In this document: positions 1 through 64,000 of the stretch, one piece after another
Numbering within the stretch: position 1 is the first letter of the stretch
How the letters are laid out: the number at the start of each line of letters is the position of its first letter
Origin: Hamiltosporidium tvaerminnensis FI-OER-3-3
Lineage: Eukaryota; Fungi; Microsporidia
Length of the DNA stretch: 64,000 nt
Assembly: GCA_022605425.2 (NCBI GenBank)
Contig: CM061249.1
Span: 930,001-994,000 of the forward strand
Direction: 5' to 3'
Notes under the pieces: generated by a model
Database searches by the model: none
What the model was told of the DNA's origin: nothing
The model's input: the letters and a program-made list of their open reading frames with translations, nothing else
Made by a program: the position numbers and the translations under genes

Positions 1-790
1 ATGAAGTGTTTGATGCTTACACCTACTTCTTCTAAATAGATATAAGTTTAAGTCTTCAAAACGAATAAAGAGCCACTCAGTTCAAGAAATTCTTGATAAA
101 GAATATGCAGAGATAAGAGTGGACACTAGAATAAAAACTGATGTTAAAATTGGGAATAACAGACCCGACATATTTATTTTAGATAAGAAGAAGAATAAAA
201 TAACACTCACTGAAGTAGGAATTACTTCCCAAGATTCACTTCAAATAGTTGAAACTGAAAAACTTAGAAAGTATGACCTGCTAGCCAATGAGTTGGGCCT
301 TATTTATAAGTGTAGTGTTGAGATAATCCCTTATGTTATGACCTGGGACGGTATTGTGACAAAATACCATAAATCTCATCTTAAAAGACTAGAAATACCC
401 ATGAATGTAGAGGCATACATTCAGTCTATATTATTTAAGAAGACAGTCAAAACAATTTCCTTTGATCGACGAAGAGAGCTTGAGTCAAGACTAAATGCCG
501 AAGAGAGCTGGGAGAGAGCGTCAGTGGATGTTATTATGAGAGCAGAGATGCATGAGGAACCAACACTTTTTTTAAAAGAAGAAAAGAGAGAGGAAGATGG
601 TGCAAAAAAATTTCTAAGCGAAAAATAAAGCACCCCTTATTTCACAAGAAGGAACCACTTTAGAGGAACCGACCAATCACATAAATGAAGAGTCGGATTT
701 GAAAGAAGCGACAGTGGTGGTAAAAGAGGTAGAAGAAAACATATAAAAATGTCAAAAATATTTTAACCCATAATTTTATTAAATAAAATA
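1..790 (+). mobile_element. 3' end of a degenerate RLE-type (R4/Dong-like) non-LTR retrotransposon; restriction-like endonuclease domain
   Basis: ORF 119..628 contains RPDIFILD...EVGI...EKLRKYDLLA (PD-(D/E)xK RLE core) and PYVMTWDG. There is an in-frame TGA at 11-13 and a frameshift after 628. An A-rich tail follows near 780-790. Confidence 0.85.
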
Positions 791-833
791 AATATTGAAA
801 AACTTTATTTAAAAGTATCCCATCTTTTTAAAA

Positions 834-1530
834 TAGTGGCAAGTGTTATATTTGTTTTCATGGCATTAACGCAGTTCGAGGTTTAACATAAATAACTATT
901 CTTTAATATCTCATCGGTACCCCTTGCGATACCTACGTCCCAAAGCCTTTCATCTACCGGGTGTGTAGAACCTAATTACTAGGCGAGGCAGTTGCCCAGA
1001 GTGGTTAATATCAGTTGCATGGAGTGTGATCGAAGGCCAAAGCCCCCCTTGGCTCCCCCGAGACTATGCAGAATTCCCACTTACTCTACACTTTCTGAAC
1101 CCAATAAACTTCTAGCTACGATAAATTTCAGAGACTTACATGGGGTCCACCTAGACAGTGCAATGTCATACCAATATATATAAAATTTCATCTAGCTCGC
1201 CCGGCTTTTAATGGTTTTTATTTTTATATCTCCCAGGCGCTAAGTCTTCTAACCCGAGTGAGCAAGGATAGGTTTCCATGTTTTTACATAGAAATTACCT
1301 ACATGTTCAGCTGCAGTCTGCAATCTGGGTACATAAAAAACTACAAATAAATTCGTAGAAAAAGTTTTTCCATTTCTTAAACCTCTCCTCTTCATAACAA
1401 CAACCATAGAACAACCGAAGGTGTAGCTTGGTTGTATTCCCACTAAAAATCCAAACAATGATCTTCACACCAGATTCACACACTCATTGCCAAGCAGAAA
1501 GTTTTTTATGTGGTTATCCTACCTCCACTA
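834..1530 (-). repeat. Dispersed ~690-bp non-coding element, copy 1 (MITE-like)
   Basis: Its reverse complement aligns along its whole length with 16710..17400 (e.g. GCGCTAAGTCTTCTAACCCGA matching TCGGGTTAGAAAACTTAGCGC). The ends read TAGTGG...CCACTA. Confidence 0.75.
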
Positions 1531-1700
1531 ATTTTACTTTAAATATTAAGAATATAAATTATAAGATCTTAGGTCATAAGTAATATAAATCATTATTTCG
1601 ACGAATTTACTTTAAATATTAAGAATATAATTATAATATATTAGTTAATAAGTAATATAAATCATTATTAAGACTTATTTTTATATATAATTCATTAATA

Positions 1701-2085
1701 CTAGAGATATAGAAGAATAAAGATATAAGAGAATATAAGAATATTAAGAAGAATATAAGAATAATAATACTAGAGATATGGAAGAACAGAAATAGTAAAA
1801 TATTAGAATAAAGATATAAGAGAATATAAGAATATTAAGAAGAATATAAGAATAATAATACTAGAGATATGGAAGAACAGAAATAGTAAAATACTAGAAT
1901 AATGATATAAGAGGATATAAGAATATTAAGAAGAATATAAGAATAATAATACTTGAGATATGGAAGAACAGAAATAGTAAAATACTAGAATAATGATATA
2001 AGAGGATATAAGAATATTAAGAAGAATATAAGAATAATAATACTTGAGATATGGAAGAACAGAAATAGTAAAATACTAGAAGAAT
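1701..2085. repeat. 91-bp tandem repeat (about 3.5 units plus a shorter first unit)
   Basis: CT(A/T)GAGATATGGAAGAACAGAAATAGTAAAA recurs at 1770, 1861, 1952 and 2043, with a 69-bp variant at 1701. Confidence 0.9.
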
Positions 2086-2159
2086 AGAAAGAATATTTAA
2101 ATTAAAATTTTTATTTCAAATAAAACATCTCCTAAACAAAAATACTAAAAATAATATTC

Positions 2160-2545
2160 TTAGTGTTAATTATAAGTATAATATACGAGGGTGTTAATAA
2201 CACTACACTTATAATATCCTTATAAATAACACCCTCTTATAATATCGTTATCATTAACACCCTCTTAATTACTACTACTATCATTAACACCTCCTTATAT
2301 TATTCTTATCATTAACACTACTCTTCTATTATCCTTATCATTAACACCCTATTATATTATCCTTATCATTAACACCCTCTTATATTATCCTTATAATTAA
2401 CACCCTTTTCTTCTATCCTATAATTAAAACCCTATTATATTATCCTTATAAATAACACCCTCTTATATCATCCTATAATTAACATCCTCTTAATTACTAG
2501 TACTATAATTAACACCACTCCATACCCTAACACCCTAATACCCCC
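2160..2545. repeat. ~30-bp minisatellite (ATTAACACCCTCTTATATTATCCTT-type), a short G-arm then a long C-arm
   Basis: GGGTGTTAAT near 2189 is followed by about ten TAACACC-type units. CCCTAA occurs near 2525-2540. Confidence 0.85.
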
Positions 2546-2656
2546 TTATGCAAATATAGGCATAAACCTGTTACCAAACATAACATACACACTAACACCC
2601 TAATACCCCCTTATGCAAATATAGGCATAAACCTGTTACCAAACATAACATACACA
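2527..2656. repeat. 65-bp direct tandem duplication including the helicase stop codon
   Basis: CTAACACCCTAATACCCCCTTATGCAAATATAGGCATAAACCTGTTACCAAACATAACATACACA occurs at 2527-2591 and 2592-2656. Confidence 0.95.
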
Positions 2657-5600
2657 TTATAAACCCTTTTTCTTACACTCTCACTAACACCATACACTTC
2701 CATAACCTTTAACAAAGAATCTAAAAAATTATAAAAAATATTTAAACTACAAAATAATTCTTTAACCTTAACACAATTAACACTCTCTAAGTCATTAATT
2801 CTTCCATGTAAAAAGAAATCTAAAATATAAGAATTCTTATAACTTTCTAAGTAATTAACATAGAAAAAAGAGGAATATTTCTTTAAGGATAGAGTTTTAG
2901 AATAATTGTTGTTAGTGTTAAGGTTGTTAGTATATGTAGTATAGTTGTTAGTATAGTTGTTAGTATAGTTGTTAGTATAGTTGTTAGTATAGTTGTTAGT
3001 ATAGTTGTTAGTATAGTTGTTGTTAGTATAAGTAGTATAAGTAGTATTAGTATTACTACTAGTATTACCTATATTACTAGTATTACTTATATTACTATCA
3101 CTACTACCACCCACATCACTATCACTCCCACTACCACCCACACCACTATCACTCCCACCACTATCACCCCCACACCCACTACCATGCCTCTCTAGAAATA
3201 ACACCTCTTTAGAATATAAAAATCTACTTTCTTTTAAATACTTCTTATTTATATTTTTACACATTTTAAATATTTTATTATTTAAGTTGGGAAGTGTAAA
3301 GGATGTTTTAAAAGGTAAAGGTTTTACTTGTATGAAATTACAAAGTAAGGAAATAAAGGGTATTGGTTCTAAGTCAATTAAAGGGTTAAATGCATTACTG
3401 TTAATTATATAAATAATAAGAAATATAGAAGTATCACAAGAGATATTAGAGATAACAAGGTCAGAGAGGGAAGTGAGGTATATATTGTTGTGGGTAGTAT
3501 TGTTAAGGGGGTGTTGTTTATTAGTAGTATTACTAAGAGGGTGTTGTTTAGAGGTATTACTAAGAGGGTGTTTATTAGAGGTAGTGTTAAGAGGGTGTTT
3601 ATTAGTAGTATTAGTACTTTTGTTAACACCTTGTTGTTCATAAGGTCTATTATTAACACCCTTATAATTACTACTACCCTTATTAACACCCTCTAAAATA
3701 CCCTTATCAATATCACCCTCTAAAATACCTTTATCTTTACTATTATCTAATACCCCTTTTATTACTTCATTTATCATATTATCTAACCCTTTACCTTCTA
3801 TAAACTTATACTTCAATAAATTATAATACATTCTCCTTATTAACACCTCTCTAACAGACATATTATTGTTATTATTAGTTATAGTGTTATTAGTGTTATC
3901 TAGTATATTCTTATTCTCTAACCCATTCTCTTTACCCCCTAACCCATTCTCTTTACCCTCTAACCCATTCTCTTTACCCTTATCCAATCCACTCTCCAAT
4001 CCACTCTCCAATCCACTCTCCAATCCACTCTCTAATAAATTACTATCACCCCCTACCACACCCACCATATCAAACAATGGATACTTAAATAGTGAAATAA
4101 GATACTCCTTATTAAAACATAATAAAGAACTATTAATAAAAGAATAAGACCCTTTAAGATCAGGTACCTTACTAACCATTAAATTTTGTATTTTTCTTTT
4201 ACTAACCCCTAAAAATATAACATGTCCCAACGTATCAAACCCTCTACGCCCTGCTCTTCCAGCCATTTGTCTATAATTTAAAGAATCTAAATATAAACTA
4301 TCACCAGCAAATATAACACTACGACATGGCATATTAATACCTAAAGATAAAGTATCAGTAGAAAATACAACATTTAAATGTTTAGTTCTAAAAAGTATTT
4401 CTACTAATTCTCTATACTTCTTATTCATACCATTATGATGTATACCTATACCTCTACTAAGTATTTCTAAATACGTTTTATCTATACTTTTACCTCTTAC
4501 TACTTCTTTTATCTGTTCTTCTAATTCATAATCACTTAATTTATTTATAGGATTTAAAAAACAATATTTTATATTTCTTTTTTCTTCTAATATTTCTATA
4601 TTCTCTTCTTCTTTTATACTTTCTTCTTTCCAATCTTCTTCTTTTTTCTTTTCATCTCTGTTTCTTTTCATTTCTTTTAATAATTTTTCTCTTTTTTTTA
4701 TTTCTATTTTATTTATATTTTCTGATAATTCCATTTTTTCTAAAGAATTTAAAACTTTTAAAGCTAATTTGTTACAAATAGATCTATCAGTGTTAAATAC
4801 AATACAAGGTAAAAGGTTTTGTTCTTTAAGAGTATTGAGTAAGGGGAGTATATTATCAAGGAGGTAGTCAGTAGTAAGGGTGGTGGTAGTGTGGGTGGTG
4901 GTAGTGTGGGTGGTGTGGGTGTTGTTGTGTGTGTTGTTAGTGTAGGTGTTGTTGTTATTAGTATTATTGTTAGTAGTACTGTTATTAGTATTGTTAGTAC
5001 TATCTTTATCCTTATTACTAATATCCTTATTACTATCATTACTTATATCCTCTTCCTTACTAATATCCTCTTCCTTACTTATACCCTCTTCCTTACTTAT
5101 ATCCTCTTCCTTACTTATATCCTCTTCCTTACTATTATCCCCATTACCACCATCCTCATTACCACCCTCATTACCACCCCCCTCCCCCTCACCCTCATTA
5201 CCACCACCACCAATACCAAATCCCCTTTCTATATCCCCTATGATATAAGAATACATTTCATTTACCTGTTGATATTCTAAAATATTATTTCGAATCCAAT
5301 AAAATATTTTTTCCAATAAAAAACTTTCAAATTCTTTAACATCTTTTTTACTTAAAATATTACTTTTAAAGAATTTAGAAGGTTTTAATTCTTTAATTAA
5401 ATATTTCTGTTCTTTTTTAAGAACAGCATATACAGAATAATAAATATTAAGTAAATCTTCTGGTAAAAAATTTAAATCTGTATTTATTTTACCATGTAAT
5501 TTTATATATGAAACTGAATATGCAAATAAAGGGTTTATAGGTATTAAAGAATTATTAAAAATGTACATTTTTAAATCACAATATCTTTCTTTATGAATTA

Positions 5601-7464
5601 CTAAATTACATTTTCTATTTTTTAAATTTTCTATATTTTTTATCCAATTATAAAAATTATTTAAATTACCTATTGTAGCACTTAAAACTAGAAGAGGACA
5701 TGGAGATAAATGTATTATTCTTTCTATGTGTATTCCCATTTCTTCTGAACTTATTTTATGTATTTCATCTATAATTATATATTTTAAATTTTTTATATAA
5801 TTTTGAGGTGGAGATTTTAATAGGGATTCTAACATAGAAGGTACTGTGATAAGTACTTGGCAATTGTAAGGGTCTATTTGGTAATCTTTCATAAGGATAC
5901 CTTGTAAAACCATATTTTTTTTTGAGTAAACTTTTGTAACGAATCTAGCGTATACGTCTGCAGCTACTTGGTTTACTAAGGCTTTAGTAGGAAGACAGAA
6001 TATTACAATTCCTTCGTCTGATTCTCTAAGTACTTTTTCTATAGCGTAAAAACATATAAATGTTTTTCCTGAAGAGGTAGGAGCAGATACTACAGCACTT
6101 CTGTTTTCATCTACTAGATTAAGAAGGTCTACTTGCCATTTGTCTGGTTCAAAAAGTACTCTTTTGTCTTTTACAGAATCTAAAGTTCTTTTGAGTTTGT
6201 CTCCTGCAAATTTTAATTGGAAATAAATATCTAAATCGTTGGGTTTTTTAGATATTTTTTGAGAAGTGAAGGTAAGATTAAGTGACAAATTATATTTATG
6301 AAGAAGTTCTATAGTTGAAGATTCAAATGAAGAATCTATTAAATTATATTTATGAAGAAGTTCTAAAGCAGTAGATTCAAATCCACAATCAATTAGTTTT
6401 TGAAATACGAATTCCATTTCTAAATTAGAAATATTTTTAAATTTTTCAGGATCAGAAATAAATCTGTCAATAAAATTTAAACAGTTTAAATAACAAGGAA
6501 TTAAAACCTTTTCGTTTATTTCTTCTTTTCTTTTTTCTAAAGACCAAAGATCAAAGTAAAATTCTATTTTAAGTAAAATTATTTTTTTTACTACTGAATC
6601 ACTAAAACCACCTTCCATAAAATTTTCTAAATAAATTTTTTTACTTTCAGTGTCTAAATTAAGGTATTTAGCATGGAAGGATTTTAAAAAAATTAATTCT
6701 TTTTTTCTTTTTTCTGTTTCTAATTTTTTTTCATTTTCTTTTATAAATTGAATTTGTTTTTTTGATTTTTTTTCTGGTTTTTCGTTTTGTTTTGAAAGTC
6801 TTTTTATGGGGTTATAAAGTAATTTACCACCGAAAAGAGACATGGCTGCTTTTTTTAAGTGTTGACTGTAATACTGAGTGTTTTTTCTTGGTCTGTCATC
6901 TCTTTTGGTTATTGAAAGTTCTAATGAGTTTTTTACAGAAGGAACAGCTGGTATAATCAGAGTATCAACATAGAGATCATCTATGGTATTAGTAGGGATG
7001 GTATTAGTAGTGTTAGTGTTAGTAGTGATAGTGTTAGTAGTAGTTTTAGTAGGGATGGTGTTAGTAGAAGTATTGTTAGTAGTAGTAGTGTTATTAGAAG
7101 TATAACCACCAGTATTACCAATGTTATAACCATCAATATAACCACCAATATAACCATCAGCATCAGTATTACCATCAGTGTTATTAAAACTTGTATAGCT
7201 CTTATTTATATTTTCTTTATCATACTCTTCTTCTGGAATAGAATCATTTACAAGTATTCTACCGTCAAATATAAAATCTTCTTTTTCTTTTATTTCTTTT
7301 CTAACTGCCATACAAAGACTTTCAGAAATTTGTTTTTGTGTGGATTTAAAATAAGAAAAATTACTAAGATTTTCTTCACAAATAAATTTAATTTTTTCTA
7401 AATTAAAATTTTTATTTTGTTTGAATATTTCCTCTTCAATTTCTAAAAAAGAAATTTTATTTTT
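2611..7464 (-). CDS. DDX60-like (Ski2-family) DExH-box RNA helicase, main part. The frame is open upstream of the annotated ATG (7311) to 7464.
   Basis: Motifs are FEPDKWQ, APTSSGKT (I), PTKALVNQ (Ia), DEIH (II), SAT (III), GIGIHHNGM, LSLGINMPCRSV (V) and QMAGRAGRRGFD (VI). These closely resemble the DDX60 subfamily. There are five long low-complexity inserts. Confidence 0.92.
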   Translation of the reverse strand, partial: KNKISFLEIEEEIFKQNKNFNLEKIKFICEENLSNFSYFKSTQKQISESLCMAVRKEIKEKEDFIFDGRILVNDSIPEEEYDKENINKSYTSFNNTDGNTDADGYIGGYIDGYNIGNTGGYTSNNTTTTNNTSTNTIPTKTTTNTITTNTNTTNTIPTNTIDDLYVDTLIIPAVPSVKNSLELSITKRDDRPRKNTQYYSQHLKKAAMSLFGGKLLYNPIKRLSKQNEKPEKKSKKQIQFIKENEKKLETEKRKKELIFLKSFHAKYLNLDTESKKIYLENFMEGGFSDSVVKKIILLKIEFYFDLWSLEKRKEEINEKVLIPCYLNCLNFIDRFISDPEKFKNISNLEMEFVFQKLIDCGFESTALELLHKYNLIDSSFESSTIELLHKYNLSLNLTFTSQKISKKPNDLDIYFQLKFAGDKLKRTLDSVKDKRVLFEPDKWQVDLLNLVDENRSAVVSAPTSSGKTFICFYAIEKVLRESDEGIVIFCLPTKALVNQVAADVYARFVTKVYSKKNMVLQGILMKDYQIDPYNCQVLITVPSMLESLLKSPPQNYIKNLKYIIIDEIHKISSEEMGIHIERIIHLSPCPLLVLSATIGNLNNFYNWIKNIENLKNRKCNLVIHKERYCDLKMYIFNNSLIPINPLFAYSVSYIKLHGKINTDLNFLPEDLLNIYYSVYAVLKKEQKYLIKELKPSKFFKSNILSKKDVKEFESFLLEKIFYWIRNNILEYQQVNEMYSYIIGDIERGFGIGGGGNEGEGEGGGNEGGNEDGGNGDNSKEEDISKEEDISKEEGISKEEDISKEEDISNDSNKDISNKDKDSTNNTNNSTTNNNTNNNNTYTNNTHNNTHTTHTTTTHTTTTLTTDYLLDNILPLLNTLKEQNLLPCIVFNTDRSICNKLALKVLNSLEKMELSENINKIEIKKREKLLKEMKRNRDEKKKEEDWKEESIKEEENIEILEEKRNIKYCFLNPINKLSDYELEEQIKEVVRGKSIDKTYLEILSRGIGIHHNGMNKKYRELVEILFRTKHLNVVFSTDTLSLGINMPCRSVIFAGDSLYLDSLNYRQMAGRAGRRGFDTLGHVIFLGVSKRKIQNLMVSKVPDLKGSYSFINSSLLCFNKEYLISLFKYPLFDMVGVVGGDSNLLESGLESGLESGLESGLDKGKENGLEGKENGLGGKENGLENKNILDNTNNTITNNNNNMSVREVLIRRMYYNLLKYKFIEGKGLDNMINEVIKGVLDNSKDKGILEGDIDKGILEGVNKGSSNYKGVNNRPYEQQGVNKSTNTTNKHPLNTTSNKHPLSNTSKQHPLSNTTNKQHPLNNTTHNNIYLTSLSDLVISNISCDTSIFLIIYIINSNAFNPLIDLEPIPFISLLCNFIQVKPLPFKTSFTLPNLNNKIFKMCKNINKKYLKESRFLYSKEVLFLERHGSGCGGDSGGSDSGVGGSGSDSDVGGSSDSNISNTSNIGNTSSNTNTTYTTYTNNNYTNNYTNNYTNNYTNNYTNNYTNNYTTYTNNLNTNNNYSKTLSLKKYSSFFYVNYLESYKNSYILDFFLHGRINDLESVNCVKVKELFCSLNIFYNFLDSLLKVMEVYGVSESVRKRVYNVYVMFGNRFMPIFA

Positions 7465-8015
7465 TTATTTTCTTTTTTAAAAAATTTTAAAATAAAATTT
7501 GTTTTAAACGGTCTGTAAACAAAAAGACTTACGGATGATACTTTAAATTCCATATTTATCATAAGACCTGTATATATATCAATATTAAGACAATGTTTAA
7601 GATAATTTAAAGAAGAAATGTCTGTGTCTGTTAGTGTTAAGGCTACTCTTTGTTCAGAAAGAAAATCTGTAAAATCTTTGAAAAATATTTCATGCATTTT
7701 TAGTTTTTTATTTTTTTTTATAATTTTTTTTGTAAATTCTTTTATGCATTCAATGTAAATATCTTCTGTTTCGTCTAAAAAGAAAATAACTGTAATGTCA
7801 GTAAAATTTGCTTGAAAAAGATTTTCAAATAAAATTTTTAAGGCGTGTTTGTATGTTAGAAGAGGAAGGTGGGTGTATGTAAGGGAGTATTGGTTTTTGA
7901 TGTGGTGTATAAGTGATTCACCTTTTATCAGTAGTGTTCCCATTCCTGGAAAGTGTGAACTGACTTCTGTAAACGTTGGAATATTTTTTTGGAAGAAATT
8001 ATTTTCATCTGTCAT
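7443..8015 (-). CDS. N-terminal portion of the same DDX60-like gene (frameshifted); likely start MTDENN at 8015
   Basis: LLIKGESLIHH...LFENLFQANFTDITVIFF resembles the DDX60 N-terminal 'LIDGDSLL...IVFF' region. It overlaps the main frame at 7443-7464, and one extra A in the A7 run (7460-7466) would fuse the two. CCC precedes the ATG at 8015. Confidence 0.75.
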   Translation of the reverse strand: MTDENNFFQKNIPTFTEVSSHFPGMGTLLIKGESLIHHIKNQYSLTYTHLPLLTYKHALKILFENLFQANFTDITVIFFLDETEDIYIECIKEFTKKIIKKNKKLKMHEIFFKDFTDFLSEQRVALTLTDTDISSLNYLKHCLNIDIYTGLMINMEFKVSSVSLFVYRPFKTNFILKFFKKENKKIKFLF

Positions 8016-8584
8016 TTTTATGGGTGAAAAATAGAAATTTTTATTCATTTTTTTGAAACAAAAATATTGAGATTTTTATTTTTAGGAAGGAAAAAAACTT
8101 AATTTTGAAAACGGATTTATTTTTAAAACAAATAAAAGGAAAATATTGAGATTTTTATTTTTAGGAAAACGGATGTAAAAAAATGATTGGAGACAAACAA
8201 ATACAAATAAAAGGAAAATATATATTTGAAGGAAAACGGATGTAAAAAATAATTTTTGAGAAGGAATTTATTGAAAATACAAAGGTTTTAAAGAAATTTA
8301 AAATCTACAAAATTTAAAATCTACAAAGATTTATAAAAATAATTAAAACTTTATTTCTTATTTATTTCATTGTATTATAAATTACTAAAAGATTCCTGGT
8401 TAAAGGTGCTTTCTTTATCTTTAAAAACATATCCTTCTCTTTCTCGGATTATTTGCTTTATTCAAGCTTATTTGCCGTTCTTCTGTTATGTTTACGCGTT
8501 ATAATATAAAAAGTAAAACATTTTTTTTATTTAATAGATAAAAGAATATAAAAGAAAATATGGTATTTTAAGTATTCTAGTGTA

Positions 8585-10894
8585 TCAGTAGGTATATATT
8601 TTAAGATTATAAGAATTGATTACTTCTTTAAATTGGTTTAATTCTTGATATAAATCCTTTGAAATTTCAATTCTTACTTGTAATTTAGCTATTTTCATGA
8701 GATTATATTTAAACCATTTAATTGGAAATGAAAAAGAAGTTTTGATTTCGAAGGATAAACTTTTCAAATGTTTTAAATTTGATAGGAATTCAATATCATT
8801 CTTTGTAAGAATATTATCATAAAAAAATATATTGTCAATTAAATATTCCTTTTTTATATCAAAAAGTTCTGAAAATGAAATTTTTATAAATTTACAATCG
8901 AGAAAACACAAACTTTGGATTTTAGTACAATCTTTCAGTGCTTGTTTATCATGTATTCCTATTTCAAATCTATTAATAGACAAATTTCTTAAAAAAGGCA
9001 ATTTCTTATCTAAAAAAAATTTCAAAAGAGAGCCCTCTTCGTATCCATTACCTATATCTAATTCGATTAATGATTCAAATCTTGAAATAATAGGAAGACT
9101 GGGTTTAAACATTTTCTTTTCGATTATTTTCAATTTTTGTAAATATTTTAAATCAAGAAATTTTTCTGTATCGGGATATGTAAATAAACATAGGCTAGAA
9201 TTTCGAATATATATTAAACTCTTCAAATTTGGCAAACTGTTTATAAAATAAAATATATCTAAAGAATTTTCAAATGTATTTCCAGATAGAAATACTTTTC
9301 TTAAAGATTCGTTATTAGTATATTTGCCTTTTGGAAACAGAATTGTACATTTTAATATAAATAATTTTTTTAAATTCGGGAACATCAAAATGTTTGTTAT
9401 AAAATTATCAGTTAATCTAGAATCTGATATTTGTAGTTTTTGTATATTTAAATTTATAGAAGAATTTGAAAGCATCATTCCTTTAATGAGAACATTATTT
9501 AAAAAAATATTAACTTTTCGAATCTTATCAAGGTTTATAATTCCTATATAAAATGTAAATATAGATAGATTAAAGCATAATATATTATATGAATACACTT
9601 TAAATACGTTAGGTTGACAATCATGAATTGTAATTAAATCTTTGTTTGATTTAGTAACTAAATCGATATTGAAACACGTAATTTTATACGGTTCGAGATT
9701 GGATTTTTCTAATAAATTTGAGGTGTTTTCATAGGAGGTTATTTCTGTAAATATATAATTTTGTAGAGCATTTAGAGATGCGTAAAACTGATTTGGGAAC
9801 CCAATGCGTTTAAAGTGAGAATCATAAAAGTAAATAGATTCTAAAGATCGCAACTTCCCAAAAAAAGTCTCTGAAAATGAATGAAACCTACAACGAATAA
9901 ATATTAAATTTCTTAGAACTTTAGATACTAAAATTTCAGTTATTGTTTCAAATGAAAATACATCATTCCAATAGTAGAAACAAAATTCTTCAACACATGA
10001 AAATAAAATATTGAGCACAGAGCATGGAATTTCACAAATAAATTTATCATAAAATAAAATAATTTTTCGAAATGTAAATTTTGCAAAAATAAGTTCGAAA
10101 CTATAAATAAATTCCGGATTAGTCTTTATACTCTGCTTTATTTTATATACTAAACTCGAATTCATATAAATAAATTCTGTATGAGGAGAATAGCTTAAAT
10201 CAAAATTTTGATTTAAAATTCTTTTTACTTCGGATTCGGATTTATTTTCCTGAAATATTTTCTTGCCAAAGAATTTGATTTTTCCAAATTCATAAAAAAT
10301 TATATTCAATAATGACGGCGATACACATATTTTTATATCAGAATTGAGTTCGTTATGTGATCCATTGCGATTAAAAATAGTGGAAAGTAAAAGAATACGA
10401 ATTATTCTATGAAAAACTTTGTCTTTTTGAAATTTAAATATATCAAGTATATGCAAAAATCTCATAAAATCATGTATAATAAAATTTTCTTTATATTCAG
10501 AAGCACCATCTAAGATTTTAATGAAATATAAAAAATCTTTATATGCTAATATCTTTTGATTCAAATATATTATTATATCTGATTTATCTGTATCAGAATT
10601 TTTAAAATTGAGTAGAAAGTCATTTTTATCTGCAATAATATATTTTCTGCATTCTATGCATTTAGAATGTTCATGGTCATTAAATTTCATCTTGACATAT
10701 TTAGAAGGAGTCAATGCACTTCTATCTGTGTGACTGAATTTCTCCTGTTTAACGTATTTTTCATCATAGAAGTGAAAAACAATTTTATTATTCGCCTTTA
10801 AAAAGGTAATTAAAATAACAATAATCAAAACTACACTTGTCTTTTCATTATAAATTGATTTCATTAAAATTTTTGCTGTAGAATTTCCTAACAT
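8585..10894 (-). CDS. 769-aa LRR-like protein with hydrophobic N-terminus (expanded microsporidian family)
   Basis: Intact ORF with N-terminal VVLIIVILITFL. It has LxxLxL repeats (FPNLKKLFI, LPNLKSLIY, LKHLKSLSF) and CCCT immediately before the ATG. It is a paralog of 24110..26434. Confidence 0.88.
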   Translation of the reverse strand: MLGNSTAKILMKSIYNEKTSVVLIIVILITFLKANNKIVFHFYDEKYVKQEKFSHTDRSALTPSKYVKMKFNDHEHSKCIECRKYIIADKNDFLLNFKNSDTDKSDIIIYLNQKILAYKDFLYFIKILDGASEYKENFIIHDFMRFLHILDIFKFQKDKVFHRIIRILLLSTIFNRNGSHNELNSDIKICVSPSLLNIIFYEFGKIKFFGKKIFQENKSESEVKRILNQNFDLSYSPHTEFIYMNSSLVYKIKQSIKTNPEFIYSFELIFAKFTFRKIILFYDKFICEIPCSVLNILFSCVEEFCFYYWNDVFSFETITEILVSKVLRNLIFIRCRFHSFSETFFGKLRSLESIYFYDSHFKRIGFPNQFYASLNALQNYIFTEITSYENTSNLLEKSNLEPYKITCFNIDLVTKSNKDLITIHDCQPNVFKVYSYNILCFNLSIFTFYIGIINLDKIRKVNIFLNNVLIKGMMLSNSSINLNIQKLQISDSRLTDNFITNILMFPNLKKLFILKCTILFPKGKYTNNESLRKVFLSGNTFENSLDIFYFINSLPNLKSLIYIRNSSLCLFTYPDTEKFLDLKYLQKLKIIEKKMFKPSLPIISRFESLIELDIGNGYEEGSLLKFFLDKKLPFLRNLSINRFEIGIHDKQALKDCTKIQSLCFLDCKFIKISFSELFDIKKEYLIDNIFFYDNILTKNDIEFLSNLKHLKSLSFEIKTSFSFPIKWFKYNLMKIAKLQVRIEISKDLYQELNQFKEVINSYNLKIYTY

Positions 10895-11049
10895 AGGGTT
10901 AATAAATAAAATTGAATTTAATTTAGAAAATTAATTAAATTAAAATTCATGTTTTTTTAACCATTAATTTTGATTTAATTAATTTATTGTCAGCCGAAAG
11001 CTTTTTGATATTTAAAATACATTTTCACAATAAATAATATTTATTAGAT

Positions 11050-14000
11050 TAAAATCTTGGGAATGACGATATATCTATCTTTGAAATACCTTCTTTCACC
11101 ATATTTACAATTTTTTTTTAGAATTCCAATATTCATTTACATTTATTGTCGGCTCAGCCACTGAGATAGGGCATATAATTTATGGAGGTAATTATTGGAA
11201 TCCGTTTTTTTAGCACCATCTTCCTCTCTACTTGCTTGTTTAAAAAGGTTTTTTGTTTTTTAAAATTTTTATTCCCTTTCAATAGCACGAATTAATGCTT
11301 TCAAAGCTATTTTAGTCGTCTAGCTTGCATTCGATTCCTCTTCATCGATAAAATATGTCTTTTTAGACTATAGACCGAATATATGCCTCTATGTCTATAG
11401 GTTTTTGTAGCTCCCTTGGATCATCTTTAAGTATTTTATACCAATTCATCTAAGGTGTTATCTATAAGAAAAACTCTCCATATTAAATCATAAATAAGAT
11501 TTATTTCATTTATTATTATGTCATGCTTGATATTTCCTGAATTCCTCTGTTTCAAATTTTTGAGTTGAATCTTAAACGTGATTCTACTTCGACAAATGTT
11601 ATTTTAATTTGCCTCTTGTCGAAAAAGCATATATTGGTATATAATTCCGCATTTGACATCATAGTTTATTCTAGTTCTAATCTATCCTGTACATACTCTT
11701 CATTAGGAATTTCTTTAACAGAATGATTTCTATTTGTTTTGAAGACTTTAATTTATATCTATTCGGAAAGAGTAGGTATTGGCTCTAATTACTTCTTAAA
11801 TCGGTTATTAAAAAAGCCATAGATTTTTTGCTTGTTCAATTTCCAAATGACTTACCGTTTTACTAGACTAATTGCAGCGTTAGTCTATACACTTTTCGTT
11901 CTACATCCTAGGTTATATCCAAACACATTAAAACAATCGGTTTTTACTTTGCTGCTTCTATTTACTTTCGGAACTAGCTTTTGATTTAATCAATACTTTA
12001 CGAATGATTATTTCTAGCATCATATAGCCTTAAAATGTAGTTTTCTTTGTTCTATTTCGTTATGTGGAATTGCTGGTTGTTCTAATTTACCCTTGTGGCT
12101 CCTTTACCAATCGAATTTTACAGTAAGAAGTCATTTTTTACTACGGGATAGGATTTATTATTGTTCTTCATTCTTCGTATCGGTCATCTTGTAGCAGATG
12201 TGGCATCTGGATTTTCTGGCAATACAAAAGTTGCAAAAACATGATTTCGATTCAACCTATACATACCTATTCCAAGTCCATTGCGGGCAGGTATAGATGT
12301 TTTTTAAATTCAAGGCTTGATGTATTTTGCTCGTTGCTACCTCAGTAAGACTGCCTCACCCAACCCTCAAATTCGCATACGGGAGTCGAACCACATTTAG
12401 TTGATATATTAGATACAATATTGCCTGTTGATAAGTAGTTTTAAATAAATTTTTTGTACTTATTTTGATGTGACATGGTTTTTCCATTTTTACAATACAG
12501 CATCTCTTTTTCCATAAATAAGAAACTTTTGGGTTTCTTTGCCATTTTCCATCATTTATATGTTTGTTTACATATCCTCCTTCTTAAGGTATGAGCTTTT
12601 ATCTCTCCCGGGTGATTTATGTTCCTCTTAATTGTTAATTTTTACTTTATTTTTCAGAATACATATTGTACTTCAATTTCATTAAAGCTCGAGTATCATT
12701 TACTTCTGAAAAGTCAAGAGCATCTATAAAAAATATATAATTTATCAATCAGAAAACGTTGTTGCTATGTATTATCGTTCTTTTGCTTTTTAACTTAGTT
12801 TACAGCTTAAAATAAGAACAAAAACACGAGAACAAGAGGTGAAAAACAATACCCAGGCATAAATACACCGGCTTGTAGCTTCTGCAACTTTTTTATTGAA
12901 ATTTCACTATTATATTTCGTATCAATAAATTTTCGAATTGAATCGATAATTCGGATAGTCCATTCATTCTATTAAATATGTATGCAAGTTTTATTATTTT
13001 TTGGTTCAAAATTGATCTATACTTCTCTGGATTGTTTCTTATATTCTTAATTAGTATAACATTAAGCAGAACCTGCTTTTTACTGCCTCCAAGATTTACA
13101 TAGTATCTAGTTGGTGATGGATGCCTAACCCCGCTTTCTATTTAATACAAACGACTTTTGCAACAACCTGTAGTAAGCTTCAGATGTTCAATATCTAAAT
13201 AGTTCATCTAAACTTCAGAATCACTTTGCTGTATGGTTTTAAAACGAGGTACATCAGCTAATAATAAAACTAGCTAGTCCAAGGGGTTCTTCTAAACCCA
13301 TGCTTTCTGCCTAATCATAAATATATTGTTAACATATAAGTTTCTAAATATAGAAATCCTATATACCAAATCCGGCGGCTTTTCCGCCAGGGTGCCGAAA
13401 AATAATATATATAAGCTCCTTGTGGACAGATAACAGAGCTCAAAAAGCGTCTTAAATAGATTCTATAACATATTTTTTTAGCGAGGTGCTTAAGTATTCT
13501 TGTTCTACATTTTGAAAATAAACCTATAATTATATCTTAATTACTCAGAGGCCGATTTTAAAATCACATGTTACTTATTATAAAATCCTCCTCTGAAAAG
13601 GCCATACATACAATGGATTTTCAAAATGATTTCCTTCTTTTATACATTGTAGTTTTTTCAAATAAATATTCAAAAAGCTATTATTGTTTATCACAGTCTC
13701 AAAAATATAATTTTTCAATTCAAGTACAAATTAAATTCTTGCATAGATTTCTATATGCGTTTCGTTTCATTATTAGTGAATTTCACTGTTTTAGGTCGTT
13801 ATAAAAAAGAATATCGATTATTACAAACGATTAAAATTCTTGGTTAATAGCATTACGGCCCATTGTACACACTGGCATCTCAAATATTTTACTTTCTATA
13901 TTTTTCTATGCTTATATAAACTTCTCTGTATTTATTGTCTCGTTATAACATACCTGCGCAGCTTGTATGATATGTCGGGAATCCGTCATGGACTTATGAA

Positions 14001-14700
14001 AGGTGCATTTTAATATATTAACAAATCTATAATTAAGATTGGGAGCTTTTTTATCCGTTAATTTACCTGTGAATCTATCTAATACAAACCACATCTTCTT
14101 CAATTTGCTTTTTCGAACTTTATACATTTTGTTTATTTACTGATCTTCCGGAATTATGTGTGGGGAGGATGTTGGTCAGAAGAACTGATCTGGAAAGAAA
14201 GATGAATGACCTATATCACTCTTCATAGTCACATTTTCCCTTATTCTGGCATTAATTCATTTCGTACTTAATTTTGTAACTGATTAAGAGGTATAAGCAA
14301 TGAATTTTACATTTTTAAATATGTGAGGTCTTTCCTGATATTTTGGGACATTCATACAAACTTTGTTTGTTAAGAAAAATGTAATTCAAGATACAGTTGC
14401 TGGTCTGCTGTTACAGAATCGACTATTTTTTGTATCTAATAGATTGATTTTCCTCTAAGAGAGCGCGAACACGGTTTTTTGTTATTTTATGCGATAGATC
14501 ACAAGCAGAGAGTTTAACTGATAAGAGGGTGTTTATAAGACAAAGGCAAGGTTTCCAGCTCATTATTTTGTATGCTATTTAGTGTTTGGTTTGGTGTGAG
14601 ATGTGTCCATTGTATTGAAATTCGGGAGTAAATAACCTCTGGGTGGGGGTTACTCATAATTTTGAACTACTATTTCGCTTTTATTTATCACATCAGTGTG
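11050..14700 (-). mobile_element. Heavily degenerate, near full-length RLE-type non-LTR retrotransposon
   Basis: 11207-11250 is the reverse complement of the 3' end of element 1..790 (GAGGAAGATGGTGC). Remnants of EAYI(Q), LYLP..GLG and an N-terminal IIQAAQVCY segment are visible among many stops and frameshifts. Boundaries are approximate. Confidence 0.7.
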
Positions 14701-16707
14701 AGTTACATCCTTTTGATTCTTCTATATACTTTTTTTTCTAATATTGACGTTTTCGAATTCAATAAAATTCGATTCAAAAGTATAATTTATTTTGAATTTA
14801 CAAAAAATTGAAAATATTCCGTGAAAATAAATTTAAACAAATTTGTTAAAAAATTTATACTAAAAATATTTGCTTTTAATGAATGAACTACAAAAACGAA
14901 AACATCAAATTTTAATTTCTATTTTTTTTAAGCTTCTCTATTTCTTTACGAAGTGCAAAAATTTCTCTCCTCATTTCTATTTTCATTTGAAACATAAAAT
15001 TTCTGAGTTCTTCAATTTCTATAATTCTGCGTTTACAACTACCACATGGAAATCTTTCATCTTTAAAATTATTTTTATCATCAAAATTATTTTTATCATC
15101 AAAATTATTTTTTGTATTAAAATTATTGGGATTTGTATGTTCAAAAACGATTTCTTTCTTTCTGAATTCAGAGTTTCCATTCGAATCAAAATCATTTAAA
15201 TTTGCATTTTCAATAAAACTTTCATTACTTCTCAACTCAGAATTATTGTACGAATTAAAGTTGATAGAATTCTTATTTACAGAAGAAGTTTCTTTGTTTT
15301 TAGACTTTGATTTTTCAGAATCTAAAAAGTCATCGTTTTTCTTGAAGTTTTCTTCGAAATGACTTTGAAATTTTACAGATGAATTTTTACTCAAATCTTC
15401 GTTTTTAATGAGAGAATCTTGTTTAAAAGAAATATTAGAATTTCCAAGAAAATTTTCATTTTCTTTTTTTAGATTTTCATTTCTTATATTTGGGTTTTTA
15501 AGAGTTGGATTTTCCATTTTTCTTGGTGATTTTGATTTTTCAACAAAACTTTCATTTTCACCAGAAAAACTCTTTTCTTCATTTCCACTCTTAGTTTCGT
15601 CTGATTTTTTCTCGTTTAAAAATATTTTTTTTTCAACAAAACTTTCATTTCTACTCGAATCTCCATCACCTTTACTTTCGATTGGTTTTTCAAAATCAAA
15701 TATTTTATATTCGCCTTTTCCAGAAATAAAAATCTCACTTTTTCCATTTTCAATATAAAATCTAAAAATTCCTTCTTCGTTTACAAAATAAAAAGTTTTA
15801 CAATTCAAAATTAAAACATCTTCTACAATATGCTGTTATCTTCGTAAAATTCTTTTATTTTTTACATCTACAAAAAATATTTCTCCTTTTCCATATAAAA
15901 CCAGTATCCCATCCAAACTTACCTTTAAAAATGAAACCTCCTTACAAATACTTTTAAATCCGCCTTCTATTCTATTATTAGCTATCATAAAAAAATGAAC
16001 ACTGAAATTCTCATCAATAATTAATAAACGATCAAGACAATGCTTTACATTATTTATTTTAAAAGGAAATTCTTGTTGCTTTAAATTTGAATTAAAAATA
16101 GAAATTAAAGTTTTTTCTGAAAATAAAAATATTTGATTTTCTGAAACGACAATTATTTTGTAAAAATCATCTTTGAAAATTTCACACACAAAAATAGGTG
16201 AATTTACAGAATCCAAACCTGTTTTATTTCTTTGAATTGTCAATTCTATTTTCCATAAAATTTTATTGCTAATATAAAACAAATAACTTTTTTCTTTTCC
16301 TTTGTACCATTCATATCTATCTTCGTCCATTTTCTTTATAAATCCTTCTGTACTATAAAGTGATCTGTTCATTATATAAAAGAGTTGTCCTTTATTATTA
16401 ATGAAGTAGTCTTCGACCAAATTTGAAGTATTAAATTCTGTAATGAATGATTTTTCTCCGTTTTTAGAAATTTTATAAAAAGAAAATTTTTGTTTATCTG
16501 TAAGTCTTGCAAGTATTGGCATTAAAGGGTTTAAAGATGCATTTTATAAAGATTTTTTTAGCAAAATAATTTTTAAGAAATTTACTTCTGAAATACTAAT
16601 TCTATTATAAATTTTCCTTAAATATTTAAAGATTTGGACTCAAATTTGTTATTTTTTCTAACAAATAATTTTTAATAAATTTATTTAATAAATCTGGTAT
16701 TTCAAAT
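12308..16707 (-). repeat. Left arm of a 4.4-kb near-identical inverted segmental duplication
   Basis: It is the reverse complement of 32479..36881. Identical or near-identical ORF pairs appear in the ORF track. Confidence 0.97.
14912..16522 (-). pseudogene. Nonsense-disrupted copy of the 536-aa WD40-like/coiled-coil gene (E229*)
   Basis: Codon 229 GAA (33350-33352 in the intact copy) is TAA here (15836-15838), giving ORFs of 228 and 298 aa. Only a few other substitutions are seen. Confidence 0.9.
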
Positions 16708-16709
16708 CG

Positions 16710-17400
16710 ACAGGGGCGGATAACCACATGAAAAAACCATCTGCTTGGTAATGAGTATAAGAATTTGGTGTGAAAAATCATTATTTGGATTTATGCTGAA
16801 AAAAACCATGCACCTTTTTTAGTTGTTGATAGGTGTTTGTATGAGGAGAGGAAGTCTAAGAAATGGAGAAACTTTTTCTACAAATTTATTTGTAGTTTTT
16901 TATGTAACTAGATAAGAGAAAGCGGCTGAACTTTTAGGCAATCGCCATGTAAAAGCATGAAACCCAAGCCTTAGCGTATTCGGGTTAGAAAACTTAGCGC
17001 CTGGGTGATATAAAAATAAACACATTTAAAGCCGGGAAAGCTAAGTAGCATGTTATAGCTGTAAGGCATGGCATTGCATTTTCTAGATGCATTCTATATA
17101 AGTCGCCGTGATATATTATAGCTGAAAGTTTATAAGGTTCGGAAATTGTGAGTATGTGGAAATGCTGCATAGTCTTGGTGTGTCTAGGGTGGGTTTTGAC
17201 CTACAATCACACTCCTTTCAACTGGCATTCACAAACTTCAGGGATCTGCCTCGCCTATTAATTGAGTTGTACACACTTATTAGATTAAAGGGTTTGAGAT
17301 GTAGGCATCGTAGGGGTACCGATAGAGTTTTAGCGTAACAGTTATTTATTCTAAACCTAGAACTGCCTTAATGTCATAGAAACAATATAAGACTTGCCAA
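16710..17400 (+). repeat. Dispersed ~690-bp non-coding element, copy 2
   Basis: Colinear with the reverse complement of 834..1530. It begins CAGGGGCGGATAACC directly at the duplication breakpoint. Confidence 0.75.
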
Positions 17401-17549
17401 GATCTTACAAAGATATGATATGTTAAATAAATTAGTGCAGTTTAAAAAAAATTTATTTCCGCATTAAAATTTCCGGAATTAAAAGCGATTAAAAATTCTT
17501 TTTATATGATACTTGTTAATCCTAGAGGGCTATTTATCAAAATCAACAA

Positions 17550-18400
17550 CTGCAAATAAAAAACGACAATTACCTAGAGGCGCATTTTCCATTAGAACAA
17601 CACGATTTGGTCAAATCATGTTCTGTTGTAAATTAAACTTTAAGCGGGACAATTCTTTCTCTAGAATAATTTGTTTCCGCTGTTTGTTATATGATCAAAA
17701 CATACCGAATATTGTTTCAATACAATTGAAAACTCCAAAATTATAACTCATGACAAAATTATATCAGCCAAGAATTCTTATTTGAATTGCCATATGATGC
17801 CAAAAGAGAAATCCATGGTTTTCCAGATACAATTAGAGCAGACTCTATTAAGAATCAGATATCGCTAAAACAAAAAAATTGCTTTTAATTCTTGAAAAAA
17901 GGGGTGGACTTGGAGAAATAGTTGAATTAGACAAAACAGTTATAAACAAAAGTGCTATAATCCAGATCATCTTATTGGTCAACAATAGGTGTTTGTGCTA
18001 TTTCGAGAACAACAAAGAAAAATAAGTTCGTGAATTGTTCCAAATAGAACGTTGGGTGTTTTAAAAACCGATATATATAATATATCTCTTTAAGAAGTAC
18101 ATTATAGTACGTCGAACTTCATTCATACTTATCTATATTTAGAAATTATCAAGATTTTTTTCATGATTGAGTGAACCCTTCTGTAAATTTTGTATCAGGA
18201 TCAGGTATTCATACAAAAACAATTGAATATTTATAGTAGAGATATAAAAAGGTTCAAAAAAAACATAAATGTAACAATAAGCTTAAGTTGCATGATTAAA
18301 TTTGCGAATTTATTTTTAGAAAGAATCATCGATGCAGATTCGAAGTACATTGTTTTGAAAATTCTTGGAAGTTTATATAGTATAAAGTGGATTTATTTTA
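17550..18400 (+). mobile_element. Degenerate Merlin (IS1595/ISXO2-like) DDE transposase relic
   Basis: Hand translation gives GGLGEIVELD (~17903), VPNRT (~18037) and VNPSVNFVSGSGIHTKTIEYL* (18171-18236). These match the Merlin motifs GGxGxIVEIDE, VPNR and VNHSxNFV..G.HTQ.IE.W. Multiple stops are present. Confidence 0.75.
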
Positions 18401-18599
18401 AAAGATTTAACTTAATATGAATATCATAATAAATTTGTCATTTAAGGGTAAAAATAAAAAAGAAATCACAAAAAAGTAATTTATACCACCGTAATCAAAA
18501 GTCCAACCCTACACCCAATAATCACGTAGTGGTTTTCTATATTCTTATGATCTTTTTAATTCACTCATATTACTTCCCAAAATTATATAGAATTTAATA

Positions 18600-19800
18600 C
18601 AAACTGAATAAAGGGTCTTACTAAATTGAGGAAGATCAGTTGTTAATTGATCAAATACCTTGCATAAATATACTTAATATGTAACAAGAATCAAATAAAA
18701 TTACATTTCAAATGTTTCAACAGAGAATGTGCAAACATTAAACAATAAAACGCCAAATAAAAAATTTCGCTATAATACGCCAAATACAAGTTCTTGTCGT
18801 ATATTTTCATTTAATTTGATCCTGGTGTCATTAAAGAGATCTGATTGTAAAACCATTGGTTGTATAATGAGGTAAAAAGACTCTTATTTTTTTGAATTTA
18901 TATAAGTTTTTTAGAATTAAAATTCAATTCCTGTTGAGGATAACAGGAAGTTTTATTAAAAATTTTAGACCTCAAAAATTTACACCCTAGTTTAATAAAT
19001 CTATGCTTCTTTATAAATAATATTTCTAACACAGATCTTAACCTATTTTATTTAAATTTCTAAAATTTATGGTTAACCTTTTAGAACTTCTTTTAAATCC
19101 CAGTCTTTGAGCTTCTTTTGTATAGTTCCCGCATTGAAAAAATATGAATGCCATTAAACTCTCTCATAGAAAGTTTTTGAACCCAAGTAAGTCTGGGCTC
19201 GCGTCTTCATAAAAAAATTCAAAAAACTTCAATATTTAAGAGAAGCACGGTAAAATTAGATTTCTGCACCCAAATCAATCAGTAAGACGCCTGTATTTTT
19301 ATCATGATTGATGAATTTTCAAAGCTGATTCTTTTATTTAATCATGCCATATTCCTATAGTCAGTTTTACACCTCGATCGAGATTTCACATAAGATACGT
19401 CTTCTAGAATTTTAATATTTACTAGTTGAAGACGTATATGTATTTATGCAGGGAAACAATGATAGGTGTATAGAAACTAAAGATCTTACCCTGAAAATAT
19501 GAGTCAACGGGAAGAGTGGCCAGGTTTTAATAACATCAAACCAGAATTTCTATAAAAATATAAGGTTAGTGCGCAGATTTTAAACAACGAGTTCTCGATA
19601 ATCGATCTTAAGAAATATCAAAAAACAGAGTTGCGAAAAAGGTTTACATTTACAAACCCGAAGATAAACGACTTTTGAATTGCCAGAACTACGAATAGAT
19701 GGATGATGTACACCAAGATCTTGATAACCTGGATTATACGAAGCGAAAAGAAGGCTTCTTGGTCGATAAGGGTAAACATGAGTAGTAAACAAGAATAGGG
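18600..19800 (+). mobile_element. Possible highly decayed Ty3/gypsy pol (RNase H end) remnant
   Basis: ELRKRFTFT and NRWMMY near 19630-19710 resemble gypsy RNase H C-terminal motifs. No long ORF is present. Confidence 0.35.
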
Positions 19801-19958
19801 TTTTTAATGACTCGTAATGCTACTTGCTAACCAGGTAAATATAATTTCAAAAAAGCAAGCTAAAAATTTTTCAAGTAGATGTTTTTAAATTCAACTTTTT
19901 AGAGGATTTTATTGCCATGAGAATATAAAGCTTTAAAAATAATTTAGTTACTATTTTA

Positions 19959-22900
19959 TTTTTTTATCCTCGGCGCCACAGCTATGCATGAGCCTTGTAT
20001 TCTCTCAGCAATGTCGACCACTAGTCTCTTTCAGCGCCACATTCCATCAGTCTTTCACTCCCGAAATCCGGGTAGTCTTTTCGATTTGATCAATCCAGCG
20101 AGTCTTAGGTCTCTCACCTTTCTTTTCCCGACAGTTATATGGTTCAAAACTTTGGAAGTTATGCGATGTTGCCCATTCTTAGCAGGTTTCCTACCCAGCG
20201 GAGTCTGTTAGGGCAGACCAAGTCTACTACTGGCATATTTTTTTATTCGGAGTAATGTTACATGTTGTGTCGTTTCTTCCACTTGCCATTTTCTTCTTTA
20301 GGTCCATAAATACGCCTCAGTAGTTTCCTTTCGAACAGCGCTAGTCTTTGCTCATCAGTCTTCTCCATAACCCAAGATTCTGATCCATGCATAAGAACAG
20401 GTCTCGGCAGCTTTTTGTAGAGCCTGACTTTTGTATTCCTAGTAATGATTTTGTACTTAATGTGCTCGAAGAGACTAAGTAGCACAGTTCGCTGCCCGAC
20501 CTCTTCTTTAAATTTCTTTAGAGCTACTGTTGTTCTCACTTTTTGGATCTTAAATAAACAAAATATTCTACTGTTTCAACGATATAGTTCCCGACTTGTA
20601 TTGTAGGAGTATTCGGTCCTTATAAATGTCATATATTTGATCTTGCAGATGTTAATAATCAGGTCCATTTTCTTGGCTGCAGATTCCAAGACTATGGACG
20701 TACTTTTCTGAGTAGCTTCTGACATTGCAATAAGGTCAATATCATCAGCTTATGCTAGGCTTTGATTTCACTTGTTAAATATGTGACCTCCAACCAGTAG
20801 GCCTGAATCAAGAACCATTTTCCCCAGAGCCAAATTAAATAGTAGACACGCCGGTGCGTAAACCTTCTTTGGACGCTTAAATGTTCTAACCAGTTCTGAT
20901 GGAATCTAATGTACTCTGATTCTGCAATTTGATCCAGATATTGTCATTTAAGTCAATCTAATCAATGTAGGTGGAATACTAAATTCTTTCATAACTTTTA
21001 AAGCATTTTTCTTTTGAATTTGTAATAGGCTTACTGAAATATATAAGAAGGTTTTAAGTACTTACTTTATATTCCAATGTTTTTTCTAGAATTTGTTTTA
21101 GGGTATAGGTCTGGTCAGATGTCGGTCTATCTTTCTGGAAGCACAATGGTATTTTTCGATGATGCTCTCGCAATAAAGTAGCAGTCGTGTGAAAATAATG
21201 CTAGACAGAACTTTGTAAGTTGTGGTCAGAAGATATATTCCTCTGTAATTCTCGCAATCAGTATGTCCCCATTTTTGTGTATTAAGAAGCCCGACTTGTA
21301 TCCTATTGTTTAGACATTTTCTCTTCTTCTTATATCTCAAGAGTAAATGCGTGCGCCCTTAATGTAATTTTGATTAGCGTTTTTAATCTGTTCACTAGGA
21401 ATTTCGTTCGTACCAGGCTTTATCATTTTTCATTTTTTTCCATTGCTTTATATACTTCTTCATAGGAAAGCACAATATCTTTATAGCTACCTGTATTCCC
21501 TGGTTTGTCAAACACTTTGTCTATGTCTGCTTGATCTTTGCATTCACCCAGTAGTTCTCTAATATGTTCTGACTTTCTATTTTTTACCCCTTGAGTGTCA
21601 CTTATTATTTCACCTGTTTCACTTCTACAGCTGTTTTCTCGCGGAATGAAAGCTCGTCTAGTATCATTCACCTTTTTAAACATTTTCTGCTCACGTGTCT
21701 AGTATTATATTTCCGAATCCGCTTTATTTGCGTCATCATGGACTGTCTCTTCTTAACTCGGTAAAAACTCTTTTCATTACTTCTCGCGGCTCAAAATCTT
21801 CCAGTATCTAGTCTAGACCGCTTTTTTGTATCATCAGGTTGTAGGCCTAATTCTTAGATATTGCTATGCTTGCACATTCTTCATTAAACCATCCATTTCT
21901 TTTGTCACTTAGCTTTAATCCGATGGATACCCGGGCTGCTGCTACTAGATTTTGTTAAAACCTATTCTATTTATCATCTATATCTTCTTTATACCGTTAT
22001 CTAACTATTTCGTTAGATTATGACTCAAATATTTTTTTCCTTTCATTTTCTTTTAACATACAGGTGCTTTTTCTGATAGACTTGGTTCTTTTTTGATTTC
22101 TGGTGTGTGATATTCCTGCTCTTAGTCGTGCAACGAACAGGGAACGACTAGTATCAGCGTTGGCACTGTTATGTACTCTAAAATCGAGTAGGCCAGAGCT
22201 TTGGCGCTTGTCAATGAGGATCTGATCTATTTGGTTGACTTTCCCACCATATGGCGCCGTCCAGGTACCCTTGTGTGTGTTTCTGTGATCAAAAACTGTT
22301 CCTCCAATAATTAAATTTCAGTCTATTGCAAAATTAATCAGTCAGAATACATTTTCAGAATGCTCCTTATGTAGACTATAATTTCCAATACTACCACAGG
22401 TAACTTCTTTACCTATTTTTGCGTTCATGTCTTTTAACAAAAATTAAATGTCATTTCTAGGACAATTGTCGAATAATTTCACCAAAGGTCATAAAAAGCT
22501 CTTTTTTCTCTTCATTGTATCTTCTATGTGAGCATGGGCATCGATGATACTATGGTTGAAAATTTTTGATCTTATTCTGATTCTACATAGCCTGGGTGCG
22601 TAAGCTTGATATTCGAGTAAAAGCAATTTATCTTGTTTTCAACTATGAATCCTGTCTCCGGTAGATGATCCTTTTTGTGGCAACTATATTAGAGTGAATA
22701 GTCCTCCCAATCTATAATTCTTTTTCCAGTCCATCTCATTTCTCGTGGGGCACAATGTCGATTTTACGTTCAGAGATCACATCAGAGAGACACTTATAGG
22801 CACTGAGTCTATATAGAGAACAAACGTTCTATGTTGCAAGTAGAATATCGTTTTTCGTTTAACCACACTAGATGTTTTTTGATTTTCCGTCTAGGTTTAA

Positions 22901-23055
22901 TTACGTTTTTGGGTTTTCCAACATTTTGGTTTTAAAGGGGGATCATTAGTCCTATGACTAACCCTCGGCCAGGAGAATCATTCCTTTTAGTCGTCTTATA
23001 CGACAAGCAGAGAATATTAAAAGCCAATTATGCTCCCGAAATGGAAAGGGATGAT
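19959..23055 (-). mobile_element. Degenerate full-length RTE-clade LINE (APE endonuclease + reverse transcriptase)
   Basis: The APE motif TWTAPYGGKVNQIDQILID lies at ~22210-22270. RT motifs are CENYRGIYLLTTTYKVLSSII and RPVLMHGSESW...FERKLLRRIYGP. There is an A-rich 3' tail and a possible 12-bp TSD GTTA(C/T)TATTTTA at 19947-19958 and 23056-23067. Confidence 0.88.
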
Positions 23056-24103
23056 GTTATTATTTTAAATTTGTGAATTCTTAATATTTAGGAAAGGTTC
23101 GATTCTTTTTTGTTTTTACTTGTTATTTTAATCGTTAATGATAACAATATTGCCCGTTCTAATATGTATAAACATAAAATTTAACCAAGCTTATTTTCAA
23201 ACGCCTTATTTTGATGGTAACTTGTATTTTTAGAAAACCGAGCCTGCTGCTAGCCTAAAATACGATTATTTATGTATATTTTGAAAAATATTTTTTTGCA
23301 AAAAAATCCTATTTAAATCGAATAAATATTTAGTTATAAGTGCATTTTTGTATTTTAAAGCCAGTTTTGATTTAATGATTACTTCTGTGAAAATAAAAAC
23401 ATCTATAGGCGGCATAAGGAGTTGCACCCTCTGCCTCAGACAGTTATTTATATTCAGATTACATATTTTCATTCCTTTTCTATTTTAATGATATACAAAA
23501 ACTTATTTTTCACTTATGTTTCTATAATTTACATTTGATCTATGTTATTATTGTCTACAAAGTACTTATATAAGTTTGTAAAAATAAAATAAAGAACGAA
23601 AATATAGTTTGGCCTTTGAATAAATTAAACACATTTTTAGTGTTAGAATCTGGTTACAGGTGGTTTACAGCATCTTTTTGTTATGAAATTTTCTAAAAAC
23701 AAATTACCAGACAACGAGCATTTAAAATTAGGATTAAAAAAATAATTTAAATAGATTTTTACATTAAATTGTTCGTTTTCTAAGTTTTCTTTACAAAGAA
23801 AATATTTTCATAAAATGAAAAAGAACTGAAAATTAATAATCTACAAAGTCTTTGTAATAACGTTGGATATATATGAATATGTTCAGAAGATTCAAATTTG
23901 CTGTAATTAATTCAGAGACTATTCCCTCTAAAAAGCATGGTAAATTATTGACTGTTAGTAGAATCACTATTTATTATTTCACTGGTTTATTTTTTTATGG
24001 TAGGTTTCGAATTTTCAAAAAAATCGAAAAGAAATCCCATTTTTTGTTTTTAATATATAGTAATTAAATTTAAAGAAGAATATTCATAAATTAATTAATT
24101 TAC

Positions 24104-24112
24104 ACCCCTATG
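24104..24112 (+). promoter_or_regulatory. Microsporidian-type CCC motif immediately upstream of the start codon (also seen at ATGs 8015, 10894, 16522 and 32666)
   Basis: The starts read ACCCCTATG, AACCCTATG, AACCCTTTAATG and CACCCATAAAAATG, each after an AT-rich stretch. Confidence 0.7.
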
Positions 24113-26434
24113 ATTGGAACTTCTATAAAAGAATTTTTAGACAATTTAATTTGCTATCAAAGAGGAATTAGCTTTCTAATTTTGGTTTCTTTTGGTGTAG
24201 ATCTAAAAGCAAAAGATAATCTAGTTATTCATTTTTATAATGAATTATTCTATAAAAGTCCTGAAACATATTTAATTGATAAGAAAGTAGTTTTTTCTAA
24301 GTTTGTCAAGAAAAAATTCAAATGCTATGCTCATATTCATTGTTTAGATTGCAAAAAATTTACAATCAAAAATCGAACAGATTGTCCATTTAATTTTAAG
24401 TACGAAGATTTAGCCGAGCCAAATACTATCATATTTGTAAATTCAAATATATTGACTTATGAAGATTTTATTCATTGTTATAGTATTCTTAAGAATACAT
24501 CTGGATTAAAAAATGATTTAAATGTGAATGATTTTCTGTTAGTTATACGTATACTTGATATTTTTAAATTTAAAAAAGACAAATGTTTTAAACAGATCAT
24601 TCGGGTGCTTTTAATGTCTTTGTTTTTTAAAAATGAAGGCATACATAAGAAATACAACATAAATATGAAAACAGTTTTATCTCCGTCTCTATTTAAGCAT
24701 ATATTTTATGAATTCGGAAGAATATATTTTTTTAGAAAAGATTTCTTTAAATATAGCCTTCTTTATGGATGCCAATCTGATGCTAAAATCATGAAAGAAT
24801 TATACCAAAATTTTGATACAAATTATATTGGTATTCAAAAATTTATTTCTGTTAATTCGAGCTTTATTGCGAAAATAAATAATTTGATGAAATTTGATAC
24901 GGCGCTGGAAAAAAAATTTGAGATTGTTTTTGGACAATTTAAAATCCAAGCGATGCATATATATTTTGATAGGGTTCTAAATAATCTTTCCACACATTTA
25001 CAATACTTGTTTTTTTCACATATCGAAGAACTTTGTATTTCTGATTGGCACAATACATTGGATTTCTTTGAACAAATAGATACAAATTATGTTTTTCAAT
25101 ATGTTAAATGCCTAATTTTCATTAGATGTGAGTTTTCTTCGTTTCCTAGAAATATATTCAAAAATATGATATCTTTAAAACACATATATTTTATTCTCTC
25201 CAGGATATTATCGATAGATTACTTTAACGAAAAATATAAACGTATGCAAATATTCCACTCTTTTATATATGATGAGCTTATAAGTAAAGAAAACATAAAC
25301 AATTTTAGAGAAATTACCAATAATCAGCCGATAAGAATTAAAAATATTAGCAAAAAAGATTTGAATAGTTCAAATAAAGATATGATTACAGTCTTTGCAT
25401 TTAAAGATGAAAAATATCGAGTGTATACTTTAAATAAGCTGGGATTTGAATTTGAAAATTTTATGTTTGATGTTTTCATTTCAAATATACAAACAATCAA
25501 AAAAATAAATCTCACCATTAGAGAAATCTGTATGAAAGGATTAATTTTTAAAAATTCATTTATAAACCAAAACATTAATTCAATAAAAATCTTTAGTTCG
25601 AGGCTAGAAGATGATATTCTACATAATATTTTAACAATTCCGAGTTTGAAAAAACTAGAAATTTTATATTGTACAATTGTATTTAACAAAGAAATTAAGT
25701 TTAAAAAAAATATGTTGTTAAAATATCTATTTTTAGAATATTGTAATTTTGAAAATCCTAACAGATTTGTTAATTTAATAAATAGTATGCCGAAATTACA
25801 ACAAATGAATTTACGTTATAATACAAATCTCAATGTATTTGAACAAAATTACAAGGATAAAATAAGTGAGTTCGAATTTTTAACGAAATTGGTATTTTGT
25901 AAAATCAATGATTTTGAAGGAGAAATCCCAAAATTTCCAGATTTTAAATTTATTTCGAATCTTGACATAGGTTTTAGATATAAAGAAGGCTCTATTTTCA
26001 AACTTTTCTTTAATAAAAGCTTAAACACCATTCAATATTTATCAATCCATAGTTTTAAAATTGGTAAAAAAGATGAGCATGCGATTTCAAAATCTAAAAA
26101 CATGAAACATCTGTATTTTTATGATTGTGAATTTATAAATATCACATTTTCCGATCTTTTTGATACCACTGAAACATATATGATTGAAAGATTGATTCTT
26201 GAAAAAATATCTCTTTGCAAACCTGATGTATTATTTTTAAACAGTCTCATTCATTTAAAAATCCTTCAACTTGAAATCGAAAAATTTATTATCGATCCGT
26301 CACAGTTGCTTTACTTCTATGATCCGGGAAAATCTGAAATAATGTTAACATTATGCGCGAAAAAAGAGCATTGGTGCGAAATGTGTATGTTTGTAGAAAT
26401 ATATGGCAGTAATAACCTGATTTATTGTATATAG
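24110..26434 (+). CDS. 774-aa LRR-like protein with hydrophobic N-terminus, paralog of 8585..10894
   Basis: Intact ORF with blocks shared with the paralog (HFY, HxxCxxC, ILDIFKFxKDK, SPSL..IFYEFG, LDIG..YxEGS). CCCCT precedes the ATG. Confidence 0.88.
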   Translation: MIGTSIKEFLDNLICYQRGISFLILVSFGVDLKAKDNLVIHFYNELFYKSPETYLIDKKVVFSKFVKKKFKCYAHIHCLDCKKFTIKNRTDCPFNFKYEDLAEPNTIIFVNSNILTYEDFIHCYSILKNTSGLKNDLNVNDFLLVIRILDIFKFKKDKCFKQIIRVLLMSLFFKNEGIHKKYNINMKTVLSPSLFKHIFYEFGRIYFFRKDFFKYSLLYGCQSDAKIMKELYQNFDTNYIGIQKFISVNSSFIAKINNLMKFDTALEKKFEIVFGQFKIQAMHIYFDRVLNNLSTHLQYLFFSHIEELCISDWHNTLDFFEQIDTNYVFQYVKCLIFIRCEFSSFPRNIFKNMISLKHIYFILSRILSIDYFNEKYKRMQIFHSFIYDELISKENINNFREITNNQPIRIKNISKKDLNSSNKDMITVFAFKDEKYRVYTLNKLGFEFENFMFDVFISNIQTIKKINLTIREICMKGLIFKNSFINQNINSIKIFSSRLEDDILHNILTIPSLKKLEILYCTIVFNKEIKFKKNMLLKYLFLEYCNFENPNRFVNLINSMPKLQQMNLRYNTNLNVFEQNYKDKISEFEFLTKLVFCKINDFEGEIPKFPDFKFISNLDIGFRYKEGSIFKLFFNKSLNTIQYLSIHSFKIGKKDEHAISKSKNMKHLYFYDCEFINITFSDLFDTTETYMIERLILEKISLCKPDVLFLNSLIHLKILQLEIEKFIIDPSQLLYFYDPGKSEIMLTLCAKKEHWCEMCMFVEIYGSNNLIYCI

Positions 26435-26529
26435 GAGATTAAAATGGCTTGATATCTTATTAAATGGATTTTTTAGATTTGGGTTATTTCATTCTGATAT
26501 TAAATATATTCATTGGGAAGAAATAGAGG

Positions 26530-27400
26530 TGAAAGGTGGATAACTACCCTAAATAATATCTGTTTAGCAGAGATAAGTTTATTTTGTCTAGAAAATGTTT
26601 GCATTTTTAGTTAGTGATAATTAAATTGGTTTTTCGGTTCTTCTATGGAAATTGTAAAGGAAAGAAGATCTTTAAAATTCTAACAATTTTTTTACAAACT
26701 TAGTTTAGTATTTTTTTTAATGTAACTAGATCAAATCTACGCCTAAACTTTTAGGTAATCACACTGAAGAACTAGCCGCGCCTACTTTGTTTATAAGACT
26801 TAGCGTCTGAGAGATATAAAAAAAGGGCGCTCTGTGATATTATTTATACCACAAAAATATAATATTTTTATTTTATATTCTAAAATAAAAAAGAAGTGTC
26901 TGCCACGATGAAAAAAACCAACGAAGACGATTATTTTACTTATAAAAACAATTCTTTACACAATAACAAAAGAACCGTGAGCAGGAAGACGATCTCCTTG
27001 TTAGAGACGTACTTCAAACCTAGCTGCCTTCCCGAAAATCACGGCAGACCCTTTAAAAAACCAGGTATGTATAATAGCAGATTATGCATGTTGGTATGAT
27101 CTTGCAACGTCTAGTAAGGCTCTATGTAACTTGCTGGGGTATGTCTTGCTTGAAAGCAGATTTTAATTGAAAATCGTAGAGTAAGTGGAATTTTCGCTAG
27201 TCTTAAAGCTGCAAGTCTTGGCTTAGACTCAAGATCTGCCCGGGTATCGGCATTAACGAACACTATGTAACACTATCATCTATTATAGGAATTATACGGA
27301 GTTTTGGATTAAAAAGCTATATGCCGTAGTAAGCAGTGAATACCGATAGATTGGTTGTTGTTTATCTTAGTTGGACCCGAACTGTGTTACTTTCGCAAAA
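26530..27400 (+). repeat. Diverged third copy of the ~690-bp element with an internal ~270-bp insertion
   Basis: Retains GGATAAC, ATGTAACTAGAT, CTTTTAGG, GACTTAGCG.CTG.GAGATATAAAAA, GTAGAGTAAGTGG, TACCGATAGA and GAACTG in the same order. Confidence 0.55.
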
Positions 27401-27745
27401 AACATCTAAAATATGTCTTTTTTAAAAAAATATATCGTATAAACAATAAATATAATCAGAAAAAATATAGTCTCATAAATATAAGAGGCTCTGAAAATTA
27501 CATTAAAATTTCTCTAAAAATTATTTATATTTGAATATTCCGAGATTATAATATCACAAAAAACAATGTATTAAATGAGGAAAGCATCCATTTTTAATTA
27601 AGATATTTTAGAATCGTTAAATCAGAAATAGTAATTATTGTGTCATTAAATGCTTTGAATATTAAATAGTTAAGTGTATAAATGTTTAATCTTTGGTTCC
27701 CGATGATTTAAATCCTATATACATGGTAAATAGTTTTATCTATAT

Positions 27746-27978
27746 TCATTCATTCATCCTTGGTCCTACAGCTCTGTGCGAGCCTTGGTCTCCCTTAGTA
27801 ATACTGCCCACCGGGCTTTTTCCAGTGGATTTGTTTACTTATCAGGTTTTGTACAAGGTAGTTTTAAAGGGTGGGTTGTTAGCCCTACGCCCAACATGGA
27901 GGATCAGCCTATTTTAGTCACCTCTTACGACAAGCAGAGAATACTCCAAGCCAATTCTGCTCCCGGCATGGTGAGGAG
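27746..27978 (-). mobile_element. Bipartite RTE-derived SINE-like element with a 14-bp target-site duplication
   Basis: The head matches the LINE 5' end (22930-23050) and the tail matches the LINE 3' end (19965-20010). It has a (TGAA)n tail. AGTTTTATCTATAT occurs at 27732-27745 and 27979-27992. Confidence 0.88.
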
Positions 27979-28299
27979 AGTTTTATCTATATATTTGTAT
28001 TAATTGACTTCGGTTTTATAGAGTTACATGTATCTTTAAAACATAACTTTACTTAATTTTACAATTTAAAAAACATGAAAAATATTTAGAAAAAACTTCG
28101 TAGATCTTTTTACAATTATTGATCAGTTGGTATGTAAAAACTTGACTAAGTCAATTAAAAAAAATATTTTTAAAACGTGTTTTTAAATTAAACCAAGAAA
28201 TTTCCTTTCAAGCTTAGAAAACACTCAGATTTTATGGAGCTTAAGTTAGGAATTTCAAAAATATCAAAGTGGCTATTGTATTGATTGCTTTAAAATAAA

Positions 28300-31200
28300 T
28301 ATTTAATTTTGTAATATACTTGGTATTCATATACATCAGTCTATTGAATTGATCTTGTTAACCCGGAGCACACCAGAAGATGTTACTTTAAAAGTTATTA
28401 TATAATTGCAGCACTAGATTGGTTACAAATGTATTTATAAAAAAAATGAAAATTTGATAAGATACATACAAGCATACCTTTAATAACTATCAATTTATTT
28501 ATCCTTCTCTGCATTTGTACCGTTTTTATTTTCAATATAGTAATCAATTACTTGAATATTTCGTTTTTGCACAATAATTAGCTCGCCATCATACCAAACC
28601 GAATTATTTTTAATATTGTTAAAATTTTTTTTAGGATTCCTTCATGCAAAACAAAATCAAGTTTGGCTTCTAGGTCTCCTATTCACAATTTTCCTTAATT
28701 TATCCCCTTCCATCTTACCGATGCAAGTGCTTAAAACATTAGGAATTGAATAATTTTAGTTTCAATATGTTTGTATTGTATCTTTTGTTATACAAACATA
28801 AACACATTAATATAAATTGCAATATCAGTACGCCGAGGTGAAACATCACTCTTGTCGCCGTAGAGGAGACAATAAATCATAAGTCATGTTTTTAATCTCG
28901 CAATATTTGCCGCAACTGAGTGCAAAAAATTAATATGTAAAGATTTTTAGATCATTTCTTGGGAACATCATCAACTTACTGTTTTATAAAGGAATAATGG
29001 ATATTTTCGATTTACTTCTAACGACTAAGATTCAATACTTAAACAGAATTCGCAAGCGTTCAAAGCATATAAGAACTGATTATACTATTCATTACCAGGA
29101 AAATTCAAGAATTATTTTTTGTCTTCTTCTAATTCTATTTCTGTCTAGTGATATGCTTCCTTATGGTTGACACAATTTTTTTTATCATTGTTTAAGCATT
29201 GCACACTTGTCGTTTTATCCAACCCAAGGTTCATAAATTCTAGGATTTTGCTCGAAACATTTTCTTATTGGTGTATATGTAAAATTTTCGTTCGATATAT
29301 CCTCAATTTAAATCTATAAATCGATGGTTTTCCTAGCTCAAATCTATATTTAATCAGTTATATATAATTCTCAGATAAACAAAAATTGCTATTGTCTTAG
29401 GTACTATAGAGTAAATTTAAGCATTCGGTAATGGTATTGAAGCTATTTATGCCAAATTTATGATATTTAGTTAAATAATACATATTTCAGATACATTATG
29501 ATATATTTTAGGCTGCACTTATATAAAAGAACATATTCATATATCATGGTCATTATAATTTATCATTTTTGGTTCTAGGTGGAGAGAAAATAACAACATT
29601 AAAAACTATCTGGTTGGAATGAGTACCTAGAATTGGTGTGGAATTAATTGTACCATTTTTGTGGGATATAAACCACACTGGATCTATAGACCAATCATCT
29701 ATAATTCCAGGTTATAAAAGATTAAAAGAAACAAATAGGAAAATTCTATTTGGTCATCCTCAACACTGAATGGAAGAAAAGGAATGGAATGAGCAAGTAG
29801 TATTTTAGGTTATAAGATTCGAGGCAAACATTTGAATTTATTATAATATCAATATGCTTGCTCTATTTCAATTTCATATATAATAAAAATATATCCAATC
29901 TATTATGTTGAAATTGAAATTGGGGTTTATCTTAGTTTATATTCATATTGGTTTGCTTTTTTTAAGAAGAATTTAGTGTTTTGGTTTAATTTACTGTGAA
30001 ACCTTAAAACTAAATATTGCAAGAAATCAAGTCTTATATTTCCATCATTAAGATGTAAATAATTCTAGAATGTTTGAATATATTCTACACTCTAATTGTA
30101 AAATGTTTTACACTAATTGGCGCTACAACTCTTAAAGTAACTCAGGCTTCATTAAAGATTTTTTTAATTTATATTATTTTGTTTCGCTATCGTAATTATA
30201 TGGTTTTTTGAGATATGTGTGTTAGCCTTATACTCAACCCTCTTCCTTTATTCGAGCTTGGAACCGGCAGAGCAGAACTCATCATATCTCTGGCGATGCT
30301 TTGAAAGTAATTTGTCTAATTATAATATTTTTGTATCCTCGTCACATGCTTTCTAGAGAAAGGGATGCATTTCAATCTAAAAATTATATATAGGCTTTTA
30401 AAATTTGCCTTATATTCTTTCTAGTCTAGCTAAAAGAGTCTATATTGTTCAAAGTAGTTTATTTATAACAGAATTTAAAATTTCTGGTAATATACCCTTA
30501 TAACCCTTTTATATTTGCAATTTAATTCTTCGCTAAATTTTTAGTTGAGATCAGATTTGAACCTATAGTTACTTTGTTCTATCTTTTTAGAGTACAAAAT
30601 TATCGAATTTTACAAAAAAACTCTGCGTTGTAATAATCAGAAAAAGTGTGACCGTTAAAGTTTAAGAAGATGTTGACCATGTCGAAGAATTCCCGATGGC
30701 GACAAAATCTCGAATACTTTGTACCAATCACATCAAAAATATCTGAATTTTATATTTTTATATGCAAATAACAGAGAATTCCAATGAGAATACAAAAATA
30801 CATAAATGTTTAGCCTCAGAACTATGTATTTGCTTAACAAGCAAAAATATTAAATTGAGGGAAGCTTATAAAAATCAAAAAATCGTCTAAACACAATAGA
30901 TCTACTGAATCCATTCTAATAGCTTCCCGTGAATCCTCATTCTCTATACAATTCGCCGCAAGACCAAAAGAACGGATCAAAAGTATCTTTAGAGTCTGAA
31001 ATTTAGGATAGAAAAACCGATATTATAAAATTTCTATTGAATACAAAAATAAATCGAGTTGGCTTGGTTTAGTAACATCTAGCAAAAAATAGTACAAGAA
31101 ACTAAATTCAGATTATGACAAACCAGAAATCGGCAATATAATGCACACATATCCCCAAAATATGCTCTATTTATGTTGGAAAATCTCTCAACAGTCGATC

Positions 31201-31900
31201 AAAAAACATTCTGTTCTTGAAAGAAACGAAACGGAAGAAGTATTTAAGATTGAAATAAATTTAAAATCTCTAAATTATTTGTCTTAACTTCGTACACATA
31301 ATAAAGATAGAATGAAAATATTCAAAAAGACCCGTATTGCAACGAATATGTGTAATTCGTGATAAATAATATTCTGTTTTTTGAAGTATATAAACCACAT
31401 AGTACTTATAGGTCTATTCTCTGTAATTCTGAATCACAAAAGACTGAAAGAAACAAATAAACAACTGTCTCAAAAATCAAAGACTAAGAGTGTAAACCAG
31501 ACCATGATCTATTACACATAAAAGCAGGAGATTGAAGGGAAAAATGTAATAACATGTTAATATTGAAATAGTTGACTCATTAGAATCAATTTTCCGGCAA
31601 AAAGAAATAGACCCGGAAATGCTAGGTAATTGACCAGCACAGAATACATTGGTGTTTCATCTGTTCATCTTCAACGACGAGAAGTACAAAATGATAGGAA
31701 TATCTAAACAATCAAAAATGAATCCGAAACTCTAAGAAAAATTTTAGAAAAGTATAATAGCGAATAAAAATAAAATTGATACTTTAAAATTTAGTTCAAT
31801 GTATATAAAGCTTGATAAAAAGAGCCAAAAAGTTGAGATATACCTTAAATATACAAAAAATGAATTATATAAGGGACAATACTGCCCAAAAAAATTGTTA
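28300..31900. mobile_element. Probable highly decayed LTR-retrotransposon debris (orientation mixed or uncertain)
   Basis: Only scattered short pol-like words are seen (RWKG, ILGYKI, WLGLV, DYDKP). No ORF is present. Confidence 0.25.
30115..30300 (-). ncRNA. Short RTE-type element with a degenerate twister-ribozyme-like head
   Basis: The minus strand reads GCCGGTTCCAAGCTCGAATAAAGGAAGAGGGTTGAG (30233-30268), compared with the RTE-associated twister consensus GCCGGTCCCAAGCCCGGATAAAGGAGGAGGGTTG. An RTE-like tail GGCGCTACAAC lies near 30119. Confidence 0.7.
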
Positions 31901-32478
31901 GAGTTATATTTTTTTTATTTAAAAAGATTACTAGGGTAAAATGATATGAATAACGGAATTCGGAAAATTTTCATCGGATTTAATACAATAAGGTAAATAA
32001 AGCAAGCAGATAGTAGTTTCGTTAGCCACACACCCCAAGAAAAAAAGAAAATAATACAAACCAAAGATACAAAATATTTAATACTTAAATATGCTGATCC
32101 TAATGCTACTGATATATAGTAAAAAATTAAATTTAACCCTAATTGAAATCTAAGTACATTGATAGATAAATGAAGTAAATAAATTATGAAAAAATGAAAT
32201 ATGCCCATAAATCTATCTTCGAGCATCTGTTTAAATAAGAAATATTCATATCCTTAATCAATTATTTCGCAATAAAATAGCTGTGCTTTATAATTAAGTA
32301 AAATGTGGCAATATAATTATTTTAGTGTTCTAAAAATTAGAATAAATATACAATAAAATGGTTTAATTCAAATTAAATGCCATTTTTGCTGAAAAAAAAC
32401 CCAAAAAGATATTTTCCAAGATTTAAATTTTATGAATGATAAACTTTCTTTAAATTATAAAATTATTTCTAAATTATA

Positions 32479-35400
32479 ATTTGAAATACCAGATTTATTA
32501 AATAAATTTATTAAAAATTATTTGTTAGAAAAAATAACAAATTTGAGTCCAAAATCTTTAAATATTTAAGGAAAATTTATAATAGAATTAGTATTTCAGA
32601 AGTAAATTTCTTAAAAATTATTTTGCTAAAAAAAATCTTTATAAAATGCATCTTTAAACCCTTTAATGCCAATACTTGCAAGACTTACAGATAAACAAAA
32701 ATTTTCTTTTTATAAAATTTCTAAAAACGGAGAAAAATCATTCATTACAGAATTCAATACTTCAAATTTGGTCGAAGACTACTTCATTAATAATAAAGGA
32801 CAACTCTTTTATATAATGAACAGATCACTTTATAGTACAGAAGGATTTATAAAGAAAATGGACGAAGATAGATATGAATGGTACAAAGGAAAAGAAAAAA
32901 GTTATTTGTTTTATATTAGCAATAAAATTTTATGGAAAATAGAATTGACAATTCAAAGAAATAAAACAGGTTTGGATTCTGTAAATTCACCTATTTTTGT
33001 GTGTGAAATTTTCAAAGATGATTTTTACAAAATAATTGTCGTTTCAGAAAATCAAATATTTTTATTTTCAGAAAAAACTTTAATTTCTATTTTTAATTCA
33101 AATTTAAAGCAACAAGAATTTCCTTTTAAAATAAATAATGTAAAGCATTGTCTTGATCGTTTATTAATTATTGATGAGAATTTCAGTGTTCATTTTTTTA
33201 TGATAGCTAATAATAGAATAGAAGGCGGATTTAAAAGTATTTGTAAGGAGGTTTCATTTTTAAAGGTAAGTTTGGATGGGATACTGGTTTTATATGGAAA
33301 AGGAGAAATATTTTTTGTAGATGTAAAAAATAAAAGAATTTTACGAAGAGAACAGCATATTGTAGAAGATGTTTTAATTTTGAATTGTAAAACTTTTTAT
33401 TTTGTAAACGAAGAAGGAATTTTTAGATTTTATATTGAAAATGGAAAAAGTGAGATTTTTATTTCTGGAAAAGGCGAATATAAAATATTTGATTTTGAAA
33501 AACCAATCGAAAGTAAAGGTGATGGAGATTCGAGTAGAAATGAAAGTTTTGTTGAAAAAAAAATATTTTTAAACGAGAAAAAATCAGACGAAACTAAGAG
33601 TGGAAATGAAGAAAAGAGTTTTTCTGGTGAAAATGAAAGTTTTGTTGAAAAATCAAAATCACCAAGAAAAATGGAAAATCCAACTCTTAAAAACCCAAAT
33701 ATAAGAAATGAAAATCTAAAAAAAGAAAATGAAAATTTTCTTGGAAATTCTAATATTTCTTTTAAACAAGATTCTCTCATTAAAAACGAAGATTTGAGTA
33801 AAAATTCATCTGTAAAATTTCAAAGTCATTTCGAAGAAAACTTCAAGAAAAACGATGACTTTTTAGATTCTGAAAAATCAAACTCTAAAAACAAAGAAAC
33901 TTCTTCTGTAAATAAGAATTCTATCAACTTTAATTCTTACAATAATTCTGAGTTGAGAAGTAATGAAAGTTTTATTGAAAATGCAAATTCAAATGATTTT
34001 GATTCGAATAGAAACTCTGAATTCAGAAAGAAAGAAATCGTTTTTGAACATACAAATCCCAATAATTTTAATACAAAAAATAATTTTGATGATAAAAATA
34101 AATTTGATGATAAAAATAATTTTAAAGATGAAAGATTTCCATGTGGTAGTTGTAAACGCAGAATTATAGAAATTGAAGAACTCAGAAATTTTATGTTTCA
34201 AATGAAAATAGAAATGAGGAGAGAAATTTTTGCACTTCGTAAAGAAATAGAGAAGCTTAAAAAAAATAGAAATTAAAATTTGATGTTTTCGTTTTTGTAG
34301 TTCATTCATTAAAAGCAAATATTTTTAGTATAAATTTTTTAACAAATTTGTTTAAATTTATTTTCACGGAATATTTTCAATTTTTTGTAAATTCAAAATA
34401 AATTATAGTTTTGAATCGAATTTTATTGAATTCGAAAACGTCAATATTAGAAAAAAAAGTATATAGAAGAATCAAAAGGATGTAACTCACACTGATGTGA
34501 TAAATAAAAGCGAAATAGTAGTTCAAAATTATGAGTAACCCCCACCCAGAGGTTATTTACTCCCGAATTTCAATACAATGGACACATCTCACACCAAACC
34601 AAACACTAAATAGCATACAAAATAATGAGCTGGAAACCTTGCCTTTGTCTTATAAACACCCTCTTATCAGTTAAACTCTCTGCTTGTGATCTATCGCATA
34701 AAATAACAAAAAACCGTGTTCGCGCTCTCTTAGAGGAAAATCAATCTATTAGATACAAAAAATAGTCGATTCTGTAACAGCAGACCAGCAACTGTATCTT
34801 GAATTACATTTTTCTTAACAAACAAAGTTTGTATGAATGTCCCAAAATATCAGGAAAGACCTCACATATTTAAAAATGTAAAATTCATTGCTTATACCTC
34901 TTAATCAGTTACAAAATTAAGTACGAAATGAATTAATGCCAGAATAAGGGAAAATGTGACTATGAAGAGTGATATAGGTCATTCATCTTTCTTTCCAGAT
35001 CAGTTCTTCTGACCAACATCCTCCCCACACATAATTCCGGAAGATCAGTAAATAAACAAAATGTATAAAGTTCGAAAAAGCAAATTGAAGAAGATGTGGT
35101 TTGTATTAGATAGATTCACAGGTAAATTAACGGATAAAAAAGCTCCCAATCTTAATTATAGATTTGTTAATATATTAAAATGCACCTTTCATAAGTCCAT
35201 GACGGATTCCCGACATATCATACAAGCTGCGCAGGTATGTTATAACGAGACAATAAATACAGAGAAGTTTATATAAGCATAGAAAAATATAGAAAATAAA
35301 ATATTAGAGAGGCCAGTGTGTACAATGGGCCGTAATGCTATTAACCAAGAATTTTAATCGTTTGTAATAATCGATATTCTTTTTTTATAACGACCTAAAA

Positions 35401-36881
35401 CGGTGAAATTCACTAATAATGAAACGAAGAGCATATAGAAATCTATGCAAGAATTTAATTTGTACTTGAATTGAAAAATTATATTTTTGAGACTGTGATA
35501 AACAATAATAGCTTTTTGAATATTTATTTGAAAAAACTACAATGTATAAAAGAAGGAAATCATTTTGAAAATCCATTGTATGTATGTCCTTTTCCGAAAT
35601 GGATTTTTCAATAAGTAACATGTGATTTTAAATTCGGCTTGTGATTAATCGTTAATAATTATAGGTTTATTTTCAAAATGTAGAACAAGAATACTTAAGC
35701 ACCTCGCTAAAAAAATATGTTATAGAATCTATTTAAGACGCTTTTTGAGCTCTGTTATCTGTCCACAAGGAGCTTATATATATTATTTTTCGGCACCCTG
35801 GCGGAAAAGCCGCCGGATTTGGTATATAGGATTTCTATATTTAGAAACTTATATGTTAACAATATATTTATGATTAGGCAGAAAGCATGGGTTTAGAAGA
35901 ACCCCTTGGACTAGCTAGTTTTATTATTAGCTGATGTACCTCGTTTTAAAACCATACAGCAAAGTGATTCTGAAGTTTAGATGAACTATTTAGATATTGA
36001 ACATCTGCAAGCTTACTACAGGTTGTTGCAAAAGTCGTTTGTATTAAATAGAAAGCGGGGTTAGGCATCCATCACCAACTAGATACTATGTAAATCTTGG
36101 AGGCAGTAAAAAGCAGGTTCTGCTTAATGTTATACTAATTAAGAATATAAGAAACAATCCAGAGAAGTATAGATCAATTTTGAACCAAAAAATAATAAAA
36201 CTTGCATACATATTTAATAGAATGAATGGACTATCCGAATTATCGATTCAATTCGAAAATTATTTGATACGAAATATAATAGTAAAATTTCAATAAAAAA
36301 GTTGCAGAAGCTACAAGCCGGTGTATTTATGCCTGGGTATTGTTTTTCACCTCTAGTTCTCGTGTTTTTGTTCTTATTTTAAGCTGTAAACTAAGTTAAA
36401 AAGCAAAAGAACGATAATACATAGCAACAACGTTTTCTGATCGATAAATTATATGTTTTTTATAGATGCTCTTGGCTTTTCAGAAGTAAATGATACTCGA
36501 GCTTTAATGAAATTGAAGTACAATATGTATTCTGAAAAATAAAGTAAAAATTAACAATTAAGAGGAACATAAATCACCCGGGAGAGATAAAAGCTCATAC
36601 CTTAAGAAGGAGGATATGCTAACAAACATATAAATGATGGAAAATGGCAAAGAAACCCAAAAGTTTCTTATTTATGGAAAAAGAGATGTTGTATTGTAAA
36701 AATGGAAAAATCATGTCACATCAAAATAAGTACAAAAAATTTATTTAAAACTACTTATCAACAGGAAATATTGTATCTAATATATCAACTAAATGTGGTT
36801 CGACTCCCGTATGCGAATTTGAGGGTTGGGTGAGGCAGTCTTACTGAGGTAGCAACGAGCAAAATACATCAAGCCTTGAAT
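32479..36881 (+). repeat. Right arm of the 4.4-kb inverted segmental duplication
   Basis: It is the reverse complement of 12308..16707. Confidence 0.97.
32666..34276 (+). CDS. 536-aa protein: predicted beta-propeller (WD40-like) N-terminus, N/S/K/E-rich linker, CxxC plus C-terminal coiled coil (NEDD1-like architecture, tentative)
   Basis: Intact ORF with CCC before the ATG. The first ~280 aa are rich in predicted beta strands. The C-terminus is CGSCKRRIIEIEELRNFMFQMKIEMRREIFALRKEIEKLKK. Confidence 0.8.
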   Translation: MPILARLTDKQKFSFYKISKNGEKSFITEFNTSNLVEDYFINNKGQLFYIMNRSLYSTEGFIKKMDEDRYEWYKGKEKSYLFYISNKILWKIELTIQRNKTGLDSVNSPIFVCEIFKDDFYKIIVVSENQIFLFSEKTLISIFNSNLKQQEFPFKINNVKHCLDRLLIIDENFSVHFFMIANNRIEGGFKSICKEVSFLKVSLDGILVLYGKGEIFFVDVKNKRILRREQHIVEDVLILNCKTFYFVNEEGIFRFYIENGKSEIFISGKGEYKIFDFEKPIESKGDGDSSRNESFVEKKIFLNEKKSDETKSGNEEKSFSGENESFVEKSKSPRKMENPTLKNPNIRNENLKKENENFLGNSNISFKQDSLIKNEDLSKNSSVKFQSHFEENFKKNDDFLDSEKSNSKNKETSSVNKNSINFNSYNNSELRSNESFIENANSNDFDSNRNSEFRKKEIVFEHTNPNNFNTKNNFDDKNKFDDKNNFKDERFPCGSCKRRIIEIEELRNFMFQMKIEMRREIFALRKEIEKLKKNRN

Positions 36882-37950
36882 GAAAACGGGCGTGTTTCCT
36901 AATAGAACAGAACTTAGAAAAATCCTACTTAGTGATAAGCTGCGAAGAGAAACATTTCTTTGCAACTCTTAGAGACCAAAGAGAAAACCGCGTAAAGAAT
37001 CTATCACAAGAGCAGCATTCGTAACGATGAAGAATAATAAAAGGTACAAGCTCAGGATACAAATTAAATTGCTTAATAAACAAACGAAAACCACATTCAA
37101 AGTTAACAACGCTTTTAAAACAAGTTATTAGGTATTAAATAGCCCACAACATAGTTTAAAGTGGCGATGCAAATACGCGTGTTTTGATTATATTTCTGCT
37201 ATATGTAGAATAGTAAGGTATTCTCGGACGTAAAATTTATGAGCCATCACCGCAATTTTCCTAAGTCTTCTAGACAATTTAGCGATGGTATGTGGGAAAA
37301 TACCTTTTTTTACCACAATAATAGACAAAATAATCCTGTAATTTTCTGCAAAGATTTAAGTTTTAACTGAATTAGGAGTCAGTGAGTTTAGAAAACTTTT
37401 GATACCGAGTATACAGAGAAAGAAATAAATCCGCGAAATAAAAACATAGCTCCAAATCCGACATATTGACTAAATATATTCGTTTTAGACAAGAGATTCT
37501 AGCATAGCTTTTTTAAGTAATTATTACATTCCAAGATTCATTTCAAATAGTTTAAACCAAAAAAACTCTGAAAATTAGCTTATATTTAAAAATATAAGGC
37601 TTTAGAAATAGATGTATTCTAGAGTTATTTCCTTATATTCTGACCTCGACGTATGATGGTGAAATATAATATCATGTATCTGCGAACATTGCGAGTACTT
37701 CATGGATAAATAGGCGTATATTCAATGAAACCATACATAAATACGTAAAACATTCTCTTTTGTTTACGAATCAAATTAAGTCAAGAACAACGGCTGAATA
37801 GAGCCGAGAGAACATAAATGAATATTTACAGGACTGAACACCAAAAAAAGCTTCTATGTTCACCAAATATACATAATAACGAGATAAAAGTGTTAAACAA
37901 AGAAACATAAATCAATGAGCCTTAAAGCGTGATATTAAGACGCAAGCAAA
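34490..37950 (+). mobile_element. Degenerate RLE-type non-LTR retrotransposon; 5' part shared with the duplication, 3' part (36882 onward) from a different old copy
   Basis: After 36881 the sequence continues with diverged RTEL..L, LQL, PD, IFVLDK, PYILT and AYIQ remnants that are homologous to 1..790 and 11050-12300. Confidence 0.7.
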
Positions 37951-39174
37951 GCAGTTAACACAGAATTCAAAAGAAAAAAACATATTGACACATCTAACTA
38001 TTACAATTAAAGAAGTAGAATATAGACGCAAATTGATTAAATAAATAACTCACTAGATATATACAATCTCTTGTAAATTTAAGAAAAGAAAAGATTTAAC
38101 CAAATTTTTCTCATCCATGACTGGCATTTACCACCAAAAAAGCGACTCTAATACTTGCATAACAAAGCCTTCTTAATTTTTTTTTCTAATTTTTGCAAAC
38201 TCGTTTCAAGTTCGTTAAAACATGATTTTGGAGATAAAGGCGAAAACCAAAGCACAACGAATAGTTCGTCTTCATAAGAACTCTTAGAAGGATTTAGTAA
38301 ACAATCCACTGCTTATGCGAAATAATGTTTAGCATAAGCTCAAACATTTTTTTGATTATTTAGTAAGTCTAAAAATTTTGACAAAGTCAATAATAATTCT
38401 CAATGATGCCCTATAATTTAATATTCTTAAAATATTTTTATAATTAAAAATTTATTTGTGAAAACTAAAAGAAAAATAATTCTATAAAAATGTTTAGATA
38501 AGATTTAGAAATCATTATCAAAATTGTGAACTTTTTTGTCGAAATCAAATTTAATCTGACCAATAGAACGTCTATATTGTAAAAAATATGATTTGTATCA
38601 TTATTTGCGAGAAAAATTACTTTTTAAATCTAAATAAATTATTTTATTTGGTTTTAATATTTCTATTTCAAAAAAATACTATTCTTTCCAAAAACACTTT
38701 ATGCTCTTCAAACATAGCATATAGTCACAGATATATGACTTTTTTGAAAATTGATTTCTATTTGTTTCGTTTTTCAAAGAACTGCAGGATAACAAATTTC
38801 TTTAAAACGGTCTTAGTTGTTTAAAATGCCAAAAATTTCGCAATTAATACACCAAACGATTTCTATTCCCTCTTGCTTTATACAGAAAAAATGAACCAAA
38901 TTTGTTATCGAGTTTAAAAATATTTCGATAAATATAATAAAAAAATGTTCACTTTATGCCGAATAGAATCGCCGTGTTTACAAGCTATTTTTTCAAAATT
39001 AAAAATAATAATAAAAAAAGTTTTATTGATGAATACTAGTTTCCATTACTTAGCGTCAGCATATAAGTTGTTGAACAGTAGTATTTTTTGTATCTAATCG
39101 TGTACATCTCTTCGAAATTGGGTTTCCAACCCTCTTTTATCATATGTACATGAACAAACAGACATCGGGTTTCT

Positions 39175-39345
39175 TATACATTAACCAACTACCTAGGCTA
39201 AGTCTCCTTACGGAGCTAGAGTCTCTATTTTGTCTTTTAAAAATATGATTGTATGAGATAGGGTCGTGAGTACAAGTGCTCAACCCCCTTCCTTTTCCAG
39301 ACTTGAGACTAGCTGAGGATGGAATTGCACAAACTCTACAGAAGC
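39175..39345 (-). ncRNA. Second short element with a degenerate twister-ribozyme-like head
   Basis: The minus strand reads GCTAGTCTCAAGTCTGGAAAAGGAAGGGGGTTGAG (39279-39313), followed by a CTCCGTAAGGAG hairpin tail. Confidence 0.6.
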
Positions 39346-40039
39346 ACGCTTTTTATATAAAATAGCAATATATTCTTTAACATATGGTGTTTGTATAAAT
39401 TTTCTATATTTTTGGTGTTTATATAAACGAAAATTTTATTTATATAAGATAATTAGCTTCATTTCAGATTCAAAAAACATTAGAAAGATATAATTTTAAC
39501 CACTGAATTAATTTTAATATCTAAAGAATATTATCTTGCAATATTAAGATCCGATTTTGTTATTTTTCTCTAACATCAAGATTCACAAGATCTATATAGA
39601 AAAAAGTTCTTTGTCTCCGAGACATTTCGTCTATATTTGTGTTCTCTATTTACATCCATGTCACATATAATAAAAGAATTATTCCAAGATCGATATCTAT
39701 TTAAATAAAAGAATGATTACAAAAAAAATAGTTGAGGTATAAGAAATTTTCTGATAGAATAGCGACTATTAAAAGTTTAAATGAATTTAAAATTTATAAG
39801 ACATTTATAATTTAATTATCCATATATTTCCAAAAGAACTAACCGAGATTTTATGAATTATTAAATTGTTAAAACATAGGATATTCTATAGATCATTGTT
39901 CTTTTTGTTGCGAATTACAAAAGTTGCTGTTACAATTAAAGACAACACCTAGAAGATAAATCTTACTAACTGGTGTTTAGGTTCTAATTTCCGGCTTACA
40001 GAATATTTATCAATTTATTTTATTTAAAAATTGTCAATG

Positions 40040-40105
40040 TGTGGGGATGAAAACATATTAAAAACCATCTGCTGGGCGATGAGTTTGTAAATTCATATGT
40101 AAACC
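40040..40105 (+). repeat. Truncated end fragment of the ~690-bp element
   Basis: AAAAACCATCTGCTGGGCGATGAGT matches AAAAACCATCTGCTTGGTAATGAGT at ~16732-16756. Confidence 0.5.
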
Positions 40106-43100
40106 CTTACTGCCATTGTGGAGCGATATAAATCACACAGGATTCAATCCCCTATAAACAGATTTACAACAGATTAAAAGAAACAGATCGACAATTTTCC
40201 TTTGTGCCTCACTGACACCGAAAGGTAAAAGAGAAGGAATAAAAATGTACGTAAGTAATAATTTTTTATTTGTTGTATTTTTTTCGCACTAAAAAGACAA
40301 CTTATTTTATTGATGCTTGACTAAATAAAAATTTTCTGGACTAAAAATTTCTTATTAACTGAAATAGGGCATTAATTTTTTCTATACTACAAAACGCATA
40401 GTCTATATATAAACCGATGCCTTAAATGAATCATAATAAAGTTATAACACGATGAAAAGATTAAAAGTAAGATATATAATAGGCAATGCAAAGAAATATC
40501 TCAAAAAAGCCAATACTAGTAAATCTATCTTATTGCGTTTATACCATGGCATTCAGATGAATATTTAAAACAGTAACTAATTCGCTTAAAATTCTATTAA
40601 ATCTAGCAGGAAAATATAAATCCAGTCTATATCAAAAAAATTAGATTTTTACTTTTTATGAAGAATTTTTGCAAATTTCTTGCAAAATAAGTTCCTAGGT
40701 AAAATAGCCTTTTTGTTTCTTGGAAATCGGAGTTCATTTCTTCTAAAAACGAAAAATTAAAAGACTATTAAAATTACAATAGTCTTAAAAATAGCAATCA
40801 AAATTTCAAATTAAGTTTAAACGCTGTGATATGTTTGAATATTTCGCAACATATATATTCTTAAAAAGTAAAATGCCTCGTTTGAAGAAAAAATATAAAA
40901 ATTGTATTCAATAAATATCACAAATTTTTATAAAAGTGGCCGTATTATATTGTTTTGGAGATTTTATGCATTTACTGGCTTAACATAGATAACAGCTCTT
41001 TCAACGCCATATCGGTAGGCTTTATGATATCCCCATCCCGAAGCTTTTATATCAGTAAAAGAGAATAAATTAATTTTGAAAAAACGTTGCTTGGGAATTT
41101 CACAGGTAGTAACCGCCCTCGGGCGGCTCATGAACAAAGCATTCCATTTTACCCTACATTTTCTGACCAGAATAGAACTCATGCTCATAAATGTCTTGAC
41201 GAACTACACAGAGGTCTGTGCCAATATTATAATACCATATCAACAGTCAAAAACCTGCTACTTAGCTTCCTCGCGTCTTAAAAACCAGTGTTTTTGTATT
41301 GTCGGGTGTAAGTCTTCCAAGAGTGAGCAAAACCAGGTCTTGGTTTTTACAAGACATGCATCTTAAAATCAAATCATACTTTTCAATTTAATTCCATTGA
41401 CAAACAAATCCTTTTTTTAGAAAAGTTTTAATATCTTTATCTTTGTAAACCTTTCACGATAAAAAAACCCGAAATATAATGTGATTTAATCCCAATAACC
41501 ATTTACTCAAGGATTTTCGCACAATTTTTCCAAATAATTGTCGAGCGGATGGTGTTTGATTCGGCTATCCGCTCTTATTTTTTAGAAATAAATAATATTA
41601 TAATTATATACCACAATATTTGATATATGAATACAGATCCTATTGAAATTTATCAGTGCAAAGCGCTCAGAATTAGAAACATTAGTATTTAATTTTAGTA
41701 ATCTAAAAAAATGAGATGCTAGAAGATTATTCATGTTATAGACTATAACTCTCAAAATGTATTTTTGACTGTATTTAAAACTTTGAAAAAGCCTATGAGA
41801 CTATAAACAACACATTTAAATATAATTATCTATACTCCAGTATTAATTGTATTACAATCTAAATAGAATATTCAAATATATATTTCGATCAAAAAATTAG
41901 AGAATTTCGAAGGGTATCTAGGAACGAAAACATAAAATGCAACTTATTTGTCTTAAGCAACTTCTTTGACTTAATGCTAAACTTAAATACATATAAACGC
42001 ATTAGATAAGACTTAATTTTAAAATAAAATATAATACAGATGCTCTAAAACCAAACTTAATATTTAATCGGAAATATTGGGATCCACTTTTAAATAATCG
42101 ATATATTTAAGCCTTTGCTGTATATTTTTAGGCCAAAAACCGTGGACTGAATGTTTTGATAACTATTAAAATCTAGAAGAAAAATAGATTTTATCTTAAA
42201 TTTATAATTTATAGAACCAACTGAAATTTATTCAAAATTCAAAGATTTCAAAAATTCTCTATTTTATAATTAAGATATGAAATAATATATTATAGGATAC
42301 AAATGTTGTTTCGACCTAGAACCATATATGTTCCGCACAATTTCTATGCCAATCCACAGTCCGCAAACTCAAAGAAAATTCCGAAAGCCAAAGTAAATAA
42401 GTATATTTAAAGCACATTAGTCTTTGCTTATATTTTTAAATAATATCACTTTGAATTTATTTTTGATCATTTAATCGTGTTATTAATTTACTATACTATT
42501 TTTTTTCCAATGAACTTGCCTTATGCTTAGAATATATATCGCTTGCATAATTCGTGCGTACATTATATTGTATTGCAAAAAGAAACAAAATTCTAATTTT
42601 TTTGTTGCTGTAAGAAATCACGAATACAGAATTTTGAAAGATATTAGAAAGAAAGTCTTAAACTCATTTTATTTAGAAAGTATTAAAACAAAGAAACATC
42701 GCAATTAATGTTTAAACATCCAGTTATACTGAGTCATATTGCCTTACACGTATTAACTGACAGTTTTTTACGTAATTTCTTAATAAAAACCAAAATTGAT
42801 TTCCGAATTTAACAAAATAAGTTAGATAATAAATCAAAAATAAGTTACAGTTACTGTTACCAAAACATAGCAAAACACAAAATAGTCATCGTATTTTTAT
42901 TCAATAAGAATTTTACAGTAAACAGATTTAAATAGCTCTCTAGGTCGTATTAAAACGGAAAAATTTTTTATCTTAAATAAATTCAAAATTTTTGCCAGAT
43001 TCACATTTAAATACAACATGAAATCAAAGCGATAGCCAATATAGAAAATCATTACCATGAACCAAGTACGACAATCTTAAACACGGATCACAAATACCAA

Positions 43101-46100
43101 ACTTAATAAATAACCAGATTATATAAGATTAAAGATATCCGAAGATACGGTTAATGGGACTTTGGTTACAAATATGGCACGTACCATGAAATAATAGACA
43201 AATTTAGATTAAGAAAAAAATATATTTTCTAGCTGAAAAAAAAAAAATTAAATTACTGAAATACTAGTAGCAAGATTTTTTTATTGAATAGAGCGTTTTA
43301 GATTTCTACAAACTTTATCAAAAAGACATTTTTCACGAAAATAAAATATATCTTTATTTTGAAATTCAGAATGTTTACCAAGAACTCAAAATTGACAAAA
43401 CTATGATGTAATCTTTCTGTCTTGCATTTAAATATACATATCTTGTTCGAGAAAATCAGCCCGCTTATAAACATATAGATACACATTCGAAAAAGCTTTT
43501 CTACTATTAGGTATACAGGTATTGGCTATGTAAAAGATGCTAAATTTTAAATTTAATTAAATTAAAAAGCTTTTACGAGTAAATATAACATTGGTATGAT
43601 AAACAAATTGCCTTTCCTAATATGTATAAAGAAAAATTTATAGTCAAACTCATAAACACTGATTAGGCTCTTATGAGAATACTGAATTCTCTTCTTTCAA
43701 AACTATCAATTTAAATTAAAACTTAAGGATATTTGTATTTCAGAACTTCAAAGAGAATTATATATCTATTTTATAATATTTTTTGGTGATATTCTTATAA
43801 AAAAAATAATATTTTAAATCTATGAGTATACAAGTTTAATTACTTACTTACAAATTTCAGTCTTATTTAACCTCTAAACAATAAGAATGAGCAAAGGTAA
43901 GTTTCAATTTGTTTCGTTTAATCGTTTTTAACTCGAGATTAAGGGAATTGGCTTATAATTTATGGATGGTTTATATACCATTAAAAATTTAAACCTTTGA
44001 TATTCACAGCAATTTCACATACTCGTTTATATGCTAAAAGTATTTAATTTATTATTTTCGCTCTGTCATGAGTATTATAATTAAAACCTAAATTTATAGT
44101 TAATAAACCTCCAAGAAAGATGTACATACTAGATCAACGAGCATACCAAAGCGCCCTTGTCGATATTACATTTGTTATTGAGTAAAACTTGTAACATTTT
44201 TCTTATTTCAATTTCCACACTTTTTGGAAAACAGCAGTATTTTATGGAATCACTTCGGAAAAAACACAGCCACGAATATTATTATTTTTATAGTATTGCT
44301 ACTGTTCTCGTTCTTCGTAGTTCATAGTGAGAGAATTATCGCGAAAATTTGCTTTGTACAGAACAATCCGATCAGAATTTTTCCTAAACATACATTTTTA
44401 CGTTGGAACCAAATTCATACCATTTATAATCAATTTCAAAAACAATAATTGCAAAATCAGACAAAAACGAAGTTTTTTAGAAAAAGCTAATTTCAAATAA
44501 GAAGAAAATTAATTTGTCTTAGAATGAATAGCTAATATGGTAAATTTTATTTATGAAACAAAACATGCTTAAATTCAATTTTACTTCAATAAGAGCATAG
44601 AATAATATATGTTAGATAAAAAATTCCGGTGAAAAGAATGAAAACACCAGAAATCTTTAGCAATATACTTTCTATTAGGTCCGAAACGATATAAAAATAT
44701 GAAATCTACATATTTTAAATTTTTTTGGTCTATGCAGACAATAAATACGGAGCACGATTTGCTATATATAACAGATTTTTATATTATATAAATAAAAAAA
44801 GCGATATTTAATGGGTTTTATTTCATATACACCTACTATATATATAATAAATATCTTTAGAGCAGCAGAAATACCAGAAACCAGATGGAAATTAATATGG
44901 TGTTATAACAGAGCTTTAAAACAATATTATTTTTGCTTATATTATGAACAAAATATTTAAGACTAGTATACCGTACAACAAGGCTGATAACGCAATACAT
45001 CAAATGAAAATTGTCTTTCGAATGCCTATAACTTCTCGAAGCTATGATTTATCGTGGGATTATGTTCCATCCTTAGGGAAAAAGCGAGCTATTAAATAAA
45101 TATAATGCAGCTCTTTAATCAAGAAAGTAATTAAAACGGAAAAACGGAATGCGGTTTCTTTTAATCAGCAGAGTGGAAGAAATATCAACTGTTAAAGTAC
45201 TAAAAAAAGTTTCGGCATTTTAATAATGCTATTGAATCAAGTGATAACAATAGAAAATACATTTAAATATAAAAGCAATCTTTTTAACATAAAGACAAAA
45301 CCCCATGGTATGTTAAACGCCTTTGCAACTAAATTGGATCCGCGAAACCTATTTTTTTCAGTCGTTTTGTTCTTCGGATATATTACCTTGTATTTAGCTT
45401 TTATTTTTTTAAGTTGTATTGTCATTTTGAAACAAACCTGAAATATGATCTTGAGGTGTGAATCAAAGAGATAAAAATTTTAGTTTTATTTAATGAAGTT
45501 TCTGAGCTAATTAGATATTATAATATGTTCAATTTGGTTTGTATGAACCAAAGAACATAATAGCTACAAATGCAAAGGTATTATAAGGTAATTACAATCG
45601 CAGCAATAATTTTTGTTTTGGCTGTCGAAAGACATAAATGAATATACTTGCAATCGAACCACAATTAAGTTTACTAATAATTAAGTTTACTAATAATTAA
45701 GTTTTTTCGAAGGTTTCTAAAAAGTTATGGATGATGTCTTTAAAAACAGTAATAATTTTGTTTTAAATTTAAATTTGATTTAAACCTACAGAAATGTCTT
45801 AACTTATAGTTAAAAACCTTTTTGAATATATCAAGAATTTATTTTTCAACCCTATTTCATTTTGCAATTTAGTTATATAATATATAATTTTTGTTGAAAA
45901 TAAAAAAGAAAGTCTAATTAAAAAAATATTGTTGATCATTAAATAACTATGACCTATTATTCCAAAAATGGTACTAAAAACCTTAGTCGTAAACCATCAA
46001 TCGTATTGACTGTAATAAGTATATCTTTTCATATACAAAAATTTTAATTTTTTTAAAGTCCTGTAAAAACGATGAATAAGTATATGCGATTTACAATTAT

Positions 46101-48484
46101 GTATGTCTCTAGAAAAATGGAATTAGTCATTCTTGTATTTTATGATCGAATCTAAAAAATTAAACGTAGTTAGACATTGTATAAAACATCAATATATTTT
46201 TATGCCATAATATATTAAAGACATCAAATAGTTTTATCTGGCTCTAAATTAGTTATTTGAAGTCTCTGCAAGTGCTGTGAGAATTTTATGTAAAATTATC
46301 TATATTTCTAAAAATTTAGTTAAGATTAAAAAAGATGTTTCTTATGAGCATGAATTACTATCATTTATGATTGATGAATTTGATGAAAAAATTACCTGAA
46401 TATACATATTTAATATTTTATTTAAGAAATAAAAATTCTTCTGATATAAATTTATGTTTTGCATCTGTCATTCTAAAAAAACATGAAACTCATCAGATTA
46501 TCTTTTCAGTATTCTATATTATCAATCTGGTTTGTAACACCAATCTATACCTTTTCTCATCATTTAATATCAGGCGTAAATAGATGCAAATTTAATTAAG
46601 TTTTTTCAAAAATAATGGTTTATAATTTTTTGAGCAAATTTTTTCTTTCCCAAAATGCTATAGGTCTTTTAATTTTACAGGAATTTATATATAAAACGAA
46701 GAATCAGGACTTTATTAGTATACAGCAATGACGGTTTTAAACTACTAAGTGAGCTGCATCCCTTTGAATCTGAAAATTGGTCCCTCACACCCACCCCCAA
46801 TAAAAAAGTGTTTCAATTTTTTGCAAATTTGTTTTTTTATTTTGCTACAAAAAAAACCATAATCAAAATTTCTGAATGCACTTAAGGTTTTGTCAGTGGT
46901 TTCTGTTGCAATCCAAAAAATACCCCGCACCCCCGGTTAAGAAACGCTGGTTTATAGTCTCAATATAAGTTAAAAGTAAGTTTCATTCTGCAGATTTGAA
47001 AATATAACTACATTTAGATCCTTTCAAAATCGTACAAAGTCGAAAACAGCATTTTATAACGTGAGTCACATTAATTATGATATAGTTACTTAAATTCCAT
47101 AACAATCCATTTAAGAAAAATTTACCTATTTTTTAGCAATTCAAATTTCGTAAGGAATAAAATATAGTCCAGAACCAGCTTAAAAATCTTCAAATATTTT
47201 GATAGAATTAAAAACTATTTAGATTCGAATATTAGCAGCATCGCAAATTTTAATTTTTTCGAATAAGAAAAAAGAAAAGCCTATTCTATGATATAATACG
47301 AAAACAACACTATAAATCACCACAATAAAATTTCTTATTCACCAAAAATGTTTTTAAATTCATTTTAAATAATAGGTGACGAAGTTCTTCCAAATGAAGC
47401 TCTTTAATCTATAAAGTATCGAAATAATTTGAACGAAAAGTCAATAAACATATATTTCTGATTTCTCGTTTCTACTCTACTCAATCACTTATAATTTTAA
47501 ATATTTGTTGCATATAGGTTCTTTTAGGAAGTATATCCTATTTTATATTTTAAATCATGTGGGAAAAGGCTTTTCTTATCCTTAACACAAGAAAAATATT
47601 TGAGATCAAGATTTTTTATATCCTTGACATTAATTGTTAATGGCAAGATAAAGATATTCGTAAAAATTTATTATAAAGAGAAACCGCTATCAGAAGGAAA
47701 TGCAAATGTGTCTTTGCATCGTAAGCTTCTTTTACATATAATTCTAGAACGAATATACTTCATTCATCATAATCTCAATGCATATATAGTTTTAGATTGC
47801 ATAATAAAAATATATTTAATAATCCTTACAAATGACACCACCCTGACCTTATGCTCAAAAGATCTATAGTATCAAATCAGATTCAATACTACACGAAAGT
47901 TTTCGCTATTTTAAATTAAATTAAAGAGTAGAATTTAGACGAGTCGAAAAAAAAATTTCTAGCTCGTTTAAGTTTTTATAATGTTTCAAAAATTTACTAT
48001 TTTATTAAAAAATTCATCATTCACATTTAATAAATTTCATTATTCAAAAAAATTTTAAATATAACCTAGCAACACAATGTATTCAGAAAATCTTTTAAAG
48101 ATAGTAAAATCAAATGAAAAGCTTTTTTCTAAATATTTCTTCAAAACTATGACTTACATTGAACCATCATAAAAGATAATATTTATAAAAACAAAAATTT
48201 TACAATGTATCAAGATATCATGTATTTTGCAAAAAATATATGCCAACGAATATGAATCGTAGATTTCAAAATTCTGTGAAAATATTGCCCGTTTTTTTAA
48301 ATCGGCATAGGAAACAATATTTCAATGACAACAACTCAGTTCTAAGTTTAATATACATAATTTCCACGTCAAACTTCATCAGTACCTTTTAGGAACCTAC
48401 TTCTTAAAACTCTCTATCCTAAAGTGGGTAAAACCCATAAAAATGGCAACGCACACAGTGGATTTGATTAAAAAATAATAAGCA

Positions 48485-48710
48485 TCAATACTACAGCCCC
48501 GTACGAGCCTTGGCCGTCCTCAGAAATACCTCCCAGAGGTCTTTTTCAGTGTGTTTGTTCAATTTTTTAAGGTTTCGTAACAAGGTGGTTTTAAAGAACG
48601 ATTTGTGTGCCCTCGCCTAACCCAGCCTCAGTACAAGTTCCGTTTAGTCGCCTCTTACGACAAGCAGAGAATACTTCAACCCAATTCTGCTTCTTGGCAT
48701 AGAGGGGAAG
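48485..48710 (-). mobile_element. Second copy of the bipartite RTE-derived SINE-like element
   Basis: CTACAGC...CGAGCCTTGG, ACAAGGT.GTTTTAAAG and TTAGTCGCCTCTTACGACAAGCAGAGAATACT are colinear with 27746..27978. Confidence 0.85.
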
Positions 48711-51700
48711 GATTCGTTAATATACAAACCATTAAATGCGATTGTGGCATAAATCACGAGCATTCATAAATCCATGGCCTACTTATAAAAAGAACTTGAA
48801 GTCAAAATGTACCTTCGTGTTTTACATTGAATTAATCTTAACGTTGCAATGACATACTTGCAAATTAACACGCGACTTAATTCCAGTCTAATTAAAAATC
48901 ATAGTTTATTTGTGTTTTAAAAGCGCTGATTCTTCTTACGCGAGCGAGAAAAGCGATGTTTCTTTAGTTTAAAATTAAATTTTCTATAATTTAACCAGCG
49001 GTTTCCAAAATTGTTACATATAAAACCATCAGCTTCTTTTAGGAAAGAGGTTTACTATTGAGTATATTCTTTTTAACTTTATACAAATCACTAATATTCA
49101 ATTAAGTAAAGGTGTTCATAAATTTTCTCAAATTCAAAGTATTATTTTCGCAATATTGCATATAGGCACCCTAAGCAGATATAGCTTGATGTACTCTCAT
49201 TTCCGACTACTTTTTCATAGCATAGAAATTATTTTACTTTAATGCTAAAACAAGTATCAGTTTTTCAAATTTAATGTCGTGAAGACAAAAAATAGTACAA
49301 AGAAACAATTCAATATAAGCTAAAAACATTTATTTATCTAGATAGGCATAGAATATGTTATTCTGTGTTTTTTTATATACAAAAAACTACTCTGATATAA
49401 CTCAATAAAATAATTATGAAACATTGGTTTATATAATGATTTTGTTTTCGAAAACTTTTGCTTACAGAAACGCTCGTTTTCTAAACATCTTAACAGCTAA
49501 AGATCATTCACTTTTTTCAAATTTTTGAATTTTATTTTTAAGTTTTACACTGTAATGTTTGACTATCTATTTAAGAATGACTATGCATTGAATATTTTTA
49601 CCATATCTCGCAAATCTGGCAATAAAAGAGTTGATTATAACTAGAACAGCATAAAAACCATTTATATAGGAAACTTCATATACATACAAAAATCTATTTT
49701 CTTGCGTAGTGTAATTCTTGCCATATCCTAAAAAACATAATTTAATTTAAGAATATGACAGGCAAACAAACCATACCCATTAACCGCCTAAACTATTTAC
49801 AATTAAACTAACAGATTTAATGGCTTTTGTTAAAAAAAAAGAGTTTCGTACACAAAAAATCAAAAATTTTTACAAAATTCATTATATATCATGTAACTAT
49901 TTAGAATTTTTACAGAGCAAGGTTTCGAAGTTTTTCGAAACGTTTGTTCTACTTAAACATACCAAGAAAATATTCGATAAAAAGGCTTTAAAATTTAATT
50001 TCGATATCTATTTAAAATGGAAAAAATTATGATGTGCATAAAGGTAAGAAAAAATGAAAACTTACTAAAATGCTTTCATACTATTTTAAGTTTGACCGAA
50101 AGATTTTTGTTTTTGAAAAACCACAACAACAAAATAAGACACAAATAATATTATTTAATTATTTTATACAAAAAAAGTGGCAAAAAAATGTGTATAATCA
50201 CAAGAAAATTGTTTTATTAAAAGCCACACGATTTAAATCTACTAAAATTTTTCTAGGTCTATATACGTTTTATATTTAGAGTATGGGCACTAAAAATATA
50301 ATTCATTAGAACAGAGATATCCAAACCACGGCCTACGAAGATATTTCATCCAGTCTCAAGTGCAATTTATTCGGTCCATCACGATTTTTTTTTACATAGA
50401 ATAGGTTCTTTTTAATAAGAAACTACTATAGACCTATACAAATAAAGATTCAAAAAGAATTACAATGATAGATAATTTATAATTCGAATTTTGAATACAA
50501 AGAAAATTTATCTAGTTGCTAACCATTTTTTGATTCACTAGAGATATTTTTTTTATTATTTTATATAAAAAGATTCAAAATGAAATTACCAAAAATTAAT
50601 GGCATAATTTATTAAAATGATGTTTTTATTTTTTGAGTTAGTTCTTTAATTCGTGATATAAATTTACAGTAGGAATTATAATAACAACTTTATGTGCATA
50701 TCTATAAATTTGTACCTGTAATTTTGTTTGTATTTCATTTGTGAGAATGTTTTTTTTCCTATAGATAGCGAGTGCCGAAAAGTGAAATAAACACCAAGCA
50801 AACCATGAACTTTATTGGATTATTTGACCGGAGGAAACTAAAAAAATAAATGAAATCTCAATCCAATATAGTTCCTTAGAAATATTACCCAAATAAATTT
50901 CATTTTTTTAACATCCGATTAAATTTTTAACATTTAAACAAAAGAATATTATGTATGTTCATAAAGAAATATCTTTCAGTATGTTGGAAAAATCTAATAA
51001 GTTCTTAACCATTGCCCCTATTGAAGAAGTCAATGGGTCGGCAAGCTAAAAAGTTTAGCAACCCTTGTTTTGGAAATTCAAACAAAATAGCATTTTGAAC
51101 GAGAAATATGTTGTGGCATGATAAAGTTTAGCACGTAACCCCTGCAAAATGTCAAAGAAACCCAGTTACACCTAAATTAAGAATACAGAAACAAAAGTCT
51201 GGTGATTATAAATTTTGAATAAAAAATTACAGTATAAAAATGTTCAATTTCTTAGTCAATTGCAAAGTAATATAGTAAAGTTGATAAATATAAGAAAAAA
51301 TAAAAGTTTCTCTTTGATTATCATACATAATCAAATCATCGAACTTAAAATATTTAAGTATGTGTTTGATTTATATTATGAATTTATGGCATTCAAAATA
51401 TATATTTTACTATCCAGAACTATTTGAATTATAAGTTTTGTGTCAATAATTATAAAATTATTCGTAAGGAAATGATACTCATTTGCGTTATAAAACTATA
51501 TCCAAGTTATTACAATTTGCACCAAATCGCGCGAGAACTGTAAATAGTATTTTAGGTAGAAATGAATAAAACTTGCCTGTATAATAAGATGATTTTTTTT
51601 ATAGTTAGGCTTATATAAGTAAAGTATTTTGAACAATGTGGAATTAAAAAGGAAGATTGGCGATAAAATAATTAGAAAAAGCATTCTTTTTAGTAAGCGT

Positions 51701-54479
51701 GCATATATATTTCCGCAGTTATTTTCATTATATTTAGATCTTTAGTAGAAACATAAAATATGAAGAAATTTATATCTGTTATGAAAATTCATTTTTTTTA
51801 TAGGCAATAAGTTAAGAATTATGCCTCAGTATAATAATGTTTATGGAATTCGTTTGTTTCAAATTTTCTTCTGCATTTAGTTTTCTTAATGTTTTTTAAA
51901 AAGTCTATTCTTTATCAAAATATATAATTTAGTCATTGACAAAACACCAGTGAATATCACGTATGTTGAAAAATATATAAGTTAACAATAAACAAGAACC
52001 AATGATCATAATTTAAAGTCTTTGGCATGTATGCCTTTAGCCAAACATCTAGATCGAAATACGTTTAAATTTATCTTACTACCGATCTAATCCGAAAGCT
52101 TCTATCCATGTCAGATATAATAGTAAATGATTTAAATGTAAGCTAAATATACAAATAATGAACTAATTGTTGCAAAATTTGTAATTTTTGAATTTATAAT
52201 ATAATATTCGAAAAATACTTATGCGAAAAATAGTTACAAAATATTTTTTTGCTGTCTCATATTTAATTTTGTATTATAATTTTGTTGTAAAAATATCGCA
52301 TTTAATTTAGAGATGAATTATTCGTTACCAATTACTTATTTTAATTTTTCGAAATAAGAAACGACTGCAAAATATAAAGTTGAATTTATTGTAAATTGTA
52401 AAAGTTTTTATGAAAGAGACATAATAAACAAAATATTTTTTCCGAAAAATATCAAGTTTAGCCACAGCAGTTCCTAGATCGCAATTTTTGAGACAATAAT
52501 GAGTAGTTTTGGAGTTCAAATGAAAAAATTTGATTAATTTCACAGTTTTATTTTACGTATAAATTCGATGGTATTATTTTGTTTTTCATTAGCAAAACAA
52601 TAACCTAATCATATTGTTCATGAGTAAAAAAAATTATATTCTAATTGTCATTAAATTCCCAAATTTTCGAAGAAATATGGGAGAAATGAAATGACAAAAC
52701 TTATTCTTTTACAGGGATTTATCTTTATAAATAATATTATAACTTGTAATATCTTTCGAATATATCAAAAAGATTTACACCGATTCTAAACGAATTTCAT
52801 GGAACATACATTTGTATTTTTCTATAAAATAAACATATACCCAAGTAATACAAATTTTCAATTTTTAAACGGCTAATATAATTCTAACATATAAAAATTG
52901 CTTATTATTTATTCTTTTACTTCGAATGAAAAATGTATTTTTGCGGAATTCTAACAATCATCTACTATACTTTTTTTTTGATTTCTGACGATTTAGTATT
53001 TAGAAATCAGAAGTAAATTATGAATAATGGAAATGCTAAAGTTTAAACAGAACTCTTAAAAACGTAATCAATGAAAATCTTGTTGATATTTTTTATTGTA
53101 AACAGATAATTCGCTGTAAGGGAACACAAAAGTCTTAAATGACAGAAAAAAATATTTAACTTCCATATATTATCTAAAAGTAAAATCAAAACAATGGTGA
53201 TGCTTATATGAATACCTCGAAATCATAGAAATATTGAATGCAACTTATATATTTCAAGAAATTAAATAGAACTATATATAATCAAAAAGATTTAGACAAC
53301 TTTTACCTTGAACAATAGAAAGAAAGATGATGTATTCTAAGATCAATTTGATCAAATTTACAGTTAAAGCGAATGTGTAGGATGTTTGAAAGATTACATC
53401 ACAAAGTAATAAACCTTATGTATATAATGAGCATGATTGTTTTTGAATTTCATTATTTCACAGTTATATTTAAATAGGTAATACATAGAAAAAGCGTGTT
53501 GAAGATTATAATTCAAAATAGACTAGGAATGGGCTATATTGTAAATATATATTTTGGATTTTTGAATACTGAATCATGGGAAAAAGCTTATTAAATGATT
53601 TATCAATACGTTTCATAGGTTTGTGTGTTTATTATGATAAAATTGTATATATTTTAATTTTTTTCAATACATGAAAATATATGATGTTTTCGGTAAATTT
53701 TTCTTCAGAGTCAGCGATGCTAACAAAATGCAGTTAATCATGTCAAAAAGTTATTGTAAAAGAATCATAGAGGTATGTATCGGTAACAAATTTAACAGAT
53801 GTTAAAATTCAAAAAAATTGATATATAAAAATAGATAATAATAAAAAGCCATTTCTATTTAAAGCATATTTACAGCGAAGATCACACAAATATATCTGTA
53901 CAAATATATAATGTTTGACAGATCAGTATAATTTAGGTCATATTTTCTTTGTAGTATTAAGATAAAGGCTTAGGTAATAACTTGACCGTAATCTAACATA
54001 CAATAAGAATTTAAAAACAAAATGGTTCATCAATGAATAAAATCAAACTCGAAACTATATTTTGTCAAGATGAAGCATTCTTTACATTTAACCAATTCCG
54101 TAAGAAACTTTAAAAAGCATATATGAAGTGTTATGAAGATGTCTGAATAATCACATCTACACAACATTTTTACAAATATCAAACACGAGAAAGATAATTT
54201 TGACATTATAAAATTAGTTTCATTGTTTTCTATTGAAAAAATAATTTACCGTAGTGACAATTGAAAAACCGAATGATTTCAGGCTTAGCAAATCTGAATA
54301 AATTAGCCAAGAAAAACTACAAAGATAGAAATTAATAGCAAAATGCATTTAAATGCTCAAATTTATTGAAAATAAAGTTGATTTAAGAAAACATTTTGTT
54401 TTTTTGCCTACGGAATTAAAAAAAATAGAGAAGTTTAATATTGCAAAAAATAATATTATTAAACCTATTAATTATATTT

Positions 54480-54960
54480 CTTGAAGAACCGCTTCAACGA
54501 CTAATCCACATCTTTTCTTCTCTATGATGTAAATATTAGTTAATTTCGGTACACTAATTTCCTCAGCTCAGTTTCCGAATTACCTAGCCTTTTTTCTTGA
54601 TTCACCTCGTCGTTTCTTACATTTATCAATGAGTATAATTAGCTTTTAATGCATTTTACAACACATTTTCTCATTTATGGCCATCAATATCTTATTTAGT
54701 CCATTATATGTTCCAAATACGCTTGTCGATAAAGGCTTAAAATTTTGAATTTACATTTTATTTTATATTTGTTACTTCGCTTATGCGTCAAGAATTCTCT
54801 TTAATATCACATTTCCCAAATATTTAATGTGGTTTAATTTTTTTTGTCATCGCCAATGTTTTGCAAGCATAAAGTACAGTAGGTCTAATTATGGTGTTAA
54901 AAATTCAAATTTTATATTAAATCAACCAATTTTACGCTTTAAACTCTATTGATAAAAATA
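54480..54960 (-). mobile_element. 5'-truncated degenerate RTE-clade LINE fragment
   Basis: The minus strand translates to IFNTIIRPTVLYACKTLAMTKK, ILKRIL and KRRGESRK, matching the RTE C-terminal region. Confidence 0.7.
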
Positions 54961-57900
54961 TGTCAGTTGCCTTCATTTATTTTTTAATAAATCAAAGAAT
55001 ATTAAGATTACATGAAACCAGAAAAAACATATGAAATAAATCTCGGATTCTGTCGTATAAAAACAAGGCACAAAAAAATATGTAAACAGTAAAAAGTTTA
55101 TGAAAAAGTCGAATCATCAGCTATTTTTCACGCTTCATGCTGCTAACTACATGTAATTGATTTTATTGAAGAAAAAATAAACGACCGTATTCAAATTTTC
55201 GCATGTCTATAGATAAAGCAATTTGGTTTTGTAAAATTTCTGCACATTCATTAAGAAATTTTTATTTTGATTAAATGTTTAATATACTATTTACAAGATT
55301 ATAACCTTTAAAGCTCAATATTTCCTTTAGAAATTATCACAGGTTTCATGTTTAAAGTTGATATTATATTATTTTGATATTTAAGAATAATACTACAAAT
55401 ATATTTTTTATTATTCGCGATGTTTGGTTATGAACATTTGGAATGAACAAATAAAGTAGCGCACCTTACATATTTGTATAATTATAATTTCAAATTGGGT
55501 TCGAAATGTCTAAATAAAGTTTAACTTTAACATATATGAAATTCCCTGAGTTAATTTAAAAATTGCAAAAATGTTAAATTTGCAAATTTACTAGATAAGA
55601 TATTTAACAACATTTGTGTATAATAAATCATGTTCAGCAGTATATAATTTATACCTTTAAAATCGCTCTTTTGTCTAACTTCTAAAAGTATTTTTCGTTC
55701 AGTAAATTAAGCTGAAGCTAGATCATTTTAATTTTCTGCAATTCCATTTAGCATTAAAACAATTTCTTTGCAATATAAATCGTAAAAAAAATTAATAAGT
55801 ATATAGATCCAAAGCATTAAGAATAAAGTTCGGTTTAAAATAGATATATCTCACTTTTTTCGAATTTAAAAAACTTTATATTGTATTTTTTTGTTGTTTA
55901 AACAGCATTTAAACGTTTAGTTCTATTTAAAAATACCTTTTTTGTAGTATATGTATATTCACGAAACGCAGATATGTTTAAGTTTTTAACTGGATTATAT
56001 AGCGGTGTAAAAATCCAAAATATTTTTAAAAAATTATTTATCATAAGCTAAAAGGCATTTTGTTGAAAATACAAATGAAGGCTGTGTATATGTTAATTAT
56101 AGCACAAACGTTGATTTAAATATTGTAGAGGAGATTTCCAGACATATATTAGAAGGTAAGAGGGGGTTTCTTATGCAATTTAGTATAGTGCAAATAGGCT
56201 AAGAGTTTTTTGTTTTTTCATCTTTTTTTCTTAAATAAATTCAAAAGAACTAAATATGATATTTATTAATTTTATCTCATCAAATTTAGAAGTTTCATCA
56301 TTGTAAAACTTGAAATGTATGCTTTTATTAAATTTTGTTATTGTATCGTAAAAATTTATTGTAATTTTTATGCATGCAAACACAAAATTCTAAATACCAA
56401 AAGCAAATATCTATTGAGTCTTATATATTAATTCGAATGAAAAGAAAAGGAAAATGAAAGAAATGGATTTAATCAACTGCGTTTTGCGATATAACTTTTA
56501 GAAAAAATAAATATACTATCTAGAATTTTCTGCCTAATGCATATATTAGTGATATAGCCTCTTTCCGAACCATAAAAAACTTATGTAATTTATTAGAAAA
56601 TTATTTATCAGATATAGATGATCCATATATACTGCTATTTCAACGAACAACTATTTTATAAAAAGTTTATTTTTCTGTTCATTTTTTCTAAACAAAGTGT
56701 GTTTCTTTGCCGTTTTACTAATTTTGCGCATGACGCATGTTGACAATACTATTGTAACAATAAATAATTCATTAGCAGATATCCCAAAAAAACACGATTT
56801 ATGCATTTGCATTTTTTCCAAAAAAATATTGCCATGGCAAACGGCGTAAAAAGTATGTGAAAGTTCAAACCTTGACTATAAATGAAGAGTTACTAAAAAA
56901 TTCAGATTTATGTAATTCATCATAATAATAGAATGCCCAACATATTTTTAGTATTATGTATATAAAAGCACCTTTTTTGCTAGATCCATTTCATTAATCA
57001 AAAGTGTAAGTGTGACATAAAAAAAATAAAAATTCACACTATAACTGCTGTTTAAATGATATATTTAAATTTTAGCGAAAATATAAAAAGCTTTTCAGCA
57101 TCTTTACACTTGAAATCATTCAGGAAAAGTGTATTAAAGAATGGAATAAAGTCTACACATATTCACTGTGAATATGTAAGAAGACATGTAAATAAAGCCT
57201 CTGTTTGGTTTTTTTTTCCAAACGATGGTTTATTTTTGTTTCCTTTTGAGTAAACGTTCCATTAGTATAATTTTATTTCCAAATAAAATATAGCTCAATG
57301 AATTAAAATGCAAGAATAATATGTAAATTTTCAAGTCTATCCCTTTGAACGTATAAAATCTATATCTATGGTGTGTTATTTGATATAAAGCTAAGCACCC
57401 AAGATCCAAAAAATGAAATATATTCCATAAAATTTAGATATGGTATCATTAGTTCTTTTACGAATAATCTTTATGAAAGTATTTTGTAAGTTGAGAGTTA
57501 ATTTTACAATCTTCTCTATCTAGATTTTATTCATATTTTTTACGAATCGATATAGATAGCCTTTGTTTTATCCGCAGAAAATATTTGATTTTTGACTTAA
57601 ATATAAATATCGCAAATTTTTTAAGTAGATCCCAATCCTTTGCTCTTGACTAGATTATAATTTCTTTTTCGATATGATGTACCGTGTGTTGTATTTATGC
57701 TATTTAAATAAACTCTTAACACAAAAATTCTTTCTACTCTATTTTATCGAACGCTTTTAGTTTTTGAAACCTCTTTTGAGGCCATATTTGCTAAAAAAAT
57801 CCAACATGTTTTCTAGAAAGACTTGTTACTGGTTTAGCAGAACAGTAATCATTCATTTGTTTTAAGTTGTTATGCATGAAGTGTGTGCAAAAATTCAGAA

Positions 57901-60900
57901 ACTAGGTAATCTTTTAAAAAATGATCTTTGATTTTGCCTAAAAACGAATTTTTTAAAACTTTCACAATTTCTACGATAGATAATTTATGTTTCAATTACC
58001 TAATCTTATAGGAAAGGACCATGTTTTTTTTACAAGCTATCTAAAGTGTTAAAAGCAGTAATATCTATTCAGCTCGTTCTTTTTGTTCTTTAAAAGAAAT
58101 CTATGGTGTATTTTTGTATGAGTCTCATTTTTAATAGAATATCTATACAAAAAAAGCTAATATATGAAATAAACCAGTCATCATTAAAAAAATTAATAAA
58201 TACATGTTATTTTATAATTTTATGAATAGAACATTTGAGGTTAACATCTGTACAACAAGCAGCTTATCGATTTTTTGAATGATAGATGCGGTTAATTTAC
58301 TTTCTTTCTATTTGAAACATTAAAAAGTACAAATGTATGCTTTGTCTTAGGTGCTTGCAGAATTCAAGATACATATAATTTTTGTAATGAAAACAATGTT
58401 GTAAAATTCTTTCGCGTTTTTAGAAAATCAATATTGTAAATCTTTTAGCAAAGATTTAAGTTCACTTGAGTTTTTTTTCGAAAAATAAACTTTTACTCGA
58501 AAAAGCAAAAAATTCCTTAGTTCATACAGAATTTTTTACCTATAAACCATTTTTAACATTAAAACGATTATGATTGTTGTGGAATAAATAAAAAAACACC
58601 GCGAAAATCTAGAAAAGTACATCTTTAATGTGTAATTTCCTCTCAAAAAACCGCTTTCTAGAAAAAGCTGAACCTGTTATCGAAATTTGATATTTATATC
58701 TGACGAAATGTGAAATTTTACTAGAGAAAAAAACAAAAATAAAATATTTGAAAAGCTAACGCTTTTCATCGTAAGCATTTTCTCAATTCAATTTGCTCAA
58801 AAACTATTCATTAAAAAATATTTCGGTAAAACTGCACATACACGCAACAACGAGCTTTTAAAGACGCCTATTGTCACAAAGCTGCTTACATTATCAGTTT
58901 ACAACCCGCTCTGTGGTAAATTATACCAAAACCGCAAATTTTGCTAGTAGAAGGAATTTGAATAAATTGTATCAAAATACAAAAATATGCAAAGAAACAG
59001 AATACTTTTTATAGATCTTCAATTTCCTGTTATTGAGCAAAATTTTTATTCATAGTTCAATTGCAAAAAAACTCACTGGCAGCGCAATTGAAAACCGAAA
59101 CTTTGTTTTCCTAAAAATTTTTCAATATAGTATAGAAAAAATTCAAAATCCAATTATATTAAGGTACATAGCAACACTTTGCTTTACATATAATGTTTAT
59201 GTTCTGATGAGCAAGACAAATACAAAATTAAAGAACAAGTATAAAATGCAAAGCTACAATTCTTCACAAACCACAAATGAATCGAAAAATCGCAGACAAG
59301 AAGATCTATTTGCGAACGAAAATTGTGTTAAGCATTCATCTGACGTCCGAGAGCAATTACTATAACGCAGCTTTGACATTAAGAATCTTACGAAAAAAAT
59401 ACTATAAATTAAAGAAAAAAATAAAAGAATGTTCTTCAGGATTTTAACGAAAAAATACCTTGGAAAAACAAATTTAAGAATCCTAAGAATGAATTTCATG
59501 AAAAACATTACTTTGTATTAAAAAAAACACAATTCGAACCTTTTTGGATTATACTCTGAACAAATTTGAAGCGGTATCAAGAAGGCAGCTAATATGCAAA
59601 ATTTACATTTAAGATTATATCCAGATTGTTTTGAGGCTAAAAATACAGATTGATATTTATTGAAGAACGAAAAAACACAAAATTGTAGTTTTGAAAATAG
59701 AAAATCTATGGAGAATTTTTGCGAAAGCAGAGATAAGCTTTTTAATATAATGAAAGGTGAATCAGAAGAATTTATAAAAATTGCGTTACAAGTATCACAA
59801 TATTACTTCAACATTTCAATGGCATTTTAATGCCGAATTAAAGGTTAATTTGAAATATAGATCGGTTATATTTCTATAGGTCGTGTTTATACTGGGCATA
59901 TTATGATTAGTTTGTTTTTATATTTGCATTTCGCACGATAGAAAATTACTGGAAGGAGCCACTATGTAAAAACGGAAATTTCAATCGAAAAGAAATTGCG
60001 TGTATATCTGGCTTAAATTGTGCATGTTGATGTTATGTTTCTTTGTTGAGGGTATATATAAATATTTGCAGTTGTTTTATAGATTTCAGTTTTATAAAGA
60101 ATGTAAATAGTAATTTAAGAAGTGCACATTACAAAAGTTTGAGAAAAACGACAATACATATTCCGATTTCTAAAAACGCAATACAAATAATTTGGTTTTG
60201 TTGTATAGCTTCTTTGACTGGCCAAAAATCTCGAAAAATGTCATAATATTTAAAAAAATTCATAGATAATGAAAATTTTTACTTAAATATCCCTTATAGC
60301 TTTTTTAATTACGAATAAACAAATAAAAAAAAGAAAAGGATATGTGATTGCGTTTTCTACAAAATTTATATAAAATAGATCGCTAAAAAAAATATTAGCG
60401 GCCAAGATGATGGTTTTATCTATATTATCATCCATTGAAGCCAATTATTTCAAGTCTTTCGAATCTTGAAAGTATTATTATAAATGAAAGTTAGACCAGC
60501 GTAAGTCTTAAATTATTTATTTGGGACGTATCTCTTTAAATAAACAATACAATTTAACTTACGAGTGTTTTCCACCCTTTACCTGTTTATAAATACCATG
60601 ACTTATGTCTTAAAAAACAATATAGTATTGATAATTCTAAATTTTTGATTTGTGAGTATATAATCTTAAAATATACGCAGTATTTTTTCTATATATTTTT
60701 CTTTATGAAAAATAAATTTAGAACAAAAAACAAATATTTCAAAAATTAAATTTTAATCATTTTTTAGTTGATAAAAGACTTACAAACCAAAACTTTGATG
60801 TTTTTTAGAAAAAAATACTAAATTTGTTGAATTTCTACTTTGAATATTCGTTTCATATTATCGAGAAAGATATTTGTAATAATACAAAGCTAGGTGTAAA

Positions 60901-63900
60901 TGTTAACGCTGTTTAGCAAAACAAAACCAACAAACATATATCGCAAAGCTTATGAATCTGTCGAACTTAAGATTTTACAGTCATTTTATAAAATCTTAGA
61001 AAATTTCAACAATAAAAGAAATATTTATTTTTTAATAAAATAAATTTTTAACTGCTTAGAATTCTTCTTAATTGTTCAAACCATTTTCTTACTTTACTTT
61101 CGAATTAAAGCAGTCAAGGATTTTACTTTTATCAGGTAGCTTGATTCTGTTTAAGATTTTTATTCTTTAAAAACAAAAAAACACTTTATCTCTGAAATAA
61201 TCATTATAAAATTTTACTTATATAGGTCTTCTTATACCAATTTAAACCCCAACTTTATTTTACCAACTTATGGTGGTAGATCATTTCGTCCTATATTTTA
61301 TGCCGTGTATGCACATAAATTATTTTCGCAAATTTGGAATAACAACAATATATTATTCAATATTAGTTATAGTCACTTCGGAAGTCTTTTCATTCTATTG
61401 TATGTAAAATTAATGCATTATAAAAATCAAATGTAATTTGTCATCTTATAGTAAAACTATACAGAGGTTTTTTGTTCTATTTCTTCTATTTAAGTTGATT
61501 TAATCAACAATCTAGAAGCAGATAAGTGATAAGAAAATTGGATTTGAAGTTCTTAAGAATTCATTTACAAAGAGACGAAAACGGATCTTAAAAGGTATTT
61601 AAAAAATTAATAAAACACATCTTTTTGTATAGTTGAATTGTGAATCTAAATGAAATGTAACATTTTTTTACAATTTAAGAGTATTTAAAATAAGAAATGT
61701 TTTAAGTCGTAACATAAATTATATTTTTGAGTTTTTTATTTCCAAAACGAAATTATAAAGATTTTAACAGACTTTAAGTATGGTCTTACGGGCATGTGGA
61801 AAACTTTACTGCTATGAAGCGGTACGATATAGAATCAAAGACCAGAAAAATAAAATTCGAATTTACTTAAAAGTATACATTTAAACAAATCAAAACGTAA
61901 TAAACTTACAATGGGCAGTTTTGGGTATATTATTATAGCAGGTTTGCCACTCTGAATTTATTTTACCATCATTGAAAATTTAAAAAAAATTGTGTTTGCC
62001 CATATACTTAAATTTTAATTGTTTGGGGATATTGTTTTTTTATCAAGAGAAAAATATTTCTTTTATACATTATGGTGCAAAGATCCAGTACAAATCATTT
62101 TCTCGTTTTTTCTGCCATTATATGGATATCTTGGATTTTAAAGGATAGAAACCTGAAGATTTAACTTTTTATAATACATGTTAAACGTCATAAAAAGATT
62201 TTTCTTGTAAGACTTCAGATATGCTCTTAATAAATGATATATGCTATATTAGACCAAAAATTGATATATCGAAAATGATTTGATATAAAATAATATTCTA
62301 GAGAACAACTGTATATAGCTCTGCTTCTTAGAAAAATTACGCGTTTTATAAAAAATCACTTAATTGTTGCTTCTCAACAAGTATATATTTTGAAGACAGT
62401 GCAATTTATAGATTACGGCAACAAGTATTTTTTGATAAAATGTATTGTGGATGTGTTTTTAACCCAATAAGAACAGTTGTTATAGGCCTGTATTAAGGTT
62501 TATTAATGAGTATAAGATGCACCAAGTTTTTTCTTAAATAAGATATGTGTGAATATAACTTGTTTTGTTTAGTTGATACATGTAAAGGATTTTTTTTTGA
62601 ATATCATGGTGGTTTTTACTTCTCGAAACTTTAGAGTGTGCACAAAGAGCAATATTTGTAAAACATAGACTGTAAAGCTATTGTAAAACATTTCAGGAAA
62701 TATTTAAAGTATAAAGTTTGCTTGAATGTCTCTGATTGCAAATATATCGAAAAGTTCAAAATTGGCAAAAATTCTTCAAAAAACGCACTAAAAAAATGAA
62801 GAAAAGCCACTCAAACATGACAGAGCTATTTACACTTTGCATTATTGTAGAATATAAAATTAAAAGAGCAGATTTTTACTCCCTAGACACGAAATAAAAA
62901 GGATGGGACAATAAAAATTTCTGCTGCAGGTAAAATCGTTTCCACAAACGTTTAATATTTTTCTATGCAATTTTCAATAATAAAAAATACAATCAAAACG
63001 GGTATATTTTTGGGCATTAAATGAGTTTTCCTCGTGTGTCTATTTTTTTGCAAACATGAACAAAATAAGAAAATAATTTTCTCTTTTGTAAATAAAAATG
63101 TATATGAATGCTTTTGTGAATAATTTTTCAGGCTATGAAAAAAAACGGAATTTTACTGAAAGTTTGAATCCATGGATAATGTTTCATATATGTAAAGTTA
63201 ACAATTTTTTGCATTAAAAAAATTAGATACGTATGTTTTAACTGTCTAGAACTTAATTTTACAATAACATATTTCACAAATATAAGAAATTATATTTTGT
63301 CTAGGAAAATAAACGAGCTTCCGATATAACAAATTGTACTAAAACAAATTATAATTAAGACTTTACCTTTTGCAGCATTTCATTTCACAAATATTTTTAT
63401 TCTATCTTTAGTTTTCAAATTTGAACAAACCTTAAAGGAAAATAACAATATGCTTAACAAAGAAAAAGTTTTGATTTTTATACAAAAAAGAAATTTCATA
63501 TAAAAAAAATACATGTAACCAGATCCGGCTTTGTAAAACCACTCATCCATAATATATTTCAATTTTTATATTTTGGAATAGCCTTAATTACCAGATTTCA
63601 TATGTGCCCAAAAAATATGTCGAAAATTTTAGTTACATGTTGCTGTTTTTAGATCGAAAATTCTTAACCGTGGGTCTCCGCATTCCCGAGGTGAGGGAAG
63701 GTATGTTATTGAGTGCGACCAGAGCCCAATCAAAAGCTAAACCTCATACAGAAATCTTGATTTTGTTTTTTGTCAAAATATAACAAACAGATTCTCGAAA
63801 AATCAAAAAACCTTTTCATAAGGGAAGAGGCTATGATTAGTTATCAGATTCAAAGAGGAGCGGCTTACTAAAAGGTTAGGAATTACGATTTTATATAGAG

Positions 63901-64000
63901 CCCAATTTTTTAGGAGAAATTTTGTGTTATGAGTGCGATTAAATACAACTCTCACTGTATTTTGTAATAAGCTAGAAATTTATCTAAAAAAACCCAATTT

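What the first reader, a model, noticed from the sequence alone, without database searches (positions are those of the whole stretch)
2160..7190. Polarised head-to-head G-arm/C-arm insertions, five in frame in the helicase: possible footprint of a telomerase-like end-extension-and-fusion process
Seen in the sequence: six low-complexity tracts (2160-2545 intergenic; 2885-3190, 3460-3800, 3860-4070, 4860-5220 and 6980-7190 in the helicase) all begin with a G-rich, nearly C-free arm and switch to a C-rich, nearly G-free arm. Two of the switches fall at AGTACT (3613-3618 and 4996-5001). The order is the same on either strand and is never reversed. The repeat words differ between tracts (GGGTGTTA, TAGTTGTTAG, GTGGGTGGT, GAGTGGATTG), so these are not copies of one element. 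Established: (TTAGGG)n(CCCTAA)n is the signature of two G-rich-extended 3' ends fused together. Inference: both ends of a break are extended with G-rich sequence, or expanded by strand-biased slippage, and then joined. In-frame products survive as Gly/Glu/Asp-rich to Thr/Asn/His-rich protein loops. Ordinary slippage alone does not predict a fixed polarity.
Basis: partly seen in the sequence, partly recalled or inferred. Interest (0 to 1): 0.85.

Follow-up and report, generated by a model that had tools for sequence, protein, structure and literature searches.

The report
Polarised in-frame repeat modules, microsporidian genes
A microsporidian helicase gene is swollen by five translated low-complexity inserts that each run from G-rich to C-rich DNA. 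They belong to a genome-wide family of related repeat modules that share this order, and they are not made of telomere repeats.

Summary
The window matches the Hamiltosporidium tvaerminnensis assembly. Its DDX60/Ski2-like helicase (2611-7311, minus strand) carries five lineage-specific, in-frame, stop-free inserts, each a G-rich arm followed by a C-rich arm. The polarity reaches beyond the window. In 264 kb sampled, abutting arms run G->C 12 times and C->G 0 times. Genome-wide, the core word GGGTGTTA followed within 30 nt by its reverse complement occurs at 51 sites, against 11 in the reverse order.

The tracts are related copies: junction-spanning homology links tracts on different chromosomes, far above shuffled controls, and a 61-aa composite module matches at least 135 open-frame sites. 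The order is also sometimes reversed elsewhere in the genome.

The telomerase reading is not supported. Telomeres are clean (TTAGGG)n. No head-to-head telomere repeats were found. The arms are codon-phased 9-30 nt units. AT skew does not mirror between arms, and only one tract folds as a hairpin.

Best reading (about 0.5): a dispersed family of translated coding-minisatellite modules, a G-core block followed by a C-core block. The polarity is inherited from a founder, the modules are copied between loci, and the blocks are resized by slippage. An active polar repair or template-switch process is not excluded.

The parts
2611..7311 (-). Main ORF (1566 aa) of a DDX60/Ski2-like DEAD-box helicase that carries the five inserts
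   Evidence: ORF. Pfam DEAD, ResIII and Helicase_C. Microsporidian orthologs at about 60% identity. Alignment A1.
7443..8048 (-). Separate upstream ORF that encodes the helicase N-terminus; the frame is broken from the main ORF
   Evidence: Aligns to residues 10-164 of the V. ceranae ortholog, E 1e-23. The two frames overlap in an A/T homopolymer stretch.
6970..7190 (-). Tract T1: G arm 6970-7108 (15/30/57-nt units), then a weaker C arm 7099-7160 (12-nt unit)
   Evidence: Zero stops in the coding frame. Absent from orthologs.
4806..5267 (-). Tract T2: G arm 4806-4999, AGTACT at 4975-4980 and 4996-5001, C arm 4994-5267 with an 18-nt x 5.3 array
   Evidence: A shorter in-frame form appears in a contig of run X17. 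No significant hairpin, z -1.14.
3860..4091 (-). Tract T3: weak G arm, then a strong C arm (21-nt x 3 and 24-nt x 2 units)
   Evidence: About 21 nt less in a contig of run X18.
3438..3800 (-). Tract T4: G arm 3438-3626 (27-nt units with the GGGTGTT core), hinge AGTACT 3613-3618, C arm from 3644 (AACACCC core). This is the only tract that is a true quasi-palindrome.
   Evidence: DNA fold z -2.85, 0 of 100 shuffles fold as well. About tenfold read depth shows it is multi-copy. Homologous to junctions in L023 and L035.
2860..3213 (-). Tract T5: G arm 2860-3058 (12-nt x 8.5), C arm 3063-3213 (27-nt x 2)
   Evidence: Folds worse than shuffles, z +2.04.
2163..2496 (.). Non-coding relative downstream of the helicase stop: one inverted 36-nt unit (2163-2198), then a 28-nt x 10.3 array (2208-2496) with the same core
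   Evidence: 94% complementary over 36 nt. Period 28. Stops in all six frames.
2527..2656 (.). 65-nt x 2 perfect tandem repeat that overlaps the helicase 3' end
   Evidence: One copy in the contig of run X17.

Best explanation
The tracts are members of a genome-wide family of translated, codon-phased minisatellite modules. The family appears specific to this lineage in the small sample compared.

Each module is a block of units whose short core reads G-rich on the coding strand (GAGGGTG/GGTGTT, peptides such as EGVN or KGVN). It is followed by a block whose core is the reverse complement (CACCCTC/AACACC, peptides such as QHPLN or TNT). The A-rich backbone between cores keeps the coding orientation. 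The hinge often falls at Ser-Thr, AGT|ACT.

Shown: the modules are homologous across genes and chromosomes, they sit in variable loops of conserved proteins, they are kept open by selection, and block lengths differ between isolates.

Inferred: the G-then-C order is inherited from a founder two-block module. A core flipped between short inverted repeats reads the same on either strand, so the order is independent of gene orientation. Modules spread by inter-locus copying (ectopic conversion or templated repair). Blocks then expand and contract by slippage or unequal exchange.
For: In-frame, lineage-specific inserts. Zero stops in frame against many out of frame. Unit periods are multiples of 3 in coding tracts, against 28, 65 and 91 nt in non-coding DNA.

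Core 16-mer: 329 copies against 2 in the control. Unit 20-mers with the same backbone: the C-core form has 207 copies and the G-core form 285, controls 0. G-core units lie 5' of C-core units in about 11 of 12 co-located pairs read from those lists.

The C-type core is the reverse complement of the G-type core with shared flanks. Hinge-spanning cross-locus homology: 66 hits against 0-2 in shuffles, including a 46-nt 100% match between contigs C1 and C2. The 61-aa composite module matches at least 135 sites, 134 of them without stops, mostly over its full length.

Polarity: 12:0, 51:11 and 71:25. Genes on both strands carry modules. Length variants appear in other runs. Orthologous helicase loci of three other microsporidia have no abutting arms and no core enrichment.
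Against: No copying event, donor or target-site signature was seen, and the outer ends of modules are not defined.

Tracts T1, T2, T3 and T5 share only degenerate words with the core family, so common descent for them rests on 68-72% alignments of biased sequence.

G and C arms of one locus are no closer to each other, and no further apart, than arms of different loci. That comparison therefore does not discriminate between readings.

Descent does not explain why the reversed order has not accumulated through inversions. Only 264 kb of 21.6 Mb could be scanned for arms. All 11 strong junctions lie in ORFs, so a protein-level cause is not excluded.
Confidence: 0.5

Rival explanations
1. An active, intrinsically polar DNA-level process builds each module in place. 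One version: the polymerase stalls on the G-rich template just after making an equivalent G-rich arm, and an intrastrand template switch follows. Another version: a two-ended break is repaired by extending both 3' ends on dispersed repeat donors, and the ends anneal at a palindromic microhomology such as AGTACT.
For: The strong polarity is independent of gene strand. Hinges often lie at the palindrome AGTACT. A true inverted unit occurs in non-coding DNA. T4 is hairpin-capable. Simple inversions would give both orders equally.
Against: AT skew does not flip between arms. T2 and T5 do not fold better than shuffles. Short generic inverted repeats are only weakly polar, 54:40. Hinge-spanning homology between loci is explained more simply by copying. 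No event was observed.
Confidence: 0.22
2. Protein-level selection fixes the order. Loops need a Gly/Glu/Asp/Ser-rich segment before a Thr/Asn/His/Pro-rich segment, and the DNA skew is a by-product of codon choice.
For: All 11 strong abutting junctions in the sample lie inside long ORFs. Both arms are A-rich on the coding strand, which shows a strong coding filter. G-type cores sit in one reading frame in 75 of 91 cases.
Against: No functional reason for the order is known. C-type cores occur in all three frames, 26/20/14, which points to a DNA-level origin. The same core and an inverted unit occur in a non-coding array. The same modules sit in unrelated proteins. Orthologous helicases of other microsporidia have inserts without this order.
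Confidence: 0.1
3. Telomerase-like extension of both ends of a break, followed by fusion.
For: The polarity is that of head-to-head telomere fusions. GGGTTA is the second most common arrangement of its letters in the arms, and two CCCTAA dimers lie in C arms of L023.
Against: Telomeres are clean (TTAGGG)n with unrelated subtelomeres. The two dimers are single-base variants inside (ACTAAC)n Thr-Asn repeats. No head-to-head telomere dimers were found genome-wide. Units are 9-30 nt and codon-phased. AT skew is not mirrored.
Confidence: 0.02

Closest known systems
Rickettsia palindromic elements (RPEs): selfish palindromic repeats inserted in frame in protein genes (own knowledge; reviewed in PMC10969869, listed)
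   Same: A dispersed multi-copy family inserted in frame into unrelated conserved genes and translated as extra loops. A quasi-palindromic core makes orientation irrelevant.
   Different: RPEs are bacterial and of defined length (about 100-150 bp), with a stable hairpin. Here the modules are variable tandem arrays without defined ends, in a eukaryote, and most do not fold as hairpins.
Low-complexity in-frame expansions of AT-rich parasites: Plasmodium LCRs (own knowledge) and the Asn-rich MCM expansions noted in Hamiltosporidium (PMC6944219)
   Same: In-frame, hydrophilic, slippage-prone inserts that split conserved domains at variable loops and differ in length between isolates.
   Different: Those are described as independent homopolymer-like expansions. 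Here the inserts share homologous units and hinges across at least 135 sites and have a fixed two-block polarity.
Head-to-head interstitial telomeric repeats from telomere fusion
   Same: G-rich then C-rich order on both strands.
   Different: The arms are not the telomere repeat, no such dimers were found, and AT skew is not mirrored.
Small hairpin-loop inversions flanked by short inverted repeats, as in chloroplast non-coding DNA (own knowledge)
   Same: The G-core and C-core units differ by a flip of a 3-7 nt core between short inverted repeats (TTAA, or AACA...TGTT), while the backbone stays in place.
   Different: Here the two isomers are each amplified into blocks in a constant order inside coding sequence.
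Foldback (FB) transposons and MITEs
   Same: Inverted arms made of tandem subrepeats. A family keeps one polarity whatever the insertion orientation.
   Different: No terminal inverted repeats with defined ends and no target-site duplications were seen. The arms are not true inverted copies in most tracts.

Membership tests
Telomere-fusion / telomerase-healed interstitial telomeric repeat | Arms composed of the organism's telomere repeat | tested here: not met
   The telomere is (TTAGGG)n. The arms are 9-30 nt units with a GGGTGTT/AACACCC core. No head-to-head telomere dimers were found.
Telomere-fusion / telomerase-healed interstitial telomeric repeat | Mirror symmetry of the two arms, with both GC and AT skew inverted | tested here: not met
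   GC skew flips, but AT skew keeps its sign in both arms in most junctions.
Coding minisatellite / low-complexity expansion | Tandem units in multiples of 3 nt, open in the gene's frame | tested here: met
   Periods 6-57 nt. All are multiples of 3 except one weak row. Zero in-frame stops.
Coding minisatellite / low-complexity expansion | Unit-number variation between isolates | tested here: inconclusive
   Short-read contigs show in-frame shorter forms of T2 and T3. Repeat collapse during contig assembly cannot be excluded.
Coding minisatellite / low-complexity expansion | Located at variable loops, absent from orthologs | tested here: met
   Alignment A1 with nine orthologs.
RPE-like selfish in-frame palindromic element | Dispersed homologous copies in unrelated genes, in frame | tested here: met
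RPE-like selfish in-frame palindromic element | Stable hairpin and defined element length | tested here: not met
   Only T4 folds better than shuffles. Arm lengths range from 60 to more than 600 nt.
Foldback/MITE transposon | Defined terminal inverted repeats and target-site duplications | tested here: inconclusive
   Reading the outer boundaries of T1, T2, T4 and T5 shows no shared termini or duplications. The boundaries themselves cannot be fixed from protein alignment.
Intein or spliceosomal intron | Hint/intein domain, or splice signals with no need for an open frame | tested here: not met
   Pfam finds only helicase domains. The tracts are open and codon-phased. Introns annotated in this species average 28 bp. 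RNA was not tested directly: run X24 had no reads.

The most novel reading that the evidence does not exclude
A self-propagating repair scar. Breaks in genes of this microsporidian are patched by extending both 3' ends on dispersed repeat donors and joining them at a palindromic microhomology. Each patch would create a new in-frame G->C module that can serve as a donor in turn. This would be a eukaryotic counterpart of Rickettsia's in-frame selfish palindromes, with a built-in polarity.
Probability: 0.15. Interest if true: 0.85.

Novelty: new variant of a known kind. Interest (0 to 1): 0.6.

Why it matters
In-frame low-complexity expansions are usually treated as independent slippage products. 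Here, at least 135 sites across conserved genes share homologous two-block modules with a constant G-then-C order. That implies either copying of coding repeats between genes or a polar repair process.

Either way, it would help explain how a large-genome microsporidian inflates essential proteins. Helicases are shown here. Polymerases, Argonaute and cullin are suggested only by other unchecked notes of this scan.

It also gives a tractable system, because many Hamiltosporidium isolates are already sequenced, for watching coding repeats spread. And it warns annotators that these inserts are neither introns nor inteins on the evidence here.

Tried and rejected

2. RNA evidence: the only RNA run (X24) laid no reads, so there was no test.

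3. Strict hexamer-dimer patterns (GTTAGT x2 with ACTAAC x2) gave 0:0 and are uninformative.

4. Generic 8-mer inverted repeats are only weakly polar, 54:40, so the polarity is not a general hairpin property.

5. P0060 was tried as a close relative but is a distant ortholog, 39-46% identity.

6. The S-masked comparison of own arms against foreign arms did not discriminate local from shared origin. Direct against reverse-complement relatedness of the arms was mixed.

7. A strand-coordinated deamination model at resected breaks was rejected, because it predicts mirrored AT skew.

8. Simple inversion within an array was rejected as sufficient, because it predicts both orders equally.

9. Literature: three Hamiltosporidium genome papers mention only Asn-rich MCM expansions.

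Full report
**Organism and gene.** The window is G000:C4:930001-994000 of a 21,638,905-base, 17-contig assembly. It has 27% GC and (CCCTAA)n at 13 of 17 contig starts. These figures match the published Hamiltosporidium tvaerminnensis assembly: 21.64 Mb, 17 contigs, N50 1.44 Mb, 26.6% GC, TTAGGG telomeres (PMC10542269). The identification is inferred from these statistics.

The 'helicase' is a 1566-aa ORF on the minus strand, 2611-7311. It has DEAD, ResIII and Helicase_C domains. Its best relatives are microsporidian DDX60/Ski2-like helicases of about 1300 aa at roughly 60% identity over the ATPase region.

**Checking the observation.** Sliding skew and an explicit arm caller (60-nt windows, at least 12 G+C, |skew| >= 0.8) give strong G arms that directly abut strong C arms:
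- 2860-3058 | 3063-3213
- 3438-3626 | 3644-4091
- 4806-4999 | 4994-5267

The versions at 3860-4070 and 6970-7190 are weaker. In the intergenic tract the 'G arm' is one 36-nt unit (2163-2198). It is 94% complementary to the following 28-nt x 10.3 array.

Alignment with nine orthologs shows all five coding tracts as lineage-specific insertions at variable loops. Each has zero stops in the helicase frame and up to 36 in other frames. The intergenic tract has stops in all six frames. Tandem periods in the coding tracts are multiples of three, with one weak exception. The non-coding repeats have periods of 28, 65, 72 and 91 nt. The tracts are therefore under selection to stay translatable.

**Is the polarity real beyond this gene?** I drew twenty 10-kb stretches at even spacing along the first 1.97 contigs. 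In these stretches plus the window (264 kb):

| Maximum gap between arms | G->C | C->G |
|---|---|---|
| 30 nt | 12 | 0 |
| 60 nt | 13 | 2 |
| 100 nt | 15 | 6 |

C->G transitions have spacers of at least 47 nt (Mann-Whitney p = 0.0015). Eleven of the twelve abutting pairs are low-complexity tracts inside long ORFs, on the plus strand in L023 and on the minus strand in L035 and the window.

Genome-wide pattern counts give the same direction:

| Spacing between GGGTGTTA and TAACACCC | G->C order | C->G order |
|---|---|---|
| 0-30 nt | 51 sites | 11 sites |
| 31-60 nt | 71 sites | 25 sites |

Several reversed sites lie in alternating arrays. So the polarity is real and genome-wide, but it is a bias of about 3-5:1 at motif level, not an absolute rule. 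Generic short inverted repeats are only weakly polar, 54:40.

**The tracts are related, not independent.**
- The core 16-mer of the intergenic array has 329 copies at up to one mismatch, against 2 for the control.
- The 20-mer AGTACTAATAAACAACACCC (peptide STNKQHP) has 207 copies. Its isomer ending in GGG (STNKQQG) has 285. Controls are 0.
- Both isomers share the same 17-nt backbone on the same strand. Reading the co-located places in those two lists, G-core units lie 5' of C-core units in about 11 of 12 cases.
- Consensus flanks show that the C-type core is the reverse complement of the G-type core over about 18 nt.
- The heptamer GAGGGTG sits between TTAA-like self-complementary flanks. Flipping it gives CACCCTC and leaves the backbone in place.
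- Junction regions (plus or minus 150 nt) from the helicase, L023 (contig C1) and L035 (contig C2) give 435 pairwise BLAST hits, 66 of them spanning the hinge. Mono-shuffled arms give 0 hits. Triplet-shuffled arms give 20-42 hits, of which 0-2 span the hinge. One 46-nt stretch is identical between C1 and C2.
- A 61-aa composite module from L035 matches at least 135 places on all contigs. Most matches cover its full length, and 134 have no stop.
- Read depth over T4 is about tenfold the single-copy level in three independent runs.

**Why the telomerase reading fails.** Telomeres are clean (TTAGGG)n, with unrelated subtelomeres that lack the core. No head-to-head telomere dimers within 30 nt were found in the genome. 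The tool warns that it skips simple repeats.

Telomere-like words are somewhat enriched in the arms, and two CCCTAA dimers lie in C arms of L023. These are single-base variants inside (ACTAAC)n Thr-Asn repeats.

AT skew keeps the same sign in both arms: the coding strand is A-rich throughout. Mirrored end extension or inverted duplication would flip it. Only T4 folds better than shuffles (z -2.85). T2 does not (z -1.14), and T5 folds worse (z +2.04).

**Dynamics and distribution.** Short-read contigs of three other runs break inside the tracts but reach into the arms, so the tracts exist at the same positions in those samples. One contig (run X17) lacks 102 nt of the T2 G arm and a net 108 nt of its C arm, both in frame. 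Another run has about 21 nt less in T3. The 65-nt repeat is single-copy in X17. Contig collapse cannot be excluded.

The orthologous helicase loci of three other microsporidia (75 kb in all) have inserts, but no abutting arms and no core enrichment. Haag et al. noted Asn-rich in-frame expansions in Hamiltosporidium MCM and could not say what they were (PMC6944219). I found no description of the family or of its polarity.

**Interpretation.** The best-supported reading is a family of translated coding-minisatellite modules that appears specific to this lineage. Each module is a G-core block followed by a C-core block.
- Shown: the modules are homologous across loci, kept open by selection, and variable in length.
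- Inferred: the order is inherited from a founder module, modules are copied between genes, and blocks are resized by slippage.

An intrinsically polar process remains possible, for example a template switch at a G-rich template, or two-ended templated repair joined at AGTACT. It would better explain why reversed modules are rare. Protein-level selection for the order cannot be excluded, because every strong junction in my sample is coding. However, C-type cores occur in all three frames, and a non-coding relative with a true inverted unit exists.

Other first-stage notes on this genome report the same polarity in Argonaute, RPC1, POL3 and UFD2, and the same isomer idea. These are unchecked leads, not evidence.

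**Limits.** Only 264 kb were scanned for arms. Sites within one gene are not independent. No RNA test was possible. No copying event was observed.

Noticed in passing
window 7311-7470 (minus strand): The helicase gene is split into two ORFs whose open frames overlap by about 20 nt in an A/T homopolymer stretch. The upstream ORF (7443-8048) carries the orthologs' N-terminus. This could be a frameshift, a tiny intron or a homopolymer assembly error.
   Followed up: partly
window 119-628 (+), about 900-1100 and 17198-17276; L021, L028, L031, L033: A retroelement-like ORF fragment and a dispersed, non-low-complexity repeat that has its own C->G and G->C skew switches. It is unrelated to the tract family but inflates loose skew-switch counts (27:18 at a loose threshold).
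   Followed up: partly
window 1714-2081: A 91-nt x 4 purine-rich tandem repeat (98% identical copies) lies just upstream of the C-rich intergenic array, so the intergenic region also runs G-rich to C-rich on a larger scale.
   Followed up: no
G000 contigs C2:1.468-1.482 Mb, C12:0.236-0.257 and 2.460-2.472 Mb, C15:0.648-0.655 Mb: Matches to the 61-aa module cluster in a few regions with giant open frames (up to 5245 aa). These look like genes built largely of such modules.
   Followed up: no
window 4870-4971 and 5071-5185: In a contig of run X17 both arms of tract T2 are shorter by similar in-frame amounts (102 and 108 nt). This is either a symmetric change around the hinge or repeat collapse in the short-read contig.
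   Followed up: no
L023 3774 and 6365: Two exact CCCTAA dimers lie inside C arms. They arise as single-base variants of (ACTAAC)n Thr-Asn repeats, which are 5/6 identical to the telomere unit.
   Followed up: yes
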